The notes under the pieces were generated by a model. The model made no database searches. It was not told where the DNA came from and saw only the letters and a program-made list of their open reading frames with translations. The translations under genes were made by a program, and so were the position numbers. From an uncultured Chryseobacterium sp. (GTDB taxonomy: Bacteria > Bacteroidota > Bacteroidia > Flavobacteriales > Weeksellaceae): a stretch of DNA of 64,000 bases. Within the stretch, counting starts at the first letter, position 1. The number at the start of each line of letters is the position of its first letter. The DNA is taken from NCBI RefSeq assembly GCF_913777465.1, contig NZ_CAJYRQ010000027.1. One strand, given 5' to 3'. Positions 1-64,000 of the stretch are shown here, piece by piece.

Positions 1-301
1 ATAAGCAAAAGCTTGAAAAACTTCAGGATGTGATTCCGGAAATAAATACTATTTAACATAATATAAATTATAGGACTTTTTACGAACTGGATAAAACACT
101 CTGAAAAACATTATTTTCTTTAATTTTAATGACTTGATTTAAAGGCTTTTTAAGAGGTCAGAATGAATCAAGAACCTTAGCTATCTGACTGATATTAAGA
201 GGCTTTAAAAGCCCTGAAATCAAAAACTTCTTCTTCCATTCAAATTAAGCTGTATTTTTATAATTAAAACTTTTTAAAATTTAAACCAGATAAAAATTGA
301 T

Positions 302-493
302 ATGAGCAAAAACAAATTAACCCAGGAACAAACGGATGAGCTTTTAAAAATTCTGAAAATAAGATTTGACGAAAACATGAACCGTCACGAAAATCTGCAT
401 TGGGATGACATTCTGAAAAAACTGGAAGAAAATCCTGACAAGCTACGGGCTCTTTATGAAATGGAAAATAAGCTAAATATCTTAATTATTTAA
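302..493 (+). pseudogene. Truncated DUF4256-family gene (N-terminal fragment only)
   Basis: The first ~55 aa (MSKNKLTQEQTDELLKILKIRFDENMNRH..LHW..KLEENPDKL..LYEME) resemble the DUF4256 N-terminus as I recall it. The frame then runs into AT-rich sequence and stops at 63 aa, well short of a full family member. Confidence 0.55.
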
Positions 494-592
494 TGTTGAA
501 AATTTACACAGCTTCTTATCCATTAAATATTTTTTTCATGTAAAATACAATTATTATTTTAGCATAAGCGAAATTTGATAAATAAAAAGGAT

Positions 593-1096
593 ATGAAAAA
601 CTTAATTGTACTGGGTGCTTTATCTGCATTCCTGCTGAATTGCAACAAAAAGCCGGAAGCTCCGGTTGCCGAGCCGGCTTCTGCGGATACAGCAACCGCT
701 ATGGAGAAAGTGACAGATACTCTAGGTCCGAAATCGTTCTGCTACATGGGCGTTACCGGGAAAGATACCGTTTTTGTAAGCATCGACGACAATCTCGGAA
801 CCATTACCGGAAAAATGGCGAGCAAAAACAGTGAGAAAGACAGTAACAAAGGAGATCTTACCGGCTTCAAATCCGGAGATACGCTGAAACTTACGTATAT
901 TTTTGCTTCCGAAGGTAAAACCGGGAATAAAAACGACCTCTATTTTCTCCAGACCAAAGACGGTCTGAGCGAAGGAATCGGTGAAAGAGATGCGGAAACG
1001 GGAACCAAATATGCCGACGAAAAGAAAATAAAGTACACCGGCGGAAGAACTTTAAAAACGGCAGACTGCGCGATGGTAGCCAATGCTCTGAAATAA
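593..1096 (+). CDS. Hypothetical lipoprotein
   Basis: Signal peptide II-like MKNLIVLGALSAFLLNC from ATG 593 (ORF track starts at TTG 575), followed by a Pro/Ala linker. Terminator downstream. Confidence 0.75.
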   Translation: MKNLIVLGALSAFLLNCNKKPEAPVAEPASADTATAMEKVTDTLGPKSFCYMGVTGKDTVFVSIDDNLGTITGKMASKNSEKDSNKGDLTGFKSGDTLKLTYIFASEGKTGNKNDLYFLQTKDGLSEGIGERDAETGTKYADEKKIKYTGGRTLKTADCAMVANALK

Positions 1097-1112
1097 GAAA
1101 TATTTGTAAGAT

Positions 1113-1152
1113 AAAGATAAAATGCAACCGTTTCCGGTTGCATTTTGTCTTT
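1113..1152. terminator. Bidirectional intrinsic terminator
   Basis: aaagataaaatgcaaccg-tttc-cggttgcattttgtcttt hairpin between convergent genes. Confidence 0.8.
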
Positions 1153-2182
1153 ATAATTCTTCTTTAATAATTTTAATAAAATCATTCACCGGTTCATCTC
1201 CTGTATTCCAGGAGGTAATGAGGCGGATTGCTGAAAACCGGCTGTCTATCCTTTTCCATACATAAAATTCGAATTTTTCCGACAGCTTTTCGATCAGTTC
1301 CTGGCTGAGGATCGGAAAAATCTGATTGGTGTACGTATCGGATAAGAACTGCACTCCCCTTTCCTTCATGGCATTTTTCATTTTCATCGCCTGCTGATTT
1401 GCGTGTCTGGCCAGATCAAAATACAGGTCGTTTTTCATCAGCTCAAGAAACTGGATCCCAAGCAGTCTCCCTTTTGCCAGCAGCGCACCTTTCTGTTTGA
1501 TGTTAAATGCAAAATCCTGTTGCAGCTCAGGGTTATTGATTACGATGGCCTCCCCGATCAATGCGCCGTTCTTCGTTCCTCCCAGGTAGAAAATGTCTGT
1601 CAGTTCAGCAACTTTTTCCAGCGTCAGATCACTGATTTCCGAAGTTAGCCCATGCCCCAGCCTCGCTCCGTCCATAAACAGATACAGGCGGTTTTCTTTA
1701 CAGAATTCGGAAAGCTTTTCCAGTTCCTGTAAGGTATAAACCGTTCCCAGTTCCGTTGAATTGGAAATATAGACCAGCTTCGGCATCACCTGATGCGGAA
1801 CATTGCGGTGGCTTTCCAGTACCGGAATGATATCTTCAGGAGTTAGTTTCCCATCCTCCTTTTCAATGCCCAGAATCTTATGGCCGGTAGCTTCAATGGC
1901 CCCGGTTTCATTATTCAGGATATGTCCCGTTGCTGCAGAAATTGCACACTGATAAGGCCTTAAAACCGAAGAAATTACAATAAGGTTGGCCTGGGTACCT
2001 CCCGAAACGAAATAGATTTCGGCATCGGGGCTTTTCATCTTTTCTTTGATTAAAACTTTGGCCTCCCGGGAATATTCATCTTCTCCGTAACCCGCCTGCT
2101 GATTGAGATTATTTTCTAAAAGTGCCTGTAAAATATCAGGATGACAACCTTCCGAATAGTCGTTTTTGAATGAAAATTTCAT
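1151..2182 (-). CDS. ltaE: Low-specificity L-threonine aldolase (PLP-dependent, beta-eliminating lyase family)
   Basis: SFKNDYSEG N-terminus, YGED, GGTQAN, FMDGARLG and GGTKNG (PLP lysine) motifs. Confidence 0.88.
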   Translation of the reverse strand: MKFSFKNDYSEGCHPDILQALLENNLNQQAGYGEDEYSREAKVLIKEKMKSPDAEIYFVSGGTQANLIVISSVLRPYQCAISAATGHILNNETGAIEATGHKILGIEKEDGKLTPEDIIPVLESHRNVPHQVMPKLVYISNSTELGTVYTLQELEKLSEFCKENRLYLFMDGARLGHGLTSEISDLTLEKVAELTDIFYLGGTKNGALIGEAIVINNPELQQDFAFNIKQKGALLAKGRLLGIQFLELMKNDLYFDLARHANQQAMKMKNAMKERGVQFLSDTYTNQIFPILSQELIEKLSEKFEFYVWKRIDSRFSAIRLITSWNTGDEPVNDFIKIIKEEL

Positions 2183-2267
2183 AAGGTAAAATTAAAAAAA
2201 GTTAACCGAAACATCCTTATTTATTGGCAATAATTTGTTAGATTTGTCACGAAAAGCATCTAACATT

Positions 2268-2921
2268 TTGAAGACAACATTAACGGAAGAAAATTATCTG
2301 AAGGCTTTGTTTCACGTGGTGGACCAGGATGGAAAGGTAACGATTAACGAGCTGAGCAAATTTTTAAACGTAAAAATGCCGAGCGTTAATAACATGATGA
2401 AGAAATTTGCCGAGAAAAACTGGGTAATCTACGAAACCTACAAGCCGCTGAAAGTAACGGAAAAAGGCCGCCGGGAAGCAGCGCTGGTTGTAAGAAAACA
2501 CCGCCTGACGGAAATGTTTCTGGTAAAAAAAATGAATTTCGGCTGGGAAAATGTTCATGAAATTGCCGAGCAGCTGGAGCATGTGCACTCTACCGTTTTC
2601 TTCGATAAGATGGACGAAATCCTGGATTACCCCAAATTCGATCCGCACGGTGAACCGATCCCGGACAAAGACGGCAATATCATCGCACAGGATTTACAGA
2701 AACTCAGCCATTGTAAAGTCGGGGAAACCGTCATTTTCACTTCGGTTACCCTTTCCGATGATGCCTTTTTAAACTACCTGACTGAAAGAAATTTACTGCT
2801 GAATAAAAAAATCAATATCCTTAAGATTGAAAGCTTCGACAAATCGTTTACCGTGGAAGTAGACGGAAAACAGGAAATCCTAAGCCGTAAAGCCACGGAT
2901 AAAATACTGGTGAAGAAATAA
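2268..2921 (+). CDS. mntR: DtxR/MntR-family metal-dependent repressor with C-terminal FeoA/SH3-like domain
   Basis: TEENYLKA, HTH, RKHRLTEMFL, AEQLEH and DPHGEPIP motifs. Likely TTG start at 2268. Confidence 0.88.
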   Translation: MKTTLTEENYLKALFHVVDQDGKVTINELSKFLNVKMPSVNNMMKKFAEKNWVIYETYKPLKVTEKGRREAALVVRKHRLTEMFLVKKMNFGWENVHEIAEQLEHVHSTVFFDKMDEILDYPKFDPHGEPIPDKDGNIIAQDLQKLSHCKVGETVIFTSVTLSDDAFLNYLTERNLLLNKKINILKIESFDKSFTVEVDGKQEILSRKATDKILVKK

Positions 2922-3022
2922 GACTATGTATTGAGTGTACTTAAAGCTCTATATGATTATCTGTGAAAGTCTGTGAAATCTACGATAGATTCTTTATTTA
3001 TGCATACCTCCAATACTATGTT

Positions 3023-3113
3023 GAGATTCCTTCGGAATGACAAATGTAGTGTTGAATTATGATTCACTCCACTGTAAGGAATGGCTGTCCGGTGGCTGAG
3101 GCCCTCGAAGCCA
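3023..3113. repeat. REP-like intergenic elements (gagattccttcggaatgaca; ggtggctgaggccctcgaagcca)
   Basis: gattcc-ttcggaatgaca matches the gattcctacggaaagaca arm at ~23005-23022. Lies between convergent genes. Confidence 0.5.
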
Positions 3114-3149
3114 GGTAATTATCTGTGAAAATCCGTGCAGATTTGTGGT

Positions 3150-4328
3150 TTATTTTAGACCTGCCTTTAATACTTCAGAAACCTTCTCTATTTCCTCCGT
3201 CGTATTGAAATAATGAGGTGAGAGCCGTACAATGCCGTTGATATTCTTGTTGGTAAAGTCGATCAGTGCAGAGTTTTTGTAAGTCACGGAAAAGTATACG
3301 TTATTTTTTTTTAAGATTTTCTGAATATTTTCAAGGTCGCCGTCTGGACCGGAAAAAGTAACGATGCTGCTCAGCCGGTTGCCCCAATCCCAAACGCTGA
3401 AACCGCTCTCTTTGAGATTTTCCCGCAATTTCCGGGACAAGCTTTGGTTATATTTTTCGATGGCATCCATTCCGACAGCGTTGGCATATCCGATGGCGTA
3501 TTTTAAACCCAGCATGGAAGCGTACGACATTTCCCAATGCTCGAAGCGTTTTGCGGTTTTGAACAATTCATAATCGTTATATTCCGTCCAGTCCGCCCCT
3601 CTCATGTCCAGCAGCAGCGGTGCGTAGTCCTGCTCCAAGATCCGGTCTGAGACGTACAGAAATCCCGTTCCCCTCGGTCCGCGCAGAAACTTCCTCCCGG
3701 TTGCGGTAAGGAAATCGCAGCCTATTTTTTCGACATCTACCACCATCTGCCCTACTGACTGGCAGGCATCCACCAGATAGAGAATGTCATGCTCCCTGCA
3801 TATTTTTCCTACGGCTTCCACATTCTGGATCAGCCCGGAATTGGTCGGAATATGTGTAACGGCAATAAGTTTCGGGTGATGTTCCCTGATCAGCCGTCCG
3901 AGGTCTTCCAGGTCCAGTTCGTGATCCGGCAGATTCTTCATTCTAATCACCTTCACTCCTACTTTCTTTTGCAGGGAAATAAACGTAATCTGATTGGAAA
4001 TATAATCGTCCGCTGTCGTAATAATTACGTCGCCATCCCTGAAAATAATACCCGACAAAGCTTTGCTGTAAGCTTCGGTGGCACTTGTCATAAAAGCCAT
4101 ATTGGCTGGTTTGGCGTTAATCAGTTTTGCCGATTCACTGTAAAATTCTTCCAGCACATCCGCATTCATGTTCGCCACATCATATCCTCCGGAGCGTTCT
4201 TCCAGCTTTAAATAATCGACTACTGCATCGGTTACGATATCCGGCATTAAAGAAGAACCGGCATTGTTAAGAAAAATTTTGCCGTCTCCAAGGCCGCGGG
4301 TATCCTGTATTATTTTATCGATGTTCAT
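3150..4328 (-). CDS. Class V aminotransferase / PLP-dependent lyase (cysteine desulfurase-like fold)
   Basis: FLNNAGSS, VDACQSVG, ATGRKFLRGPRG (PLP Lys) and VRLSPHYFN motifs. Start ATG at 4328. Confidence 0.85.
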   Translation of the reverse strand: MNIDKIIQDTRGLGDGKIFLNNAGSSLMPDIVTDAVVDYLKLEERSGGYDVANMNADVLEEFYSESAKLINAKPANMAFMTSATEAYSKALSGIIFRDGDVIITTADDYISNQITFISLQKKVGVKVIRMKNLPDHELDLEDLGRLIREHHPKLIAVTHIPTNSGLIQNVEAVGKICREHDILYLVDACQSVGQMVVDVEKIGCDFLTATGRKFLRGPRGTGFLYVSDRILEQDYAPLLLDMRGADWTEYNDYELFKTAKRFEHWEMSYASMLGLKYAIGYANAVGMDAIEKYNQSLSRKLRENLKESGFSVWDWGNRLSSIVTFSGPDGDLENIQKILKKNNVYFSVTYKNSALIDFTNKNINGIVRLSPHYFNTTEEIEKVSEVLKAGLK

Positions 4329-4631
4329 TGTGATTCTATTGAAATATAATGTTACGGATTTTTTATTGATTCCGGAAATGTAGGATAATATTTTATTTTT
4401 TGGATAAGCGCAAAAACACAAGACATTAAGAAAAGGATGATGCTTTAAGGCGTGAAGAATCTGACACTGTCAAATTTTTTATGCTGCTACTACCCTATTA
4501 AATTTTATTCCTTCCGGTCAGTAAGCCTTTTATAATTTTTATTAAAGATAAAATCTTCGGAACTTTGCATTTTCCAACAAAAATTCCCGGCCTTGTACTG
4601 CCGGGAATTATATGGATATAGCTTTTTTGAA

Positions 4632-5777
4632 TTAATCCAGAACGCTCCAACCCCTTTTCGGATTGTTGTTGTTGGATACTTCCTGCTCGTTGACGATGAT
4701 GTTTTCCTTTCTCTGGCCGATGTAATCCAGTTCGCTCAGTTTAGCAAAGATGGTTTCCAGGCTTTTCAGCATCTGCTGGATGTAGATAAACGGTTCACCG
4801 CAGTTGTGATGGTCATAATTGGTTTCAGCAACAATAGACAACTGGTTCAGCAGCGTGTGGGGAGCAATTTCACTCCATTCCAGACTGTAGTTCAGCATTT
4901 CTTCCAACTCTGCAGGAACCAGTACCTGCGTCGCATTGTACATGCGAAGCGCCAGTTTGGCAAACAGCTCAATCAGAAATACCGGTGGCTGATACGGGGT
5001 AATATTCCGGAACTGGAAATACATATCGCCGAAAGTATTGATCATCGTATTACACAGAAATTTAACGTTCTGGGCCAATGCCGTATTCTGGTTTTTATGG
5101 GAAGCTTTCTGAATGATTTTGAAAGCATATTGCTGCAGGTTCCCGACGGATTTTGCAAAGATATTGTAATAATCCAGCAGTGCCGGATGGCTCTGAATGG
5201 AAGTACACGGCGGGATGAAGTTGGAATCCACCTGTGCGATATTCCCTTTCAGGTCTACTTTTCCGATGATGAGGTAATTCCCTCCCGAGTAGCTGCTGTT
5301 CAATGAAGTTACCGGCAGCAGTTCCAGGTGGTGGTTGGACTGGGTATTCGGGTGGCGTGGCGGAAGCTCTTCCGGATCGATATCCCCAAACGGCACTTTA
5401 TCGAAAGGATTTACGGAAATCAGGATGTAATATTCTCCGTCGGCCTGTTCTTCATTCATGGATTTCGCCATTGATTTGACACTGATTCTCCTATCCACCA
5501 GCTCGATCCGGTAACCGGCCATGGTAACGGCACTGCATCGTTTGATCACGAGCTGTACGTCATTCGTTGCCGTGTTGTGGACATCGAAAATCGTCCGGTC
5601 GGTAAACTCGTTCGAAATAGGCAGAAGCCCGTAATTATAGTTTGTGATTCCCAATGAATTGGAATCCCTGATGGTATCGATTAAAAAATTATCCTGGTCA
5701 TTAAGATGTCTCTGGGAAACTTTCATCCCGTCAACCCAATTGATGGCAAAATGCTTAATAGGCTGTATCATATTCAA
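4632..5777 (-). CDS. tssK: Type VI secretion system (subtype iii) baseplate subunit TssK
   Basis: INWVDGMKVSQRHL N-terminus typical of TssK, and FIPPCTSIQSHPAL. Adjacent to tssN and tssG. Confidence 0.82.
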   Translation of the reverse strand: MNMIQPIKHFAINWVDGMKVSQRHLNDQDNFLIDTIRDSNSLGITNYNYGLLPISNEFTDRTIFDVHNTATNDVQLVIKRCSAVTMAGYRIELVDRRISVKSMAKSMNEEQADGEYYILISVNPFDKVPFGDIDPEELPPRHPNTQSNHHLELLPVTSLNSSYSGGNYLIIGKVDLKGNIAQVDSNFIPPCTSIQSHPALLDYYNIFAKSVGNLQQYAFKIIQKASHKNQNTALAQNVKFLCNTMINTFGDMYFQFRNITPYQPPVFLIELFAKLALRMYNATQVLVPAELEEMLNYSLEWSEIAPHTLLNQLSIVAETNYDHHNCGEPFIYIQQMLKSLETIFAKLSELDYIGQRKENIIVNEQEVSNNNNPKRGWSVLD

Positions 5778-5782
5778 TATTT

Positions 5783-6697
5783 TTAAACGGTGTGCGATTG
5801 TGGCCTTCTGATTCCTTCTTCTTCATGCTGGATCACCCTTTTGCAGATTACCACGTCATTTTCATGAATTCTGTTCTCGGTAATATCCTGCTCGAAATCG
5901 ATGTATTTCCTGAAGCTGAAAAAAGATTTTTTGGTGTAGAAAATCCAGTAAAAAGGTTCCTGTGTCTCGTCGGTAAGATGGATTATCGAATTCGGATTCT
6001 TATGATTGTAGTCATCAACCACCCGATAGAACCAGTCGCCGAAGGTAACCCCCGTAGGAAGGGTCTTGGCTTTAATCCTGAAACGGTTGGCTTCTTCAAG
6101 GTTCTTGCTCAGTTCAACATTCAAAACCATCAGCCGGTCGAAATCCGCACCTTCAAAGTCCGGCAGCTTCTGGTCCGGAGAATACCTCCATGTTTTATAA
6201 ATATCCACGGGAATGCTGATGAGTTGTACATAACAGTAATGAAACACCAGCGGAACCATGAAAATAAACAGGCTGGTTGCTGCCATAATAGGATATCCGG
6301 TTCCTTTGCTCATCCAGTTAAAGATCAGGTAAAAAAGGTAACCTCCGAAACCGATACAGGTTAAAGTGAGGATGGATTCAAACAAAAAACTCTTTGTGGT
6401 GGACATAAAATGCTTTTTGAAATACCGGTCTGATAAATTGACGTGAACGATTCCTAAGATAAGGTAAACAATCTGCGCAATGAGATACCAGTACGGATTA
6501 AAAAGATTCCCTGTGAAGCCGAAGACCCCCGGGACGGCCAGGCACAGACTGCACAGCAGAAAATAAATGATTATGGTTTTGATCTTTATAGCAGGCTTAT
6601 TTCTCCTGATGGCTCCCAGAATTGCCATCATGATTACTGCAAACAAAGGCATCATGATATACCTTAAAAAGATCCCTTTTACTGACGAAACTTCCAT
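5783..6697 (-). CDS. tssN: T6SS-iii membrane protein TssN
   Basis: Five predicted N-terminal TM segments, then IPVDIYKTW, FGDWFY..VDDYN and W.FY.K motifs. Bacteroidetes-specific T6SS component. Confidence 0.82.
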   Translation of the reverse strand: MEVSSVKGIFLRYIMMPLFAVIMMAILGAIRRNKPAIKIKTIIIYFLLCSLCLAVPGVFGFTGNLFNPYWYLIAQIVYLILGIVHVNLSDRYFKKHFMSTTKSFLFESILTLTCIGFGGYLFYLIFNWMSKGTGYPIMAATSLFIFMVPLVFHYCYVQLISIPVDIYKTWRYSPDQKLPDFEGADFDRLMVLNVELSKNLEEANRFRIKAKTLPTGVTFGDWFYRVVDDYNHKNPNSIIHLTDETQEPFYWIFYTKKSFFSFRKYIDFEQDITENRIHENDVVICKRVIQHEEEGIRRPQSHTV

Positions 6698-6751
6698 CTG
6701 ATTCTTCGAATTAATATTTTTTCTTGGTAAATGTAAATATAGTTAAAATTT

Positions 6752-7693
6752 TCACAGGAAAGTAGAGTATCCGAGCCTGTTTGCATTTCTTTCGTCATCT
6801 TCCAGCGCAAAAGAATATTCTTTTTTCTCGGTAATGAATTGTTCCTCCACTTCAACGCTTACCGGCAGGAAATAATCGTACATGGCCTGCAATACCTGCC
6901 GGAAAGGGCTGCCATCTATGTATTTCTTCATTTCCTGATAAGGAATCGGCCCGATATTTACCACCCAGTTCCGCTGGCCGTCCATATGTCTTCCGCTCGG
7001 AATATAAGTTACGCCCAGCCTTGAATTCCCCAGCAGCATGGAATTATCTTCCTTTTCAATCCGGTCGATCACATTTGGTGCGAAGGTAACATTTACGGGT
7101 ATCCGGAGGAAAGCGGTCATGCACCTTTCAAACCAGGCTTTATCACCACGGATCTGATGAAAAAACGGCAGGATATAGATAAAAATATAAGCATTCTGTA
7201 TATCAAGCTTACTGATCAGCGGCCATAATTCGCTGACGGTATCCAGCAGAGCACCGGTATCGCTGGAGATATCAAAATCAAATTCTTTCATCAAAGCACT
7301 GATCTCGGTAAAGAATATTTCCAGTTCAAAAGGCTTGAAGAACTTCCGCGCATCCTCCTCTACTCTTTTCTGTCTTCGGATTTCGCGGACCACCGTCTCC
7401 ACATTTTTACGGGAAGCACCTAAGGACGGAGGATGAAAAAGACCTTCCGGAAGATAATCGTAAATGCCTTCCCTGTAGGTTTCGATGGTATACACTTCTT
7501 CATCAAATCCCAGATAATCGCTTGAAATACTTTTGATGTCCTTCAGGTAAGCCCGGTCGTTGATCCCGATCCGGTCGATAAAAATATTGCTTACCGCCCT
7601 ATGGTATTTTAAAAGGTTCACGGCTACCGCTTCCGCCTTGAAATCGGTTTGCAGTTTATTGTAATGCATGTCTACAATATTATTCTCATACAT
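6752..7693 (-). CDS. tssG: T6SS-iii baseplate subunit TssG
   Basis: TDFKAEAVA, REGIYDYLPEGLFH, ARKFFKPFE, LGNSRLG and YDYFLP motifs characteristic of Bacteroidetes TssG. Confidence 0.82.
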   Translation of the reverse strand: MYENNIVDMHYNKLQTDFKAEAVAVNLLKYHRAVSNIFIDRIGINDRAYLKDIKSISSDYLGFDEEVYTIETYREGIYDYLPEGLFHPPSLGASRKNVETVVREIRRQKRVEEDARKFFKPFELEIFFTEISALMKEFDFDISSDTGALLDTVSELWPLISKLDIQNAYIFIYILPFFHQIRGDKAWFERCMTAFLRIPVNVTFAPNVIDRIEKEDNSMLLGNSRLGVTYIPSGRHMDGQRNWVVNIGPIPYQEMKKYIDGSPFRQVLQAMYDYFLPVSVEVEEQFITEKKEYSFALEDDERNANRLGYSTFL

Positions 7694-7877
7694 GGTCTGT
7701 GCTGTGATTTTGGCTTGTAAAAATAGTATATCTCAAATTATTGAAAAAATATTTCCCAATGAATTTTCTATTAAAAATAGTAAATAATTGTGAGCAAAGG
7801 AAGAAAAAAAGGAAAATAAGGCTAAGATTAAGGTTGAGGTAAAGTTTGGGTGTGTGAGAATCATTGATATCAACAGC

Positions 7878-7924
7878 TACCTTTACCTTTACCTTTACCT
7901 TTACCTTTACCTTTACCTTTACCT
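7878..7924. repeat. Hexanucleotide simple-sequence repeat (CTTTAC)x7
   Basis: Seven perfect CTTTAC copies at 7881-7922, plus partial flanks. An imperfect inverted partner aaggttgaggtaaag lies at 7831-7845. Confidence 0.95.
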
Positions 7925-7973
7925 CAGACTTAAATTAATATTTGATTAATTTTTCCCGCTGGTTTTCTCCCGA

Positions 7974-8006
7974 TTGATGGCAGCCTTAAAATTAACCGTA
8001 TCTTTG
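7974..8006 (+). promoter_or_regulatory. Bacteroidetes sigmaA-type promoter for the S1/P1 nuclease gene
   Basis: -7 box TATCTTTG (7999-8006) fits the TAnnTTTG consensus. TTG lies at 7974-7976. Confidence 0.55.
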
Positions 8007-8028
8007 CGCCCTGAAAATGTTATTTACA

Positions 8029-8820
8029 ATGAAAAGTATGTATTCTAAAATTCTGGTTCTGGCCTTCATGGCCTCTTCGCTGTATTCTTATGCGTGGGGA
8101 CTTACGGGACACCGGATTATTGCAGAAATTGCAGAGCATCACCTTTCCGGAAAGGCAAGAAGGGAGATCAAAAAAATGATGGGAAGGGAACGCCTTGCGT
8201 ATTGGGCCAACTGGCCGGATTTTATTAAATCCGACACCACCGGTGCCTGGAAACAGGCTTCAGCCTGGCATTACGTGAACATCGATCCGCAGACGGATTT
8301 CAGGGTGTTTGAAGAAAAACTGAAGGCACAGGCCGGCCCGAGTCTGTATACTCAGGCAAAAACCCTGTCCAGCCAGATCAAAGATCCGAAAACTTCGGAA
8401 AAAGACCGAAAGATCGCACTGATTTTCCTGATCCACATTATGGGCGACCTGGCTCAGCCGCTGCACGTAGGAAGAGCGGAAGATCTGGGCGGAAACAAGA
8501 TCAACGTGACCTATTTCGGGGAAAAAACCAACCTGCATTCGGTGTGGGACGGAAAGCTGGTGGACTCCCAGAAATACAGCTATACGGAATATGCCAATCT
8601 TCTGGACATTAAAACCAATGACGAAGTAAAGCAGATCCAGACCGGAACGCTGGAAGACTGGCTGTACGATTCCCATAAAATCGCCAACAAAATCTATGCA
8701 CAGACGCCGAATGATTCCAAACTGGCATACGACTATCAGTATAAATTCAACGATACGATGGAGAGACAGCTGCTGTACGGCGGTCTGAGACTGGCGAAAT
8801 GGCTGAACGATCTTTTTTAA
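8029..8820 (+). CDS. S1/P1 nuclease (secreted zinc nuclease)
   Basis: Signal peptide followed by WGLTGH, WPDFIK, WHYVN, HIMGDLAQPLH, DLGGN and NLHSVWD motifs. Confidence 0.92.
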   Translation: MKSMYSKILVLAFMASSLYSYAWGLTGHRIIAEIAEHHLSGKARREIKKMMGRERLAYWANWPDFIKSDTTGAWKQASAWHYVNIDPQTDFRVFEEKLKAQAGPSLYTQAKTLSSQIKDPKTSEKDRKIALIFLIHIMGDLAQPLHVGRAEDLGGNKINVTYFGEKTNLHSVWDGKLVDSQKYSYTEYANLLDIKTNDEVKQIQTGTLEDWLYDSHKIANKIYAQTPNDSKLAYDYQYKFNDTMERQLLYGGLRLAKWLNDLF

Positions 8821-8872
8821 GGTAAATGGTTCAATGGTGAATGGTGAATTTACTGTTCGTTAAAAGATATTA

Positions 8873-8899
8873 GGCGGGGCTTCGGTTCCGCTTTTTTTT
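8873..8899 (+). terminator. Intrinsic terminator
   Basis: ggcggggc-ttcg-gttccgc followed by a T-tract. Confidence 0.75.
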
Positions 8900-8989
8900 G
8901 TAGTGAATGGTCAAATGTCAATTTGATGTTGTTTAATCGGTAGGTAAAGGTTTAAAAATCGGTAACAAACGGTAATCAAAGGGAATTAA

Positions 8990-9160
8990 ATTCCACTCCT
9001 TTGGAGGGGTGGCGAAAATTCTGAAAGAATTTTTGACGGGGTGGTTTTTAAAAGGGTGAATTTTGCAAAGCAAGTGAATGGTCAATCTTGAATTGTTAAT
9101 TTTTCATGTGTACCTGACGAAAATTTACCATTCACCGGCAAAGCCGAATTTACCATTGAT
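8990..9160. repeat. Cluster of interspersed palindromic/short repeats (ccactcctttggaggggtgg..gacggggtgg; gtgaatggtca / taccattcacc)
   Basis: Imperfect hairpins and recurring tgaatgg/ccattca units in a 650-bp non-coding gap before rpoD. Confidence 0.45.
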
Positions 9161-9197
9161 CTGAAATTACCGGCTTAAACTGAATTTAAAGACCAAT

Positions 9198-9285
9198 GCC
9201 CTAGCCCGGATAGAAGCGGCTACCCCACAGCGGGGCCGGGATGCGGCGGCGCGAGGAGTAATAGCGGATAGCCGGATCAAGCTCC
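9198..9285 (+). ncRNA. Flavo-1-like structured RNA / repeat element (tentative)
   Basis: GC-rich 88-nt island GCCCTAGCCCGGATAGAAGCGG...TAGCGGATAGCCGGATCAAGCTCC. Its ends resemble the Flavo-1 motif as I recall it. Not verified by a covariance search. Confidence 0.35.
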
Positions 9286-9468
9286 TGGAAAAAAAAATCC
9301 TGCTGGTCTTTTCTGCGTAAAATCTGCGTTCTGTATCGTGAGAGGCATAATTTACAATTAATTTCTGAAAATAAGTTTAATTCAATAAAAATTTTCTGCA
9401 GCTACTGTAACCTTTTTGATGTTTCATACGTATAATATAATAGAAACTCTTTTTTGAGGATAAAATAG

Positions 9469-10335
9469 ATGAGACAATTAAAAATCACTAAGCAGGTAAC
9501 CAACAGGGAAACTGCTTCATTAGACAAGTATTTGCAGGAAATTGGTAAAGTGGAACTGATTACTGCGGACGAAGAGGTAGATCTGGCACAAAGGATCCGT
9601 GCAGGCGACAGGGCCGCACTGGAAAAACTCATTAAAGCCAACCTCCGTTTCGTAGTTTCCGTATCCAAGCAGTACCAAAATCAGGGTCTTTCTTTACCCG
9701 ATTTGATCAATGAAGGGAATTTAGGACTGATGAAGGCAGCAAAAAGGTATGATGAAACTAGAGGTTTCAAATTTATCTCTTACGCGGTTTGGTGGATCCG
9801 TCAGTCGATCTTACAGGCTTTGGCAGAACAGTCGAGGATTGTAAGGTTGCCGCTGAACAAAATCGGTTCCATCAACAAGATCAACAAAGCTTACGCGCAT
9901 CTTGAGCAGGAAAATGAAAGACCACCTTCCCCGGAAGAGCTGGCTGAAGTTCTCGATATGAGTGAAGAAGACATCAAGGAATCGATGAAAAACTCCGGAA
10001 GGCACCTGTCGATGGATGCACCTTTGGTAGAGGGTGAAGATTCCAATCTTTACGATGTACTGCGTTCAGGAGAATCTCCGAGCCCGGACAAAGACCTGAT
10101 GCTGGAATCGCTTCAGATCGAAATCGAAAGAGCTTTGAATACCCTGACGCCAAGAGAAGCGGATTTGGTACGTTTGTATTTCGGACTGAACGGGAAACAC
10201 CCGATGACGCTGGAAGAAATCGGTGAAACTTTCGACCTTACCAGAGAACGTGTCCGTCAGATCAAAGAAAAAGCGATCAAGAGACTGAAACACAACACCA
10301 GAAGTAAGATCCTGAAATCTTATTTAGGGAAGTAA
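9469..10335 (+). CDS. rpoD: Primary RNA polymerase sigma factor (Bacteroidetes RpoD/SigA, lacks region 1.1)
   Basis: [47 protein letters not shown] and [21 protein letters not shown] motifs. Confidence 0.96.
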
Positions 10336-10359
10336 TTTTTTAACGAAACATACATACGC

Positions 10360-10387
10360 GGAGCCTGATTTTCAGGCTCCTTTTTTT
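10360..10387 (+). terminator. Intrinsic terminator of rpoD
   Basis: ggagcctga-ttt-tcaggctcc followed by a T-tract. Confidence 0.88.
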
Positions 10388-10554
10388 ATTTTTACGGATG
10401 ATCGTTATTTATTTCACACATCAGGCACAGAGAGATTTTATTGGCCTGCGTATATTTTAGAACACAGGAGATTAAAAATCAGAGATTTTAATATCTAATA
10501 CGTATTTAAAGAAGGTTAAATAACTTTAATTATTTTGCCGTTACATTTTTGTTT

Positions 10555-10989
10555 ATGAATGAACTTTACTTTTTTATCGGAGGATTTATCCTGATTTTTA
10601 CTTTCGCTAATGCTTTCGTTTATTTTTTAAATAAAAGTAATCAGAATCGTTTTTTAAATTTTATCAAAGATAGAAAATACGATATCATCAGAAATGTGGA
10701 AACTGAGATTGAAGCGTATTCGAAATTAGGAGCAAAAATAAGTTATCGAAAAGGTAATATTGTTTTTTTGGAGGATGAAATCTTTATTATTTCTTTCAAT
10801 AAACCGATTATCCAACTTACCAAAGGCCAGGAAAACTTCCCGGGTGTTTTCTGTAAATTTTATTATGACTTTAAAGCAAAAGTAAAACAAAGACTTGAAA
10901 TAAAAAACTCCAATGGCAGTATTAAAGTCAATCTTAATTTCAAAAATACCGGTTTTGATTTAGAAAATCATCTAAAGAAACATATTTGA
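10555..10989 (+). CDS. Hypothetical single-pass membrane protein
   Basis: N-terminal hydrophobic helix followed by a basic soluble domain. AT-rich; no family recognised. Confidence 0.6.
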   Translation: MNELYFFIGGFILIFTFANAFVYFLNKSNQNRFLNFIKDRKYDIIRNVETEIEAYSKLGAKISYRKGNIVFLEDEIFIISFNKPIIQLTKGQENFPGVFCKFYYDFKAKVKQRLEIKNSNGSIKVNLNFKNTGFDLENHLKKHI

Positions 10990-11103
10990 CAACGGTTTGT
11001 TTTGGTTCCTTTTTCTACAACATAAACTTAACAGATAATTAACCCGAACGAAATCCCGTTCATCATATAATCCGATAGCTTCGCATCCATTAAATTATTA
11101 ATT

Positions 11104-12351
11104 ATGATTCAGAAAAAATTTCCTGGATGGATGCTTTTATGTGCCCTGACCGGCGTCGGATGCCAAAACAATGCCCTGCCTTCGACAGAAGAAGAGCAGT
11201 CTTTAAAAACCATTACCGGCAGAGCATCGCTGGATGCGGAAGTCAATGTAAATGCTTATGTGGATACGGGTACTTATATCAATTCCGGTTTCAGTTTTTT
11301 AAATCCGTCACAGATCAATAAGAACCGCCAGGCCATCGGCGGAAGTGCTTATACCGAAGTCTACGGTTTCAACATTCCTGAAGAAAACCGGGTAAGGGGC
11401 ATCCGCTGGAATACCGATGATGAAACGACACCGCTCTGGAGACCTCAGGGAATTGCCGGATTCAGCAAAGACGGCGTGCGCTATCTTCTGGTGAGCTGGT
11501 ACGCCAAAGATGAAGCGGCTTTCAAAGGCTCGCGCATTACCCTGATTGACATCAGTCCAAGTTCAAGCACATATCTTACCTACCGCCATATCCTTCTGGT
11601 ACAGCCTGATGTTCCGGCAGGCTCGACGGGTTATTCACAGTACGGCACTTACGCCCCACTCAATGTGCATGCCGGTGGAATGGCTTATTTTAAGGGAAAA
11701 CTCTATATCAGCAGTACGAATCTGGGAGTGCGTATATTCGATCTGAATAAAATCATCGAAGTAAGCACCGGCGATGCAACCAATGACAAATGCGGTAAGG
11801 ATGCGAACGGTAATTTATTCGCTTTCACTTACCGGTATATCCTGCCACAGACAGGATATCAGAAAATCAACAATGCCAATCCTTTCTCTACGATTCAGGT
11901 GAATGCCGAAGGTACGCAGTTCTGGACCGGACAGTATTATTCTGGCAGCGCAGATGCTTCCATCGTTCCCAAAGTCTTCGGATTTCCTGTTGATGCAAAC
12001 GGGATTATCCAGAATACCGGCATCGTATCGGTTGCCCCGAAGAACAGCCTCTTCATCGACAACCATGCCCACGGGATACAGGGCGTATTCAGAAAAGGCA
12101 ACCGGACCTGGCTTTCCTGCACCGGATCTCCGAGCAATTCGTACGGATCCAATGCAAGACTGGCCCGTTACACCGACGGCGCTGACGATACCGTGCGTTT
12201 CCGATGGCCTTACGGAGCCGAATCGCTTTACTATGAATCCCAATACAATTATCTTTGGAGCCTCACCGAATTTGAGCCTAATGCCGGCGCACAAAACGGA
12301 AGCCAGGTGAACCGGTGTATCTTTGCCGTTGATTTTTCCAAATATGAATAG
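11104..12351 (+). CDS. Secreted lipoprotein of unknown function (probable beta-propeller-like fold)
   Basis: Lipobox LTGVGC, 415-aa open frame, beta-rich repeated segments, and motifs WRPQGI, LVSWY, HAGG, WPYGAESL and LWSLTEF. Confidence 0.75.
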   Translation: MIQKKFPGWMLLCALTGVGCQNNALPSTEEEQSLKTITGRASLDAEVNVNAYVDTGTYINSGFSFLNPSQINKNRQAIGGSAYTEVYGFNIPEENRVRGIRWNTDDETTPLWRPQGIAGFSKDGVRYLLVSWYAKDEAAFKGSRITLIDISPSSSTYLTYRHILLVQPDVPAGSTGYSQYGTYAPLNVHAGGMAYFKGKLYISSTNLGVRIFDLNKIIEVSTGDATNDKCGKDANGNLFAFTYRYILPQTGYQKINNANPFSTIQVNAEGTQFWTGQYYSGSADASIVPKVFGFPVDANGIIQNTGIVSVAPKNSLFIDNHAHGIQGVFRKGNRTWLSCTGSPSNSYGSNARLARYTDGADDTVRFRWPYGAESLYYESQYNYLWSLTEFEPNAGAQNGSQVNRCIFAVDFSKYE

Positions 12352-12362
12352 AAATTAAGCAG

Positions 12363-12391
12363 GCTGGAAGCAGGATGCCGGAAGCTGGAAG
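12363..12391 (+). repeat. GCTGGAAG-family dispersed repeat (copy 1 of at least 5)
   Basis: gctggaagcaggatgccggaagctggaag. Similar copies at 16552-16580, 39559-39587, 39788-39816 and 50154-50182. Confidence 0.7.
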
Positions 12392-12493
12392 TTTTTTGTC
12401 AGTCTATATTGATGTAAGCCGAAGAAAAGACCAGTCTACCCTTTTGAAAGAAAATTTCCGTTATCCTAAAGAGAAATAACCACAAGTAAATCT

Positions 12494-12584
12494 GCCCTGG
12501 AAAGGCTTGATTATCATAACCCCGGGTTTTACCCGGGGCTTAAACGAAAGCAGAAGGCCGTAAAAAGCACTGAAGGGGCGCAAC
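12494..12584. repeat. REP/REPIN-like element (gccctggaaaggc ... ccccgggt-ttt-acccgggg ... gcactgaaggggc)
   Basis: Near-perfect hairpin aaccccgggt/acccggggct at ~12518-12540, flanked by two GC(C/A)CTG.A.GG.C units. Confidence 0.55.
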
Positions 12585-12798
12585 CGGTTTAGAGATAAAC
12601 GGAAAACAATAAATACCAAATATTTATCAAGTCCTTTTATGACTGAATTATTTAAATTACCGAAATAAATTAAACCATCAAATTCACGTTAAATAAGAAG
12701 TTCCACTTATTATAAAAATAACGTAACCTAAACTTCTTCAATAAGGAAATTTCAAACATTTAAAATTTTAAGCTATCTTCAGGGCTTAATAAGGAAAA

Positions 12799-14022
12799 AT
12801 GCATAATAATTCAGAAGAAAACAAAATAGCAAAAGATAAAAATATTCTGGTTGTTTTAAATAACCGTCAGGAAATCAATCAGGAACTGCAGTACCTGATC
12901 GGTCATTTCTGCGGAACTGTAGTTGATGACTTAAATGCGGATTTTAAGAATAAAAAAATATACATCTGCGGGGATTTAAATAACCTTACTGAAAGCACCC
13001 ATTTTCTGCATGTTATTAAAGAGTTGTCGGTAAATTACGAAAATATTAATGAAGATCAATACGAGATTCTAAATCTCGGAACGGTCCCTGTGATCATCAG
13101 TAATGCAGGCGTTTATTTCCGGAAACTTTTTCAGGAAGAGAATATTTTTGATAAGGTAAAATCCGAACATCAATTTCAGGAGCTTACCGAATCCAACAAA
13201 AAAGCAAAAGCATTAAGGAAAGGGATCTACCTGAGTAAAGTTACCAATAAGCCTGGTAAAAACGGTGAAGAAGAACTGCATTTCAACCTTCTGCGATGTT
13301 CCAGCAATCTAACGGGTCCAACGGATAATTTCAGGGAAACGGACCACAAAATCATTTCTCTGCTTAACCGATGTGTTGAAGAAGCTTTTGAATATAAAAC
13401 CGATCTGAATCATGCCTTGGTGCAGATCTATGAAAATAAAAAGAAAACTACGGATACCGAAAAGGAAGTCAAAGCCAAAATCAAAGCCCATTCCGACAAA
13501 ACGAAGGATATGCCGAGAGAAGGACTGATTGCCTTCTGTACCTTTTATGAGAATACCCATTCCGGACATTTAAACCCGTCACAAACAGACCGCTTTGATG
13601 TATGTTACAAGCAGACCAGTGCATTAACCAGGCTTCATTTCAGACTTAAGAAAACCGTAGAAGACAAATCTTTGGAAAAAGAATTTACCGTGACTTTATA
13701 TCCGGATTCCGCATTTATCATTCCGCTATCCACCAACCGGCTGTATACGCATGAGATCCGGCCTTCTATTTTGGGTGTTGAGCAGATTCCGGTAAGAATG
13801 GGATATGTGGTCCGATGCTCAAATCTGGAAGCGATTTATAAAAACAACCAGACCTACATTAAAGAAAATGATGAATACGTTATGCTGGAAGAAATGAATT
13901 CTGAAATGCATGCTGAACTGAAAAATTCATATTATGAAGAAAATATGACTGAGCATATGGTGGAATATAAGAAAACACATTTCAGTATGAATTCCGGTGA
14001 TTACGAAAAACCAATGTTGTAA
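12799..14022 (+). CDS. AlkB-like 2OG-Fe(II) dioxygenase with an extra N-terminal domain
   Basis: HxD motif (AHSDKTKD), distal His (LYTHEIRP) and RxxxxxR (RMGYVVR). Paralogous to the next ORF. Confidence 0.68.
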   Translation: MHNNSEENKIAKDKNILVVLNNRQEINQELQYLIGHFCGTVVDDLNADFKNKKIYICGDLNNLTESTHFLHVIKELSVNYENINEDQYEILNLGTVPVIISNAGVYFRKLFQEENIFDKVKSEHQFQELTESNKKAKALRKGIYLSKVTNKPGKNGEEELHFNLLRCSSNLTGPTDNFRETDHKIISLLNRCVEEAFEYKTDLNHALVQIYENKKKTTDTEKEVKAKIKAHSDKTKDMPREGLIAFCTFYENTHSGHLNPSQTDRFDVCYKQTSALTRLHFRLKKTVEDKSLEKEFTVTLYPDSAFIIPLSTNRLYTHEIRPSILGVEQIPVRMGYVVRCSNLEAIYKNNQTYIKENDEYVMLEEMNSEMHAELKNSYYEENMTEHMVEYKKTHFSMNSGDYEKPML

Positions 14023-14822
14023 TGAACGGTTCCGGATTTTATCAATTAATTTTACCTTCAGAACAGAGCTTGTTCGAAAAACTGACGAACGCTGTTGATT
14101 TTGAAATAACAGGAAAAGGCAGGCTGGGCAATCATCTGGTAAAAGAAAACAACGGAATAATCCCGCTTGTAAGAACAACAACGCGATTCCAAAATCGTGC
14201 AGGCTTATTTTGTAATATCCACCTCCAAATTATCAAAAAGATAAATGCGTTTATTTTATCTGAAAACCTGGAGGTGCCTGAACAGGATTTTAACAATGCC
14301 CTGGCCGAAGTGTACGACTCTTCTTATACTAAAATGGGTTACCATTCCGACCAGGCTCTGGATCTGGAGGATTATTCTTTTATCGCGCTGTTTTCCTGTT
14401 ATGAAAATCCTGATATGTTGCAGGAAAGCCAGAAAAGGAAGATGATCATAAAAAATAAGATGACCGGAGAGGAATCTGAAATCGTATTGCACAACGATTC
14501 CGTAATTCTGTTTTCTCTAGAAACCAATAAAAAATTCCAGCATAAGATCATTTCCGATCTGAAGCAGAATTCCAAAGACCTGATAGAGACCCGCTGGCAT
14601 GGAATAACATTCAGGACGTCCAAAACCTTCATCCACTTTGAAGATAACCAACCTTATTTTCAGACCGGAGAATTATTGACTTTGGCTGATGAAGAAAGAG
14701 AAAAAGAGTTCTTTCAGCTAAGGGGCCAGGAAAACAGGTCGCCGGATTTTATTTATCCTGATGTCTTTTATACGATAAGCCCTGCCGATCTTTTGATTCC
14801 AGGAAACAAAAATACCCTTTAA
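14022..14822 (+). CDS. AlkB-like 2OG-Fe(II) dioxygenase
   Basis: FNNALAEVY, MGYHSDQALDL (HxD), FQHKII (His) and ITFRTSK motifs. TAATG overlap with the upstream gene. Confidence 0.75.
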   Translation: MNGSGFYQLILPSEQSLFEKLTNAVDFEITGKGRLGNHLVKENNGIIPLVRTTTRFQNRAGLFCNIHLQIIKKINAFILSENLEVPEQDFNNALAEVYDSSYTKMGYHSDQALDLEDYSFIALFSCYENPDMLQESQKRKMIIKNKMTGEESEIVLHNDSVILFSLETNKKFQHKIISDLKQNSKDLIETRWHGITFRTSKTFIHFEDNQPYFQTGELLTLADEEREKEFFQLRGQENRSPDFIYPDVFYTISPADLLIPGNKNTL

Positions 14823-14827
14823 AGTAT

Positions 14828-15430
14828 ATGACCATGAAAAAAACATTATTCATCACTCCTCTGCTTATCCTGTTATTTTCATGCGGGAAAAACAAATCTG
14901 AAAATAAGCCTTTGATCGAAAATGCAATTGATAATACGGATTCGTCGCTGAAAGGTTCATTTGAGGGCAGCCGTTACGATGATAATATGATCGATAAAAT
15001 TTATTCTGAATTAATTAAAAACGACAACAGATTATCTGCTCTTGACGATAAAATTCTAAAAATCCACGAAGTGGAATCAAAGGTCATTCACCCATATGAA
15101 AATATATTCATAAAATCTGATGGTTATTACCGTGATGCTAAGATTCAGACCAACAGCATAACAGATTCGACTCTGAAACATCAAATTGAAGATGAGATTA
15201 AATTAAGCGTCGAAAAATATGATTTAAAAGTAAAAAACATCAAGGCTTTAATTTCGCGGATTTCTAAAAATACGGAGACCATCAATAATTTATATACGGC
15301 ATTCAAAATCAGGAAAACCCTGCCGGAAATTGAAAAATACCAGAATGCCCACCCGTTGAAAACAGACAGCCTGGAGCATTTCATCGGTAAGCAGAACCAA
15401 TTGCTGAATGCGCTGAAAAACATAAAATAA
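14828..15430 (+). CDS. Hypothetical lipoprotein (coiled-coil rich)
   Basis: Lipobox LLFSC after MKKTLFITPLLI, with a helical heptad pattern. Confidence 0.75.
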   Translation: MTMKKTLFITPLLILLFSCGKNKSENKPLIENAIDNTDSSLKGSFEGSRYDDNMIDKIYSELIKNDNRLSALDDKILKIHEVESKVIHPYENIFIKSDGYYRDAKIQTNSITDSTLKHQIEDEIKLSVEKYDLKVKNIKALISRISKNTETINNLYTAFKIRKTLPEIEKYQNAHPLKTDSLEHFIGKQNQLLNALKNIK

Positions 15431-16548
15431 TGAATCCCATTTCAATTATCGGAGCCGGAATCGGAGGCTTAACCCTTGCGAATATCCTGAAAAAACAAAA
15501 CCTGGATTTTGCCCTGTATGAATCCGCCCCGGAAATAAAGCCTGTGGGTTCAGGAATTATGATGGCCATTAATGCGATGCAGATCTTTGACAAGCTCGGA
15601 CTGAAAGAACGGATTGAAAAAGCCGGTCATAAAATCCACAGTATTTCCGTAACCGACCGGCACCTGAAAAATATTTCAACCACGAATGTTCTGGCCCTGG
15701 AAAAGAAATACAATTCCTGCAATGTCGCCATTCACCGGGCAGATCTTCAGCGGATTTTGGCAGAAAACATTGGTTTTGAAAAGATTAACCTGCAGCATGC
15801 CCTGACGGAAATCAGGAAAGAAGAAAATTACCGGCTCCATTTTGAAAATGGCAGTGAAATCGAAAGCCGCATTGTTTTCGGAGCCGATGGGATCCATTCG
15901 AAAATCAGAAATCAGATATTGCAGACCGGAAAAATCCGGGATACCGGACAGATCTGCTGGCGAGGGCTTGCCGAATTTGACCTGCCGGAAAGATACCACC
16001 GTGAAGCTGTAGAAGCCTGGGGCAAAGGAAAGCGTTTCGGCTTCGTGAAGATGACCGGTAAAAAAATATACTGGTATGCCGTTATCAATCAGGGACTGCA
16101 CAAGCGGTACCGGAACATTGCCGAAAATTTCGACGGCTTTCATCCGATGATGATTGATATGATCAACGCCACCCTGCCGGAAAATCTGATCCTGAATACA
16201 CTTACCGATCTGGCGCCCATTCCCAGATGGTATGCTGATAACTTATGCCTCATTGGCGATGCCGCCCATGCCACAACCCCTAATCTGGGCCAGGGCGCCT
16301 GTCAGTCGATTGAAGACGCTTACATCATCGGAAAACTGCTGGAGCGTACGGACAATTTCAACCGGGTGTTTGAAGATTTTCAGAAAATAAGAAGGAAAAA
16401 AGTGGATTACGTAGTGGATACCAGCTGGAAAATCGGACAATTCTCCCAGTGGGAAAAAGCAACGGTTCTCCGGAATTTCATGATGCGGATGGTTCCGGAA
16501 TATTTCAACCGTAAAATGATCGAACGGGTTGTGGAACTGGAAATGTGA
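15430..16548 (+). CDS. FAD-dependent monooxygenase (group A, aromatic hydroxylase-like)
   Basis: IIGAGIGG (FAD), GADG and IGDAAHATTPNLGQG motifs. TAATG overlap with the lipoprotein gene. Confidence 0.9.
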   Translation: MNPISIIGAGIGGLTLANILKKQNLDFALYESAPEIKPVGSGIMMAINAMQIFDKLGLKERIEKAGHKIHSISVTDRHLKNISTTNVLALEKKYNSCNVAIHRADLQRILAENIGFEKINLQHALTEIRKEENYRLHFENGSEIESRIVFGADGIHSKIRNQILQTGKIRDTGQICWRGLAEFDLPERYHREAVEAWGKGKRFGFVKMTGKKIYWYAVINQGLHKRYRNIAENFDGFHPMMIDMINATLPENLILNTLTDLAPIPRWYADNLCLIGDAAHATTPNLGQGACQSIEDAYIIGKLLERTDNFNRVFEDFQKIRRKKVDYVVDTSWKIGQFSQWEKATVLRNFMMRMVPEYFNRKMIERVVELEM

Positions 16549-16705
16549 TAAGCTGGAAGAAGGAAGCTGGAGAATGAAAGTTTTCTAGTTTATGAAACAG
16601 CTATTAATTCTCACTTAAAAATTTTTATCATTTATTCGGCCAATTATTTATAAAAATAAACAGGAATACTGAAATATTAGTTTAAAAAACCCGAAATTTG
16701 CAGAC

Positions 16706-17365
16706 ATGAGCATTCAGGAAAATTATAACCGCATTAAAAACCAACTTCCTTCAGACGTAGAACTGGTAGCCGTTTCCAAAACGCATCCGGTTTCGGCGAT
16801 CCGGGAAGTTTATGATCTGGGACAAAGGGTTTTCGGGGAAAATAAAGTTCAGGAAGTAACGGAGAAATACCCGCTCCTTCCAAAAGATATCCAATGGCAC
16901 CTCATCGGGCATCTTCAGACCAATAAAGTAAAATACATTGCCGGATTTATCGACACCATCCAGAGTGTGGATTCTGAAAAGCTGATCCGCGAAATCAATA
17001 AGGAAGCGGCCAAGCACAATCGTAAGATCAAGGTCCTGCTTCAGGTAAAAATCGCTGAGGAGGAAAGTAAATTCGGACTGGAAATCAGCGAAGCCAAAGA
17101 CCTGTTTGAAAAGTACCTCAGCGGAGAATATCAGAATATTGAGATCACCGGATTAATGGGAATGGCCACTTTTACAGAAGATCAGGAGCAGATTAAAAAG
17201 GAGTTTCTAACCCTCAAAAATCTTTTTGACGAATTAAATAAATTCAAAAAGCTGGAAACCCTGTCCATGGGTATGAGCGATGACTTTCCGGTGGCGATCG
17301 AATGCGGCGCGAATTCCATCCGCGTCGGCTCGGCTATTTTCGGGCGAAGGGATTATTCCCAATAG
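16706..17365 (+). CDS. yggS: YggS/PLPBP pyridoxal phosphate homeostasis protein
   Basis: LVAVSKT (PLP Lys), FGENKVQE, WHLIGHLQTNK, GLMGM, LSMGMSDDF and IRVGSAIFG motifs. Confidence 0.95.
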   Translation: MSIQENYNRIKNQLPSDVELVAVSKTHPVSAIREVYDLGQRVFGENKVQEVTEKYPLLPKDIQWHLIGHLQTNKVKYIAGFIDTIQSVDSEKLIREINKEAAKHNRKIKVLLQVKIAEEESKFGLEISEAKDLFEKYLSGEYQNIEITGLMGMATFTEDQEQIKKEFLTLKNLFDELNKFKKLETLSMGMSDDFPVAIECGANSIRVGSAIFGRRDYSQ

Positions 17366-17421
17366 TGGATTAGGTACGGTTTTTGCTAATAATTCAATCT
17401 AAAAAATCTAAATTTGCAACT

Positions 17422-18606
17422 ATGCAAAAAATCCTTATTGTAGAAGACGAAAAAGCCATCTCAGGAGTACTCCAAAGTATCCTTTCTGACGAACTCACCG
17501 AATATGAATTTGTAATTGCCGAAGACGGACTTGAAGGTTATAAGCAGATCGAAAAAGAAGATTTCGCACTGGTTATTTCAGACATCAAAATGCCTAAACT
17601 TTCCGGAACCGAACTTTTGAAACAGAGTCTGGCCTTAAAACCGGAATCCACTTTTATCATGATTTCAGGACACGCAGACATTGATTCTGCAGTTTCCTGC
17701 CTGAGAGAAGGAGCTTACGATTTCATATCCAAACCGATTGACATCAACCGACTGATTACCAGTGTTAAAAATGCTTTAGCCAAAGAAACGCTGAAGAAAG
17801 AAAACAAAAATCTTCAGACCGAAAACAAAACGCTGAAGAGAAAGGTAAACAAAAAGTACCAGATGATCGGTGAATCGGCAGGCCTGAAGAAGATCCAGGA
17901 GATGATCGAGAAAGTGGCCGTGTCTGATGCAAGGGTTTTGATTACGGGACCGAACGGTGCCGGTAAAGAACTGGTAGCCCATGCCATCCACAACCAGAGC
18001 GACCGGGCAAGAGGTCCTATGGTTGAAGTGAACTGCGCCGCCATTCCGTCGGAACTTATTGAATCCGAATTGTTCGGGCACGTTAAAGGATCTTTTACAG
18101 GTGCTATCAAGGACAAGCAGGGGAAATTCGAGCAGGCCAACGGCGGTACGATTTTCCTGGATGAAATCGGAGATATGAGCTTAATTGCCCAGGCCAAAGT
18201 TTTGAGAGCGCTTCAGGAAAGCAAAGTTTCACCTGTGGGCAGCGATAAGGAAATAAAAGTTGACGTAAGGGTTCTTGCAGCAACCAATAAAAACATGCAG
18301 AAGGAAATTGAAGCCGGAAGATTCAGGGAAGACCTTTACCACAGGCTTTCGGTAATCGAGATCTATGTTCCGCCTTTGGATGAAAGAAAAGAAGACATCA
18401 GGCTTTTGGTTGAACACTTCTCCGGAATGATCGCCGATGAACACGGTACAGCTGTCAAAAAGTTTGACGATAAGGCAATTGATGCGTTAAAAGCGCTTTC
18501 ATGGACCGGGAACATCAGGGAGCTGAGAAACGTTGTGGAACGTTTGATTATTTTAGGAGGAAACACGGTTTCTGCCGATGACGTTGCAAGCTTTGTAAGG
18601 AAATAA
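17422..18606 (+). CDS. Sigma54-type response regulator (receiver + AAA+), no C-terminal HTH
   Basis: Receiver (VEDE, ISDIKMP), Walker A GPNGAGKE, GSFTGA, LFLDEIG-like TIFLDEIG, FREDLYHRL and WTGNIREL. Ends ~25 aa later. Confidence 0.9.
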   Translation: MQKILIVEDEKAISGVLQSILSDELTEYEFVIAEDGLEGYKQIEKEDFALVISDIKMPKLSGTELLKQSLALKPESTFIMISGHADIDSAVSCLREGAYDFISKPIDINRLITSVKNALAKETLKKENKNLQTENKTLKRKVNKKYQMIGESAGLKKIQEMIEKVAVSDARVLITGPNGAGKELVAHAIHNQSDRARGPMVEVNCAAIPSELIESELFGHVKGSFTGAIKDKQGKFEQANGGTIFLDEIGDMSLIAQAKVLRALQESKVSPVGSDKEIKVDVRVLAATNKNMQKEIEAGRFREDLYHRLSVIEIYVPPLDERKEDIRLLVEHFSGMIADEHGTAVKKFDDKAIDALKALSWTGNIRELRNVVERLIILGGNTVSADDVASFVRK

Positions 18607-18633
18607 TGTAATTATTACTTAAAATAAATGAAG

Positions 18634-18668
18634 AAAATTGCAGTACCGTTTGATACTGCAATTTTTTT
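18634..18668 (+). terminator. Intrinsic terminator
   Basis: aaaattgcagta...tactgcaatttt hairpin followed by a T-tract. Confidence 0.75.
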
Positions 18669-18697
18669 TGATTAAACGATACGATGAATAAACGATT

Positions 18698-20059
18698 ATG
18701 AAGTTTTTAAATAAAAACTATACCAAAGAATGCCTGACCCTCGCACTGCCGGTGATGCTGACGCAGGTAGGACAGGTTTCAGTAAACCTCTTCGACAATA
18801 TTATCGTGGGAAATCTTCTTGGAGCCGATGCGCTGGCTTCCGTTTCGCTGGGAAATGCCGTCTTTTTCTCCATGTTTGTTCTGGCGCTGGGCTTCTCTTT
18901 TGCCATTCCGCCGCTGGTTTCGCAGGCACATTCACAGCATGACCATCAGACGATCAATTCGGTATTCAGCCACGGCTTTGTCATCAACATGACGGTGGGA
19001 ATTTTACTGATGGGAGTTTTGTTGCTGGGAATGCCGCTTTTGTATCAATCGGGACAGCCGGAAAAGATCATTCCCAACACCGTGGATTTCCTGACGATCA
19101 TGGCCATCAGCATTGTTCCGTTTATGGCTTTCCAGACGTTGAGGGAAGTTTCGGAAGGCTTGTCTTACACAATCGGGGTAACCAAAGCTACGATTATTGC
19201 CAATGTGATAAATATTGTACTGAATTATGTCTTCATCAAAGGGCTTTTCGGATTGCCGCCGATGGGCGTGAAAGGTTCTGCACTGGCCAGTCTCATTGCC
19301 CGGATCTTTATGGTAGTCTTTCTCTATTTTGTTTTATTAAAGGAAAAGAAAACCGGACAGTATATTAAGGATTTTTCTTTGAAGATTCAGGTGTTCAGCA
19401 AAAAAATGTTTGAGAGAATGATCCGTTTGGGATTCCCGACGGCTTTGCAAATGTTCTTTGAAGTAACGGCTTTTGCCGGGGCTGCCTTTATCTGCGGACT
19501 GATTTCGGCACATGATATCGCTTCCCACCAGATTGCGCTGAGCATGGCATCCTTCACCTTTAACTTATGCATCGGCTTCAGTGTAGCTTCTACCGTAATG
19601 ATCGGCAGAAAAGTAGGCGAAGGAAATTTTGTGGAATTAAGGAAAGTCGGCATCAACAACCTGAAAATCGCTTTTGTCTTCATGTGCATTTGCGGGATCA
19701 TTTTTGTTCTCGGACGGAACATCCTCCCGACGTTCTTTACCAAAAAAGAAGAAGTAGAAGTGATCGCGCTGGCGGCCAGATTAATGATCATCGCTGCTTT
19801 GTTCCAGCTGTCGGACGGCATTCAGGTTACGGCTCTGGGAATGCTCCGGGGATTGCAGGATGTGAAAATTCCATCCATCTACACTTTTATTGCCTACTGG
19901 ATCATTACCATCCCATTGGGCTACCTGCTGTGCTTTACTTTAAAAATGGGCGCTTTCGGAATGTGGATCGCGCTCGGACTCGGGCTAACGATTTCGGCAG
20001 TGATGCTGGTGAAACGGTTCCTGAATTTATCTGCGAGAAGAATTAAACAGAATGTATAA
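18698..20059 (+). CDS. MATE family efflux transporter (NorM-like)
   Basis: LALPVMLTQ, DNIIVGNLLGADALASVSL, 12 predicted TMs, QLSDGIQ..GMLRGLQD and GAFGMWIAL motifs. Confidence 0.93.
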   Translation: MKFLNKNYTKECLTLALPVMLTQVGQVSVNLFDNIIVGNLLGADALASVSLGNAVFFSMFVLALGFSFAIPPLVSQAHSQHDHQTINSVFSHGFVINMTVGILLMGVLLLGMPLLYQSGQPEKIIPNTVDFLTIMAISIVPFMAFQTLREVSEGLSYTIGVTKATIIANVINIVLNYVFIKGLFGLPPMGVKGSALASLIARIFMVVFLYFVLLKEKKTGQYIKDFSLKIQVFSKKMFERMIRLGFPTALQMFFEVTAFAGAAFICGLISAHDIASHQIALSMASFTFNLCIGFSVASTVMIGRKVGEGNFVELRKVGINNLKIAFVFMCICGIIFVLGRNILPTFFTKKEEVEVIALAARLMIIAALFQLSDGIQVTALGMLRGLQDVKIPSIYTFIAYWIITIPLGYLLCFTLKMGAFGMWIALGLGLTISAVMLVKRFLNLSARRIKQNV

Positions 20060-20063
20060 TATA

Positions 20064-20095
20064 AAAGCGGTCCTTATGGATCGCTTTATTTTTTT
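20064..20095 (+). terminator. Intrinsic terminator after MATE
   Basis: aaagcggtcc-ttat-ggatcgcttt followed by a T-rich tract. Confidence 0.75.
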
Positions 20096-20166
20096 ACTTT
20101 AATCAGTCTGTAGACATTCGTATTTTATCTTATGAAATTTTTTCTTATTTTTAAATAAACATTTAA

Positions 20167-20472
20167 ATGATGAGAACAGTTGTCTGGACAGAAACTGCTG
20201 AAAAGTCTTACAAAGATAATTTGGAATACCTTTCGGAATATTGGTCAAAGAAAGAAATCAGGACCTTTATGGATAAGGTTGATGAAGCTATATCCAACAT
20301 TATGATATATCCTTTTATGGGCAGCATTTCTAATGACCATATCCAGTACAGAAAATATTTAATTGTCCCACAAATATATTTATATTACCGCATAACACCG
20401 GAAAAAATATACTTGGTAGCCTTTTGGAACAACTTCCAGAATCCGGACCATTTAAAGGAACTTCTCACGTAA
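20167..20472 (+). CDS. Type II toxin, RelE/ParE family
   Basis: VVWTETAEKSY, I..YPFMG, YRKYLI, YLYYRI and LVAFWNNFQNP pattern typical of Bacteroidetes RelE/ParE toxins. Confidence 0.82.
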   Translation: MMRTVVWTETAEKSYKDNLEYLSEYWSKKEIRTFMDKVDEAISNIMIYPFMGSISNDHIQYRKYLIVPQIYLYYRITPEKIYLVAFWNNFQNPDHLKELLT

Positions 20473-20748
20473 TTCTTTGTTCACCTCTGCATGTTCACGA
20501 TATCTTCCATTCTCAATATCGCTCTCAGACTGCTCTAGTTCCAACAGCAATGCTTCACGAGGGGATAATATTTTAGCCAAAACCAGCATCTCATCCGGTG
20601 TAAAAGATTGGGCATTCAGTTTTCTGTAAAACGTAGCAGGCGCTATTCCGGTCTTGTCAATAAGATAATTCTTTTTATAAGGGCTTGCGTTAATAAGCGC
20701 ATCTATTTCATTTACAACCTTCTTATAATTTAAAATTTCCTGTATCAT
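20452..20748 (-). CDS. Putative antitoxin (HTH-like N-terminus, acidic C-terminal toxin-binding helix)
   Basis: KTGIAPATFYRKL (HTH-like), then ELEQSESDIENGRYREHAEV, which resembles the 'DI..GR...H.EV' tail of RelE/ParE-associated antitoxins. Confidence 0.68.
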   Translation of the reverse strand: MIQEILNYKKVVNEIDALINASPYKKNYLIDKTGIAPATFYRKLNAQSFTPDEMLVLAKILSPREALLLELEQSESDIENGRYREHAEVNKELREKFL

Positions 20749-20778
20749 TTTTGATATTTTTTCATCTCGTAATTAATA

Positions 20779-20810
20779 CAAATATAAGAAAGAATTATTT
20801 AGATCTCAAA
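20779..20810 (-). promoter_or_regulatory. Consensus Bacteroidetes sigmaA promoter for the antitoxin gene
   Basis: On the minus strand, TTTG (20810-20807), 20 nt spacer, TATATTTG (20786-20779) match TTTG-N19-21-TAnnTTTG. Confidence 0.65.
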
Positions 20811-20819
20811 TTATCCTGT

Positions 20820-21326
20820 TTAACCAGAAATCCTTTTCCCCAAAATCACCAGCGTCCTCTCTACTCCATCCAGCACGGCAACATCCGGAAAGACGCCCCA
20901 GTCTTCGAAACCGAAGTGGCGGAATAATTTCAGGCTGGGCTCATTATGCAGAAAGATAAATCCCAGTAATGTTTTCACGTCAAACTTCGGCGCATTATTG
21001 ATACAATATTGCAGGACTTTTTTTCCGTATCCCTTTCCGCGGGAATTCTCGGCCATGTAAATGCTCAGCTCTACGGTTCCATTATAAGCCGGCCTTCCGT
21101 AAAATGAAGAAAAGCTGACCCATCCCAATACGGCACCCTGCTGATCTTCGATCATCCACAGCGGCCTTCGGTCAGGCGTATGTTCATGAAACCACCGAAC
21201 CCTGCTTTCCACGGAAATATCTTCCGTATCGGCAGTGACCATTCTTGAAGGAATGGTAGAGTTATAAATTTCTACGATTTTGGTTAAATCTTCCGGCGTT
21301 GCATTCCTGAATTTCAGTTCTTCCAT
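20820..21326 (-). CDS. GNAT N-acetyltransferase (YncA/MnaT/phosphinothricin acetyltransferase-like)
   Basis: IYNSTI..RMVTAD, FYGRPAYNGTVELSIY, RGKGYG and NEPSLKLF..FGF motifs. Confidence 0.88.
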   Translation of the reverse strand: MEELKFRNATPEDLTKIVEIYNSTIPSRMVTADTEDISVESRVRWFHEHTPDRRPLWMIEDQQGAVLGWVSFSSFYGRPAYNGTVELSIYMAENSRGKGYGKKVLQYCINNAPKFDVKTLLGFIFLHNEPSLKLFRHFGFEDWGVFPDVAVLDGVERTLVILGKRISG

Positions 21327-21379
21327 TGGAGGTCGGCATTTCTGCAAAGATACGCGAAGATTTTCCAGCGGCCTATACC

Positions 21380-21958
21380 CTATTCTTCGGAATTGTTCTC
21401 CTGCAGTTCTTTTAGGGAGCGGTTCAGGCTTCTTACGGTAATCCCGAGATAAGCCGCCATATCTTCTTTGGAAATTTCCATCTCCCTGGACTTTACTTCC
21501 AGAAGCTGGGACAGGGTATGTTCTGTGGTGTGAAGCTGCTGATAGGAAGCCCGGCTTGAGGTATTGACAATTCTTTCAGCGAAAACATCCAGCAGCAAAT
21601 TGTTTAGTGCCAGGTCATTTTTGATTAGCGACTGAAAGTATGGAATTGACATGGAATAGACCGTTACCTCCGTAATGGCTTCAATGCTGCAAAGGCAGGG
21701 AACATTTTTAATGACTTCTATTTCACCGACGATCTCCCCTTTTCCCAGAAACTCAACAATATATTCCTTATCGTTTTCTTCTACGAAATAGCATTTGGTA
21801 ATCCCGGTTTTAATCAGCATGATCTTCGTGGAGATCTCATTTTGGGTCAGTATTTTATCTCCTTTTTCAAATGATTTCAACACAATATTGCCTTTATGAT
21901 CCTGCCGGGTATACAGCTGCTCCAAATAATCTAAAAATGTCTGATTGGTACGTAACAT
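21380..21958 (-). CDS. Crp/Fnr-family transcriptional regulator
   Basis: cNMP-binding fold (FEKGDKIL..Q, LIKTGITK, GEIVGE) and a C-terminal HTH (SKEDMAAYLGITVRSLNR). Confidence 0.88.
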   Translation of the reverse strand: MLRTNQTFLDYLEQLYTRQDHKGNIVLKSFEKGDKILTQNEISTKIMLIKTGITKCYFVEENDKEYIVEFLGKGEIVGEIEVIKNVPCLCSIEAITEVTVYSMSIPYFQSLIKNDLALNNLLLDVFAERIVNTSSRASYQQLHTTEHTLSQLLEVKSREMEISKEDMAAYLGITVRSLNRSLKELQENNSEE

Positions 21959-22048
21959 ATTTTCGGTTGGGACAAATGTCCTTTTCTTATTTATTTTTTA
22001 TACTGAATTTTGTCGGCAGAAAAATACAAAAACTAAAGTAAACAGAAT

Positions 22049-22738
22049 ATGAATAATTTGATAACGACCATTGCATTTGATGCGGATGATACCCTTTGGA
22101 TCAACGAGCCTTATTTCCAGGAAGCGGAAAACAAATTCTGCGCACTGCTGGAAGATTACCTTCCTCAGCATTCCGTTTCTCAGGAATTGTTTAAAACCGA
22201 AATGCAGAACCTTCATCTGTATGGATACGGGATTAAAGGATTTATGCTTTGCATGGTAGAAACGGTCTGCCGTATTTCAAATTCAACCGCTTCCATGGAA
22301 CTTATCAGCAAAACCATTGAAATCGGGCACGAACTGTTGATGAAACCGGTCGAACTTCTTGACGGAGTAGCGGAAACTTTAGAAAGCCTTAAAGGAAAAT
22401 ACCGGCTGGTGGTTGCCACAAAAGGAGATCTGCTGGATCAGGAACGGAAATTAAAAAAATCCGGACTGCAGGATTATTTTCATCATATCGAAATCATGAG
22501 CGATAAAAAGGAAAATGACTACCGGAAATTATTGAAACACCTGGATTGTAAACCGGAACAGTTTCTCATGCTGGGAAATTCTATCAAATCGGACATCGTA
22601 CCGGTACTGGAAATCGGTGGTTTTGCGGGGCATATTCCATACCATGTCACCTGGACTCACGAACAGTATGACGTTCAATTGGAGCATGACCGTTTTCTGG
22701 AATTTAAAAACATTAAAGAGGTGTTGAATTATTTGTGA
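22049..22738 (+). CDS. HAD-superfamily hydrolase
   Basis: FDADDTLW motif I, ATKGD, SDKKE and MLGNSIKSDI motifs. Confidence 0.9.
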   Translation: MNNLITTIAFDADDTLWINEPYFQEAENKFCALLEDYLPQHSVSQELFKTEMQNLHLYGYGIKGFMLCMVETVCRISNSTASMELISKTIEIGHELLMKPVELLDGVAETLESLKGKYRLVVATKGDLLDQERKLKKSGLQDYFHHIEIMSDKKENDYRKLLKHLDCKPEQFLMLGNSIKSDIVPVLEIGGFAGHIPYHVTWTHEQYDVQLEHDRFLEFKNIKEVLNYL

Positions 22739-22822
22739 CATGGTTTTGAAAGCTTTATGTTGTAGCCTTACTCTGGTTCACTTAATTTAAGCTATTCTCA
22801 TGAAATCATTAAACGCTGCTCT

Positions 22823-23042
22823 TGTCATTGACTGCGTCGAATCTTCGATTTCCCGCAGGGAATCTAAACATGGTATTACACATTCGTATGGAAAGACAAC
22901 CGGACGTTTAGTTTTCAAGCCAAATTTCCTTTGCACCATGTTTGTCATTCCCGCAGGGAATCTAATTATCGCATTAGAGATTCGCATGGAAAGATTCGTA
23001 TATAGATTCCTACGGAAAGACAACCGGACGTTTAGTTTTCAA
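22823..23042. repeat. Degenerate REPIN/BIME-like cluster
   Basis: ttcccgcagggaatctaa at 22850-22867 and 22948-22965. A 29-bp ggaaagacaaccggacgtttagttttcaa at 22890-22918 and 23014-23042. The gtcattcc..ggaatcta and tagattcc..ggaaagac arms are inverted. Confidence 0.75.
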
Positions 23043-23077
23043 TCTAAGTTTCCTTTCCGTCGATGATAACCAACAAA

Positions 23078-23102
23078 AGACCCGCTCAGAAGAGCGGGTT
23101 TC
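23078..23102. terminator. Terminator hairpin for the S9 peptidase (minus strand)
   Basis: acccgctc-agaa-gagcgggt with an A-rich left flank. Confidence 0.7.
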
Positions 23103-23107
23103 AGCAT

Positions 23108-25510
23108 TTATTTTTTAAGGCATTTTTCCAGGAATTGATCCTGTTCCCAAAGCAAATGCAGGATGTTTTCTTTCGCGGCATAGCCATGCGCTTCTTTCGG
23201 CAGCAGCACCATCTTTACCGGAGCCCCCAGGTTTTTCAGGGCCTGGAAATAACGTTCGGTCTGTAAGGTGAACGTCCCGGGATTGTTATCGGCATCCCCG
23301 TGAATCAGCAGCAAAGGTGTCTTCATTTTATCGGCATTCATAAACGGCGACATGGTGTTGTAAATTTCCGGCACGTCCCAGTAATTTCTCTGTTCGCTCT
23401 GGAAACCGAATGGCGTCAGCGTCCGGTTGTAAGCTCCGCTCCGGGCAATTCCGCAGGCAAACAGCTTGGAATGCGTCAACAGGTTGGCCGTCATGAAAGC
23501 ACCATACGAATGCCCTCCCACCGCTACTTTTTTACGGTCGATATAGCCCAGCTGTTCCACGGCATTAATGGCTGCTTCCGCATTGGCTACCAATTGCGGG
23601 ATAAAGGTGTCGTTCGGTTCGGTTTTACCTTCGCCGATGATCGGGAATGCCGCATCATCAAGAACGGCATATCCTTTTGTGGTCCAGTATACGAAAGAAC
23701 CGTAGGAAGGGAAGGTAAAATCATTTGGGTTCTGGTTGTTTTGCCCGGCTGTATTTTTGTCTTTGTATTCCGTAGGATAAGCCCAGATCAGCAATGGCAG
23801 CTTTTCGGTTTTGGCCTTGCGGTCGTAGTTGGCAGGAAGGTAAAGCGTTCCCGTTAAAGTCACCCCATCATTTCTTTTATAGGTAATCACCTCTTTGTAA
23901 ACATCCTTAATACTTTCAAACGGATTGGCAAAATCGGTTACCGCTTCCGCCTTACCGGACTTGATGCTTTTTTTGAAATAATTCGGGTACTGACTGGAAG
24001 ACTGCTGGATCGTAAGCACTTCACCTTTGGAAGGATTCAGGACATCGATGATCTCTTCCTTGCCGTTTTTAAGACTGGAAGTATAGAGTCTCTTTTTCTT
24101 CAGGGTTTTCATATCCATTTCATCCAGAAAAGGATGCTGCCCATCTTTGGTAAATCCGGCTCCGATGAGGTAGGATTTCCCGCCCTTCATATCCACGACA
24201 TATCTTCCGTACTGGTTTTTGGTAGTGTTGAAATTTCCGGGATCGCTGTAAATATCCTGATAATTCCGGTTTTCCAGAACTTTCGATTCTCCGGTATTCA
24301 GGTCTACGAGATAAGAAGTCGTATTTCTCGTATCGTACCAGCCTTCCGAAACAATCGCGTAATGATCGTTGGTCCAGCTTACATTTTCATACCGCTGTCT
24401 GGTTTTAAAAAAAGATTTCGGTGTATTGGTGAAAGGTGCTTCCCAGGTAAAAACCTCATCGCGGTAATCGGCTGTCTTCGATTGGTCGCCACCATCCAGC
24501 GCTTCGGTGTAAACCAAAGTGGCCGGCATATCGCTTCTCCAGCCCATATCTCTTTTTCCGGTACGTACGGAAGAGAAACCTTTCGGCATAATTTCATTCA
24601 GAGGAATTTCGTTTACCACTTTTACCGTATTTCCGTTCATGTCGTAAACGGTGGTCGTCATTGGGAAGCGGCTAAGCGGAACGATATAGGAGAATGGTTT
24701 TTTAATCGTTGTCGCCATCAGGTAATTGCCGTCCGGCGAGAAGCTCAGTCCGGAATACAGATCCCGGTCCTTTACTTTTTTTAAACTGCCGTTAAGATCA
24801 ACATTATAAACTTCCGAAGCCGTCAGGATTTCAAAATTCTTTTCGTCCTGGGGATTTTTCAGCAGGTCCTGGTAGGTTCTGTTCTGTGAAACTTTCCCGT
24901 CGGCGGTCGATACGATCGGGCCTGTCGGAAGGTCTTTACTCGCATCAATTAAAGTTCCCCTGTTTTGGGGAAGGGTTTTGATCAGCAAATGCTGCGAATC
25001 TTTATACCAAAGGTAAGGGCTTCCCAAATTGGCGTTCAGATTGTCGGAAGTGATTTTTTTGGCAGCAGCCGTTTCCAGATCGACGATCCACAATTCCACT
25101 CCTTTATCGGTGGTGTTGGTAAAAGCCAGTTGCTTTTCGTCCGGTGAAAATGAAGTATAGGCAATTTTAGGATTTGCCGGTAAATTCTTAACCTGCACTT
25201 CCGTTTTATCGTTCATCCTTCTTACTTTCAGGTTATTGACGTAAGTCATCGAGCTTGAAATGTTCGTTACCGGGTTGATCCTCAATCCGCCCAGTTTCAT
25301 CTCCTGCTGGCTCAGATCCTCCAGTGTCTTGTAAGTCGGACGGTAGCTGAAAACGATCCAGTCTTTTTTACTGTTCATTAAAACACCTGGAGGACGTTCA
25401 TAATCCGCCAGCTTCAGAATCTCCGCAGAAGGTTTCTGGTAGGTAATGCTTTCCTGTGCTTCGTAGAAATTTAGAAATGCAAGAAGGCATATGGTTAACT
25501 TTATCTTCAT
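23108..25510 (-). CDS. S9 family (prolyl oligopeptidase-like) secreted peptidase
   Basis: Signal peptide from ATG 25510, beta-propeller region, GGHSYG nucleophile, HGDADNN (Asp) and EAHGY (His). Confidence 0.92.
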   Translation of the reverse strand: MKIKLTICLLAFLNFYEAQESITYQKPSAEILKLADYERPPGVLMNSKKDWIVFSYRPTYKTLEDLSQQEMKLGGLRINPVTNISSSMTYVNNLKVRRMNDKTEVQVKNLPANPKIAYTSFSPDEKQLAFTNTTDKGVELWIVDLETAAAKKITSDNLNANLGSPYLWYKDSQHLLIKTLPQNRGTLIDASKDLPTGPIVSTADGKVSQNRTYQDLLKNPQDEKNFEILTASEVYNVDLNGSLKKVKDRDLYSGLSFSPDGNYLMATTIKKPFSYIVPLSRFPMTTTVYDMNGNTVKVVNEIPLNEIMPKGFSSVRTGKRDMGWRSDMPATLVYTEALDGGDQSKTADYRDEVFTWEAPFTNTPKSFFKTRQRYENVSWTNDHYAIVSEGWYDTRNTTSYLVDLNTGESKVLENRNYQDIYSDPGNFNTTKNQYGRYVVDMKGGKSYLIGAGFTKDGQHPFLDEMDMKTLKKKRLYTSSLKNGKEEIIDVLNPSKGEVLTIQQSSSQYPNYFKKSIKSGKAEAVTDFANPFESIKDVYKEVITYKRNDGVTLTGTLYLPANYDRKAKTEKLPLLIWAYPTEYKDKNTAGQNNQNPNDFTFPSYGSFVYWTTKGYAVLDDAAFPIIGEGKTEPNDTFIPQLVANAEAAINAVEQLGYIDRKKVAVGGHSYGAFMTANLLTHSKLFACGIARSGAYNRTLTPFGFQSEQRNYWDVPEIYNTMSPFMNADKMKTPLLLIHGDADNNPGTFTLQTERYFQALKNLGAPVKMVLLPKEAHGYAAKENILHLLWEQDQFLEKCLKK

Positions 25511-25634
25511 AATAATTTCGATTTGCACGAATTTAATGAATTTTATTACGATAGCAAAAGGTTGTGGCTTTTGGAAAAGGAGATCCGAATTCAATCTGAT
25601 CTCTAAACAAACCTTCAAGGTTTAAAACGACAAC

Positions 25635-25665
25635 AAAAAAGAGCGGTAAAATTTACCACTCTTTC
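25635..25665. terminator. Terminator hairpin for doxX (minus strand)
   Basis: aaaaaagagcggtaaa / tttaccactcttt imperfect stem. Confidence 0.6.
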
Positions 25666-25694
25666 TTTATTTATAATTTATATTTTAAATCGGA

Positions 25695-26123
25695 TTACCA
25701 GTCGTTGGCTCTTTTCCGTTTTTCAATCATATAATCTACGGAAACCTTTCCTACTCCGAATACCATCAGCAGAAGATAGACGGCCAGGTAAACCAGGCTC
25801 ATTTCCTGCTTGGCAAAAGGGTCTGATGCATGGACTACAAATCCGGCAATAACCATTGTAAAGATGAGAAAGCCTAATGCGATTCTTGAAAAAAGTCCCA
25901 GGATCAGAAAAATGGAACATACGAATTCAGCAAAAACCGTCAGCCCAAGCGATAATTGCGGGCCCATTCCCAGAAAATTGTAGAAATCACTTTTTCCGTC
26001 GATCAGCATCTGCATCTTGGGAAACCCATGGGACAGCATGGCAAAACCGATAAACACCCTCACCACCAATAACGCAATATCTTTTACCACCGAATCAGAA
26101 TTTGTTGAGCTTGTGTAGTTCAT
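25695..26123 (-). CDS. DoxX family membrane protein
   Basis: LLVVRVFIGFAMLSHGFPK, AEFVCSIFLILGL and G.GKVSVD motifs. Confidence 0.9.
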   Translation of the reverse strand: MNYTSSTNSDSVVKDIALLVVRVFIGFAMLSHGFPKMQMLIDGKSDFYNFLGMGPQLSLGLTVFAEFVCSIFLILGLFSRIALGFLIFTMVIAGFVVHASDPFAKQEMSLVYLAVYLLLMVFGVGKVSVDYMIEKRKRANDW

Positions 26124-26190
26124 TGAAAGAGATTTAAATTTAAAGATAACAAAAATCTTTTAATACAACGGCTTTCAGGCAGCTTTTAGT

Positions 26191-27066
26191 CTACCGGTAC
26201 CCGAAATTTTTAAGGTCCCTGTCGTTTTTTCGCCAGTCTTTTTTCACCTTTACGAAGAGGTTCAGATGGATTTTCTTATTGAAGAACTTTTCCAGATCCA
26301 TTCTCGATTCGGTTCCTACTTTTTTGATGGCTTCCCCTTTGTGGCCGATGATAATACCTTTTTGGGTATCGCGCTCTACGTAAATGATGGAATCGATAAA
26401 AATAATCCCTTCTTTTTCCTTAAACTGCTCCGTCACCACTTCTACGGAATACGGGATTTCCTTTTCGTAGTTCAGTAGAATTTTCTCTCGGATGGCTTCA
26501 TTCACGAAGAACCGTTCCGGCTTGTCCGTATATTGGTCTTTATCATAATACGGCGGGTTTTCCGGCAGCAAAGATTTAATCTTCGGAAGAATAATATCGG
26601 TATTGAAAGCATTCAGGGCAGAGATGGGAAGGATCTCCGCTTTCGGGATCCTTTCATGCCAGGTTTCTACCAGCTTTTCAAGACCTTCCTGGTTGGTCTG
26701 GTCCACTTTATTCAGCAACAGTAAAACAGGTACCGGAATTTTATTCAGTTTATCGATCAGGAATTCGGAAGGTTCGGCTTTATCGGTGACGTCTACGATG
26801 AATAGGAAAACATCTGCATCCTGAAGGGAATCCTTTACGAAATCCATCATTTTTTCCTGCAATCCGTATTTCGGATCGAGGACGCCCGGCGTATCGGAAA
26901 ATACGATCTGCAAATCTTCCTCGTTATAAATTCCAAAAATCCTGTGGCGGGTCGTCTGTGCCTTTTGGGTAACAATCGCCAGCTTCTCTCCCATCAGTTG
27001 GTTCAACAAGGTCGATTTTCCGGCATTCGGCTTTCCGACGATATTTACAAATCCTGCTTTGTGCAT
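26191..27066 (-). CDS. era: GTPase Era
   Basis: GKPNAGKS, QTTR, DTPG and NKVD motifs, plus a KH domain (QKGIIIGHKG). Confidence 0.97.
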   Translation of the reverse strand: MHKAGFVNIVGKPNAGKSTLLNQLMGEKLAIVTQKAQTTRHRIFGIYNEEDLQIVFSDTPGVLDPKYGLQEKMMDFVKDSLQDADVFLFIVDVTDKAEPSEFLIDKLNKIPVPVLLLLNKVDQTNQEGLEKLVETWHERIPKAEILPISALNAFNTDIILPKIKSLLPENPPYYDKDQYTDKPERFFVNEAIREKILLNYEKEIPYSVEVVTEQFKEKEGIIFIDSIIYVERDTQKGIIIGHKGEAIKKVGTESRMDLEKFFNKKIHLNLFVKVKKDWRKNDRDLKNFGYR

Positions 27067-27193
27067 AAAATAATATTAAGAAATGCAAAGTTAATAAAAC
27101 TAAACCGGTCTTTCGGCTAATCATGAAGATTAAAACCAAAAAGCCCTTCCAAAATTCAGGAAAGGCTTTTCTTTATTCGTATTTCTGTCTAAT

Positions 27194-28033
27194 TTACAGG
27201 CAACGGCTTTTCATGAAATCCAGGCTGCCCGCTGCAAGTGTATCGGCGTCATACGGTGATTTCTGCCATAAGGAAACCATCTGCTGCATGCCGGGCACCG
27301 AAGATGAGAAGTTTTCGAGAACAAGATTTCCTTCAAAATCAATTTCCTTCAAAGCGGCGAACAGCTGATCCCAGTTTACGGTTCCTTCACCTAACATTCC
27401 GCGGTGGGATTCTGTCATGTGGATGTGCTTCAGCTTTTTACCGGCCAGAACCACAGGGTCATAAAAGTTGTTTTCCTCGATATTCATGTGGAAGGTATCG
27501 AGGTGAAGGTATAAATTGTCTTTTCCTGTTTTTGAAATCAGATCCAGTACATTTTCTGCCGTATTGCAGACGTAGGTTTCATAGCGGTTAATCGGTTCGA
27601 TTCCGATATTCACGCCTTTCTCTTTGGCATAATCCGCAATATGGCTCCAGACCTGGATAATAATTTCAGCTTCATTTTCGGTCAAAGGATTTCCCGAGAA
27701 AACACCGATCCCGCCGTGCAGGACCCCACCCAGAAAATCGGTTTCCAGTTCGGAGGCCTTATCGACTGCCTGTCGGATCAGGCTTTCGGCTGCTTCGGGA
27801 TAAAAGGCAATGTGGGCTTCTTTGGGAAGATTCAGGGAACAGACCACCTCAAGCTTGTTATCTTTAAGCTGCTTCTTCACTTCTTGGGCATCAAACTCCA
27901 TCGATGGTGGAAGCAAGACCTCGATAAGGTCGAACCCGGCCCGGGCTGTTTTTTCAATTGCATATTTTCCGGCTTCAGGACTCCAGACCGGAGTGATCCA
28001 TGAAAGGAGCGATGCTCCGAATTTTATATTCAT
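27194..28033 (-). CDS. Ketose 3-epimerase (D-psicose/D-tagatose 3-epimerase family, AP_endonuc_2 TIM barrel)
   Basis: Catalytic and metal motifs GIEPINRYE, LHLDTFHMNIEE, HIHMTESHRG..GEG.V.W and LVLENF. Confidence 0.82.
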   Translation of the reverse strand: MNIKFGASLLSWITPVWSPEAGKYAIEKTARAGFDLIEVLLPPSMEFDAQEVKKQLKDNKLEVVCSLNLPKEAHIAFYPEAAESLIRQAVDKASELETDFLGGVLHGGIGVFSGNPLTENEAEIIIQVWSHIADYAKEKGVNIGIEPINRYETYVCNTAENVLDLISKTGKDNLYLHLDTFHMNIEENNFYDPVVLAGKKLKHIHMTESHRGMLGEGTVNWDQLFAALKEIDFEGNLVLENFSSSVPGMQQMVSLWQKSPYDADTLAAGSLDFMKSRCL

Positions 28034-28265
28034 TTTTAATTTTAATTTTTTTTTTCTGTTTAAATTTTCATTTAGGAACGCTCCGTTGTTTTTCTTCATT
28101 TTCCGAATAAAACTAAACTTGGTTTATCCTTCACTTTAATAAGAAGCTTTTTCTGCAAACTTAATTTCAATGAGTAAAAATGAACTGGCAAAGTTTTGAT
28201 TTTTAACAACAAAAGGATCTTAATTTCTTCAGGTTTACAAATAATCGCCAGATTTATACAGGCTT

Positions 28266-29672
28266 TTAAAATACCCACCATTCCGCTCTCACGCCTAAAT
28301 AGGTTCCGAACCTTTTGGCTCCGGACTGCTGCAGGAAAGGTGAATACAGGCTGTTCATCGCCTGATCGTTATATCTTGAAACCTCAGCAATAAACCGTAT
28401 GTGCGGTCTCGCCCATACGCTTCTTTCAGCAGTAGGAACAATCGTCGGCGCCAATACGAATTTTACCATGGAAGCAGGGTCCTGGCTGCCGTCTTTTCGC
28501 TGGGCATAATGCAGTTCCGTAAGAATATGAAACCAGTCGTTAAAATAATAGGTAGCTCTTACACCGGTATTAAATTCCGACTTTTTGTTAAAAATTTCCC
28601 TGCCGTAATAATCCTTGGCTTTATCGCTGTCTGCACCGCCTTTGCTCCGGGTGTAAACGGCATAACCGTTTATCGACCAGCGGTCGGAAAGATTCAGCAA
28701 AATATGTTCAACGGCTGTTAAAGAATAAGCACCATTGTAGGTCCCTTTTATTTCATCGGGAGCGCCATAGGTTCTCCAGGTCTGGGTATTTCCGCTGTCT
28801 CCGCCATTGGCAATTCCTGATCCGTAACGGAAGGAAATCTGGTTAAACGAACCCGGCAATCTGGTTGTAAGCGTCGAACTTAATTTTGCACCCAGCACCC
28901 AGCCATGATCTGTCGGATACTGCTCCACGGAGTTTTTCCCGGATTTATCGACCGTATGGAATTCCGCCAGCAATTTTACCCTATGATTACTATTTTTAAA
29001 CGGGATGGTCTGCTCCAGCACAAAAACTTCCCGCTGCCGGTAGATCAGGTTTTTTCCTCCGCTGATGACGTTGGTATAAGAATACGGAGTTGAATTGCTC
29101 GCTGCGGTATCGATGGCTGCAGGGAAAAACATGGAAAATCTGGTATTCTTATGACGTACGCCCCAGCCTGTCGCCGAATGATCGTCAAAATAAAAATAGT
29201 CTGCAATATGCACATCATCGAAACGCAGCCAGCGTGATCCTGCCCAGACATCCCAGTCGCTGCCCATGATGTTCCGGGCTTCCACAAATGCTTCCGGAAG
29301 GGCAACAATCATCCCCTGGTTTGATTTGGTATCCACGTTTCCCAGGAAGGTACCTCCGGAATAAAAGCTCAGCCTGGCCTGCATGTCGATCTTTGTTTTC
29401 TTAGCACTGTCGCCCACTACCGGTGTAAAATGAAAGCCCGGAAGAAAGTCAACATAATCGCCCTGGTCCATCCGGCCGCCCAGTGATCCCTGATTATTCA
29501 GGTTCAATTGCCTACCTGTTCTGCCGTCTGCATTCGGGGAATAGCCTGCCCCGATCCTTCCCGTCGTTCCGAATGAAAACTTCTGGTTGGTAATCACGAT
29601 CTGTGCAAAGGCTGCCTTGCTGACCATTATCAGCACAAGCAGGCAACCCTTTAAATATATATTTCTGATCAT
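28266..29672 (-). CDS. Carbohydrate porin (LamB/ScrY maltoporin family)
   Basis: Signal peptide, LGGRMDQGDYV (LamB-like RLGNE region), WAGSRW.R..DVHIADYFY, RPHIRF and a C-terminal GVRAEWWVF strand. Confidence 0.8.
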   Translation of the reverse strand: MIRNIYLKGCLLVLIMVSKAAFAQIVITNQKFSFGTTGRIGAGYSPNADGRTGRQLNLNNQGSLGGRMDQGDYVDFLPGFHFTPVVGDSAKKTKIDMQARLSFYSGGTFLGNVDTKSNQGMIVALPEAFVEARNIMGSDWDVWAGSRWLRFDDVHIADYFYFDDHSATGWGVRHKNTRFSMFFPAAIDTAASNSTPYSYTNVISGGKNLIYRQREVFVLEQTIPFKNSNHRVKLLAEFHTVDKSGKNSVEQYPTDHGWVLGAKLSSTLTTRLPGSFNQISFRYGSGIANGGDSGNTQTWRTYGAPDEIKGTYNGAYSLTAVEHILLNLSDRWSINGYAVYTRSKGGADSDKAKDYYGREIFNKKSEFNTGVRATYYFNDWFHILTELHYAQRKDGSQDPASMVKFVLAPTIVPTAERSVWARPHIRFIAEVSRYNDQAMNSLYSPFLQQSGAKRFGTYLGVRAEWWVF

Positions 29673-29679
29673 GTTAATT

Positions 29680-30927
29680 TTATTTTAATGTTTTAGGCCT
29701 GTAAAATTTCACAGCAAACAAAATGATGATCACATAGCAGATAATCGGCAGCAGATAAGCATGAGCCACATCCGTTTCGGCAATTTTCCCCATGATCGGC
29801 GTAAAAAAGGCCCCGCCGAACATCGCCATTACAAGGAATGAAGAAGCCTGGTGAACTTTTCCGCCCAGTTTTTTCAGTCCTAAACTGAAAATGGTAGGAT
29901 ACATGACGCTTAGGAATAAATTCAGCAGGATGAGGCTGATAAAGGAAACCCATCCGAAACTCTGGGAAATAATCAGGCAAAGCACGATATTACACGCTGT
30001 AAAGATGGTAAGAACTTTATTCGGTGCAATATACCGCATCAGAAAAGTACCGATGAACCTTCCGACCATCATCATTGCCATGCTCAGCGAAAAATAATAG
30101 GAAGCCTGTGTTTCCTGGAGATGCATTTTTTCCACTCCGTAATTAATGAAGAATGCCCATGTGCCGCCTTGCGCCGCGATATTGAAAAACTGGGCGATTA
30201 CCGCAAATACAAAATGTCTCTGCTTCCAAAGCGGTGCGCTGGTATTTACCTGATCATGATGATTGTCTTTGCCGGTGGCATGTTCAAGGATTTCCGTTTC
30301 CTCAGCATGCGGGTCTTTCAGGTGTGGTACTCTGATGAAAGCAAAGATAACCACCAATACCAACACCACAATTCCTATCCAGGTGTAAAGGGTTTTCACA
30401 GAATCCAGAGACTGATCTCCTCCGGTTCCGCTGAAGATAAAAAATCCGCCCAGCAAAGGCCCCATAATGGCACCCAGCCCGTTGAAAGACTGTGCGAAGT
30501 TGACCCGCTGATCACTTGTTCTTTCATCTCCGAGCGAAGCTACAAAAGGGTGCGCTACGGTTTCCAGAGTAGCCATCCCTAAAGCAAGGATAAACAAAGC
30601 AACCCTGAAAAAACTGAAAGATGCGGTGTTGGCTGCCGGAACAAACAGGAAACATCCTGCTGCAAATAAGGCAAGACCCAGAATGACGCCCATTTTATAG
30701 CCAAACTTTTTCATGAACAGCCCGGCGGGAATTCCCATCAGAGCGTAAGCTCCGAAAATCGAAAGCTGCACCAACCCGGATTCGGATTTGGAGATATGCA
30801 GAACATTCTGGAAATGTTTATTCAGAACGTCTCCCATCGTAAGGGCGATGGCCCAGAAAAAAAACAATGAAGTTACAAAAGCCAGTACCACCAGGTACTT
30901 CTTTTCGGTAAATTTTGCCGATTCCAT
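29680..30927 (-). CDS. Sugar:H+ symporter, MFS FucP/GluP family
   Basis: FFFWAIA, LETVAHPFV..LG, RVNFAQSFNGLG and SVMYPTIFSLG motifs; 12 predicted TMs. Confidence 0.9.
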   Translation of the reverse strand: MESAKFTEKKYLVVLAFVTSLFFFWAIALTMGDVLNKHFQNVLHISKSESGLVQLSIFGAYALMGIPAGLFMKKFGYKMGVILGLALFAAGCFLFVPAANTASFSFFRVALFILALGMATLETVAHPFVASLGDERTSDQRVNFAQSFNGLGAIMGPLLGGFFIFSGTGGDQSLDSVKTLYTWIGIVVLVLVVIFAFIRVPHLKDPHAEETEILEHATGKDNHHDQVNTSAPLWKQRHFVFAVIAQFFNIAAQGGTWAFFINYGVEKMHLQETQASYYFSLSMAMMMVGRFIGTFLMRYIAPNKVLTIFTACNIVLCLIISQSFGWVSFISLILLNLFLSVMYPTIFSLGLKKLGGKVHQASSFLVMAMFGGAFFTPIMGKIAETDVAHAYLLPIICYVIIILFAVKFYRPKTLK

Positions 30928-31073
30928 AAGTATGTTTTTTACAGATTAAATGATAAATGAATGGAGGTAATAAGGTTCCGGTAAAGCATAAGATGACCTG
31001 CCCCTGCTTTTAGGAAGCAGGAAAAAAGAGACCTGAAAATTGAAATTTATCTTATTACCGGATTTCCCGTTGA

Positions 31074-31979
31074 CTAAACGGTATGCTGAACTTTAAAGCT
31101 ATTGAATTCAGACGGTTCATAATCCGGGCATGCTCCGGATTTGGAAGTAATAAAGGCACCTAATGAAATAGCCTGGTGCATGATCTCTTCCGGACTTTCC
31201 CCTTTGATTCTTTTTGAAATAAATCCTGAGAGAAAAGCATCACCGCTTCCAACGGTATCTGCAATGGTAATAGGTACCGCCGAAAATCCGTAATTCTGGT
31301 TTCCTACAAAATACCGGGCTCCCTTGCTTCCTTTGGTAAGGACAATTTCACCGATATTAAAATGGTTCTGAATGAATGCGGCACTTTCGTCTTCACTTCT
31401 GTACTCTTCACCAAAATACGCCATGATTTCACGCATCTCTGCCTTGTTCATCTTTACGATATCAGCTTTGTGCAAAAGGGTTTTAATGAGTTCGACATCA
31501 ATAAAAGGCGGCCTGAAATTCACGTCAAAAATTTTCAGCCTGGCATAGTCCAGGAGTTGCAAAAGGGTTTCTCTGGTTTTTTCATTTCTTGCGGAAAGGC
31601 TTCCGAAAACAAATGCCTCAGCATTGGCTACCAATTCTTTATGTTCAGGCAACAATTCGATGTAATCCCACGCTACCTGGTTGATGATTTCATACGTCGC
31701 TTCATTGTGCTGATCGATCTTTGCCAGCACGGTGCTGGTAGGCTTTTCATCATCCACCTGAATATAGTCGGTGGTAATGCCCCAGCTTTTGATCTGGTCT
31801 TCCAGTTTATGGCCCAGCTCGTCATTTCCTATTCTGCTCAGCATCTTCACACCGGTTCCCATTTTATGGATATTGTAAGCGGCATTGAACGGTGCTCCTC
31901 CGGCTCTCGAGCCTTCAGGAAAAATATCCCAGAGCACTTCTCCGAAACAAACAACGTAGGGTTCTTTATTATTTATCAT
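31074..31979 (-). CDS. PfkB carbohydrate kinase (fructokinase-like)
   Basis: FGEVLWD, GGAPFN, FDVNFR and ADTVGSGDAF motifs. Confidence 0.92.
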   Translation of the reverse strand: MINNKEPYVVCFGEVLWDIFPEGSRAGGAPFNAAYNIHKMGTGVKMLSRIGNDELGHKLEDQIKSWGITTDYIQVDDEKPTSTVLAKIDQHNEATYEIINQVAWDYIELLPEHKELVANAEAFVFGSLSARNEKTRETLLQLLDYARLKIFDVNFRPPFIDVELIKTLLHKADIVKMNKAEMREIMAYFGEEYRSEDESAAFIQNHFNIGEIVLTKGSKGARYFVGNQNYGFSAVPITIADTVGSGDAFLSGFISKRIKGESPEEIMHQAISLGAFITSKSGACPDYEPSEFNSFKVQHTV

Positions 31980-31983
31980 AAGG

Positions 31984-31995
31984 TTAAACGTTTAA
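31984..31995. promoter_or_regulatory. Candidate LacI-family operator 1
   Basis: Perfect 12-bp palindrome TTAAACGTTTAA, 4 bp upstream of the kinase start. Has the CG-centred core typical of LacI operators. Confidence 0.6.
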
Positions 31996-32013
31996 TTAAG
32001 CTTTTAAATTTTT

Positions 32014-33012
32014 TTATTGTACGGAATTTCGCTCCATATATTTTGCCTGGAGCATAATGCGTTCTCCATTGGGTGTATAATGATTGATCTGATGGTCCAG
32101 CAATTTTACGGATTCTTTTGCCATGCCCATTAGGGGCTGCTGCACAAAATTGATATCGGTAGGAAAAAGATGATAGGCTTCCGTTTCATCAAATGCAATT
32201 ACGGAAACCTGTTCGGGAACACGGATCTGATGGTCGTTCAGGTATCTCAGCCCGGCAATCCCGAGCTTATTGCTGGAAAAGTAAATGGCCGTTCTTCTTT
32301 TCAGGTCGATATTCCCATTGAGTTTTTCATTTACTTCTTCCGTAATATTCTGAATGCCGATCAGAACCTTTTTTACCGGAATTCCTGATTTCTGTACTCT
32401 CCTTTCGAAACCTTCCTGCCGGTCAAGCAGATGTGGCAGTTCGGTATCGTAGCCTACATAAATAATCTCATCAAACTTCTTTTCGGTAAGCTGATCACAA
32501 ACATAAGCCGAAATTTCAGCATTGTTGATCATCACACCGGGAAGGCTGATGTTTTTCAGATAACGGTCGATGGTGACAATCGGGTATTCCGCGGCAATCA
32601 GCTTATTGATGGCTTCATCGGAATCCACTACGGGGGCAACAATCATCCCGTCTACCTGCTGTTCGGAAAATAGCTCCGTCAGTTTTTTAAATTTTTCAGG
32701 ATTTTCATCACAGCTCCCGATTAGGAGCGTATAACCAAGCTTCATCGCCTCGTCTTCGATGTTCCGGGCAATGTTGGAGTAAAAATCATTGGAAATATCT
32801 GCAACGATAAGCCCGATCAGTTTACTCTTGCTCATTTTTAAGCTTTTGGCAATTTTGTTGGGCGTATAGTTGATGGATTCGGCGACTTCAAGAATTTTCT
32901 CTTTGGTAGCATCGCTGATCCGGCTTCCTTCTTTTTTGTTCAGGACATAGGATACGGTTGCCACGGAAACACCGGCAATTCTGGCTATGTCTTTAATGGA
33001 AGCTCTTTTCAT
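32014..33012 (-). CDS. LacI-family transcriptional repressor
   Basis: SIKDIARIAGVSVATVSYVLN HTH, YTPNKIAKSL hinge and a periplasmic-binding-type sensor domain. Confidence 0.95.
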   Translation of the reverse strand: MKRASIKDIARIAGVSVATVSYVLNKKEGSRISDATKEKILEVAESINYTPNKIAKSLKMSKSKLIGLIVADISNDFYSNIARNIEDEAMKLGYTLLIGSCDENPEKFKKLTELFSEQQVDGMIVAPVVDSDEAINKLIAAEYPIVTIDRYLKNISLPGVMINNAEISAYVCDQLTEKKFDEIIYVGYDTELPHLLDRQEGFERRVQKSGIPVKKVLIGIQNITEEVNEKLNGNIDLKRRTAIYFSSNKLGIAGLRYLNDHQIRVPEQVSVIAFDETEAYHLFPTDINFVQQPLMGMAKESVKLLDHQINHYTPNGERIMLQAKYMERNSVQ

Positions 33013-33235
33013 ACAGTTATTTTCAGGAACAAAAATATTTCATAAAAAGCATATAAAACAATAGCCGGATTTTTTGGGCTGATATAAAAATTATTGTATT
33101 TTCGCACATTTTTTAACAGACAAAAAAACCAGGTACAACTATTTGATTTTAAAACATTTAAACAATTTACCTGTACGTATTTAAATTTATTGTTAATTTA
33201 ATATGAACAAGCGGCTGACATTTATAACATATTTT

Positions 33236-33251
33236 GGTTAAACGTTTATCC
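33236..33251. promoter_or_regulatory. Candidate LacI-family operator 2
   Basis: GGTTAAACGTTTATCC shares the 13-mer GGTTAAACGTTTA with 31982-31994. Lies upstream of lacI. Confidence 0.55.
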
Positions 33252-33352
33252 TTAAATATTTTAATAATTTTTAAAATAAACCTGATATTGGTCCTTTATT
33301 GTTTGAAATAATAAAAGAAAACTGATATTTTTGGCTTTTTGACCGACTGAAT

Positions 33353-33916
33353 ATGACCCTTGACGAAATCCTTGACCGCATCTACCCTCTTCCCGACACA
33401 TCGAAAGCCAGCCTTAAAAAATCGATTGAGGAAGTTTCGTTCCCCAAGAATTTCTGCCTGATGGAGGCTCACAAAATAATCCCGTTTGTTTATTTTATTA
33501 AAAAAGGAATTGTCCGTGCTTATGCTTCCGCGGAAGACAAAGACATTACATTCTGGTTCGGAAGTGAGGGCGAACCGGTGGTTTCCATGAAAAGCTATGT
33601 GGAGAACAATCCGGGTTATGAAAACATAGAATTGCTGGAGCCCTGCGAGCTGTATAAGCTGAAAACTGAAGATCTGAAAAAGTTATACGACGAAGATATC
33701 CATATAGCCAACTGGGGCCGGAAATTTGCCGAACGTGAGCTTGTAAAAACAGAGGAACTGATTATCTCAAGACAATTTAAAACCGCTCTCGAACGGTATA
33801 AAGATCTGATGCGTGACAAGCCTGATCTTTTAAAGCGTGTTCAGCTGGGACATATTGCTTCTTACCTTGGAATTACGCAGGTGAGCCTGAGCAGGATCCG
33901 GGCAGAGATGAAATGA
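33353..33916 (+). CDS. Crp/Fnr-family transcriptional regulator
   Basis: YFIKKGIVRAY, ERYKDLM and HIASYLGITQVSLSRIR HTH. Confidence 0.9.
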   Translation: MTLDEILDRIYPLPDTSKASLKKSIEEVSFPKNFCLMEAHKIIPFVYFIKKGIVRAYASAEDKDITFWFGSEGEPVVSMKSYVENNPGYENIELLEPCELYKLKTEDLKKLYDEDIHIANWGRKFAERELVKTEELIISRQFKTALERYKDLMRDKPDLLKRVQLGHIASYLGITQVSLSRIRAEMK

Positions 33917-34036
33917 ATTGAAAGTTTGAGAGTATAAAATATAAGGGTTTATGCTGATGTTTTTTTCCTTTTTTAACAATTGTAAAATTTTATTCTTTAT
34001 TAAATCCGGACCTTTGCAGGAGAAAAGTCAGAACAA

Positions 34037-34366
34037 ATGAATTGGATCATCCTGGTAATTGCAGGTTTATTTGAAGTTGCTTTTGCATCATGTCTAGGAA
34101 AGGTAAAAGAAACCAACGGAACAGCGATGTATTTGTGGTTTGCCGGATTTTTGATCTCCCTGACGGTGAGCATGCTCCTCCTGATCAAAGCTACCCAGAC
34201 CCTACCGATCGGGACGGCCTACGCGGTATGGACGGGAATCGGAGCGGTAGGAACGGCGCTGATGGGAATTTTCTTTTTTAAAGACCCGGTTACGTTCTGG
34301 AGAATTTTTTTCATCATCACCCTGATCGGTTCGGTGATCGGACTGAAAGCCGTTTCTTCACATTAA
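34037..34366 (+). CDS. SMR/DMT family small multidrug transporter (SugE/Gdx-like)
   Basis: WIILVIAGLFEV (conserved Glu), LPIGTAYAVWTGIG; four TMs. Confidence 0.9.
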   Translation: MNWIILVIAGLFEVAFASCLGKVKETNGTAMYLWFAGFLISLTVSMLLLIKATQTLPIGTAYAVWTGIGAVGTALMGIFFFKDPVTFWRIFFIITLIGSVIGLKAVSSH

Positions 34367-34477
34367 TAAAATTAATCACCTATTAATTTAATCTTGTTAA
34401 ATGCTTTAAAGCGAAGCCGTTTTTCACCTGTTGGAAAACGGTTTTTTCATTTTGCCGGATCCGGGTTTGAAGCACAT

Positions 34478-34508
34478 AAAAAATGCCTCCGGTCTGAAGG
34501 CATTTTTT
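34478..34508. terminator. Bidirectional terminator
   Basis: aaaaaatgcct...aggcatttttt between convergent genes. A second hairpin lies at 34415-34447. Confidence 0.75.
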
Positions 34509-35275
34509 TATTTTTTATAGATCAAAGGAAGGATTTCATTTTTCCTGAGTCCGTATTTTTTGATTTCGTCTTCTGAAAAAGTCTGCGAATAGAAATTAAC
34601 ATCCGTTTCAAATCCGGCATTTTTCAGCCGTTCAAAATAATCCATTCCGTACCAGCGGACGTGGTCGTACTGTCCGAAATGTTTCTGACGCTTCTTCGGA
34701 TCTTTGATGGTAAAATCCTCGTAGGTTTTTTCCAGTGAGTTTTTCATCGGAACCTGCACGATTCCCCAGCCTCCCGGTCTCAGGATCCTGTGTAGCTCGC
34801 TCATTGCTTTGGCATCATCTTCAATATGTTCCAGCACATGGTTGCAGAAAACCACATCAAAGCTTTTGTCGGCAAAAGGGAGATCCAGAATATCCGCTTT
34901 TACATCCACAATCGGAGAATACAGATCGGCAGAGATATAATCGAGATTACGCATTTTTTTGAACTTCCGTAAAAATTCCTGCTCCGGAGCGATGTGTAAG
35001 ACCTTGTAGTTCTTAATGAAGAAGTCGGTTTCGTTCTGAAGGTACAGCCACATCTGGCGGTGCCTTTCCAGGCTTAATGTTCCCGGAGAAAGGGCATTTT
35101 CCCTTTGGATTCCGTAGCCATAGGGAAGAAATTTCCGGTAGGATTTTCCGTCGATCGGATCAACGAATTTATCGCCTTTAAAAAACTGGTAAATAAGCGG
35201 CCGCGCCCAGATGCTCATCTTGATCAGCACCGGACGGGGAATTTTATTCAGTAAAAGTTTGGTAACTTTTTTCAT
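34508..35275 (-). CDS. Class I SAM-dependent methyltransferase
   Basis: SLERHR..WLYL, VLHIAPE, SFDVVFCNHVLEHI and GQYDHVRWYG motifs. Confidence 0.88.
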   Translation of the reverse strand: MKKVTKLLLNKIPRPVLIKMSIWARPLIYQFFKGDKFVDPIDGKSYRKFLPYGYGIQRENALSPGTLSLERHRQMWLYLQNETDFFIKNYKVLHIAPEQEFLRKFKKMRNLDYISADLYSPIVDVKADILDLPFADKSFDVVFCNHVLEHIEDDAKAMSELHRILRPGGWGIVQVPMKNSLEKTYEDFTIKDPKKRQKHFGQYDHVRWYGMDYFERLKNAGFETDVNFYSQTFSEDEIKKYGLRKNEILPLIYKK

Positions 35276-36085
35276 TTAAAAATCCAGTTGGAACGCTTTT
35301 TCTTCATCGCTTGTAATTCCCAATGCCTCATAGACATATTGGAATGTAGAAAGCAGTACCGGTTTCCCGTTGATAACCGCCACATCATGTTCAAAATGGG
35401 CGGAAGGCTGATTGTCCAGCGTCGTTACCGTCCATCCGTCATTGTGGAATTTCACTTTTTCGGTACCCAGGTTGATCATCGGTTCGATGGCAATCGTAAG
35501 ACCGTCTTTGATCACTTTTCCGCTTCCCTGTCTTCCGTAATTGGGAACCTGCGGATCTTCGTGCATCTGCCGTCCAACGCCGTGGCCTACGAGTTCTTTT
35601 ACGACACCGTAGCCTTCTTTTTCACAATGCGACTGGATGGCATATGAAATATCGCCGATTCTTTTTCCCCTTACACATTGCTCAATTCCTTTGTACAGAG
35701 ATTCTTTGGCAACTTTCAGAAGTTTTTTGGTTTCCGGTTTCACTTCACCGATCTCAAAGGTATAGGCATGGTCTCCTACAAAACCATTTAAAATCGCCCC
35801 GCAATCCACGGAAAGCACATCGCCTTCCTTAATTTCTTCTTTGCTCGGAAAACCGTGTACTACCTGTTCGTTCGGGGAAATACACAGGGAGTATGGAAAG
35901 CCTCCGTATCCTAAAAAGGCCGGCTCGGCACCGTGATCCTTGATAAAGTCGTGTGCTAATTTATCTAAATACAAAGTGGTGATCCCCGGCTTGATTTCTT
36001 TCGCCAACATTCCCAATGTTCTGGAAACCAACTGGGCACTTTGCTTCATAAGACGCAATTCGTCTATTGTTTTTAACTGAATCAT
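35276..36085 (-). CDS. map: Methionine aminopeptidase type I
   Basis: SPNEQVVHG, DVLSVDCG, GDHAYT, GHGVG..MHEDP, AIEPM and SAHFEH motifs. Confidence 0.96.
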   Translation of the reverse strand: MIQLKTIDELRLMKQSAQLVSRTLGMLAKEIKPGITTLYLDKLAHDFIKDHGAEPAFLGYGGFPYSLCISPNEQVVHGFPSKEEIKEGDVLSVDCGAILNGFVGDHAYTFEIGEVKPETKKLLKVAKESLYKGIEQCVRGKRIGDISYAIQSHCEKEGYGVVKELVGHGVGRQMHEDPQVPNYGRQGSGKVIKDGLTIAIEPMINLGTEKVKFHNDGWTVTTLDNQPSAHFEHDVAVINGKPVLLSTFQYVYEALGITSDEEKAFQLDF

Positions 36086-36176
36086 AAATAATGTAACAAT
36101 TTATAAATCTAACAATGTAACAATAACGAATTAAAAAATGGGTGTATTGTTACACTGATACATTATCAGATTATCT

Positions 36177-36608
36177 TTACCAGAATAATCCTTTTTTCTT
36201 TTCTTTTTTTAGTTTGGAATAGGCCAGGACTTCTTTTCCTTCTACCCTGAATTCGATCCTGTCCTGAATGATGTTGTAGATTTCACCCCATCCCGGAAAA
36301 CCGCCCAGGTTTCTGTCGTCGATAAACCAATCGGCGTCCAGCTTTCTCGATTGGGTTGCTGAATCAAAAACTTCCCCTTCAAAGCTTGAGTTGACGGCAT
36401 AAAATTCAATTCCGTTTTTTTTGCAGAACTCTACGGCTTCATCCAGGGTCTTCCCGTGTCTGTACGTCCATAGAATCAGTCGGTATCCTTCAGACTGAAG
36501 TCTTTTTAAGGTTTCAAAAGCAAAAATTTTCGGTTTGCCGATCGACGGGTAAGCATCATCAACAATCGTCCCATCAAAGTCTACAGCAATTTTCTTATTA
36601 TTCATCAT
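36177..36608 (-). CDS. BT0820-family HAD-type phosphatase
   Basis: IAVDFDGTIV, LILWTYR, SRKL.AD.FIDDRN.GG motifs. Confidence 0.88.
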   Translation of the reverse strand: MMNNKKIAVDFDGTIVDDAYPSIGKPKIFAFETLKRLQSEGYRLILWTYRHGKTLDEAVEFCKKNGIEFYAVNSSFEGEVFDSATQSRKLDADWFIDDRNLGGFPGWGEIYNIIQDRIEFRVEGKEVLAYSKLKKEKKKGLFW

Positions 36609-36698
36609 ATTGAATATTTTTGATTTGCAAAGATACAAAAATAAAAGAGTGCTAAAATACTCAGCACTCCTAACTTTTTAGTTAATTATATTTTAAAA

Positions 36699-37679
36699 TC
36701 AGCTCTTCACCCAGTTGAACTGGAACTGCAGATCCGGCGTTGAGATCCTGTCTGTAATTTTCTGAAGCCTTGCCGGAAGCTTCATCAGGTATTCCTGTGC
36801 TTTTTCCGCTTTTTCGTTCAGTCCTTTTACGTGCTCGATCTTCCATTCGTCCAGAAGCTCTTTCATGATGTTGATATAATCCTGTCCGGTATACACCATG
36901 CAACGCTGTGCCGCATCCGAGAAATGTCCCCAAAGCTCTCCTGCTTTTTGTCCGGATTGTCTCATCATGTGAGCCGGCATCACGATCTTCTTACGCATCA
37001 TGTCTTCAAAGGCAAGGATCATTTCAGAAGGATCGATTTCAAGGATTTTAGCAACGAAATGTTTGTATGCTTTAGCGTGTCTGGCTTCATCAGCAGCAAT
37101 AACCCCGCACATTTTTGCCAGTTTCCCGTTTCCGCACTGCTTGGCCAAGGTACCTACCCTTCTGTGGGAGATGTTGGTAGCCGTTTCCTGGAAGCTGGTA
37201 TATACAAAGTTACGGTACGGGTCCATGCTGGTTCCCAGATCGAATCCGTCGTTGATCAGATATTGGGTAGTGACTTCCACTTCACGCATATTCACTCTTC
37301 CGCAAAGGTAAAGGTATTTGCTTAAAAGATCTCCGTGCCGGTTTTCTTCAGCCGTCCAGGCTCTCACCCAGTTGGCCCAGCCGATTTCTTTCTGTTCCTG
37401 GTCTACACCGTCTACGCCCATCAGCCATGATTCGTAAGAAGGCAATGCTTCCTCAGTTATACAGTCGCCGATAAGGGTTACGAAGAGGTCGTATGGCATT
37501 TCTCTTGCGAAAGTCTGGATTTCTTCTAAATCGTATTTGAAGTTCTCGCTGGAAGGATCCGGAAGATAATCGGAAGGCTGCCAGATTTTTTCAATCGGCG
37601 TTAAAAATTTATCCAGAAAAGAACCGACTTCCTTTTCCAAAATTCCCATTACTTCTTTTCGTACGAGCTGTTGATACAT
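36699..37679 (-). CDS. Soluble acyl-ACP desaturase (ferritin-like di-iron, FA_desaturase_2)
   Basis: WQPSDYLP, TEEALP.Y and two ExxH motifs (AEENRH, ADEARH). Confidence 0.92.
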   Translation of the reverse strand: MYQQLVRKEVMGILEKEVGSFLDKFLTPIEKIWQPSDYLPDPSSENFKYDLEEIQTFAREMPYDLFVTLIGDCITEEALPSYESWLMGVDGVDQEQKEIGWANWVRAWTAEENRHGDLLSKYLYLCGRVNMREVEVTTQYLINDGFDLGTSMDPYRNFVYTSFQETATNISHRRVGTLAKQCGNGKLAKMCGVIAADEARHAKAYKHFVAKILEIDPSEMILAFEDMMRKKIVMPAHMMRQSGQKAGELWGHFSDAAQRCMVYTGQDYINIMKELLDEWKIEHVKGLNEKAEKAQEYLMKLPARLQKITDRISTPDLQFQFNWVKS

Positions 37680-37821
37680 TTTTAGAATTTAGATTAAACC
37701 ACAAAGTTAGAGTTTTCTTTATTATTTAAGACATAATGTTATGTTAATTCTTCTGATATTCGTCATAAAAATTGCCGCTATGAATATCATAACGGCAAAT
37801 GTGGTATTTTTTTATTAATTT

Positions 37822-39363
37822 TTAGCTTACCAGGATATCTCCTGTCATAACTTCCGGAATTTCGACCCCCATTACTTTAAGGATCGTCGGGGCCACATCT
37901 CCCAGTTTTCCGGGCTTCAGGTTCCAGGTATGGTCTTTATCCATTACAATGAAAGGAACCAGGTTGGTGGAATGCTGTGTATTCGGCGATCCGTCCGGGT
38001 TAATCATGACATCGGAGTTTCCGTGGTCTGCAAGAATGAAAACGGCATATCCGTGTTCGTAAGCGGTTGTTGCGACTTTCCGGATGCATTGATCTACAGT
38101 TTCCGCTGCTTTTACCGCTGCTTCAAAAACACCGGTATGCCCTACCATATCGGTATTGGCAAAATTCAGGCAGATGAAATCAGCCGTTTCATGCTCCAGC
38201 TCCGGTACAATGGCATTGGTAATATCGTACGCCGACATTTCAGGCTTCAGATCGTACGTAGGCACATCCTTCGGACTCGGGCAAAGCAGTCTCTTTTCTC
38301 CGGTGAACGGCTCTTCCCTACCTCCCGAAAAGAAGAATGTAACGTGAGGGTATTTTTCCGTCTCTGCAATCCTGATCTGCGTTTTATGGTTTCTCTCCAG
38401 GATCTCTCCCATGGTTTCCTGCAAGACTTCTTCATCGAAAACCACGTGAACATTCTCAAAGGTTTTATCGTAATTGGTCAACGTAACATAATACAACGGC
38501 AGTTTTCTCATGAAATATTCCGGATTGTCATGCTGGGTCAGTACTTCAGTAATTTCACGGCCTCTGTCCGTACGGAAATTGAAGCAGATTACCACATCAT
38601 GGTCCGTAATCTTCGCAACCGGAACCACATTTCCAATGGCTGTAGAATCAATCATAATGATTGGCTTCATGAATTCATCGGTAATGTTTTCATCATACGA
38701 CTTCTGGATTTCCAGCAGTGCATTTGTTGTCTGTGCACCTACGCCTTCTACCATGGCATCATACGCTATTTTTACACGCTCCCACCTTTTATCACGGTCC
38801 ATGGCATAATACCTTCCGACTACGGAAGCCAGCTTCCCGACGGTTTTCTCCATGTGTTCCTGAAGATCTTCGATGAATCCTTTTCCGGAACGCGGATCGC
38901 AGTCGCGGCCATCCGTAAAGGCATGAACAAAAACATTTTCGTGCAGCCCGAATTCATGGGCGGCTGTAAGAAGGCCCTTTAAGTGGTTGATATGGGAATG
39001 CACACCTCCGTCGGAAACCAGTCCGATGAAATGTACTTTTTTATTTTCTTTTTTAGCATAGGCAAAAGCATCCTGAATGACTTTCTGCTGGCCCAACGAC
39101 CCGTTTTCTACCGCCATATTCAGCTTTACCAGGTTCTGGTAGACTACTCTTCCAGCTCCCAGGTTCATATGGCCTACTTCGGAGTTTCCCATCTGTCCGG
39201 CAGGAAGCCCTACCGCAAGCCCGCTGGCTTCCAATGTGGTGTTCGGGAAATTTTTAAGGCAGCTATCTATAAAAGGAGTGTTTGCTTTATCCAGTGCTGA
39301 AACATTAGGATTGGTCCCCAATCCCCATCCGTCAAGGATCGCCAATATTGCTTTTTTCGACAT
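37822..39363 (-). CDS. gpmI: 2,3-bisphosphoglycerate-independent phosphoglycerate mutase
   Basis: ILDGWG, MGNSEVGH, GRYYAMDRD, AETEKYPHVT, DMVGHTG, ADHGN and DVAPT motifs. Confidence 0.97.
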   Translation of the reverse strand: MSKKAILAILDGWGLGTNPNVSALDKANTPFIDSCLKNFPNTTLEASGLAVGLPAGQMGNSEVGHMNLGAGRVVYQNLVKLNMAVENGSLGQQKVIQDAFAYAKKENKKVHFIGLVSDGGVHSHINHLKGLLTAAHEFGLHENVFVHAFTDGRDCDPRSGKGFIEDLQEHMEKTVGKLASVVGRYYAMDRDKRWERVKIAYDAMVEGVGAQTTNALLEIQKSYDENITDEFMKPIIMIDSTAIGNVVPVAKITDHDVVICFNFRTDRGREITEVLTQHDNPEYFMRKLPLYYVTLTNYDKTFENVHVVFDEEVLQETMGEILERNHKTQIRIAETEKYPHVTFFFSGGREEPFTGEKRLLCPSPKDVPTYDLKPEMSAYDITNAIVPELEHETADFICLNFANTDMVGHTGVFEAAVKAAETVDQCIRKVATTAYEHGYAVFILADHGNSDVMINPDGSPNTQHSTNLVPFIVMDKDHTWNLKPGKLGDVAPTILKVMGVEIPEVMTGDILVS

Positions 39364-40015
39364 TTTGTATAAACTTTTGTACTACAAATTTATTTATTTT
39401 GAAATAAAACGAAGAACCTGCGGGCTTAAAATTTATTTAAATTTGCTTTATTTGCAGGCATTGAGTGGATTTTCTGGTTGGTTACAGGTACTGACTGTCA
39501 GAAAATCTAACGGGGATATCTAATTAAGGTGAACTCGAAGAAGAACCGGAGTTAACGGGCTGGAAGAGGGAAGCTGGATGCTGGAAGTCCCTCCTGTCAA
39601 AAATAAGTTCATAAGTCTTGATAATCAAACTAAACATTTGTCAATATATAAGAGGAAGTTCTTATCTAATCCTGAATAAAATAGCCTTAGTTTTATTTTC
39701 GAATTAAATAAATGTTTGAATATGAAATTAATATGGCCGAATTCACATTAAATAACGTGGATTCGAGTTACAAACCATACTTAAAAGGCTGGAAGAGGGG
39801 TGCCGGATGCCGCAAGCACTGTCGTTTAAGGATATTGCCGTTAATTCTGAATATCAACTGATTTTTTTTTACTCGCTAAAGCCTTTAAGATGTTTACTTT
39901 TCTTTCAATTCCATTAAATTGCTTAAAAACAAATAATTACCGTCGAATTCAAGGTAAATAAAAAAGGACAAATGAAAATTTCATTTATCCTTTATTTTTT
40001 AAAACAGAGTTTTGA

Positions 40016-40627
40016 TTATCCTCCGTAGTTGTTCAGGTAATCTTCCTGAGAAGCCTGGATTACTTTTTTGGCATGCTCCGCACCGTACACTTCCTGGATT
40101 CTGCATTTTGCAGGCTCATCCGGTAAATTTTTGTACGTCAGGAAGTAGTGCATTAATCGTTTCACTTCCGCTTCCGGCAATTCTGAAATGTCTCTGAAAT
40201 GTCCGAATGCGTGGTCACCGATCATTACCGCTACAATTTTGTCGTCCGCTTCTCCTCCGTCGATCATTTTAAAGCCTCCGATCGGAATAGCCTCCATCAA
40301 TAAACCACCGGCGTGGATGTTGTGCGAGCTCAATACGCAGATATCCAGCGGATCGTGGTCTCCCATGCTAACGTCTGTTGCCCCTCTTTCAATAGCAAGG
40401 TTCATTACTGCAGTATCGCAGTATGTTCTTGGAACAAAACCATACAATGCCGGGATGATATTGGAGAATTTCTGCGGGCGGTCTACCTTCAGAAATCCGG
40501 TTTCTTTATCTACTTCGTATTTGATGGTGTCTGAAGGAACGATCTCCACGAAAACATTTACAACATTCGGCGCATCTTCTCCTGCAGAAATTCCGTGCCA
40601 TGGATGTGCTTTAAAATTTGGAATCAT
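40016..40627 (-). CDS. ppa: Inorganic pyrophosphatase (family I)
   Basis: HPWHGI, KYEVDK, YGFVPRTY, GDHDPLD and DGGEADDKI motifs. Confidence 0.95.
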   Translation of the reverse strand: MIPNFKAHPWHGISAGEDAPNVVNVFVEIVPSDTIKYEVDKETGFLKVDRPQKFSNIIPALYGFVPRTYCDTAVMNLAIERGATDVSMGDHDPLDICVLSSHNIHAGGLLMEAIPIGGFKMIDGGEADDKIVAVMIGDHAFGHFRDISELPEAEVKRLMHYFLTYKNLPDEPAKCRIQEVYGAEHAKKVIQASQEDYLNNYGG

Positions 40628-40652
40628 TTATTTAAATTTTTTATTTTTTTAA

Positions 40653-41165
40653 TTAAGCTATTATTATAATTTCTTTTCTCAGATCTTCGATGGTCATGGA
40701 GATATAATCTTCCCCTTCCATATAGTTCATCAAAAGAATGGTTTTGAATTCGTCAAGATTGATGTTTCCGCTACTCTCTTCGTAAGTTTTATGAAGAAGT
40801 GCAATTACGGCATTTTTAGAATCCACGATATTCTGCCATGAAGTTTTCGTGATGTACAGCTGCTGGGAAGCATTGTAATCGAATTCTTCGTTGATGGATT
40901 TTTCAGTAAGGAAAATAAATTCGTGGGCAGCCAGGCCTTTGTCGAATCGCTGGATCAGGTTGGAAGGTTTCAGCCTTTCCATAAACAACGTCATCCTTTC
41001 GTAAGACTGGGTTTTGTTCTCTGAATTTGATTTTACGGAAAGGAGCCTGATTTCCTGCTCTTTAAGTTTTATGTATGTGAATACGAACTGACGGAGCAAC
41101 ACCAAAAAAGGAATTGCAATAATCAATGCGAAAGCATAGGGTAAATATCCTGAAAAACTAGCCAT
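40653..41165 (-). CDS. Conserved Bacteroidetes hypothetical membrane-anchored protein
   Basis: N-terminal TM helix, then YERMTLFMER and EEFDYNASQQLY motifs, which I recognise from a conserved uncharacterised family. Confidence 0.7.
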   Translation of the reverse strand: MASFSGYLPYAFALIIAIPFLVLLRQFVFTYIKLKEQEIRLLSVKSNSENKTQSYERMTLFMERLKPSNLIQRFDKGLAAHEFIFLTEKSINEEFDYNASQQLYITKTSWQNIVDSKNAVIALLHKTYEESSGNINLDEFKTILLMNYMEGEDYISMTIEDLRKEIIIIA

Positions 41166-41200
41166 AATTTGAGGTAGCAAAATTACTAATATTTTTTGAA

Positions 41201-42133
41201 TTATACTTCAAATAAAGCAGGCCGTTGCGTTACTTCATGATAGCAGATGCTGTTTTCATCAAAATAATGGTAAACGAGACTTTTCCGTGTTCTTGTTTTA
41301 TCGGTATGCGGTTCGCCGCCATGCAGGATATTTGCATGCCAGACCAGAAGGTCACCTTTTTTGGCCCGGAAAATTTCTTTTTTCAGCCCCAGTTCCCGTA
41401 CCTTGTCTTCCAGAAATACTTCATATTCTTTATAGCTCTTCTTTCCTATTTTAAAAGACGTGCCTTCGTTGTCATAATCAGAATTCAGGAAATAAGGCAG
41501 GGTATGGCTTCCCGGAATGTAATGAAGCGCACCATTGGTTTCATCGGTATCTTCCAGGGCAATCCATACTCCAAGCAGGCCGCCCAGAGGATATGTGGTC
41601 ATATGGATACTGTCCGAATGGGTCTTTTGCTGGCTTCCATTGATGAAATTGATGCTCTGGAACAGCTTGGCTTCCCCGTCCAGGAGAACAGAGAGGAATT
41701 TCAGCAGTTCTTTGTCGTTTCCGATACGGTGTATAAGTTCGGAATGGTGAATTGCAAACATGAGCTTACCACCATACCTGAATTTCAGGGTTCCGTTTTC
41801 CATGAGTTTATCGATCTCAGCATTAATGGTATCTGCCGTTTCCTCACTCAGGTAATTTCTGAGGATCAGGAATCCGTTATCGCTGTAGCTGTCCACGCTT
41901 TTTTTATTTTCTTCGGAAAGGTTTTGATAAAAAGGTGTACCGGATAAACGCTGGTGGTCTGTTTTTCTTTCTTCAGGCGTAAGGTGCGAAAAATCTTTAC
42001 TGGAAATACTTGAAAAGTAACTCTTACCAATCCCGTATCTTTTGTATAAAGGAATATTATGTTTAAGCTTCTTTTTATTGAAAAAGTTGTAGATAGCGTA
42101 TGGAAGCTTATAATTTCGAATTAGTTTTAGCAT
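41201..42133 (-). CDS. Phytanoyl-CoA dioxygenase (PhyH) family 2OG-Fe(II) oxygenase
   Basis: QQKTHSDS (HxD), WIALED....NGALHYIPGSH, LLVWHANILHGG and RKS motifs. Confidence 0.9.
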   Translation of the reverse strand: MLKLIRNYKLPYAIYNFFNKKKLKHNIPLYKRYGIGKSYFSSISSKDFSHLTPEERKTDHQRLSGTPFYQNLSEENKKSVDSYSDNGFLILRNYLSEETADTINAEIDKLMENGTLKFRYGGKLMFAIHHSELIHRIGNDKELLKFLSVLLDGEAKLFQSINFINGSQQKTHSDSIHMTTYPLGGLLGVWIALEDTDETNGALHYIPGSHTLPYFLNSDYDNEGTSFKIGKKSYKEYEVFLEDKVRELGLKKEIFRAKKGDLLVWHANILHGGEPHTDKTRTRKSLVYHYFDENSICYHEVTQRPALFEV

Positions 42134-42192
42134 GACAATATAATAGGCACGATAAATTTAGGAATAATATTTAGAAGTGATCCGAATAAATA

Positions 42193-43056
42193 TCATGCAA
42201 ATCTTTTCAGGAACTTATTTTCGATAAAGCTGTATTCATGAAGTTCTGCACCGAAACTTTTAAAAAACAATTCAATGCCGCGGATATTGCTGCCCATGAA
42301 ATTGAACGGCTTTTCACCTATATCCTGCTGAAGAATTTTATCGATGAGAAACGAAGAGCCGTTTTCATGCTTATAGTCTTCATGGTTAACCAGACCTAAA
42401 AGGGAAAGCTGCTTATCTTCCGTAATTAGCAGGGCCAGATTTATAAGAACATCAGCTGAAAAAGTCCCGCAAAGTTTTAAATGGCCATTTTCAGAAAGGA
42501 AGATCAGATACCTGTTCAGCCACTGCCACTCTGCATCCTTCAGGCCTTTAAAATGATCTTTAATAAAATTTAGTGATTCTGAATTAAATTCAACTTCTTT
42601 GTAGATAAGATGCTGCGCCATTTTAACGGTGGATTTCCTGCCTTTAAAATATTTTTTTCTTCTCAGCAACGAATATTCTGAAACAGGAACAATATAATTT
42701 TTCCTTTTCTCCAGTGGCTTATGGAATTTATTATGTTCGTTAAAAGAATAAAAAAAAATTTTGTATTTTTTCCTGAGAACCTCTAGAAACGCCTCATTGA
42801 TTCCGGGATCGTCAGATTTGGAAAAAACCCCCAACTGCTGGCAGAAGAGAGGCATGTGAACAAAATCAATTCCCATTTTTCTTCTGATATGAACAGGCAT
42901 CACCGCCTCATAATCACCCTTTATCATAATATGCCAGTTCCCGGAAAGCCGGTCCAGCACTTCTCTTCGGGCATACCAGTTCTTCTGCTCCGAATTTTCA
43001 AGACAAGCCGTGTATTTATCGAAATCAATTTCATGGTACTTCAATCTTCTAATCAT
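42193..43056 (-). CDS. GNAT/FemAB-like fold protein of unknown function
   Basis: IDFDKY, P.FCQQLGVF and FNFMGSNIRGI..FFKSFGA motifs resemble Bacteroidetes GNAT-like glycan acyltransferases. Confidence 0.6.
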   Translation of the reverse strand: MIRRLKYHEIDFDKYTACLENSEQKNWYARREVLDRLSGNWHIMIKGDYEAVMPVHIRRKMGIDFVHMPLFCQQLGVFSKSDDPGINEAFLEVLRKKYKIFFYSFNEHNKFHKPLEKRKNYIVPVSEYSLLRRKKYFKGRKSTVKMAQHLIYKEVEFNSESLNFIKDHFKGLKDAEWQWLNRYLIFLSENGHLKLCGTFSADVLINLALLITEDKQLSLLGLVNHEDYKHENGSSFLIDKILQQDIGEKPFNFMGSNIRGIELFFKSFGAELHEYSFIENKFLKRFA

Positions 43057-43730
43057 AACAATCCTTCGTCTGAAAAACTAAAATAGGAATTTTGGGTAAC
43101 AATCAAATGGTCCAGAAGCTGGATATTCAGCATTTTTCCGGCTTCTTTGATTCTCTGGGTAATGTCGATATCTTCCTTACTGGGCTTAAGATTTCCGGAA
43201 GGATGGTTGTGGGCGATGATAATGGCCGTGGCATAATGATCCAGTGCGGTTTTAAATAATATCCTCACATCTACAATCGACTGATTGATCCCGCCCTGGG
43301 TAAGCTGCGAAAAATGGAGGACCTTATTGCTTTGGTTGAGAAATATGGCCCAGAATTCTTCGGTTCTCAAATCCGATAAATATTTCCTGAGGAGCTGATA
43401 CCCGTCATTACTGCTCGTAATCACAGATTTTTCCGGTACTTCCTGGGCTGCCCGCCGCCTGCCGATTTCGAGCGCAGTAGCAATGGCTATGGCTTTTACT
43501 TCGCCTACTCCTTTAAATTTCATTAAATCTTTTACAGAAAGCAGGCTCAGCTGATGCCAGCTGTGGTTTACCGAATTCAGGATTTTACGTGCCAGCTCGA
43601 TCGCCGTTTCTTCCCGGCTGCCGCTTCTGAGAATGATGGCCAGCAATTCGGAGTCTGAAAGCGAATTGATCCCTTTCAGTAAAAATTTTTCCCTGGGTCT
43701 GTCGTCTTCAGCTAGAAATTTAATGGCCAT
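43053..43730 (-). CDS. radC: RadC-family JAB-domain protein
   Basis: DRPREK, LSDSELLAIIL, EEFW, AHNHPSG and LLDHLIV motifs. Confidence 0.95.
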   Translation of the reverse strand: MAIKFLAEDDRPREKFLLKGINSLSDSELLAIILRSGSREETAIELARKILNSVNHSWHQLSLLSVKDLMKFKGVGEVKAIAIATALEIGRRRAAQEVPEKSVITSSNDGYQLLRKYLSDLRTEEFWAIFLNQSNKVLHFSQLTQGGINQSIVDVRILFKTALDHYATAIIIAHNHPSGNLKPSKEDIDITQRIKEAGKMLNIQLLDHLIVTQNSYFSFSDEGLL

Positions 43731-43762
43731 AAGCAGTAAGAAATTAAATTTTGAATCATGGT

Positions 43763-44344
43763 TTAATAAAATGCATACAACAGAATGGTCTTCGGCGAAC
43801 GGTCGATATACTTCGCCGTCTGGTTAAATGCATTCTTTGACAGCATGGGACATCCGAAGCTTAAACAAAGCGGTTGCGCAGATTCGCTGTCCGGAACAGA
43901 ATAATAAGAATGCAATACGATTGCCCTGGACCGGGCATTGCTGTTGGATTCATCCAAACCCTCCAGCCGGTACGCCTTTCCGAATTTTCCCGTGTAGCTT
44001 TCTTTGATTTCATATTTTCCCAGAGACGACTGATGCGAACCGTCGGTATTACTGAAACGAAGTACCGATGAATTCTTAATAACCGAACCGTCGCCATGGG
44101 CAACAATAGCCTTCTGAAGGATTTTATTGTTTTTCAGGTCGTATAGGAAATACCTGTATTTTCCGGAATGAAGCCTGAAATTAATAAATACTGCCAAATC
44201 CTGATTATACTTTTTTCCTCTGATAAAACTCCTGACTTCCGAAATTCTTGATGCTGGCAGATCACTGCCGGTATCTGAAGTCTGAGATTCAAATTTTGCG
44301 CATGAAAAGACGAGTAAAAATAAAAAAAGAAAGGGTTTCATCAT
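43763..44344 (-). CDS. Murein L,D-transpeptidase catalytic-domain lipoprotein (YkuD_2-like)
   Basis: Lipobox FSC, VAHGDG, FSNTDGSHQSSLG, RAIVLH and SFGCP (catalytic His/Cys). Confidence 0.88.
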   Translation of the reverse strand: MMKPFLFLFLLVFSCAKFESQTSDTGSDLPASRISEVRSFIRGKKYNQDLAVFINFRLHSGKYRYFLYDLKNNKILQKAIVAHGDGSVIKNSSVLRFSNTDGSHQSSLGKYEIKESYTGKFGKAYRLEGLDESNSNARSRAIVLHSYYSVPDSESAQPLCLSFGCPMLSKNAFNQTAKYIDRSPKTILLYAFY

Positions 44345-44355
44345 TTGTGTGCTTT

Positions 44356-45024
44356 TTATTCGACAATCAGCCCGTCTTTCATCACCAGTTTCCGGTCTGT
44401 AATTTCTGCAAGATTCGGGTTATGGGTTACAATGACAAATGTCTGGTTGTATTTGTCCCTGAGATCGAAGAACAGCCGGTGAAGATCGTTTGCATTTTTG
44501 GAATCCAGATTTCCCGTGGGCTCGTCCGCAAAAATAATTTTGGGGGAATTGATGAGAGCCCTGGCCACGGCAACCCGCTGTGCTTCCCCACCGGAAAGCT
44601 GGTTGGGCTTGTGATGAAGCCTTTGTTCGATTTTCAAGTCTTCAAATAAGGCATACGCTTTTTCAACCGCTTCCTTTTCATTCGCTCCGGCAATTTTAGT
44701 CGGAAGCAAGACATTTTCCAACGCTGTAAATTCAGGGAGCAGCTGATGAAACTGAAATACGAAACCAATATTCTGATTTCTGAATTTAGAAAGCTGCTTG
44801 TCATTCATATTGATAAAGGATTCTCCTGCAATGGAAATTTCCGTATCGAATTTTCCGGAAGTCGTGGGCTGATCCAGTGTTCCCAGAATCTGCAGAAGCG
44901 TGGATTTCCCAGCTCCGGATTCTCCGACAATAGATACCACCTCGCCTGTTTTGATCTGGATATCCACCCCTTTCAGTACTTCTAAATTCCCATAAAATTT
45001 ATGGATATTTCTCGCTTTAATCAT
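44356..45024 (-). CDS. lolD: ABC transporter ATP-binding protein (LolD-like)
   Basis: [35 protein letters not shown] and ADEPTGNLD motifs. Confidence 0.8.
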
Positions 45025-45083
45025 GATTCAAAAATAGTGAATTGATTTAAATCTGAAAAGTCCTAAAGCGCTATTTTCTGAAG

Positions 45084-46082
45084 TTATATTGTACCGGGAC
45101 GCGAACTTTTCTCGATCCTGTTGGCCAGCCAGCTTACATAAAACAGCTGGAAACTGTGGTAAATCATAACCGGCAGCAGGAATAATACTTTCTGATCCTC
45201 CGGAATTCCCAATACCATGACGAAAAGACTTCCGTGAACCAATGATTTTTTGGAGCCGCAAAACGTTGCGGTAATCACATCTTCTCTCCTGAAATGCATT
45301 TTTCCGGAGATGAGCTTCAGAATTTCATACACAGAAAAAAACAGGATGATGACACTTGATGCAATGATGATAAATACCACCGGCGGAACCGATGCAAAAA
45401 CATTCTGGGTAAAAGCCTCGGAGAAACTTTCATACACGATCAGCAGGATAATCAGCTTATCAAATTCTGCAATGACCTTGCTGTATTTTGTAACTAAATT
45501 TTTGAATACCGGATTTAAAAGCACGCCTAAAATAATAGGCAGCAGTACTTTCAGCAGAAGCTGTTGGATAATCTCGGAATTGTCGACGTTTCCCTGGTCC
45601 GGCTGGATAAACAGGCTCATGAGCAGCGGCGTCATTACGATGCCGATGATTCCGGATATTGAGGCGTTGAAAATTGCAGAAGTAACATTTCCTTTGGCAA
45701 TGGAAACCATCACCACCGAAGAGGATACTGTGGAAGGAAGACTGGCCAGGAAAAATATCGAAAGCCAGGTGATAAAATAGACCGAATCCTTTACCAAACC
45801 ATAAAAAGGAATAACCAGCAAAGGGAAAATGACAAATGTTCCCAACTGTACCAGAAGATGAAGCTTCCAGTTGGAAATATCTTTTACAATTTCTTTGATG
45901 TTGAGCTTTAATCCGTACAACAGGAAAATCGCAGCAATTCCCCAGTCGATAAATGCGGACAGATTAAAATATTGATTATATCCATCCCGGAACGGGACTA
46001 TTTTGCCGGCAATAACCATTGTGACCAGCAGCAGCAGAAAGATATTCTGCTTATCCATTTTCAGTTTTCCTATCTTCATCAT
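45084..46082 (-). CDS. Bile acid:sodium symporter family protein (SBF-like)
   Basis: FLLYGLKL, LPSTVSSSV, AIFNASISG and CGSKKSL motifs; multiple TMs. Confidence 0.9.
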   Translation of the reverse strand: MMKIGKLKMDKQNIFLLLLVTMVIAGKIVPFRDGYNQYFNLSAFIDWGIAAIFLLYGLKLNIKEIVKDISNWKLHLLVQLGTFVIFPLLVIPFYGLVKDSVYFITWLSIFFLASLPSTVSSSVVMVSIAKGNVTSAIFNASISGIIGIVMTPLLMSLFIQPDQGNVDNSEIIQQLLLKVLLPIILGVLLNPVFKNLVTKYSKVIAEFDKLIILLIVYESFSEAFTQNVFASVPPVVFIIIASSVIILFFSVYEILKLISGKMHFRREDVITATFCGSKKSLVHGSLFVMVLGIPEDQKVLFLLPVMIYHSFQLFYVSWLANRIEKSSRPGTI

Positions 46083-46153
46083 TTAAAGATAAGAAGGATT
46101 TCTTGATTTTTTATTATTCTGTGACGAAAATCAGTTTTGCGCTGGAGTAAAAC

Positions 46154-46187
46154 AAAAAAGTTTACCGGAAGTCCGGTAAACTTTTTT
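46154..46187. terminator. Intrinsic terminator after pdhC
   Basis: Perfect aaaaaagtttaccgga / tccggtaaactttttt inverted repeat. Confidence 0.88.
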
Positions 46188-46212
46188 ATTGGTTAAAAAC
46201 GTTAATCAGAAA

Positions 46213-47829
46213 TTACAGTAACAGCGTTAATGGGCTTTCCAGATATGTTTTTAATGTCTGTAAGAACTGAGCACCTGTAGCCCCGTCTACCACTCTGTGG
46301 TCGCAAGCCAGGGAAAGCTTCATGATGTTTCCTACTACGATCTGTCCGTTTTTCACAACAGGCTTTTCAATAATGGCTCCTACCGAAAGGATGGCCGCAT
46401 TCGGCTGGTTGATGATGCTGGTAAAGGTTTCGATGCCGAACATTCCCAGGTTGGAGATGGAGAACGTAGAACCTTCCATTTCGTTGGCTTTAAGACCTTT
46501 GTTTTTCGCTCTTCCGGCCATATCTTTTACCGCTGCAGAAATCTGGGTATAGTTCATCTGGTCGGTATTCTTAAGAACAGGAACCACCAATCCGTCAGGA
46601 ATAGCTACCGCCACCCCGATGTTGATATTCCCACGGTGGATGATCTTGTCACCGGCCCAGCTTGAATTTACCTGCGGGTGTTTTCTGAGTGCAACAGCCG
46701 TTGCCTTGATGATCATGTCGTTGAAAGAAATCCGGGTATCCGGTAAAGAGTTGATTTCCTTTCTCGCCTCGATGGCTTTATCCATATTGATTTCTACCAT
46801 TAAATAGTAGTGGGGCGCGGAGAACTTACTTTCGGAAAGACGTTTTGCAATTACGTTTCTTACCTGAGAGTTTTGGGTTTCCGTATCTTCTCCCTGTACG
46901 AAGCTCAAAGCTACCTGAGCCGCCGCAGGACTTGCCGTCGGAGCTGAAGCTTCCTGTTTTGCAGCAGAAGGATGGTAATTTTCGATATCTTTTTTAACGA
47001 TTCTTCCGTTTTCGCCTGAACCCTGGATGCTGTTGATGTCTACCCCTTTATCCTGAGCCATTTTCTTGGCCAGCGGAGAAATCGCTACCCGGTCTGAAGA
47101 TGAAGCTTCAGCTGCAGGAGCTGCTTTCTCTTCTTTTTTAGGTTCGGATTTTTGTTCGGCCTGCTTTTCGGAAGATGAACCTGCTGCCTTTGGAGCCCCT
47201 ACTGCAGAAACATCTGTTCCCTCAGGTCCTATTATGGCTAAAACAGAATCTACCGGAGCGGCACCGCCCTCTTCAACACCCTGCTTCAACAGTACCCCGT
47301 TGAATTCGGATTCAAAGTCCTGAACGGCTTTATCGGTTTCAATTTCTGCAAGAAGATCCCCTTCTTTTACGGTATCACCTACATTTTTGTGCCATTTTGC
47401 CACCTTTCCTTCCGTCATCGTATCAGAAAGTCTTGGCATCGTAATCACTTCCACCCCTGCAGGAACTCCGGCATCAGCCTGTTCAATGCTGGTTGCTGTA
47501 TTTTCCGTCTTGTGGTCTTCTTCAGATTTTTTCTCTTCGGAATCGTTGGATTTTGGAGCTTCACCGCCGGTTAATCCGGAAATATCCTCGCCTTCTTTCC
47601 CGATAATTGCCAATACAGAATCCACTGCAGCAGCATTGCCTTCTTCAACTCCTACGAATAAAAGGGTTCCTTCTATTTCAGATTCGAAATCCTGAACGGC
47701 TTTATCGGTTTCAATTTCAGCTAAAATATCACCTTCCTTTACTTTATCTCCTACTTTTTTATGCCATTTAGCCACTTTCCCTTCCGTCATTGTATCGGAA
47801 AGGCGTGGCATTGTAATTACTTCTGCCAT
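46213..47829 (-). CDS. pdhC: Pyruvate dehydrogenase E2 (dihydrolipoamide acetyltransferase), two lipoyl domains
   Basis: Two EIETDKA lipoyl motifs, an E3-binding domain (ISPLAKKMA..GSGENGRI) and catalytic DHRVVDG. Confidence 0.96.
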   Translation of the reverse strand: MAEVITMPRLSDTMTEGKVAKWHKKVGDKVKEGDILAEIETDKAVQDFESEIEGTLLFVGVEEGNAAAVDSVLAIIGKEGEDISGLTGGEAPKSNDSEEKKSEEDHKTENTATSIEQADAGVPAGVEVITMPRLSDTMTEGKVAKWHKNVGDTVKEGDLLAEIETDKAVQDFESEFNGVLLKQGVEEGGAAPVDSVLAIIGPEGTDVSAVGAPKAAGSSSEKQAEQKSEPKKEEKAAPAAEASSSDRVAISPLAKKMAQDKGVDINSIQGSGENGRIVKKDIENYHPSAAKQEASAPTASPAAAQVALSFVQGEDTETQNSQVRNVIAKRLSESKFSAPHYYLMVEINMDKAIEARKEINSLPDTRISFNDMIIKATAVALRKHPQVNSSWAGDKIIHRGNINIGVAVAIPDGLVVPVLKNTDQMNYTQISAAVKDMAGRAKNKGLKANEMEGSTFSISNLGMFGIETFTSIINQPNAAILSVGAIIEKPVVKNGQIVVGNIMKLSLACDHRVVDGATGAQFLQTLKTYLESPLTLLL

Positions 47830-47837
47830 AATTTATT

Positions 47838-47911
47838 GATTTGAGATTTGAAATTCGAGATTCGAGATTTGAGATTCACAGAATTTCAAACATCAGATTT
47901 CAGATTTCAAA
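47838..47911. repeat. Degenerate heptamer tandem repeat (GATTTGA/GATTCGA) with inverted partner
   Basis: gatttga gatttga aattcga gattcga gatttga gattcac ... tcagatt tcagatt tcaaat between pdhA and pdhC. Confidence 0.7.
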
Positions 47912-47923
47912 TAATAGTATTTT

Positions 47924-48925
47924 TTAGTTTTCTAATTTGTCTAAGAACGGATAATCTTCCTGAGCATATACATACTCGTAGATTTTCTCCGGATCCGGAT
48001 ATGGGGAGTTTTCCATGAACTCGATGCACTCTTCCACAAAATCCCTTGATTTGTTATCCATTGCTTCCAGTTCCTCTTCAGTGGCCCAGCTATTCGCAAG
48101 AATTCTCTGCCTGATCAGCTCGATCGGGTCATCATTCTTGTGGATGGCCACTTCTTCCTTGGAACGGTAAGGCTCTGCATCAGACATGGAATGCCCTCTG
48201 TACCGGTACGTTCTGGCTTCAATAAAGGTTGGCCCGTCGCCTCTTCTTGCCCTTTCGATCGCTTCATAAGCAGCTTCAGCCACTTTTTCAGGATCCATGG
48301 CATCTACTGCAAGACAAGGCATTTCGTATCCTAATCCAAGTTTATAGATATCCTCGTGGTTGGCAGTTCTTTTTACAGAAGTTCCCATGGCGTACTGGTT
48401 GTTTTCCACGACGAAAATTACCGGAAGCTTCCAGTTCATCGCCATGTTAAACGTTTCATGTAATGAACCCTGTCTTGCGGCTCCATCTCCGAAAAAGCAG
48501 ATGTTTACTGCTTTTCTGTCGTAATATTTATCGGCAAAGGCAATCCCGGCTCCTAAAGGAATCTGTCCTCCTACGATACCGTGACCTCCGTAAAATCTGT
48601 GCTCCTTGCTGAAAATGTGCATAGATCCACCCATACCTCCTGACGTCCCTGTAGCTTTGCCACAAAGTTCGGCCATGATTCTTTTCGGATCTACCCCCAT
48701 CGCCATCGGATGGATGTGGCATCTGTAAGCGGTGATCATGCTGTCTTTGGTTAAATCCATTGCATGGGTAAACCCTGCAGGAATGGCTTCCTGACCGTTA
48801 TACAAGTGTAAAAAACCTCTGATTTTTTGTTTTAGATAAAGAGAACGGCATTTGTCTTCAAACCTTCTCCACATTGTCATATCTTCATACCACTTCAGGT
48901 ATACCTCTTTAGAAAATTCTTTCAT
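47924..48925 (-). CDS. pdhA: Pyruvate dehydrogenase E1 alpha subunit
   Basis: GFLHLYNGQE, GGSMH, GDGA..Q...ETFNMA, ENNQY (TPP motif) and RYRGHSMSD. Confidence 0.97.
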   Translation of the reverse strand: MKEFSKEVYLKWYEDMTMWRRFEDKCRSLYLKQKIRGFLHLYNGQEAIPAGFTHAMDLTKDSMITAYRCHIHPMAMGVDPKRIMAELCGKATGTSGGMGGSMHIFSKEHRFYGGHGIVGGQIPLGAGIAFADKYYDRKAVNICFFGDGAARQGSLHETFNMAMNWKLPVIFVVENNQYAMGTSVKRTANHEDIYKLGLGYEMPCLAVDAMDPEKVAEAAYEAIERARRGDGPTFIEARTYRYRGHSMSDAEPYRSKEEVAIHKNDDPIELIRQRILANSWATEEELEAMDNKSRDFVEECIEFMENSPYPDPEKIYEYVYAQEDYPFLDKLEN

Positions 48926-49051
48926 GTGTTAGCCTTTGCTTAATTATGATGAAATAGTTGAGCAAAATTATAAAAAAAACTTCATTTTTATTGTATACCT
49001 ACCCATTGTTTTTTTAGTTATAATATTATATTTACACCGTCAAACTTAAAT

Positions 49052-49654
49052 ATGAAAGAAAATCAGCCGCCGTTGCTACATAAAATATCAAAAATCATCT
49101 CCGATTTTTTTAATCCCTTACTCTCTTTGTTTCTCTTTTTCATCTACATGAGTTTCATAAAATACTCGCTGAAGAATTCCGTGCTGTACTTCCTTCCTAT
49201 CCTGCTGATCATCATTGTTCCAATAGTAGCCTGGCTGGTGTGGAACGTACAAACCGGACGGTATACGAATATGGATGTTTCCAACAGGATCCAACGTAAA
49301 AGCCTGTATGTATTCATTGCCACCTGCGTGGTTTTCTATATTGCTTTTAATTATTTTAAAAACGGCTACGTCGATCTGGTAATGCTTTTTATCTTAATTC
49401 TCCTGTTTGCCCTGCAGATCAGTAATTTTTATATTAAAAGTTCCATGCACACGGCCTTTAACGTGTTTGTAGCGGCTTTATTTTTTGCTTTAAATCCGAT
49501 AATGGGATGGGTCTGGCTGGCGATTGCCATCCTGGTGGGAATTACCCGGATTATTCTGAAGCGGCATACCCCAAAGGAAGTGTTCATGGGAGCCGGAATT
49601 GCTTTTATGGTATCTTTTCTTTACCTTTATTGCAATATTCAGTTTCAACATTAA
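49052..49654 (+). CDS. PAP2-superfamily membrane protein
   Basis: Six TMs, KSSMHT and RIILKRHT (PAP2 C2/C3-like) motifs. Confidence 0.75.
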   Translation: MKENQPPLLHKISKIISDFFNPLLSLFLFFIYMSFIKYSLKNSVLYFLPILLIIIVPIVAWLVWNVQTGRYTNMDVSNRIQRKSLYVFIATCVVFYIAFNYFKNGYVDLVMLFILILLFALQISNFYIKSSMHTAFNVFVAALFFALNPIMGWVWLAIAILVGITRIILKRHTPKEVFMGAGIAFMVSFLYLYCNIQFQH

Positions 49655-49663
49655 GCATTCACT

Positions 49664-50143
49664 ATGAAAATCAACCATCTTACCTCTGCGGAAGAAAATT
49701 TAATGAGGCTGTTCTGGAAGTTGGAATCCTTTTATCTGAAGGATGTTATGGAAAAGCATCCTGAGCCGAAACCGCATCAGAATACCGTATCTACCTATTT
49801 AAAAATACTCGTTGAAAAAGGATATCTGGCAACCGAGAAAGAAGGAAGGATCTTCAAATACAACGTTGTCCTGCCTATGGAAGAATACCGGAAATTCCTG
49901 CTGAATGAGCTGGTACATCATTTTTTTCATGATTCAGGGAAGGAAATAGTCAGTTTCCTGCTGCACGAACAGTTTATTTCAAAAGAAGACCTGAAGGAAT
50001 TTAATCCGGTGGTAGAAATCAAGCCTCTCAAAGTTATCGAAGAGTTTAAATATGCCGATGAAATCCTGAGTCCCAAAAAGGATAAAAAGAAAAGCAAGGA
50101 TAAAGACAAGGACAAAAAGAAGAAAAAGAAGAAGGAAAAATAG
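49664..50143 (+). CDS. BlaI/MecI/CopY-family repressor with a Lys-rich tail
   Basis: LTSAEENLM..FW, HQNTVSTYLKILVEKGY winged HTH. Ends in KKDKKKSKDKDKDKKKKKKEK. Confidence 0.88.
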   Translation: MKINHLTSAEENLMRLFWKLESFYLKDVMEKHPEPKPHQNTVSTYLKILVEKGYLATEKEGRIFKYNVVLPMEEYRKFLLNELVHHFFHDSGKEIVSFLLHEQFISKEDLKEFNPVVEIKPLKVIEEFKYADEILSPKKDKKKSKDKDKDKKKKKKKEK

Positions 50144-50294
50144 AATAATGAAGATTGGAAAAGCGAAGCCGGATACCGGAAGCTTCTTAGTCGTTATTCC
50201 CTCCTATTGTTTCAGGGTATGCTTATGGCAATGATTCTATCTTTCAATTTTTACCTTAACGGAATAAATTAATATTATCGAATTTAAATTAAGA

Positions 50295-50325
50295 ATAAAG
50301 CCTGTCTTTCACGGACAGGCTTTAT
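50295..50325. terminator. Terminator hairpin
   Basis: ataaagcctgtc...gacaggctttat between convergent genes. Confidence 0.7.
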
Positions 50326-50406
50326 CCTTTATCAATGAACTTCCGCAATCAGTAATTCCGGGAAGGCCATAAAAAAAGCGGCCCTTAAAAAGAGCCGCCG
50401 TATTTT

Positions 50407-50829
50407 TTACCAACGTTTTCCACCGCCGCCGTTTCCGCCACGATCTCCACCGCCGTAGCCACCGCTACCGCCGCCGCTTCTGTTTCCGCCGCCGTAGCCA
50501 CCGCCACCGCTTCTGTTTCCACCGCCGTAACCTCCGCCACCGGTTCTTCCACCTCCTGCATTGTTACCGAAAGTTCTTCTTGGCTTTTCTTCTCTTGGCT
50601 TAGCTTCTGAAACATTTAGGGTTTTTCCGTTGAAATCTTTCTGATTAAGAGCCTCAATAGCTTGTTGTCCTTCTGCGTCCTCCATTTCGACAAATCCGAA
50701 ACCTCTTGAACGTCCGGTTTCTTTATCTGTAATGATTTTTACAGAAGAAACCTCTCCAAATTCTGAAAATAAATCCTGCAACTCATAATCTTTAGTTGCG
50801 TAGTTGATGTTTGAAACAAAAATGTTCAT
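50407..50829 (-). CDS. RRM-domain RNA-binding protein with a Gly-rich tail
   Basis: RNP2 IFVSNI, RNP1 RGFGFVEM and repeated GGGYGGGNRS units. Confidence 0.93.
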   Translation of the reverse strand: MNIFVSNINYATKDYELQDLFSEFGEVSSVKIITDKETGRSRGFGFVEMEDAEGQQAIEALNQKDFNGKTLNVSEAKPREEKPRRTFGNNAGGGRTGGGGYGGGNRSGGGGYGGGNRSGGGSGGYGGGDRGGNGGGGKRW

Positions 50830-51317
50830 CTTGATTAATAAAATTAAATAAGTTAAAAATGATTTGGTTTATAAAGGAAAAACAACATAAAGAATGAACA
50901 AATATTGATTCCAGCTATAATACAGGTGCAAGATACGATTATTAAATTCATGGCCAAGCATTTTTTGAAATTATTTTAATAAAATTTTCAATCAAAATAT
51001 TATTTTGTTAAAAAGTATTAATTTATCATCAAATATTGATGATAAATTATTAAAAATAGTGGTATGTGTAAATTTATCAGGCAAAACAACAGTCCCGATT
51101 TACGGAATTATAGAGATTTCATATAGAAATAAAATAATATGTGATTCATAATTCCTGAAATCAGAACTATAAAGTGTTTCAAACATTAGATATTTTACAA
51201 GTCTCAGGACTTAAGACAGATTATTGAACATATAAATAATACTCTTTTATATTACGGGATCGCGATTTTTTGCTAAACAGGATTTTAGACTTAAATTTGC
51301 AGCATAAAATTTCAACA

Positions 51318-51719
51318 ATGAATTACCATACCAGAAAATGGGTAAAACCTGAAGACCTCAACCCTAACCAATCCCTGTTCGGAGGCAGGCTGTTGCAATG
51401 GATTGATGAAGAAGCGGCTTTATACGCTGTTATTCAGCTTGAGAATAAAAAAGTAGTAACCAAATTCATTTCCGAAATCAACTTTGTGAGTTCGGCGAAG
51501 CAGGGTGATATTATCGAAATCGGCATCGAAGTTTCAACCTTCGGATCAACATCCATTACCCTGAGATGCGAAGTCCGGAATAAAATGACCCATCAGACCA
51601 TTATTACCGTAGACAAAATTGTTATGGTAAACCTTGATGAAAGCGGAAATCCTGCGCCTCACGGTAAAACAAAGGTGGAATTCGTAAAAGACCGGTTAAG
51701 CAATCAGAATCCTTTATGA
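51318..51719 (+). CDS. Acyl-CoA thioesterase (hotdog fold)
   Basis: DLNPNQSLFGG.LL.WIDE, INF...AKQGD and FGSTSI motifs. Confidence 0.9.
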   Translation: MNYHTRKWVKPEDLNPNQSLFGGRLLQWIDEEAALYAVIQLENKKVVTKFISEINFVSSAKQGDIIEIGIEVSTFGSTSITLRCEVRNKMTHQTIITVDKIVMVNLDESGNPAPHGKTKVEFVKDRLSNQNPL

Positions 51720-52276
51720 AAATTTTCATCAAAAATATGGTTTGCGGCAGATGCATTTCTGCAGTGCAGACTATTTTTCAGGAAGCCGGTATTCCGTTGA
51801 AATCCATAATTTTGGGGGAAGTGGAAACCTGCTCTGAACTTTCTGAAAAACAACTGGAAACGGTGGAGCAAAAGTTGGAAGAGACCGGTTTTGAAAGGAT
51901 CAAAGATTCTGCCCGTCAGCAGACTGAAAAAATCAAAAACCTGATCATCGCTGAAATCAGCGGACTGGATATTGCGGAAGACTTTCTGCTGTCCGAGTTT
52001 TTAGCCATGGCATTCCACAGGGATTACAGCGCGCTCTCCAAATCATTTTCGCAAAATGAAAATATTACGCTCGAACAGTTTTTTATCCTTCAGAAAATCG
52101 AAAAAGTAAAGGAACTGCTCCTTTACAATGAATTCACCCTGACGGAAATTGCCGGGAAACTGGGCTACAAAAGCGTCCAGCACCTGTCTTCCCAGTTCAG
52201 GAACGTCACCGGCTTCACTCCTACCGAATTTAAAAAACTGAAAATCCACAACCGTAAACCGCTGGATCAGGTTTGA
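51716..52276 (+). CDS. AraC-family regulator with an N-terminal HMA-like domain
   Basis: IKNMVCGRC (metal-binding CxxC), then TLEQFFILQKIEKVKELL and EIAGKLGYKSVQHLSSQF..VTG.TP. Confidence 0.9.
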   Translation: MKIFIKNMVCGRCISAVQTIFQEAGIPLKSIILGEVETCSELSEKQLETVEQKLEETGFERIKDSARQQTEKIKNLIIAEISGLDIAEDFLLSEFLAMAFHRDYSALSKSFSQNENITLEQFFILQKIEKVKELLLYNEFTLTEIAGKLGYKSVQHLSSQFRNVTGFTPTEFKKLKIHNRKPLDQV

Positions 52277-52525
52277 GGGTTGATAATATAGGCTTACAGG
52301 AATGTAATCTTTTAAATCGGAAAAGAGTGTGTTAAAAGATCAGAATCTATACCCTGCAATTCTTCAACTCTTATACTAATACCCTAACGCTCTAACTTCA
52401 TAACCTTCCTACACCAATCGCCCCTAAAACTTAGAAAAGACACCAAATTTTACACATATTATCCTTAAATTTATAACAGGCTTCCGATTGGATAGCGGAA
52501 ATTTGTACCATAAATCAGAAGGATC

Positions 52526-55381
52526 ATGAAAAAGAAATATACCATTACCGGAATGAGCTGCTCCGGATGCCAGAAGAAGATTTCTGAAAAGCTGAACAGT
52601 TTAAAAGGCATAGAAGCCGACATTAATCCGGAAACCCATACCGCAACCATCACCTCCGATCAGGAGCCCGATCTCAACACTTTAAATAAAACCCTGGAAG
52701 AAGCCGGAAATTACAGGCTTGAAGACCCGGACGTTTCCCAAAAAGAATTTATAAAACCCCGGGACCGCGTTTCTCCGTCATCGGTATATTACTGTCCGAT
52801 GGAATGTGAAGGCGATAAAGTGTATTTCCAGCAGGGAAAAAGATGTCCCGTCTGTAATATGTACCTGGTTCCGATTGAGGAAAAGCAGACCAAAGACCCG
52901 AATTTCAAGCCGGCTTATTCCAAAACATACCTTCCGGAAAATTTTAAGGATCATATCGGAGACTATTACTGCCCGATGTTCTGCGAAGGAGATAAAGTGT
53001 ATGGGGAAAAAGGAGACTGCCCGGTCTGCCACATGCATCTGGAAGAAATTACGGAAGAGCTGGTGAGCAGTTCCGAAGTGCATGCGCACCAGCATTCTCA
53101 CCACCACCAACCACCTCATCAGCCCATGGCGAAAGTCACCGATGAAATGGCAGGGAAATATTATTGTCCGATGTTTTGTGAAGGAGATAAAGTATATGAC
53201 AGCAATGTCGGCTGTCCGGTCTGCGGAATGGATCTTGTAAAATACCCGGAAAAGAAAACAGCCCGGTATACCTGTCCGATGCACCCTGAAATCATCCGGG
53301 ACGAACCGGGCGACTGCCCCATCTGTGGAATGGATCTGGTCAGGATGCCGGATAAAGAGGATGATGGACACGACGAAACTTATAGCATCCTGAAAAGAAA
53401 GCTGATGATTTCACTGGCTTTTACCGTTCCGGTGTTTATCTTTTCCATGGGCGGAATGCTGATCGACTTCTCGTTTTCCCACCGGATTCAGGGATTTATC
53501 GAACTGCTCCTTTCGCTGCCCGTGATCTTTTATTCCGGATGGTTCCTGATGAAAAGAGGCTGGGTTTCCTTTAAAACCAGGAATTTAAATATGTTCAGCC
53601 TTATTGTACTGGGAGTTGCGGCGGCATTTCTTTTCAGTATTACCGCTCTGATTTTCCCGGACATGATTCCCCACGAAATCCGCGGGCATAACCATGAAAT
53701 TCCGCTTTATTTTGAGGCAGTCTGCGTTATTCTGACCCTGGTGATTCTGGGGCAGCTGATGGAAGCAGCCGCTCATAAAAAAACGGGGAATGCCATCCGT
53801 GAACTGATGAACCTCTCCCCTGACGAAGCCCATCTTATCGTAAGCGGACAGGAGAAAAAAGTACTGCTTTCGCAGGTGAAGAAAGGCGATCTTTTAAAAG
53901 TAAAACCTGGCGAAAAAATTCCGGTAGACGGAAAAATCACCGAAGGAAATTCGGTGGTCGATGAAAGCATGATTACCGGCGAACCGGTTCCCGTAGAAAA
54001 GAAAACTGGAGATCAGGTAACGTCGGGAACCATCAACGGAAACCAGACCTTCGTCATGAAAGCGGAAAAGGTAGGGGATGAAACCCTGCTGTCCCAGATC
54101 ATCAAGATGGTGAATGAAGCCAGCCGCAGCAAAGCCCCCATCCAGAAGCTGACGGATAAAGTTGCTAAAGTCTTTGTTCCGGCGGTCATCGGTATTGCTG
54201 TTCTTACCTTTATCTTATGGCAGTTCTTCGGTCCGGAAGGCCAGCGAACTTTATTTGCGTTCGTCAATGCCGTTGCCGTTTTAATTGTGGCCTGCCCGTG
54301 TGCACTGGGCCTTGCCACGCCGATGTCTCTGATGGTTGGAATCGGGAAAGGTGCGAAAAACGGGATTTTAATTAAAAATGCCGAAGCCCTTGAACACATG
54401 AATAAAGTGAATGTTCTGATTACAGATAAAACAGGAACATTAACGGAAGGAAAACCATCGGTTGAACATATTGAAGCTTTAAGTGGCAACCAGGATCAGA
54501 TTTTAAAGCTGGCTTATTCCCTCAACCGGAATTCGGAACATCCTTTGTCGAATGCCGTTATTCAGAAAGCAAAAGACAACAATATTTCTGCAGAAAAAGT
54601 ACGGGATTTTGAGAATGTTTCCGGAAAGGGCGTGAAAGGAGATATCAATGGAAAACCGGTCTATCTCGGAAATGAAAGCCTCCTGACTTCGCATCAGATC
54701 CGGATTCCGGCAAGCCTGAAACAGAAAGCGATCGAAGTGCAGTCGAAAGCCCATACGATTTCTTATGTGGCCCAGGATCAGGAAGTGCTCGGCTTTATCA
54801 GCTTTACCGATAAAATCAAGGAAAGCTCCAGGAAAGCGGTTCAGCAACTGATGGCCGAAGGAGTTGATGTCGTCATGATGACGGGCGATAACGAACATAC
54901 CGCCAAAGCGGTGGCCGATGCACTGGGAATTAAGCATTTCAAAGCCAACTGCCTGCCGGAAGATAAATTGAATGAAGTGAAAAAGCTGCAGCAGCAGGCA
55001 AAAGTTGTTGCAATGACCGGCGACGGGATCAATGACGCACCTGCCCTCGCCCAGGCCAACATCGGAATTGCCATGGGAACCGGGACGGATGCCGCCATTG
55101 AAAGCGCAGAGATCACGCTGCTGAAAGGAGATCTTTTAGGTGTAGCCAAAGCCAGACTACTGAGTGAGAAGCTGTTGAAAAACATAAAAGAGAACCTGTT
55201 CTTTGCCTTTATCTACAACATACTGGGCGTACCTGTTGCGGCAGGATTGTTGTATCCGTTTTTCGGAATTCTGTTGTCACCGATGATTGCAGCGGCAGCC
55301 ATGAGCTTCAGTTCTTTATCGGTCATCTTAAATTCCTTAAGGCTGAATTCGGTTGATTTAAATAATAAATCTGTTGAATAA
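52526..55381 (+). CDS. copA: Cu(I)-translocating P1B-type ATPase with HMA and four CPM-type metal-binding repeats
   Basis: GMSCSGC, four Y.CPM...CP.C.M.L repeats, [25 protein letters not shown] and MSFS motifs. Confidence 0.94.
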
Positions 55382-55629
55382 ACTGTTTAAGTTTACCAAT
55401 TACGAAGCAGTAACACATCAGTCAAATTAGATGTTAGACTTTCTTGCATGGTGGATATTTTTAGAACACAGAAAAAAAAATATTCGATTTTTTTGGTACT
55501 GTCAGATAAATGATGGGTTTGCTCTTGAATAGGGATTCAATCCGTAGAACTATTCATAATCATCTGGAAAATCCGTAAAGTCTGCGGGAGAATTTAAATT
55601 AATTTTAATCATCAAATCTAAAAAAAACT

Positions 55630-56361
55630 ATGGAAAAAGAGAATCTTTATATCGGCTGTTCGGGTTTTTATAACAATGACTGGAAAGGTTCACTCTATCC
55701 TGAGGATGCCAAAAGCAAAGACTTTCTGACGCTGTATTCCCAGGAATTCAACTGTGTGGAAATCAATTCTACCTTCTACCGGAAGCCGACAGCTAAGACT
55801 TTACAGAAATGGGCAGATGAAACGCCGGAAAATTTCAGGTTTTTTATTAAAATTCCCAAAACCATTTCCCATGAAAAACGGTTGGAGAATTGCCGGGAAG
55901 AAATTTCAGAATTCTGCGGACATATCCAAAGCCATTTGAAGGAAAAGCTTTCCGGATTTCTCTATCAGTTTCCGCCATCATTTAAAAACACCCCTGAAAA
56001 TATCGATTTGATTCTGAACAATCTGGATTTCACTCAGGTCAACGTCATTGAATTTCGTCATGAATCCTGGTGGCGGGATGAAATCTTTACACAGCTCAGG
56101 GAAAATCATGTCATTTTTTCCGGTGTCAGTTTTCCGGGAAATCTGCCGGAAGAAGTCGTTGTCAGCAATCCTGACATTCAGTACTACAGACTCCATGGAA
56201 AACCTGTTCTTTACAAGTCGGAATACAATGAAGAATTTATCAGAAACCTGGCTGAAAAAATCCGGAATTTCAAACATAAATCGTTTATCTTTTTCAATAA
56301 TACCTGGGGAACAGCAGCAATTAAAAATTCTTTAAATTTAAAAGAATTGCTTGAGAAATAA
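55630..56361 (+). CDS. DUF72 family protein
   Basis: YIGCSGF, VEINSTFY, ITH-like KTISH, YQFPPSF, IEFRH, YRLHG and FFNNT motifs. Confidence 0.9.
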   Translation: MEKENLYIGCSGFYNNDWKGSLYPEDAKSKDFLTLYSQEFNCVEINSTFYRKPTAKTLQKWADETPENFRFFIKIPKTISHEKRLENCREEISEFCGHIQSHLKEKLSGFLYQFPPSFKNTPENIDLILNNLDFTQVNVIEFRHESWWRDEIFTQLRENHVIFSGVSFPGNLPEEVVVSNPDIQYYRLHGKPVLYKSEYNEEFIRNLAEKIRNFKHKSFIFFNNTWGTAAIKNSLNLKELLEK

Positions 56362-56485
56362 CAGTCTGAAAATAAATTATTAAAATCAGCTTAAAAGTAT
56401 TTTTTAGAGCAAAACCGGCATATTTTTTGTTAAGAAATATTTGGAAAAATTAACAATTTTTAACAACAAAATTCCATTAAACTTT

Positions 56486-57352
56486 ATGACAAAAACTTTT
56501 GCAGAAAGGTCTTTAAAAACGACTTTTCTCGGGATGTTTGCATTGATGAGTGCAACTTCAATTTTATTTAACAGCTGTAATAAAAAAAATGATAAAAAAG
56601 AATCGGTAAAACCGATTCCCGAAGACCATCCCGTCGCAAACATTGTCCCCAAACCCGATGATGAAAAAGTTCATTCCGATAAGAGAGTGATTTATCTTAC
56701 TTTCGACGACGGCCCCAACCGCGGAACGGAAAATCTCCTGAGGATTTTACATAAAAGAAACGTTTGCGCTACAGCCTTTCTGGTTGGTAAGCATGTTTAC
56801 GGAAGCAAGAAGCAACAGCAGGATCTTGAATTACTGAGAAAAGACCAGCTGATAGAACTGGCAAACCACAGCTTTACGCATGCCCACAACCGATACACCG
56901 ACTTTTACAAAAATGCGGTGGCTGTAGTTCATGATTTCGATACGGCAAAAGACAGCTTGCGTTTGTATGATAAAATCGCGAGAACGCCCGGAAGAAATAT
57001 CTGGAGGCTGAACAACATTACGGTTACAGATCTTAAAAGCTCCAAAGAAGCTGCCGACCAACTGAAACAGGCTGGCTATAAACTGGTTGGCTGGGACCTG
57101 GAATGGAAACCCACCAATGCAATGGCGTTAAAAGGAAAACATGAAGAGATGCTGAAAAAAGTAGACAGCATTTTCTTCAACGATCTGGAAAAAACCTCTA
57201 GGCACCTTGTTTTCCTCACGCACGACCAGTATTTAAATGATGGGGATTCCATCAATGAACTGGATCTTTTCATTGAAAAACTTCAGAAAAGCAACCGGTT
57301 TGTATTCAGGAAAATTTCGGAATATCCGAAAATCAAGGAGGTGCTGAATTAA
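56486..57352 (+). CDS. Polysaccharide deacetylase (CE4/NodB) lipoprotein
   Basis: Lipobox FNSC, LTFDDGP, ANHSFTH, RTPG and LTHD motifs. Confidence 0.88.
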   Translation: MTKTFAERSLKTTFLGMFALMSATSILFNSCNKKNDKKESVKPIPEDHPVANIVPKPDDEKVHSDKRVIYLTFDDGPNRGTENLLRILHKRNVCATAFLVGKHVYGSKKQQQDLELLRKDQLIELANHSFTHAHNRYTDFYKNAVAVVHDFDTAKDSLRLYDKIARTPGRNIWRLNNITVTDLKSSKEAADQLKQAGYKLVGWDLEWKPTNAMALKGKHEEMLKKVDSIFFNDLEKTSRHLVFLTHDQYLNDGDSINELDLFIEKLQKSNRFVFRKISEYPKIKEVLN

Positions 57353-57380
57353 ATGTTTTAGCCTGGAATTTGAATGTGAC

Positions 57381-57426
57381 AATAAAAAACCAGCTGTCCA
57401 AATTTTTGGACAGCTGGTTTTTTATT
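57381..57426. terminator. Bidirectional terminator (22-bp perfect arms)
   Basis: aataaaaaaccagctgtccaaa-tt-tttggacagctggttttttatt between convergent genes. Confidence 0.88.
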
Positions 57427-57442
57427 TGATTGCTTTTACACA

Positions 57443-57475
57443 AAACCTCATAGGTTTTGAAAACCTATGAGGTTT
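57443..57475. repeat. Perfect 16-bp inverted repeat (REP-like)
   Basis: aaacctcataggtttt-g-aaaacctatgaggttt. Confidence 0.7.
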
Positions 57476-57485
57476 AAATTGTAGC

Positions 57486-60251
57486 TTAATACATCAAAGT
57501 AATTCCTGCACCCCAGCCCATTTCGTTATCATAATTTCCGGATACCGAAAGCCACTTCTCAACGATATACCGCAGACCCATTGAAAATTCCCCGTCGGAG
57601 TTCAGGCTGAAATTCCCTCGTAACCTTCCTGATATCGGAATATCTTCCCTCTGAAATTCCAGCAGGACTTTTCCGTTCTGGTCGATGCTTGCGTCGGCTG
57701 TGATGAGCATCGGCAATACATATTGTACTCCAACGATTACGGCGCCTTTTGTCTTTGAAGCTTTCTGCTGCCCGAACCATGTTTTACGGCCGTGAAAATC
57801 CATGCCCATTGCCTCGGCCATCTGCCGTTCCATGATCTTGTGGTTATTCTGGATCCTGAACCCTGCATAAGGCAGCGCCCACTGGAACTTTCCTAAAAAC
57901 CTCCCTGCTTTGAAATTTCCGTCAAAATGGCTGAAATCCCAATTGGAATGGAATTCATTCAGGTTGGCCCATCTCGGCCCGAACATCGTCATGGTTTCCG
58001 CATGGAGCTTGTTGGAATTAATGTCCAGCATGGCCATGGAGCTGATCATCCGGTTGTCTTTCATAAAATTTTTCCATGTCAGCTTTCTATTCGGAAGTTC
58101 CGGATTCGGCTTTGAATTTTCATAGCTGAACACCCTTCCCATTCCGGCCATCATGTGGTACAGGATGTGGCAGTGGAAGAACCAGTCGCCGTCCTGGTTG
58201 GCGGCAAACTCAATCGTATCGGTTTCCATCGGCATGATATCCACGACATTTTTCAATGGCGAATATTCCCCTTTTGCATTGATCAGCCGGAAATCATGCC
58301 CATGAAGGTGCATCGGGTGGCGCATCATCGAATTGTTGTACATCGTAATTCTCAGGATTTCGCCTCTTTTGACCAGAATTTTATCGGTTTCCGTAACGGT
58401 TTTGTTATCCAGCGTCCATAAATAATGATTCATATTCCCTTCCAGCGTAAATTTCAGCTCCCGTACATTTTCTGAAGGCAGGATGGTCTTCTCAGGAGAT
58501 TTCAGCATGTTGTAAGATAATCTTCTGATGGATTTTTCTTCGGACATATCCATTCCCTGATGGTTTGAATGTTCTTCATTTTCCTTTTCTGTAACCCCCA
58601 TCATTTCATTCATATGTTTCATGGTCATTTTCCGCTTGCTTTCGGAAAGTTCGGGATACATCACTTCATTCATATCCATCATCTGGTTGCCCATGGTCAT
58701 GTTCATCGGTTTCATATTTCCGCTGATGCTCATCATGCCGTTCATCATTTTCATCCCTTCGAAGAGCATGAGCCGGGGCAGATCCGGAGCATTCACTTTG
58801 TCTCCCGATCCAAGCCAAAGCGAAGCATGTCCGATGCGGTCTTCGGACGTGGCACGGAATTCAAAGCTTTTGTTTTCCGGAATGGTAACTTCAATATCGT
58901 AGGTTTCAGAAACCCCGACAATCAGACGGTCGACTTCTACCGGAACCACTTCATTCCCGTCATTCGCCACTACTTTTATTTTACCGCCTCCGAAATTCAT
59001 CCAGAAATAAGTAGAAGAACCGCCGTTGGCAATTCTTAACCGTACTTTATCCCCTGCTTTTAAGCCTGTATACTCTGAGCTCGGCTGCCCGTTGATGAGA
59101 AACCGGTCGTAATAAACATCACTCACATCCATGGCCTCCATCCTCTTCCATTCATTCAGCAGCTTGGTGCCGAAATTTCCTGATCTTAAAGCTTCCCCGT
59201 AACTCTGCACCGCATTTTTCCGGACGGCGTACCAATCGGTATTGGCCATGTGAAGCCGCCGGGCGATCTGCTTCGGATTTTCATCGGTCCATTCTCCCAG
59301 CAATACAGGGATTTCACGGGTATAGTCCATACCGGCATTTCCTTCTCTTTTCCTGAAAACCAGAATCCCGTTCATCCCGATCTGTTCCTGAAGGCTTTCG
59401 TGGGAATGGTACCAATAGGTTCCGTTCTGTGACACCCTGAATTTATACAGATGGGTTTCTCCCGGTTTTACCGGCTTGGTTGTCAGGTAAGGGACGCCAT
59501 CAAATTCATTGGGTAAAATGACGCCGTGCCAATGGAAGCCTGTGTTTTCCTTTAGCTGATTGTGAAGGTAGATTTCAGCGGTATCGCCTTCGGTAAAATA
59601 TAAAGTCGGAGCCTGGAGCTTTCCGTTGACCGCAATGGCCCGGCGGTTTTTTCCGGTAAAATTCACAATGGAATCTTTTACATATAAATCGTAACGAACT
59701 GTCCTTCCTCCAAAGCTTAGTTTTCCATTCGTTGTATTCTTTTTCAATACAGAATGATCGGTTTGAGGCTCAGAATCCGGGTCAGTCTCATTTTCAGTTT
59801 CTACCAGATCCATCCCGCATTTGGGACATTTTCCCGGTTTACCCGAGATCACTTCCGGATGCATCGGACAGGTATATTTTTTCTGCTGCTGAGCGTGAGT
59901 CTGAGATTCAGTTTTTAAGACCAGCGATGTTTTTTTCCGGATTTTATTTTTTGGATCAGCAGTTTTTTTGACAGAAACTTCTTTTTTTGCTGCCGGTTTT
60001 TCAGCCGTCTTCTTTTTAATTTCTTTTGCTTTAATTTCTGTTTTTAGAGCAGTTTCGGCCTTGGGTTTCGTTACCGTTTTAGATTGAACTGCAACCGCTT
60101 TTTTAGCCAGGGTCATCCCGCATTTCGGGCAGTCTCCCGGCTTTGATGAAACAATATCCGCATGCATCGGACAGGTAAAATAGGTTTTTGTACTTTGTGA
60201 AAAACTGAAAACAGAAAATAAGAGCAACAGAAATACGATGATTTTTTTCAT
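57486..60251 (-). CDS. Multicopper oxidase (CopA/PcoA type) with two N-terminal CPM-type metal-binding repeats and a C-terminal beta-rich extension
   Basis: HWHG, WYHSH, HPMHLHGH and HCHILYHMMAGM copper sites; two TCPMH..CPKCGM repeats; Met-rich linker; ~200 aa after the last site. Confidence 0.92.
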   Translation of the reverse strand: MKKIIVFLLLLFSVFSFSQSTKTYFTCPMHADIVSSKPGDCPKCGMTLAKKAVAVQSKTVTKPKAETALKTEIKAKEIKKKTAEKPAAKKEVSVKKTADPKNKIRKKTSLVLKTESQTHAQQQKKYTCPMHPEVISGKPGKCPKCGMDLVETENETDPDSEPQTDHSVLKKNTTNGKLSFGGRTVRYDLYVKDSIVNFTGKNRRAIAVNGKLQAPTLYFTEGDTAEIYLHNQLKENTGFHWHGVILPNEFDGVPYLTTKPVKPGETHLYKFRVSQNGTYWYHSHESLQEQIGMNGILVFRKREGNAGMDYTREIPVLLGEWTDENPKQIARRLHMANTDWYAVRKNAVQSYGEALRSGNFGTKLLNEWKRMEAMDVSDVYYDRFLINGQPSSEYTGLKAGDKVRLRIANGGSSTYFWMNFGGGKIKVVANDGNEVVPVEVDRLIVGVSETYDIEVTIPENKSFEFRATSEDRIGHASLWLGSGDKVNAPDLPRLMLFEGMKMMNGMMSISGNMKPMNMTMGNQMMDMNEVMYPELSESKRKMTMKHMNEMMGVTEKENEEHSNHQGMDMSEEKSIRRLSYNMLKSPEKTILPSENVRELKFTLEGNMNHYLWTLDNKTVTETDKILVKRGEILRITMYNNSMMRHPMHLHGHDFRLINAKGEYSPLKNVVDIMPMETDTIEFAANQDGDWFFHCHILYHMMAGMGRVFSYENSKPNPELPNRKLTWKNFMKDNRMISSMAMLDINSNKLHAETMTMFGPRWANLNEFHSNWDFSHFDGNFKAGRFLGKFQWALPYAGFRIQNNHKIMERQMAEAMGMDFHGRKTWFGQQKASKTKGAVIVGVQYVLPMLITADASIDQNGKVLLEFQREDIPISGRLRGNFSLNSDGEFSMGLRYIVEKWLSVSGNYDNEMGWGAGITLMY

Positions 60252-60549
60252 AATATTCCGTAATTAATTTAACCACAAATGCAATAAATGATAATCACCG
60301 ACAACCAATTGAATGGCAGATAATCAAGCATAAAATTAAATTTTAAGCGCTTTAGATCTGATTATCTTATTGTGCGGATTAAGTTTGCAATTTGCAATTA
60401 AGTGAGATTAAGAAATGGTTGTAAAGCCTGAATGGATAGGAATTAAATTCTGTTCCAAAGCAAATGGAATTTAATAAAGACTTTTATCTTTACCTGTATG
60501 CCTATTCCGTTCAAACTTTACAACTTTTTCCTTTTAATAAAACAAAATC

Positions 60550-61023
60550 TTATTTAATGGTCGATTTTACGTTTCCGCAGGTCAGCATGGATTTTCCGTA
60601 ATACGGATTGGCAATTTTTGATTCGTTGCTCAGCCAGCTTCCGTCGGCCATCGGACAGTACTGAACGTAAACGGGGCTCTCGGAAACTTTGAACTCTTTA
60701 GTTAAAGCAATCATGTTGTCCGAAAGATTCATAAAAGTTTCCCGCTGGCTGCTGATGTTCCGGGCTTCAGAAATCGCAGTCGCATCTTTTCTGAGCGTAT
60801 TCAGATTCCCTTCCGACACCTTTTTATAATCAATGGCTGAAGCGGTCTTAATGAATTCCGTTGCCGCTTTTGAAGTTTTGTCGGCATCGTCGGAAGCCAA
60901 AGCCGATTTTATGGCGATGTAATTCTGATAAAGCCTGGAAACCTGTGCATCTTTTTTAGACTGCGCTGAAATAGAAAGGATTGAAAATAGAGAGAATATT
61001 GCAGTGATGATATATTTTTTCAT
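60550..61023 (-). CDS. DUF3347 domain periplasmic protein
   Basis: Signal peptide, Y.AIKSALASDD, QRE.F..LSD, YVQYCPMA and WLS....IANPYYG.SM..CG motifs. Confidence 0.9.
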   Translation of the reverse strand: MKKYIITAIFSLFSILSISAQSKKDAQVSRLYQNYIAIKSALASDDADKTSKAATEFIKTASAIDYKKVSEGNLNTLRKDATAISEARNISSQRETFMNLSDNMIALTKEFKVSESPVYVQYCPMADGSWLSNESKIANPYYGKSMLTCGNVKSTIK

Positions 61024-61252
61024 TGTTTTAAATTTTAGGATAATTTTTTAATAATGGTTTAAAGCCGCATAATGCGACAGAGCGTGTCGTTTTAATGATG
61101 TCCCAAGGATTTTCACGGATGATACTATTGAATTATGCTGTTCGGAACTCTGCAAAATGCTAATAGCAGAGTATAGTAAATTTTTCCGCGGATTGCGCAT
61201 GTTTTAACAGGTGATGCTGTTTTAAACAGATTATTTAAACGACTGACGGATT

Positions 61253-61630
61253 CTATATCCTAAAATGACAATGGGTAATAAAGATGGGGACCGGCCGGAC
61301 TTCAGGCGGTGCGTTGATCCGGGTTTGGGTAAATTTTGAATTGGAAAAAGACCGGTCGGCCACGGGGAATTCCTGTGGGGAAACTTTCTGAATCTGTTTT
61401 AAAAAATCAATTTTAAGAAAATCCGACTTTTGGGAATCGTAAACTTTTACAAGTTTGATCTCGGTTTTGCAGCAGTCTTTTTTGGTTTTAACGCCGCATT
61501 TGCTGCAAACATCTTCTAAACTGCGGCTTACAGAGGCCAGTTCCTTCATGCAATAATGAACGCTGAATACCGCTCCGGAAGAAAACCCGAAGTAGAAAAC
61601 AGAAAACAGTATAGCAAGAATCTTTTTCAC
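61253..61630 (-). CDS. HYC_CC_PP family protein
   Basis: Hydrophobic N-terminus, HYC, C..CG, CC, APP and terminal HCHFRI. Confidence 0.88.
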   Translation of the reverse strand: MKKILAILFSVFYFGFSSGAVFSVHYCMKELASVSRSLEDVCSKCGVKTKKDCCKTEIKLVKVYDSQKSDFLKIDFLKQIQKVSPQEFPVADRSFSNSKFTQTRINAPPEVRPVPIFITHCHFRI

Positions 61631-61834
61631 TGGAACAAAGTTAAAAATTATCCGTGGTATCTGTGTTATAAAATGATGTATTGTTGTTATAAAATCCGGA
61701 AAAAAGAAAAACTCCCGGTCGTCGGGAGTTTATTTTGGTATTATTAATTTAAAATAGATTTTGAAAAACTTTGTCAAAGATTTTAACTTTGACAAAGTTG
61801 AAATCTTTTATGCTTTCAGCCTATTATTTCATTT

Positions 61835-64000
61835 TTATTTAATTCTGAATTCAAGCTTTACATTAAAGAAACGGCCGGTCAGACGAACCGGAACCGGATA
61901 CATCAGATTGGTGTTGGCATCGGTGATCCACTGGTTGGCTACCGTATTCCGGATATTGAAGGCATTGAAAACCTGCACGCCCAGCGTCAGTTCATCAAAA
62001 TTTCCCCAGAAACCATAAGCGTTATTTTTTTCTTTCGGCTCTATAAAAGCATAAGACAGTCCCAAATCCACCCTTTTGTAGGAAGGTAACGTTTTCTGGT
62101 AGGAATATCCGGCGAAATAATCGATCTTCCGGTTTTCATCCAGTACGATCGGTGATCCGGTAGGCAATCCCATTGCATAAACCAGGGTTAAATTGACCCG
62201 CATTTTTGGAAATTTCGGCATATAATCCTGATAGAACATCGCAAAACGGAGCCTTTGGTCGGTAGGTCTCGGGATATCCCCTCTTCCGTCGATGTTTTCA
62301 TAAACCCGGGCATAACTTGCCGACAGCCAGGAATCAACACCGGGAACAAATTCCCCGAAGAGCCGGGTATCTATTCCGTAAGCCGATCCGGTTGCATTGT
62401 TTTTACCGGAATACCGGATCCTTACGTTATCCATAAAGTATGGAATCAGGTCATCCATCTTTTTATAATACAGTTCAGTCGTCAGCTTAAACGGCCGGTC
62501 GTACATCTGGAATTCATAGTCATTTGCCAGAATGGCCTGAATGGAACGCTGGGATTTAATATTTGGGTTAAAATTTCCGTCAAGGTCTTTAATTTCTTTA
62601 TAGAACGGTGCCTGGTAATAAATCCCTCCCGAAAGCCTGAAGAGCATATCGGAATCCCAATCGGGCTTTATTGCAAACTGGGCACGCGGGGAGAAAATAG
62701 TTTCATTATTAAAGCTCCAGTGTGCTACCCTGGCCCCTGCATTTATAAAAACTTTGTTGCTTCCCCAGAAGAATTTCTGGGAATACTGGGCGTAGGCAGA
62801 CATTCTGGTCGGCTGTATATCATTTTTTCCTGAAATATTGTAGTACAAGTCCAGGTCCGGCGGATTTCTCGGATCCAGAAGTGCCGAAATCGGCGTGCTG
62901 TATCCTGCGGAATCTACGAGTTTCCATTCGTTGGTCAGGTCTTTCAGGTTTTCTTTTTCGTATTTAAAACCTACTTCGATGTCGGTATTTACATTGGGTG
63001 AAAACCGCGCTCTGGCCTGGGTTCCGTAGGTCTTTACGAAAAGGTCATTCCGGGCGTGCTCGATCTGTCCACCGGTATCGTAGGAAGTAACAGGTGCTCC
63101 TGTAACCGGGTCAAAGGTCTGCAGTACATAAGCCGAAGCAATGGAATAATATTCCCGCTCCCGGTTCTGGTAAGCAAAAGCATCCAGCGTAAACCTCCAT
63201 TTATCCGAAGGCCTGAAATTCAGGGAAAAGGTTCCCATCATATTTTTATACTTGTCATCCTCACGGCCGCCGTAATTTACGGTAAGGTTGATCGGCTGCT
63301 GCAGGGAACCGAAGTCGATGCTTCTTTCTTTCGGGATCATCTCATAATCGTTCTTGGAATAATATCCGATGAACGACATGGTCAGCTTCGGGCTGAAATG
63401 ATAATTGAGATACGTCTGGAAATCCATATACTTCGGATTAAAATCTGTATCTTCCTTTAATGTATTGAGGACAAGATTGGTATTTCTATACCTTCCGGAA
63501 AATAGCGCAGTAAACTTCCGGTTTCCTTCACTGTCTTTTCCTGCAGCAAAGCCGGTTGTCAGTCTTCCGCCGATTAAGCTTCCTTCGCCGGCCACCTCAA
63601 ACTTTTGCGGTTCCCGGTAGTAGATATTCAGGGCTGAAGACATCTTATCGCCGTATCTCGGCTCGAAACCTCCGGCTGAAAAGTTTACGGTAGAAACCAT
63701 ATCCGGATTGATGATGCTCAAACCTTCCTGCTGGGAATTCCGGATCAGGAAAGGCCGGTAAATTTCAATATCGTTGATGTATATCAGGTTTTCGTCATAG
63801 TTTCCGCCACGAACCATATATTGTGAAGAAAGCTCCGTATTGGAGTTTACGGAAGGCAGGGTTTTCAGGATGCCCTCAATTCCTCCGGAGATACTGGCCA
63901 CATTCCTTGCATCTTTAGCCGAAATTTTCACAGCCGTCATATCGTTGGTGCTTCCCGTCACTTTTTTCTGGAAAACAACTTCTTCGATGGCTGCGGTTTT
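61835..64000 (-). CDS. TonB-dependent receptor (5' end runs off the window)
   Basis: Plug motifs (LKTLPSV, VRGGNYDEN..YIND, FSAGGFEPRYGD) and a beta-barrel. The frame stays open to 64000 (KTAAIEEVVFQKK). Confidence 0.9.
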   Translation of the reverse strand, partial: KTAAIEEVVFQKKVTGSTNDMTAVKISAKDARNVASISGGIEGILKTLPSVNSNTELSSQYMVRGGNYDENLIYINDIEIYRPFLIRNSQQEGLSIINPDMVSTVNFSAGGFEPRYGDKMSSALNIYYREPQKFEVAGEGSLIGGRLTTGFAAGKDSEGNRKFTALFSGRYRNTNLVLNTLKEDTDFNPKYMDFQTYLNYHFSPKLTMSFIGYYSKNDYEMIPKERSIDFGSLQQPINLTVNYGGREDDKYKNMMGTFSLNFRPSDKWRFTLDAFAYQNREREYYSIASAYVLQTFDPVTGAPVTSYDTGGQIEHARNDLFVKTYGTQARARFSPNVNTDIEVGFKYEKENLKDLTNEWKLVDSAGYSTPISALLDPRNPPDLDLYYNISGKNDIQPTRMSAYAQYSQKFFWGSNKVFINAGARVAHWSFNNETIFSPRAQFAIKPDWDSDMLFRLSGGIYYQAPFYKEIKDLDGNFNPNIKSQRSIQAILANDYEFQMYDRPFKLTTELYYKKMDDLIPYFMDNVRIRYSGKNNATGSAYGIDTRLFGEFVPGVDSWLSASYARVYENIDGRGDIPRPTDQRLRFAMFYQDYMPKFPKMRVNLTLVYAMGLPTGSPIVLDENRKIDYFAGYSYQKTLPSYKRVDLGLSYAFIEPKEKNNAYGFWGNFDELTLGVQVFNAFNIRNTVANQWITDANTNLMYPVPVRLTGRFFNVKLEFRIK

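What the first reader, a model, noticed from the sequence alone, without database searches (positions are those of the whole stretch)
12799..14822. Tandem, translationally coupled pair of paralogous AlkB-like 2OG-Fe(II) dioxygenases: candidate uncharacterised two-component oxidative modification system
Seen in sequence: two genes overlap at TAATG (14020-14024) and align along the double-stranded beta-helix core: DLNHALVQIY/DFNNALAEVY, AHSDKTKD/YHSDQALD, IAFCTFYE/IALFSCYE, TLYPDSAFIIPLSTNRLYTHEI/VLHNDSVILFSLETNKKFQHKI, RMGYVVRCS/GITFRTS. Both keep HxD..H and the 2OG-binding Arg, so neither looks like a decayed copy. The first adds a ~120-aa N-terminal domain. Established: AlkB/TET-JBP-type dioxygenases oxidise nucleic-acid bases or small molecules. 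Recall, unverified: similar sequences occur in actinomycetes and giant viruses, which would mean a patchy, mobile distribution. Inference: a two-step or heterodimeric base-modifying, repair or anti-phage module. It sits in an AT-rich accessory islet between rpoD and yggS.
Basis: partly seen in the sequence, partly recalled or inferred. Interest (0 to 1): 0.7.

Follow-up and report, generated by a model that had tools for sequence, protein, structure and literature searches.

The report
Obligate pair of AlkB-like dioxygenases
Two overlapping genes encode anciently diverged AlkB-type iron/2-oxoglutarate oxygenases that always occur together in bacteria and a giant virus and are fused into one protein in protists, so they probably form an unstudied two-part enzyme, most likely for nucleic-acid base repair.

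Summary
Gene A (12799-14022, 407 aa) and gene B (14022-14822, 266 aa) overlap at TAATG. They are old paralogues (21% identity; hhalign probability 96%). Both fold like AlkB/ALKBH2/ALKBH3.

The iron ligands (HxD...H) and a 2OG-binding Arg are kept in about 98% of 228 A homologues and in all 140 B homologues.

The two genes behave as one unit:
- A and B occur in exactly the same 18 of 151 same-genus genomes and the same 3 of 301 phylum genomes, always adjacent.
- The adjacent pair recurs in Actinomycetota and in one giant-virus MAG.
- Chromera, Ochromonas and similar eukaryote-like sequences carry A-B fusions. One sequence carries a B-A fusion.
- The A tree and the B tree agree.

In Chryseobacterium the pair is a presence/absence insertion between the main sigma factor gene and a lipoprotein gene. 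The host genome already has two canonical AlkBs.

In at least five different genomic contexts a short endonuclease V gene follows B directly. Identities suggest the three genes moved together between bacterial classes.

Best reading: a horizontally mobile, two-subunit AlkB-type dioxygenase, probably acting on damaged or modified nucleic-acid bases. The substrate is not shown. An anti-phage role is not supported. I found no paper or solved structure for the family. It is a new variant of a known kind.

The parts
12799..14022 (+). Gene A: 407-aa divergent AlkB-like Fe(II)/2OG dioxygenase with an extra N-terminal domain
   Evidence: ORF. PF13532 scores 17.9 bits, below the cut-off of 31.2. AF2 model mean pLDDT 69, pTM 0.77. 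Foldseek best matches are ALKBH2, AlkB and ALKBH3, E = 2e-6. Homologues across Bacteroidota classes are 60-84% identical.
12799..13173 (+). N-terminal alpha/beta domain of A (residues 1-125), fold family unknown
   Evidence: Block-mean pLDDT mostly 81-92 (60 and 70 in two blocks). No Pfam match and no significant PDB sequence match (best E = 0.25). An exhaustive profile search found 365 clusters. Of the 150 listed, the full-length hits are of A-like size, and all ten of the longer hits examined are A-like proteins or A/B fusions. None carries another catalytic domain.
13174..14022 (+). B-like module of A: DSBH core with H231-S-D233, H318, R333 and R339, plus a C-terminal helix and an invariant tail FSMNxGDYxxP
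   Evidence: hhalign aligns A139-405 with B33-260. Site conservation was measured in 228 homologues. Invariant columns are listed. The tail (377-407) has low pLDDT in the monomer model.
14020..14024 (+). TAATG stop/start overlap of A and B
   Evidence: Read directly from the sequence.
14022..14822 (+). Gene B: 266-aa AlkB-like Fe(II)/2OG dioxygenase with H108-S-D110, H174 and R198; W192 replaces the first Arg
   Evidence: PF13532 scores 38.3 bits, above the cut-off. AF2 mean pLDDT 92.5. Foldseek best matches are ALKBH2 (E = 4e-9, TM up to 0.71 normalised to the target), ALKBH3 and FTO. The catalytic sites are invariant in 140 homologues.
12754..12781 (+). Conserved upstream motif AAACATTTAAAATTTTAAGCTATCTTCA, 18-45 nt before the A start codon; candidate promoter or leader element (inferred)
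   Evidence: Conserved in the window and in four other Chryseobacterium loci, among them loci with different sequence further upstream. A related TA(T/C)CTTCA element appears in several others. No Rfam match in 12300-12850. Function not tested.

Best explanation
A and B are the two subunits of one enzyme: a heteromeric AlkB-clade Fe(II)/2-oxoglutarate dioxygenase (a single fused polypeptide in eukaryotes) with two intact active sites.

A is a B-like catalytic module that has gained a roughly 125-aa N-terminal domain of unknown role, perhaps substrate recruitment. Both subunits carry a family-specific C-terminal helix and tail that canonical AlkBs lack. I infer that this extension mediates assembly.

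The most likely chemistry is the AlkB reaction: Fe(IV)-oxo hydroxylation of an N-alkyl or exocyclic adduct on a nucleic-acid base, followed by release of the aldehyde. The target would be a lesion or mark that the genome's two canonical AlkBs do not handle. The enzyme would work upstream of, or alongside, endonuclease V-type processing of damaged purines.

The two-gene cassette (three genes with endonuclease V in some lineages) spreads horizontally. In Chryseobacterium it sits in a variable spot between the primary sigma factor gene and a lipoprotein gene.

What is shown: paralogy, AlkB-like fold, intact catalytic residues, strict co-occurrence and adjacency, fusions, co-inheritance, patchy distribution and recurrent endonuclease V linkage.

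What is inferred: physical heterodimer (about 0.8), nucleic-acid substrate (about 0.5), and the specific lesion (unknown).
For: 1. Fold. Both models match AlkB, ALKBH2 and ALKBH3 best. B also matches FTO. B passes the PF13532 cut-off.

2. Both active sites are under selection. The HxD...H and Arg positions are kept in 224-225 of 228 A homologues and 140 of 140 B homologues, including eukaryotic, viral and actinomycete members.

3. Co-occurrence. A and B are found in exactly the same 18 of 151 same-genus genomes and the same 3 of 301 phylum genomes, with adjacent coordinates. They are adjacent in 27 of 27 Bacteroidota loci that have downstream DNA. They are also adjacent in Filimonas, Dokdonia, Xanthocytophaga, Chitinophaga, Flavobacterium and Arcicella, in Embleya and Nonomuraea, and convergently in a giant-virus MAG.

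4. Fusions. Seven A-then-B fusions and one B-then-A fusion contain full-length copies of both modules. One is from Chromera velia and one cluster is from Ochromonas sp. CCMP1393.

5. Co-inheritance. The A and B trees have the same major groups and the same unexpected placement of Chryseobacterium with Xanthocytophaga and Filimonas.

6. Not redundant with AlkB. The genome has two canonical AlkBs scoring 123 and 111 bits.

7. Link to nucleic acids.
- A short endonuclease V (PF04493) starts within 25 nt of B, or overlaps it by 4 nt. This is seen in Cellulophaga, Mesonia aestuariivivens, the Formosa/Winogradskyella/Mesonia algae group, Flavobacterium sp. 90 and Arcicella, with different flanking genes.
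- It is the only endonuclease V in four such genomes.
- Arcicella and Flavobacterium are more alike in A (70%), B (70%) and endonuclease V (58%) than Flavobacterium is to other Flavobacteriaceae. This suggests transfer of the trio as a unit.
- One NCLDV contig has A near a weak MPG-like glycosylase match and a topoisomerase II gene.
Against: No assay, no expression data and no complex model exist.

Both proteins are acidic (median pI about 5.8), whereas to my knowledge ALKBH2 and ALKBH3 are basic. Neither has a recognisable nucleic-acid-binding domain.

Most loci, including this window, lack endonuclease V next to the pair. In Chryseobacterium endonuclease V is a core, unlinked gene present in 132 of 151 genomes. 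Its linkage elsewhere could therefore partly reflect insertion-site preference.

The MPG-like match is below the Pfam cut-off (19 against 27 bits) and lies 4 kb away.

Five of the eight A-first eukaryote-type sequences examined (seven fusions plus the truncated P0305) start with a hydrophobic segment. This could mean membrane anchoring, which would be unusual for a repair enzyme, or a signal peptide of a bipartite plastid-targeting sequence.

A scores below the Pfam threshold. At the position where E. coli AlkB has Asn120, A has Gln and B has Glu. The AlkB residue is from memory and the alignment is approximate.
Confidence: 0.5

Rival explanations
1. The pair is a two-subunit or two-step oxygenase acting on a small molecule, lipid or protein rather than on nucleic acid. 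Examples would be hydroxylation or demethylation of a metabolite or of a protein side chain. The AlkB-like fold would reflect ancestry only, as for ALKBH4 and ALKBH7, which to my knowledge are thought not to act on nucleic acids.
For: Both proteins are acidic. No nucleic-acid-binding domain was found. Several eukaryote-type fusions have N-terminal hydrophobic segments. Most loci have no repair-gene neighbours. In Chitinophaga the downstream genes are TauD-like, PLP-decarboxylase and IucA/IucC siderophore genes. ALKBH7 appears among the fold matches of A.
Against: The best fold matches are DNA/RNA-acting AlkB, ALKBH2, ALKBH3 and FTO. Endonuclease V is linked in an operon-like way in at least five contexts, and the trio appears to move as a unit. 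The pair is present in giant-virus genomes, where I saw no metabolic partner genes. No metabolic neighbour is conserved across lineages.
Confidence: 0.3
2. The pair is a conflict system. It would be either an anti-phage module or an eraser of DNA methyl marks or base modifications, used against restriction-modification systems or by viruses.
For: The distribution is patchy and horizontally mobile. The pair is present in giant viruses. In marine Flavobacteriaceae it lies beside SUKH-type immunity genes. In Arcicella it is followed by an HTH gene and a C5 DNA methyltransferase gene.
Against: There is no relevant PADLOC match: one weak, unrelated match of B to a Cas2 model, E = 0.011. There is no match in 50,697 phage records. 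No nuclease, ATPase or abortive-infection effector is conserved with the pair. The neighbours differ between lineages. Fusion proteins in free-living protists fit a housekeeping enzyme better. The adjacency to restriction-modification genes is seen in single genomes only.
Confidence: 0.08
3. The two genes are independent, partly redundant AlkB paralogues that are neighbours only because of a tandem duplication.
For: They are paralogous and adjacent.
Against: They share only 21-24% identity, so the duplication predates the split of the bacterial, viral and eukaryotic members. Both are nonetheless retained together everywhere sampled, with no intact singletons in 451 genomes. They are fused in both orders. 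Their trees agree.
Confidence: 0.03

Closest known systems
E. coli AlkB and human ALKBH2/ALKBH3 (Fe(II)/2OG oxidative DNA/RNA dealkylases; Pfam PF13532)
   Same: Same DSBH fold; these are the best Foldseek matches for both proteins. HxD...H iron triad and distal Arg are present. B passes the Pfam cut-off.
   Different: To my knowledge the known enzymes work as single-chain proteins of about 200 aa. Here two anciently diverged paralogues are obligately linked or fused. Both carry a roughly 50-aa C-terminal helix-plus-tail extension, and A has an extra 125-aa N-terminal domain. A fails the Pfam cut-off. There is no sequence-level PDB match. Both proteins are acidic. The host already has two canonical AlkBs.
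FTO (AlkB-family RNA demethylase with an added C-terminal domain)
   Same: FTO is among the best fold matches for B. It is an AlkB core elaborated with an extra domain that, to my knowledge, is needed for activity.
   Different: The FTO extension is a helical C-terminal domain within one chain. There is no second catalytic DSBH and no sequence similarity beyond the core.
Tpa1 / Ofd1 / OGFOD1 (2OG oxygenases with two DSBH domains in one protein; from my own knowledge)
   Same: Two DSBH modules act as one unit, which is a precedent for the fused A-B proteins.
   Different: Those enzymes belong to the prolyl-hydroxylase clade, and to my knowledge their second DSBH lacks the iron ligands. Here both modules keep complete catalytic sets and belong to the AlkB clade.
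Endonuclease V (Nfi; PF04493), as the associated third gene
   Same: The short endonuclease V next to the pair in some genomes matches PF04493 above the cut-off. By my reading of the alignment against remembered Nfi motifs, it keeps DTYY, YEPGxFYKRE, VDG and GIAK segments where Nfi has its catalytic residues.
   Different: It is only about 168 aa. It is absent from this window. In Chryseobacterium the orthologue is a core gene elsewhere in the genome.

Membership tests
AlkB family / 2OG-FeII_Oxy_2 (PF13532) | Score above the Pfam gathering threshold (31.2 bits) | tested here: inconclusive
   B scores 38.3 bits and passes. A scores 17.9 bits and fails as a single sequence. A is nonetheless linked to B by hhalign (96%) and to AlkB by fold.
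AlkB family / 2OG-FeII_Oxy_2 (PF13532) | Double-stranded beta-helix fold closest to AlkB/ALKBH enzymes | tested here: met
   Foldseek against the PDB: for A, ALKBH2 and AlkB at E = 2e-6 to 1e-5; for B, ALKBH2 at E = 4e-9 with TM up to 0.71 normalised to the target. The A model is only moderately confident (pLDDT 69).
AlkB family / 2OG-FeII_Oxy_2 (PF13532) | HxD...H facial triad for Fe(II) | tested here: met
   A: H231, D233 and H318 kept in 224-225 of 228 homologues. B: H108, D110 and H174 kept in 140 of 140.
AlkB family / 2OG-FeII_Oxy_2 (PF13532) | Arg pair (RxxxxxR) binding the 2OG C5 carboxylate | tested here: inconclusive
   A keeps both (R333 and R339). B keeps only the second (R198) and has an invariant W192 at the first position.
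AlkB family / 2OG-FeII_Oxy_2 (PF13532) | Oxidative dealkylation of 1-methyladenine/3-methylcytosine in DNA or RNA | not testable with these tools
   This needs enzyme assays or complementation of an alkB mutant.
TET/JBP base-modifying dioxygenases | Fold and sequence closest to TET/JBP | tested here: not met
   No TET/JBP entry appears among the 50 best PDB matches of either protein. All are AlkB clade or prolyl hydroxylases. There is no Pfam TET/JBP match.
Known anti-phage defence systems (PADLOC-DB 2.0) | Match to a defence-system protein model | tested here: not met
   A has no match. B has only a weak, unrelated match to Cas2_IIIa at E = 0.011.
Obligate heteromeric enzyme (operational definition) | Strict co-occurrence, adjacency and gene fusion of the two components | tested here: met
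   Physical interaction itself was not tested.

The most novel reading that the evidence does not exclude
The A/B pair defines a distinct enzyme type: an obligate two-active-site AlkB-class dioxygenase, heterodimeric in bacteria and giant viruses and fused in protists. It would carry out a reaction that single-chain AlkBs cannot. One possibility is two successive oxidations on one lesion. Another is coordinated action on a bulky or exocyclic purine adduct whose product is then handed to endonuclease V. That would be an undescribed nucleic-acid repair or de-modification pathway shared across bacteria, eukaryotes (possibly in organelles) and giant viruses.
Probability: 0.3. Interest if true: 0.8.

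Novelty: new variant of a known kind. Interest (0 to 1): 0.6.

Why it matters
To my knowledge, AlkB-family enzymes are studied as single-chain DNA/RNA demethylases, for example in alkylation repair and m6A erasure. This is a subfamily of several hundred sequence clusters in which two diverged catalytic modules are obligately paired or fused. It has its own extra domain and C-terminal extension. It spans Bacteroidota, Actinomycetota, protists and giant viruses. I found no paper and no structure for it.

If the enzyme is heteromeric and acts on nucleic acid, it adds a new architecture and probably a new substrate class to direct-reversal repair or to nucleic-acid demethylation. The case is also directly testable: two small soluble bacterial proteins, clear catalytic residues to mutate separately, and a natural fused version to use as a control.

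Tried and rejected
- Sequence searches of A, of B, of the B profile and of the A N-domain profile against the PDB found nothing meaningful.
- NCBIfam gave no match.
- PHROGs gave only a weak 'alkylated DNA repair' match for B, E = 0.003.
- PADLOC gave nothing relevant.
- Rfam found nothing in the 447-nt upstream spacer.
- The sigma-70 promoter and terminator scan was not informative for a Bacteroidota genome.
- BFVD fold search found only generic giant-virus AlkB-like proteins at 17% identity or less, and no full-length A-like protein from a cultured virus.
- The 161-aa cupin-like ORF next to A in NCLDV locus L038 is not a detectable B homologue (hhalign probability 8%).
- The Dokdonia 163-aa ORF downstream of B is not an endonuclease V.
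- I tested whether the short endonuclease V tracks the pair within Chryseobacterium. It does not: it is present in 132 of 151 genomes and is unlinked.
- The downstream lipoprotein and FAD-monooxygenase genes are not part of the unit. They are present next to the sigma factor gene in genomes that lack A and B.
- Six literature searches found no description of this pair.
Full report
**Observation.** The window holds two same-strand ORFs at exactly the reported coordinates: A at 12799-14022 (407 aa) and B at 14022-14822 (266 aa). The stop of A and the start of B share one base in TAATG at 14020-14024.

BLASTP of A against B gives 21% identity over 207 residues, E = 1e-6. With 35-sequence alignments of each family, hhalign gives 96% probability, E = 1.9e-9. 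It aligns A139-405 with B33-260, which is nearly the whole of B, including a C-terminal helix and a conserved tail. So A is a B-like module with about 125 extra N-terminal residues.

Pfam places B in PF13532 (AlkB-like 2OG-FeII_Oxy_2) at 38.3 bits, above the cut-off. A scores 17.9 bits, below it. NCBIfam has no model for either.

**Structure.** The AlphaFold2 model of B is confident (pLDDT 92.5). The model of A is moderate (pLDDT 69, pTM 0.77). Its N-terminal alpha/beta domain is mostly well predicted and its last 30 residues are poorly predicted.

Foldseek against the PDB returns ALKBH2, E. coli AlkB and ALKBH3 as the best matches for both proteins. FTO also matches B and ALKBH7 also matches A. 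No TET/JBP enzyme appears. At sequence level there is no solved relative.

- In A, H231, D233, H318, R333 and R339 are each kept in 224-225 of 228 sequences.
- In B, H108, D110, H174 and R198 are each kept in 140 of 140.
- B has an invariant W192 where A has its first Arg.

Neither gene is a decayed copy.

**The two genes are one unit.**
- *Co-occurrence.* A six-frame search of 151 genomes of the same genus found A in 18 and B in the same 18. A search of 301 genomes spread over the phylum found each in the same 3. The two matches had adjacent coordinates every time. No genome had one gene without any trace of the other. One genome, G409, has a broken A next to an intact B.
- *Adjacency.* In 27 of 27 Bacteroidota loci with downstream DNA, B follows A directly, while the other neighbours change outside Chryseobacterium. 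The same holds in Filimonas, Dokdonia, Xanthocytophaga, Chitinophaga, Flavobacterium and Arcicella.
- *Other lineages.* tblastn found A homologues at 43-45% identity in Embleya and Nonomuraea, with B immediately downstream. It found a 48% homologue in a giant-virus MAG (G+C 24%) with B convergent and adjacent.
- *Fusions.* An exhaustive profile search with the N-domain of A found 365 sequence clusters at E ≤ 0.001. The long hits are A-then-B fusions (701-1106 aa) that contain full-length copies of both modules. One is a B-then-A fusion. One fusion is Chromera velia Cvel_12286. Another cluster comes from Ochromonas sp. CCMP1393 transcriptomes.
- *Congruent trees.* Separate maximum-likelihood trees of the A parts and the B parts share the same groups: eukaryotic fusions with the actinomycetes nested among them (99-100% SH-aLRT), Bacteroidota, and NCLDV-like sequences. 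Both trees also place Chryseobacterium with Xanthocytophaga and Filimonas rather than with the other Flavobacteriales. The pair has therefore been inherited and transferred together.

**Genomic setting here.** The gene upstream at 9469-10335 is the primary sigma factor. It is 99.7-100% identical across the genus in all but one frameshifted locus. In six Chryseobacterium genomes that lack A and B, this gene is followed directly, or after a small ORF, by the homologue of the 200-aa lipoprotein gene (14828-15430). The FAD monooxygenase gene follows in several of them.

A and B are therefore a presence/absence insertion at this spot, together with the variable orf146 and the 415-aa lipoprotein gene in some species. 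Every A/B-positive Chryseobacterium carries the pair at the same place. About 12% of sampled species in the genus and about 1% in the phylum carry it.

The pair's G+C (0.37 and 0.39) is a little below the window mean of 0.42. In the actinomycetes the pair is 5-10 points below its flanks. No integrase or transposase flanks it. It is absent from the phage collection. The only matches in the plasmid collection are three multi-megabase actinomycete replicons of 3.1-11.9 Mb.

**What it does.** The genome has two canonical AlkB genes elsewhere, scoring 123 and 111 bits, so this is not the ordinary AlkB function.

The best clue to the substrate is a recurrent third gene. In several lineages a roughly 168-aa endonuclease V (PF04493, above the cut-off) starts 4-25 nt after B, or overlaps it by 4 nt. 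These lineages are Cellulophaga, Mesonia aestuariivivens, the Formosa/Winogradskyella/Mesonia algae group, Flavobacterium sp. 90 and Arcicella.
- The flanking genes differ between these five contexts.
- It is the only endonuclease V in the four genomes I checked.
- Arcicella (Cytophagia) and Flavobacterium sp. 90 are more similar in A (70%), B (70%) and endonuclease V (58%) than Flavobacterium is to other Flavobacteriaceae. This suggests the three genes moved together.
- An NCLDV contig with A also carries topoisomerase II and a weak MPG-like glycosylase match.

These observations point to damaged or modified purines in nucleic acid, but they are not proof. In Chryseobacterium the same endonuclease V is a core, unlinked gene present in 132 of 151 genomes. 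Both A and B are acidic (pI about 5.8). Neither has a known nucleic-acid-binding domain. Five of the eight A-first eukaryote-type sequences begin with a hydrophobic segment. That could be a membrane anchor, or the signal peptide of a bipartite plastid-targeting sequence.

**Verdict.** I put about 0.9 on A and B being a single functional unit. I put about 0.8 on a physical heteromer and about 0.5 on a nucleic-acid substrate. A small-molecule or protein substrate gets about 0.3. A defence or counter-defence role gets under 0.1: there is no relevant PADLOC match and no conserved effector. Independent redundant paralogues are effectively excluded.

**Novelty.** Six full-text searches found no description of this pair. 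Public records, where they carry a name, call B 'AlkB' or a 2OG-Fe(II) oxygenase, and usually call A 'hypothetical protein'.

Earlier notes of this scan, which I read only after my own analysis, describe the same family in other genomes and reach the same conclusions. They are AI notes, not independent evidence.

This is a new variant of a known kind. The chemistry and fold are AlkB-like. The obligate two-module architecture, the extra N-domain and the C-terminal extension are undescribed.

**Limits.** No complex prediction was made. The trees are quick searches with SH-aLRT support only. The model of A is of moderate confidence. The N-domain has no identified fold relatives.

Noticed in passing
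window 10549-12351: The space between the sigma factor gene and the A/B pair is itself variable. orf146 (G+C 0.27, membrane-like) and the 415-aa lipoprotein gene are present in only some Chryseobacterium species. This spot downstream of the primary sigma factor gene looks like a small insertion hotspot.
   Followed up: partly
window 12520-12539: There is a perfect 7-bp inverted repeat, CCCCGGG-TTTTA-CCCGGGG, in the 447-nt spacer upstream of A. No T-run follows it on the + strand. It has no Rfam match and no assigned role.
   Followed up: no
L018-L024, L026 (Formosa, Winogradskyella, Mesonia algae): In the five of these loci that I compared with L018 by blastn (L019, L020, L022, L023, L024), from three named genera, nucleotide identity is 81-90% over 8-12 kb around the A/B/endonuclease V trio. 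The shared stretch includes two SUKH-1 (SMI1/KNR4) immunity-type genes, DUF1963 and DUF2262. This suggests a recently exchanged island or taxonomic mislabelling.
   Followed up: partly
L041 (Nonomuraea gerenzanensis), about 7000-7080: The A reading frame loses its conserved C-terminal tail and runs on into the start of B. The copy appears damaged by a deletion or frameshift at the A/B junction. The Embleya copy is intact.
   Followed up: no
G409:C1:2633230-2635249 and G384:C1:4746327-4748312 (same genus): In G409, A is interrupted by stop codons while B is intact. In G384 (75% complete) both genes are split. These are signs of occasional decay of the pair, or of assembly errors.
   Followed up: no
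L038 (NCLDV contig, 194 kb) 4692-5177 and 11122-11784: This giant-virus contig has A without a detectable adjacent B. A 161-aa cupin-like ORF lies one gene upstream, and a weak methylpurine-DNA-glycosylase-like ORF (19 bits, below the cut-off) lies 4 kb downstream.
   Followed up: partly
L051 (Arcicella aquatica) 7759-10523: Directly after the A/B/endonuclease V trio come an HTH gene, a C5 DNA methyltransferase gene (PF00145) and an unannotated 354-aa gene. This may be a restriction-modification system.
   Followed up: no
own genome, contigs C16:23609-24139 and C74:12829-13359 (L034, L035): There are two canonical AlkB genes (PF13532 at 123 and 111 bits) elsewhere in the same genome. With B, that makes three proteins that pass the AlkB-like model.
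   Followed up: partly
L049, L052 (Chitinophaga and a related metagenome contig), downstream of B: A TauD-like gene, a PLP-dependent decarboxylase gene and an IucA/IucC siderophore synthetase gene follow the pair on the same strand in two related contigs. This is probably an unrelated siderophore cluster.
   Followed up: no

Follow-up and report, generated by a model that had tools for sequence, protein, structure and literature searches.

The window analysed here, a stretch of 64,000 nucleotides from an uncultured Chryseobacterium sp. (contig NZ_CAJYRQ010000027.1), contains a ParE-type toxin gene and a gene for a helix-turn-helix (HTH) protein that face each other head-on and share their last codons, an arrangement that breaks the co-directional-operon rule of protein toxin-antitoxin (TA) pairs. 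We consider it probable that this pair is a functional tail-to-tail type II TA module, in which the HTH protein is the cognate, neutralising antitoxin, each gene is served by its own promoter, and transcription of the antitoxin gene likely dampens the toxin in cis. The features of the module and of its immediate surroundings are the following.

20064 to 20087, both strands: bidirectional terminator of the host, a hairpin (A-tract/stem/T-tract) that follows the MATE gene, dG -14.3 on the plus and -9.6 on the minus strand
20100 to 20829: inserted two-gene module, comprising both promoters and both genes, delimited by homology breaks with respect to the closest relatives
20146 to 20153, plus strand: -7 box of the toxin gene, TATTTTTA, with one mismatch to TAnnTTTG, 13 nt before the ATG
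20167 to 20472, plus strand: ParE-fold toxin gene, 101 aa
20452 to 20472, both strands: shared 3' overlap of 21 nt, TTAAAGGAACTTCTCACGTAA, encoding the last 6 residues and the stop of both proteins
20452 to 20748, minus strand: antitoxin gene, 98 aa, Xre-like HTH plus C-terminal tail
20779 to 20810, minus strand: antitoxin promoter, with the -7 box TATATTTG at 20786-20779 and the -33 element TTTG at 20810-20807, spacer of 20

Both open reading frames lie exactly where an earlier sequence-only reading had placed them (20167-20472 on the plus strand and 20748-20452 on the minus strand), and the 21-nt tail-to-tail overlap that it had described is present. Since the 3' ends are fixed by stop codons, the length of the overlap is unambiguous and independent of the choice of start codons. 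Within it, the codons of one frame are exactly antisense to those of the other, the toxin ending in ...LKELLT-stop and the antitoxin in ...LREKFL-stop, and each TAA is the complement of a Leu codon (TTA) of the partner gene.

The toxin, which had been assigned from its sequence to the RelE/ParE superfamily, turned out more precisely to have a ParE fold, composed of two N-terminal helices, an antiparallel sheet and a C-terminal helix. It matched the Pfam family ParE_toxin (PF05016) over residues 5-87 with 28.9 bits (cut-off 23, E 1.7e-6), and a search of the PDB with a profile built from four close relatives of the toxin matched exclusively ParE structures. The AF2 model (pLDDT 88) gave E. coli O157 ParE2 (5czf/5cw7) as the best Foldseek match, with TM 0.78-0.87 and rmsd 1.7, followed by PfiT, V. 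cholerae ParE2, Mesorhizobium ParE, M. tuberculosis ParE1 and Caulobacter ParE1. The top 12 matches were all ParE-type chains from TA complexes, with query-normalised TM values of 0.71-0.81 and target-normalised values up to 0.87. In contrast, TM values with respect to the RelE-type nucleases YoeB, YafQ and HigB2 were only 0.5-0.65 (0.54-0.58 for HigB2, as compared to 0.81 for ParE2). Because the best superpositions are with ParE and those with RelE-type ribonucleases are clearly lower, the toxin is a member of the ParE branch, and gyrase would be a possible target. Its C-terminal motif, FWNN[YF]QNP, is specific to one clade of Bacteroidota.

The AF2 model of the antitoxin (pLDDT 89) is all-helical and contains six helices: residues from about 1 to 60 form an Xre/Cro-like HTH, and two C-terminal helices span residues 63-79 and 86-97. 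Foldseek matches over about 55 residues were individually weak (E 0.4-4) and formed a consistent list, namely SinR, E. coli HigA (2icp/2ict), HipB, C.AhdI, 434 Cro and Aca11. In Pfam and NCBIfam the protein matched no family, HTH matches being sub-threshold only and the Pfam search giving no match to a ribbon-helix-helix (RHH) family; a comparison of the antitoxin profile with PDB sequences returned only noise. Clustering of the family at 90% identity gives about 400 clusters, nearly all annotated as 'hypothetical protein' and mostly from Chryseobacterium, and at 50% identity there remain 253 representative clusters. The tail of the antitoxin carries a motif of the toxin-binding type, E-x-D-x-x-x-G...H-x-E-V...LR-x-K-F. 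The 35 C-terminal residues align with small non-HTH antitoxins encoded upstream of the toxins that form the sister clade of the present one, in Mucilaginibacter, Cyclobacteriaceae, Ohtaekwangia and Chitinophaga, with which they share the motif S-[IL]-x-x-[GA]-x-x-[QD]-x-x-x-G...H-x-x-V-M-x-E-[LFY]-R-x-K-[YF].

The genome from which the window derives (G000) contains four loci that pair the two families, two convergent and two canonical. The second convergent locus lies on contig C51 (L013) and shares 58% toxin identity and 43% antitoxin identity with the window. At the canonical loci, on contigs C78 (L014) and C105 (L015), the HTH gene comes first: homologues of the antitoxin, at 35-46% identity, are located directly upstream of ParE-like genes, with which they are co-oriented and overlap. 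The presence of both arrangements in one genome makes cross-talk possible, and a within-strain comparison of the two architectures as well. Across the 151 family genomes, most of the further HTH homologues are antitoxin-first partners of ParE-like genes, and the remaining ones are orphans beside decayed toxin remnants. As a separate observation, at locus L049 an orphan homologue of the HTH antitoxin (1501-1806, plus strand) is followed by an ORF of 425 aa (1975-3252, plus strand) instead of a ParE gene; this ORF has a Walker-A-like GKST motif in its N-terminal region and could be a different toxin partner.

Decay of the module follows an unequal course. Three to five loci have a broken toxin beside an intact antitoxin: in Chryseobacterium sp. 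POE27 the toxin gene carries a frameshift and a stop, and the metagenomic contigs L047 and L048 are in the same state. The reverse state, an intact toxin with a broken antitoxin, was not seen among the clade loci. Loss of the toxin first is the asymmetry expected of a TA pair. In L048 (SRR33674923_94344, around 2905-2915) the toxin frame is interrupted at a G7/C7 homopolymer run, so that the break could be an assembly or sequencing error, decay, or the sign of a slippage-prone tract. Taken together, the paralogues, the family relatives, the tail motif and the toxin-first decay say, as comparative evidence, that the HTH protein would be the antitoxin of the pair, and the earlier description of the minus-strand gene as antitoxin-like agrees with the membership of its relatives in canonical operons. 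Since both lineages normally have other partners, the case for cognate binding rests on the conserved linkage and on the tail motif.

Both genes are under strong purifying selection. The dN/dS ratio was 0.06-0.11 for the toxin and 0.03-0.10 for the antitoxin (0.03-0.11 overall, and 0.06-0.10 in the least saturated pairs).

A survey of the orientation of homologous pairs, as the sequence-only reading had proposed, found that the convergent layout recurs, the HTH relatives being otherwise mostly in antitoxin-first operons. The search yielded fifteen loci of the convergent clade. In 13 of them, among these the window, both gene ends can be read; the others are POE27 (L027) and a decayed remnant in G212. 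The 21-nt overlap, in the same length and the same antisense register, is present in all of the 13 readable loci. In POE27 the broken toxin left no measurable ORF end, and the overlap region is nearly base-for-base that of L020. The hosts are Chryseobacterium, Riemerella and a Flavobacteriaceae metagenome-assembled genome (MAG), protein identity across the clade goes down to 44-58%, and the toxin and the antitoxin are strictly adjacent in every intact locus. The loci are distributed over about seven genomic contexts:

MATE/GNAT: the window and relatives 82% identical to it
aldehyde dehydrogenase/band-7: second copy in the genome of the window (contig C51), C. taichungense, C. salviniae and POE27
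DUF808/dnaJ: G209, G309 and the second copy of C. taichungense
lipoprotein/isochorismatase: Riemerella columbina
G086: one of two Riemerella-type contexts
Flavobacteriaceae MAG: one locus context
metagenome contig: one locus context

The same structure was found in R. columbina DSM 16469, C. taichungense, C. salviniae, the single contig of G086 and Logan contigs. Because an identical layout and a 21-nt overlap recur in 13 loci from independent assemblies, chance is excluded, and the conservation of the layout means that it is a genuine architectural variant, rather than an accident of rearrangement or a misassembly. The prevalence of the convergent module is low, with 7 carriers among the 201 genomes sampled in the genus, and a plasmid search gave no homologues of the toxin or of the antitoxin. 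Some loci carry additional small genes. In L020 and L021, an ORF of 62 aa (3138-3326, minus strand) with an Arc/RHH-like character and weak matches to ParD_like, RHH_5 and Arc is located directly upstream of the convergent antitoxin and co-oriented with it, with no terminator between the two; it is absent at the orthologous site on contig C51. In G309 (L088; 2150-2560, minus strand) an extra Xre-like ORF of 136 aa lies between the convergent antitoxin and dnaJ; G209 and G218, whose loci are syntenic in other respects, lack it.

Phylogenetic trees of the two proteins were compared. The convergent antitoxins fall on one side of a branch with 100/100 support, separated from 21 co-oriented or orphan relatives, and the convergent toxins form a clade with 95/88 support. 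A single convergent branch or clade in both trees means that one origin is sufficient. The two trees disagree, however, on the relatives of the module. The convergent toxins are sister (100/100) to toxins with an upstream non-HTH antitoxin and are far from the toxins that partner the co-oriented HTH antitoxins, and the usual partner of the antitoxin lineage is a distant ParE; therefore, a toxin of one ParE lineage appears to have been joined to the HTH scaffold of the antitoxin of another. As judged from these comparisons, the data indicate a single, chimeric origin of the convergent module. Both trees contain the same subgroups (window and L044; L011 and L012; L013, L020 and L021), although the deeper branching differs. 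The last helix of the antitoxin (residues 84-98, partly encoded by the overlap) is 32% identical to antitoxins of the toxin lineage, as compared to 21% for the HTH relatives, over just 15 columns, whereas the tail as a whole shows the opposite trend, being closer to the HTH relatives. Recombination or co-adaptation could each account for the likeness of the last helix.

In the window, the module lies between genes for a MATE protein and a GNAT protein. Homology with the closest relatives, G192, G173 and G166 (81-90% identity), ends at 20099-20100 and restarts at 20830-20832. In G152 the site is empty and consists of 42 nt containing the MATE stop, one bidirectional hairpin and the GNAT stop; G192 and G166 have at the same site an unrelated ORF of 164-165 aa, and G212 has decayed fragments of the same module, in which both genes are damaged. 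The MATE/GNAT intergenic site (20060-20830; L079-L087) is a variable hot spot in the genus, with remnants also in G173 and G198. The homology breaks and the variability of the site in relatives together show that the segment 20100-20829 is an insertion between the host terminator and the GNAT stop. As a consequence, the GNAT gene is left without a terminator, and its transcripts should read into the co-oriented antitoxin gene. Moreover, a transcript on the antitoxin strand would now have to pass both the toxin gene and its promoter before reaching a terminator.

An invertible segment was considered and rejected, since no inverted repeats bracket either single gene. The sole notable inverted repeat (20136-20159 and 20773-20796), with 79% similarity across 24 nt, encloses the entire module and is promoter-like; this similarity could reflect the consensus of the two promoters, an operator that they share, or the way in which the module originated.

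The hairpin at 20064-20087 has the tails ATTTTTTT on the plus strand and TATATTAT on the minus strand. A minus-strand (antitoxin) transcript would traverse the entire toxin gene before reaching it, and would meet no terminator-like site earlier. The sequence-only reading had seen a terminator separating MATE from the toxin; the hairpin is indeed there, but it is the MATE/GNAT terminator of the host and not a part of the module, as the empty site of G152 shows. A bidirectional terminator upstream of the toxin ATG was found in 7 of the 8 loci examined, at a distance of 60-103 nt in the window, L013, L020, L021, L011 and L012 and of about 20-45 nt in L048; none was found upstream of the toxin in L023. 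In the aldehyde dehydrogenase context the upstream gene is divergent, and for this reason the hairpin cannot serve it; its position is consistent with a role in ending transcripts that come from the antitoxin side. Inside the module, a scan for hairpins and T-runs found no conserved terminator, in line with the earlier remark that the tail-to-tail overlap leaves no room for a terminator between the genes; individual loci have weak hairpins here and there (such as that of L020 at 2591-2634, minus strand).

The -7 consensus of Bacteroidetes promoters is TAnnTTTG. The antitoxin gene of the window has a perfect box 30 nt from its ATG, preceded by the TTTG element at the spacing of 20 that had been reported from the sequence, and a perfect box is located 20-30 nt before the antitoxin ATG in 9 of the 9 loci with sequence there. 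The box of the toxin gene lies 4-20 nt before the ATG across loci, and this proximity implies a nearly leaderless toxin mRNA. It is perfect (TATTTTTG or TATATTTG) at the corresponding position in six loci (L013, L020, L021, L011, L023 and L084), whereas the window, L044 and L012 each deviate from the consensus at one base; the only candidate found in L048 has one mismatch as well and is poorer. A conserved palindrome that both promoters share, and that might act as an operator, was not found; a possible element, ATGAT-NN-ATCAT, occurs in Riemerella-type antitoxin promoters only. An Rfam search of the module gave nothing above noise.

These observations suggest how the module may work. Each gene would be fired from its own Bacteroidetes-type promoter, the box of the toxin being the weaker one in the window copy. 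Since the two genes share 21 nt and no conserved terminator lies inside the module, their transcripts have to be complementary at least in part, over 21 nt or more. Each transcript probably crosses the partner gene, and that of the antitoxin may extend up to the host terminator at 20087-20064; read-through from GNAT would add to antitoxin transcription. Collision of polymerases and pairing of complementary RNA would then bias expression towards the antitoxin, on top of neutralisation at the protein level; such a bias would agree with the better consensus match of the antitoxin promoter and with the read-through from GNAT in the window. Independent regulation of the two genes, and antisense or collision control, which the sequence-only reading had proposed, may follow from this anatomy. 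Rho-dependent termination is a real alternative to long transcripts, as it could stop untranslated antisense extensions early. As for the proteins, the HTH of the antitoxin is predicted to bind DNA and to repress one or both promoters, and its C-terminal helices to bind and neutralise the toxin. A stronger form of this proposal, which we regard as possible though rather doubtful, is a hybrid of types I and II, in which the mRNA of the antitoxin would itself be an antitoxin acting by antisense pairing or interference, the protein would be a type II antitoxin, and the ratio of the two products would be set by head-on transcription. In such a hybrid, the 21 nt encode the C-terminal helix of the toxin and the binding end of the antitoxin, and the determinants of toxicity and of neutralisation would therefore be mutationally interlocked.

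It may be objected that the genes do form a genuine TA pair whose overlap is nevertheless the frozen accident of one ancestral rearrangement and plays no regulatory role, separate promoters and protein neutralisation being sufficient and the overlap persisting because any indel would damage both proteins. The single origin of the convergent clade fits one event, the double-coding constraint alone could hold the 21 nt in place, and no operator or antisense-specific element was found in the module. On the other hand, the layout has outlasted divergence to 44-58% identity and a spread over about seven contexts without reverting and without gaining an internal terminator, and expression of both genes necessarily produces transcripts with complementary 3' ends. 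We judge this explanation unlikely.

Considerably less credible is the idea that an orphan or domesticated ParE-like protein simply lies beside an ordinary HTH regulator, even if the antitoxin belongs to no curated family and the toxins paired with its closest relatives are of another clade. The linkage is strict in every intact locus, the two trees recover the same subgroups in spite of their different deeper branching, the tail contains an antitoxin motif, and the toxin decays alone beside an intact partner; furthermore, only 107 nt of non-coding DNA lie on the 5' side of the toxin gene, without any other candidate antitoxin ORF. An artefact of assembly or annotation, such as a local misassembly or an inversion error, could be imagined for a draft genome of 109 contigs, and the sequence-only reading had itself named misassembly as an observation that would overturn it. 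Given the recurrence of the structure in complete genomes and independent assemblies, with both ORFs intact and under purifying selection, this explanation is ruled out for practical purposes. The preferred reading is still that of a functional tail-to-tail type II module whose antitoxin transcription would dampen the toxin.

In TADB 3.0, type II TA systems are defined as two tandem genes on the same strand, co-transcribed, with the antitoxin first (PMC10767807), and TADB 3.0/TAfinder assume that type II pairs are co-directional and co-transcribed (PMC10767807). The present pair departs from this definition, its genes being on opposite strands and convergent in all of the 13 readable loci, although the conserved pairing across about seven contexts is what functional type II linkage predicts. 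In the full-text literature searched, which included the PanAT paper, no convergent type II module was described, the coverage of this search being incomplete and its result no proof of absence. A conserved, selected head-on ParE module means that the co-directional assumption is not universal. When this assumption is built into TA-finding software, convergent pairs are systematically missed; both proteins of the module are annotated merely as hypothetical. The module also defines an unannotated family of HTH antitoxins and documents the swapping of partners between ParE lineages.

Among known systems, the module resembles those of the ParDE type (PaaA2-ParE2, 5czf/5cw7; Caulobacter ParDE1, 3kxe; M. 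tuberculosis ParDE1, 8c24) in the ParE fold of the toxin (PF05016), in being a small chromosomal module of two genes, and in an antitoxin whose N-terminus is of a DNA-binding type and whose helical C-terminal tail resembles those that wrap around ParE. It differs from them in that the genes converge and share 21 nt at their 3' ends, where ParDE genes form a co-oriented operon headed by the antitoxin, and in that the toxin has its own promoter. Moreover, the antitoxin contains an Xre/Cro-like HTH, whereas ParD is an RHH protein and PaaA2 is domain-less. With HigB-HigA the module shares the combination of an Xre-type HTH antitoxin with a toxin of the RelE/ParE superfamily, and a toxin that comes first on the map; however, HigBA genes are co-oriented and co-transcribed, while here they are convergent, and the toxin is ParE-like and not HigB-like.

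Convergent genes are known from the type I systems txpA/RatA, bsrG/SR4 and yonT/SR6 of B. subtilis, where the transcripts pair at their 3' ends and this pairing promotes decay of the toxin mRNA (PMC5848175). Their antitoxins are non-coding RNAs, and their toxins are small, hydrophobic membrane peptides. In the present module, by contrast, the antitoxin is a protein of 98 aa whose ORF is conserved under selection, the toxin is a soluble ParE-fold protein of 101 aa, and the module has no Rfam match; antisense action would be a hypothetical added layer.

Head-on transcription is also found in convergent R/M genes of restriction-modification systems and in prgQ/prgX of pCF10, where interference and antisense RNA set the ratio of the products. 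The likeness is that of addiction-type or bistable modules with opposing genes. The proteins, however, are unrelated, and the opposing genes of those systems are usually separated by a terminator or a non-coding gap and do not share codons. In type II systems the ratio is assumed to be set by translational coupling, proteolysis of the antitoxin and autorepression; the module described here offers a compact natural system in which to ask whether interference and antisense pairing can hold a toxin in check in place of the coupling provided by an operon.
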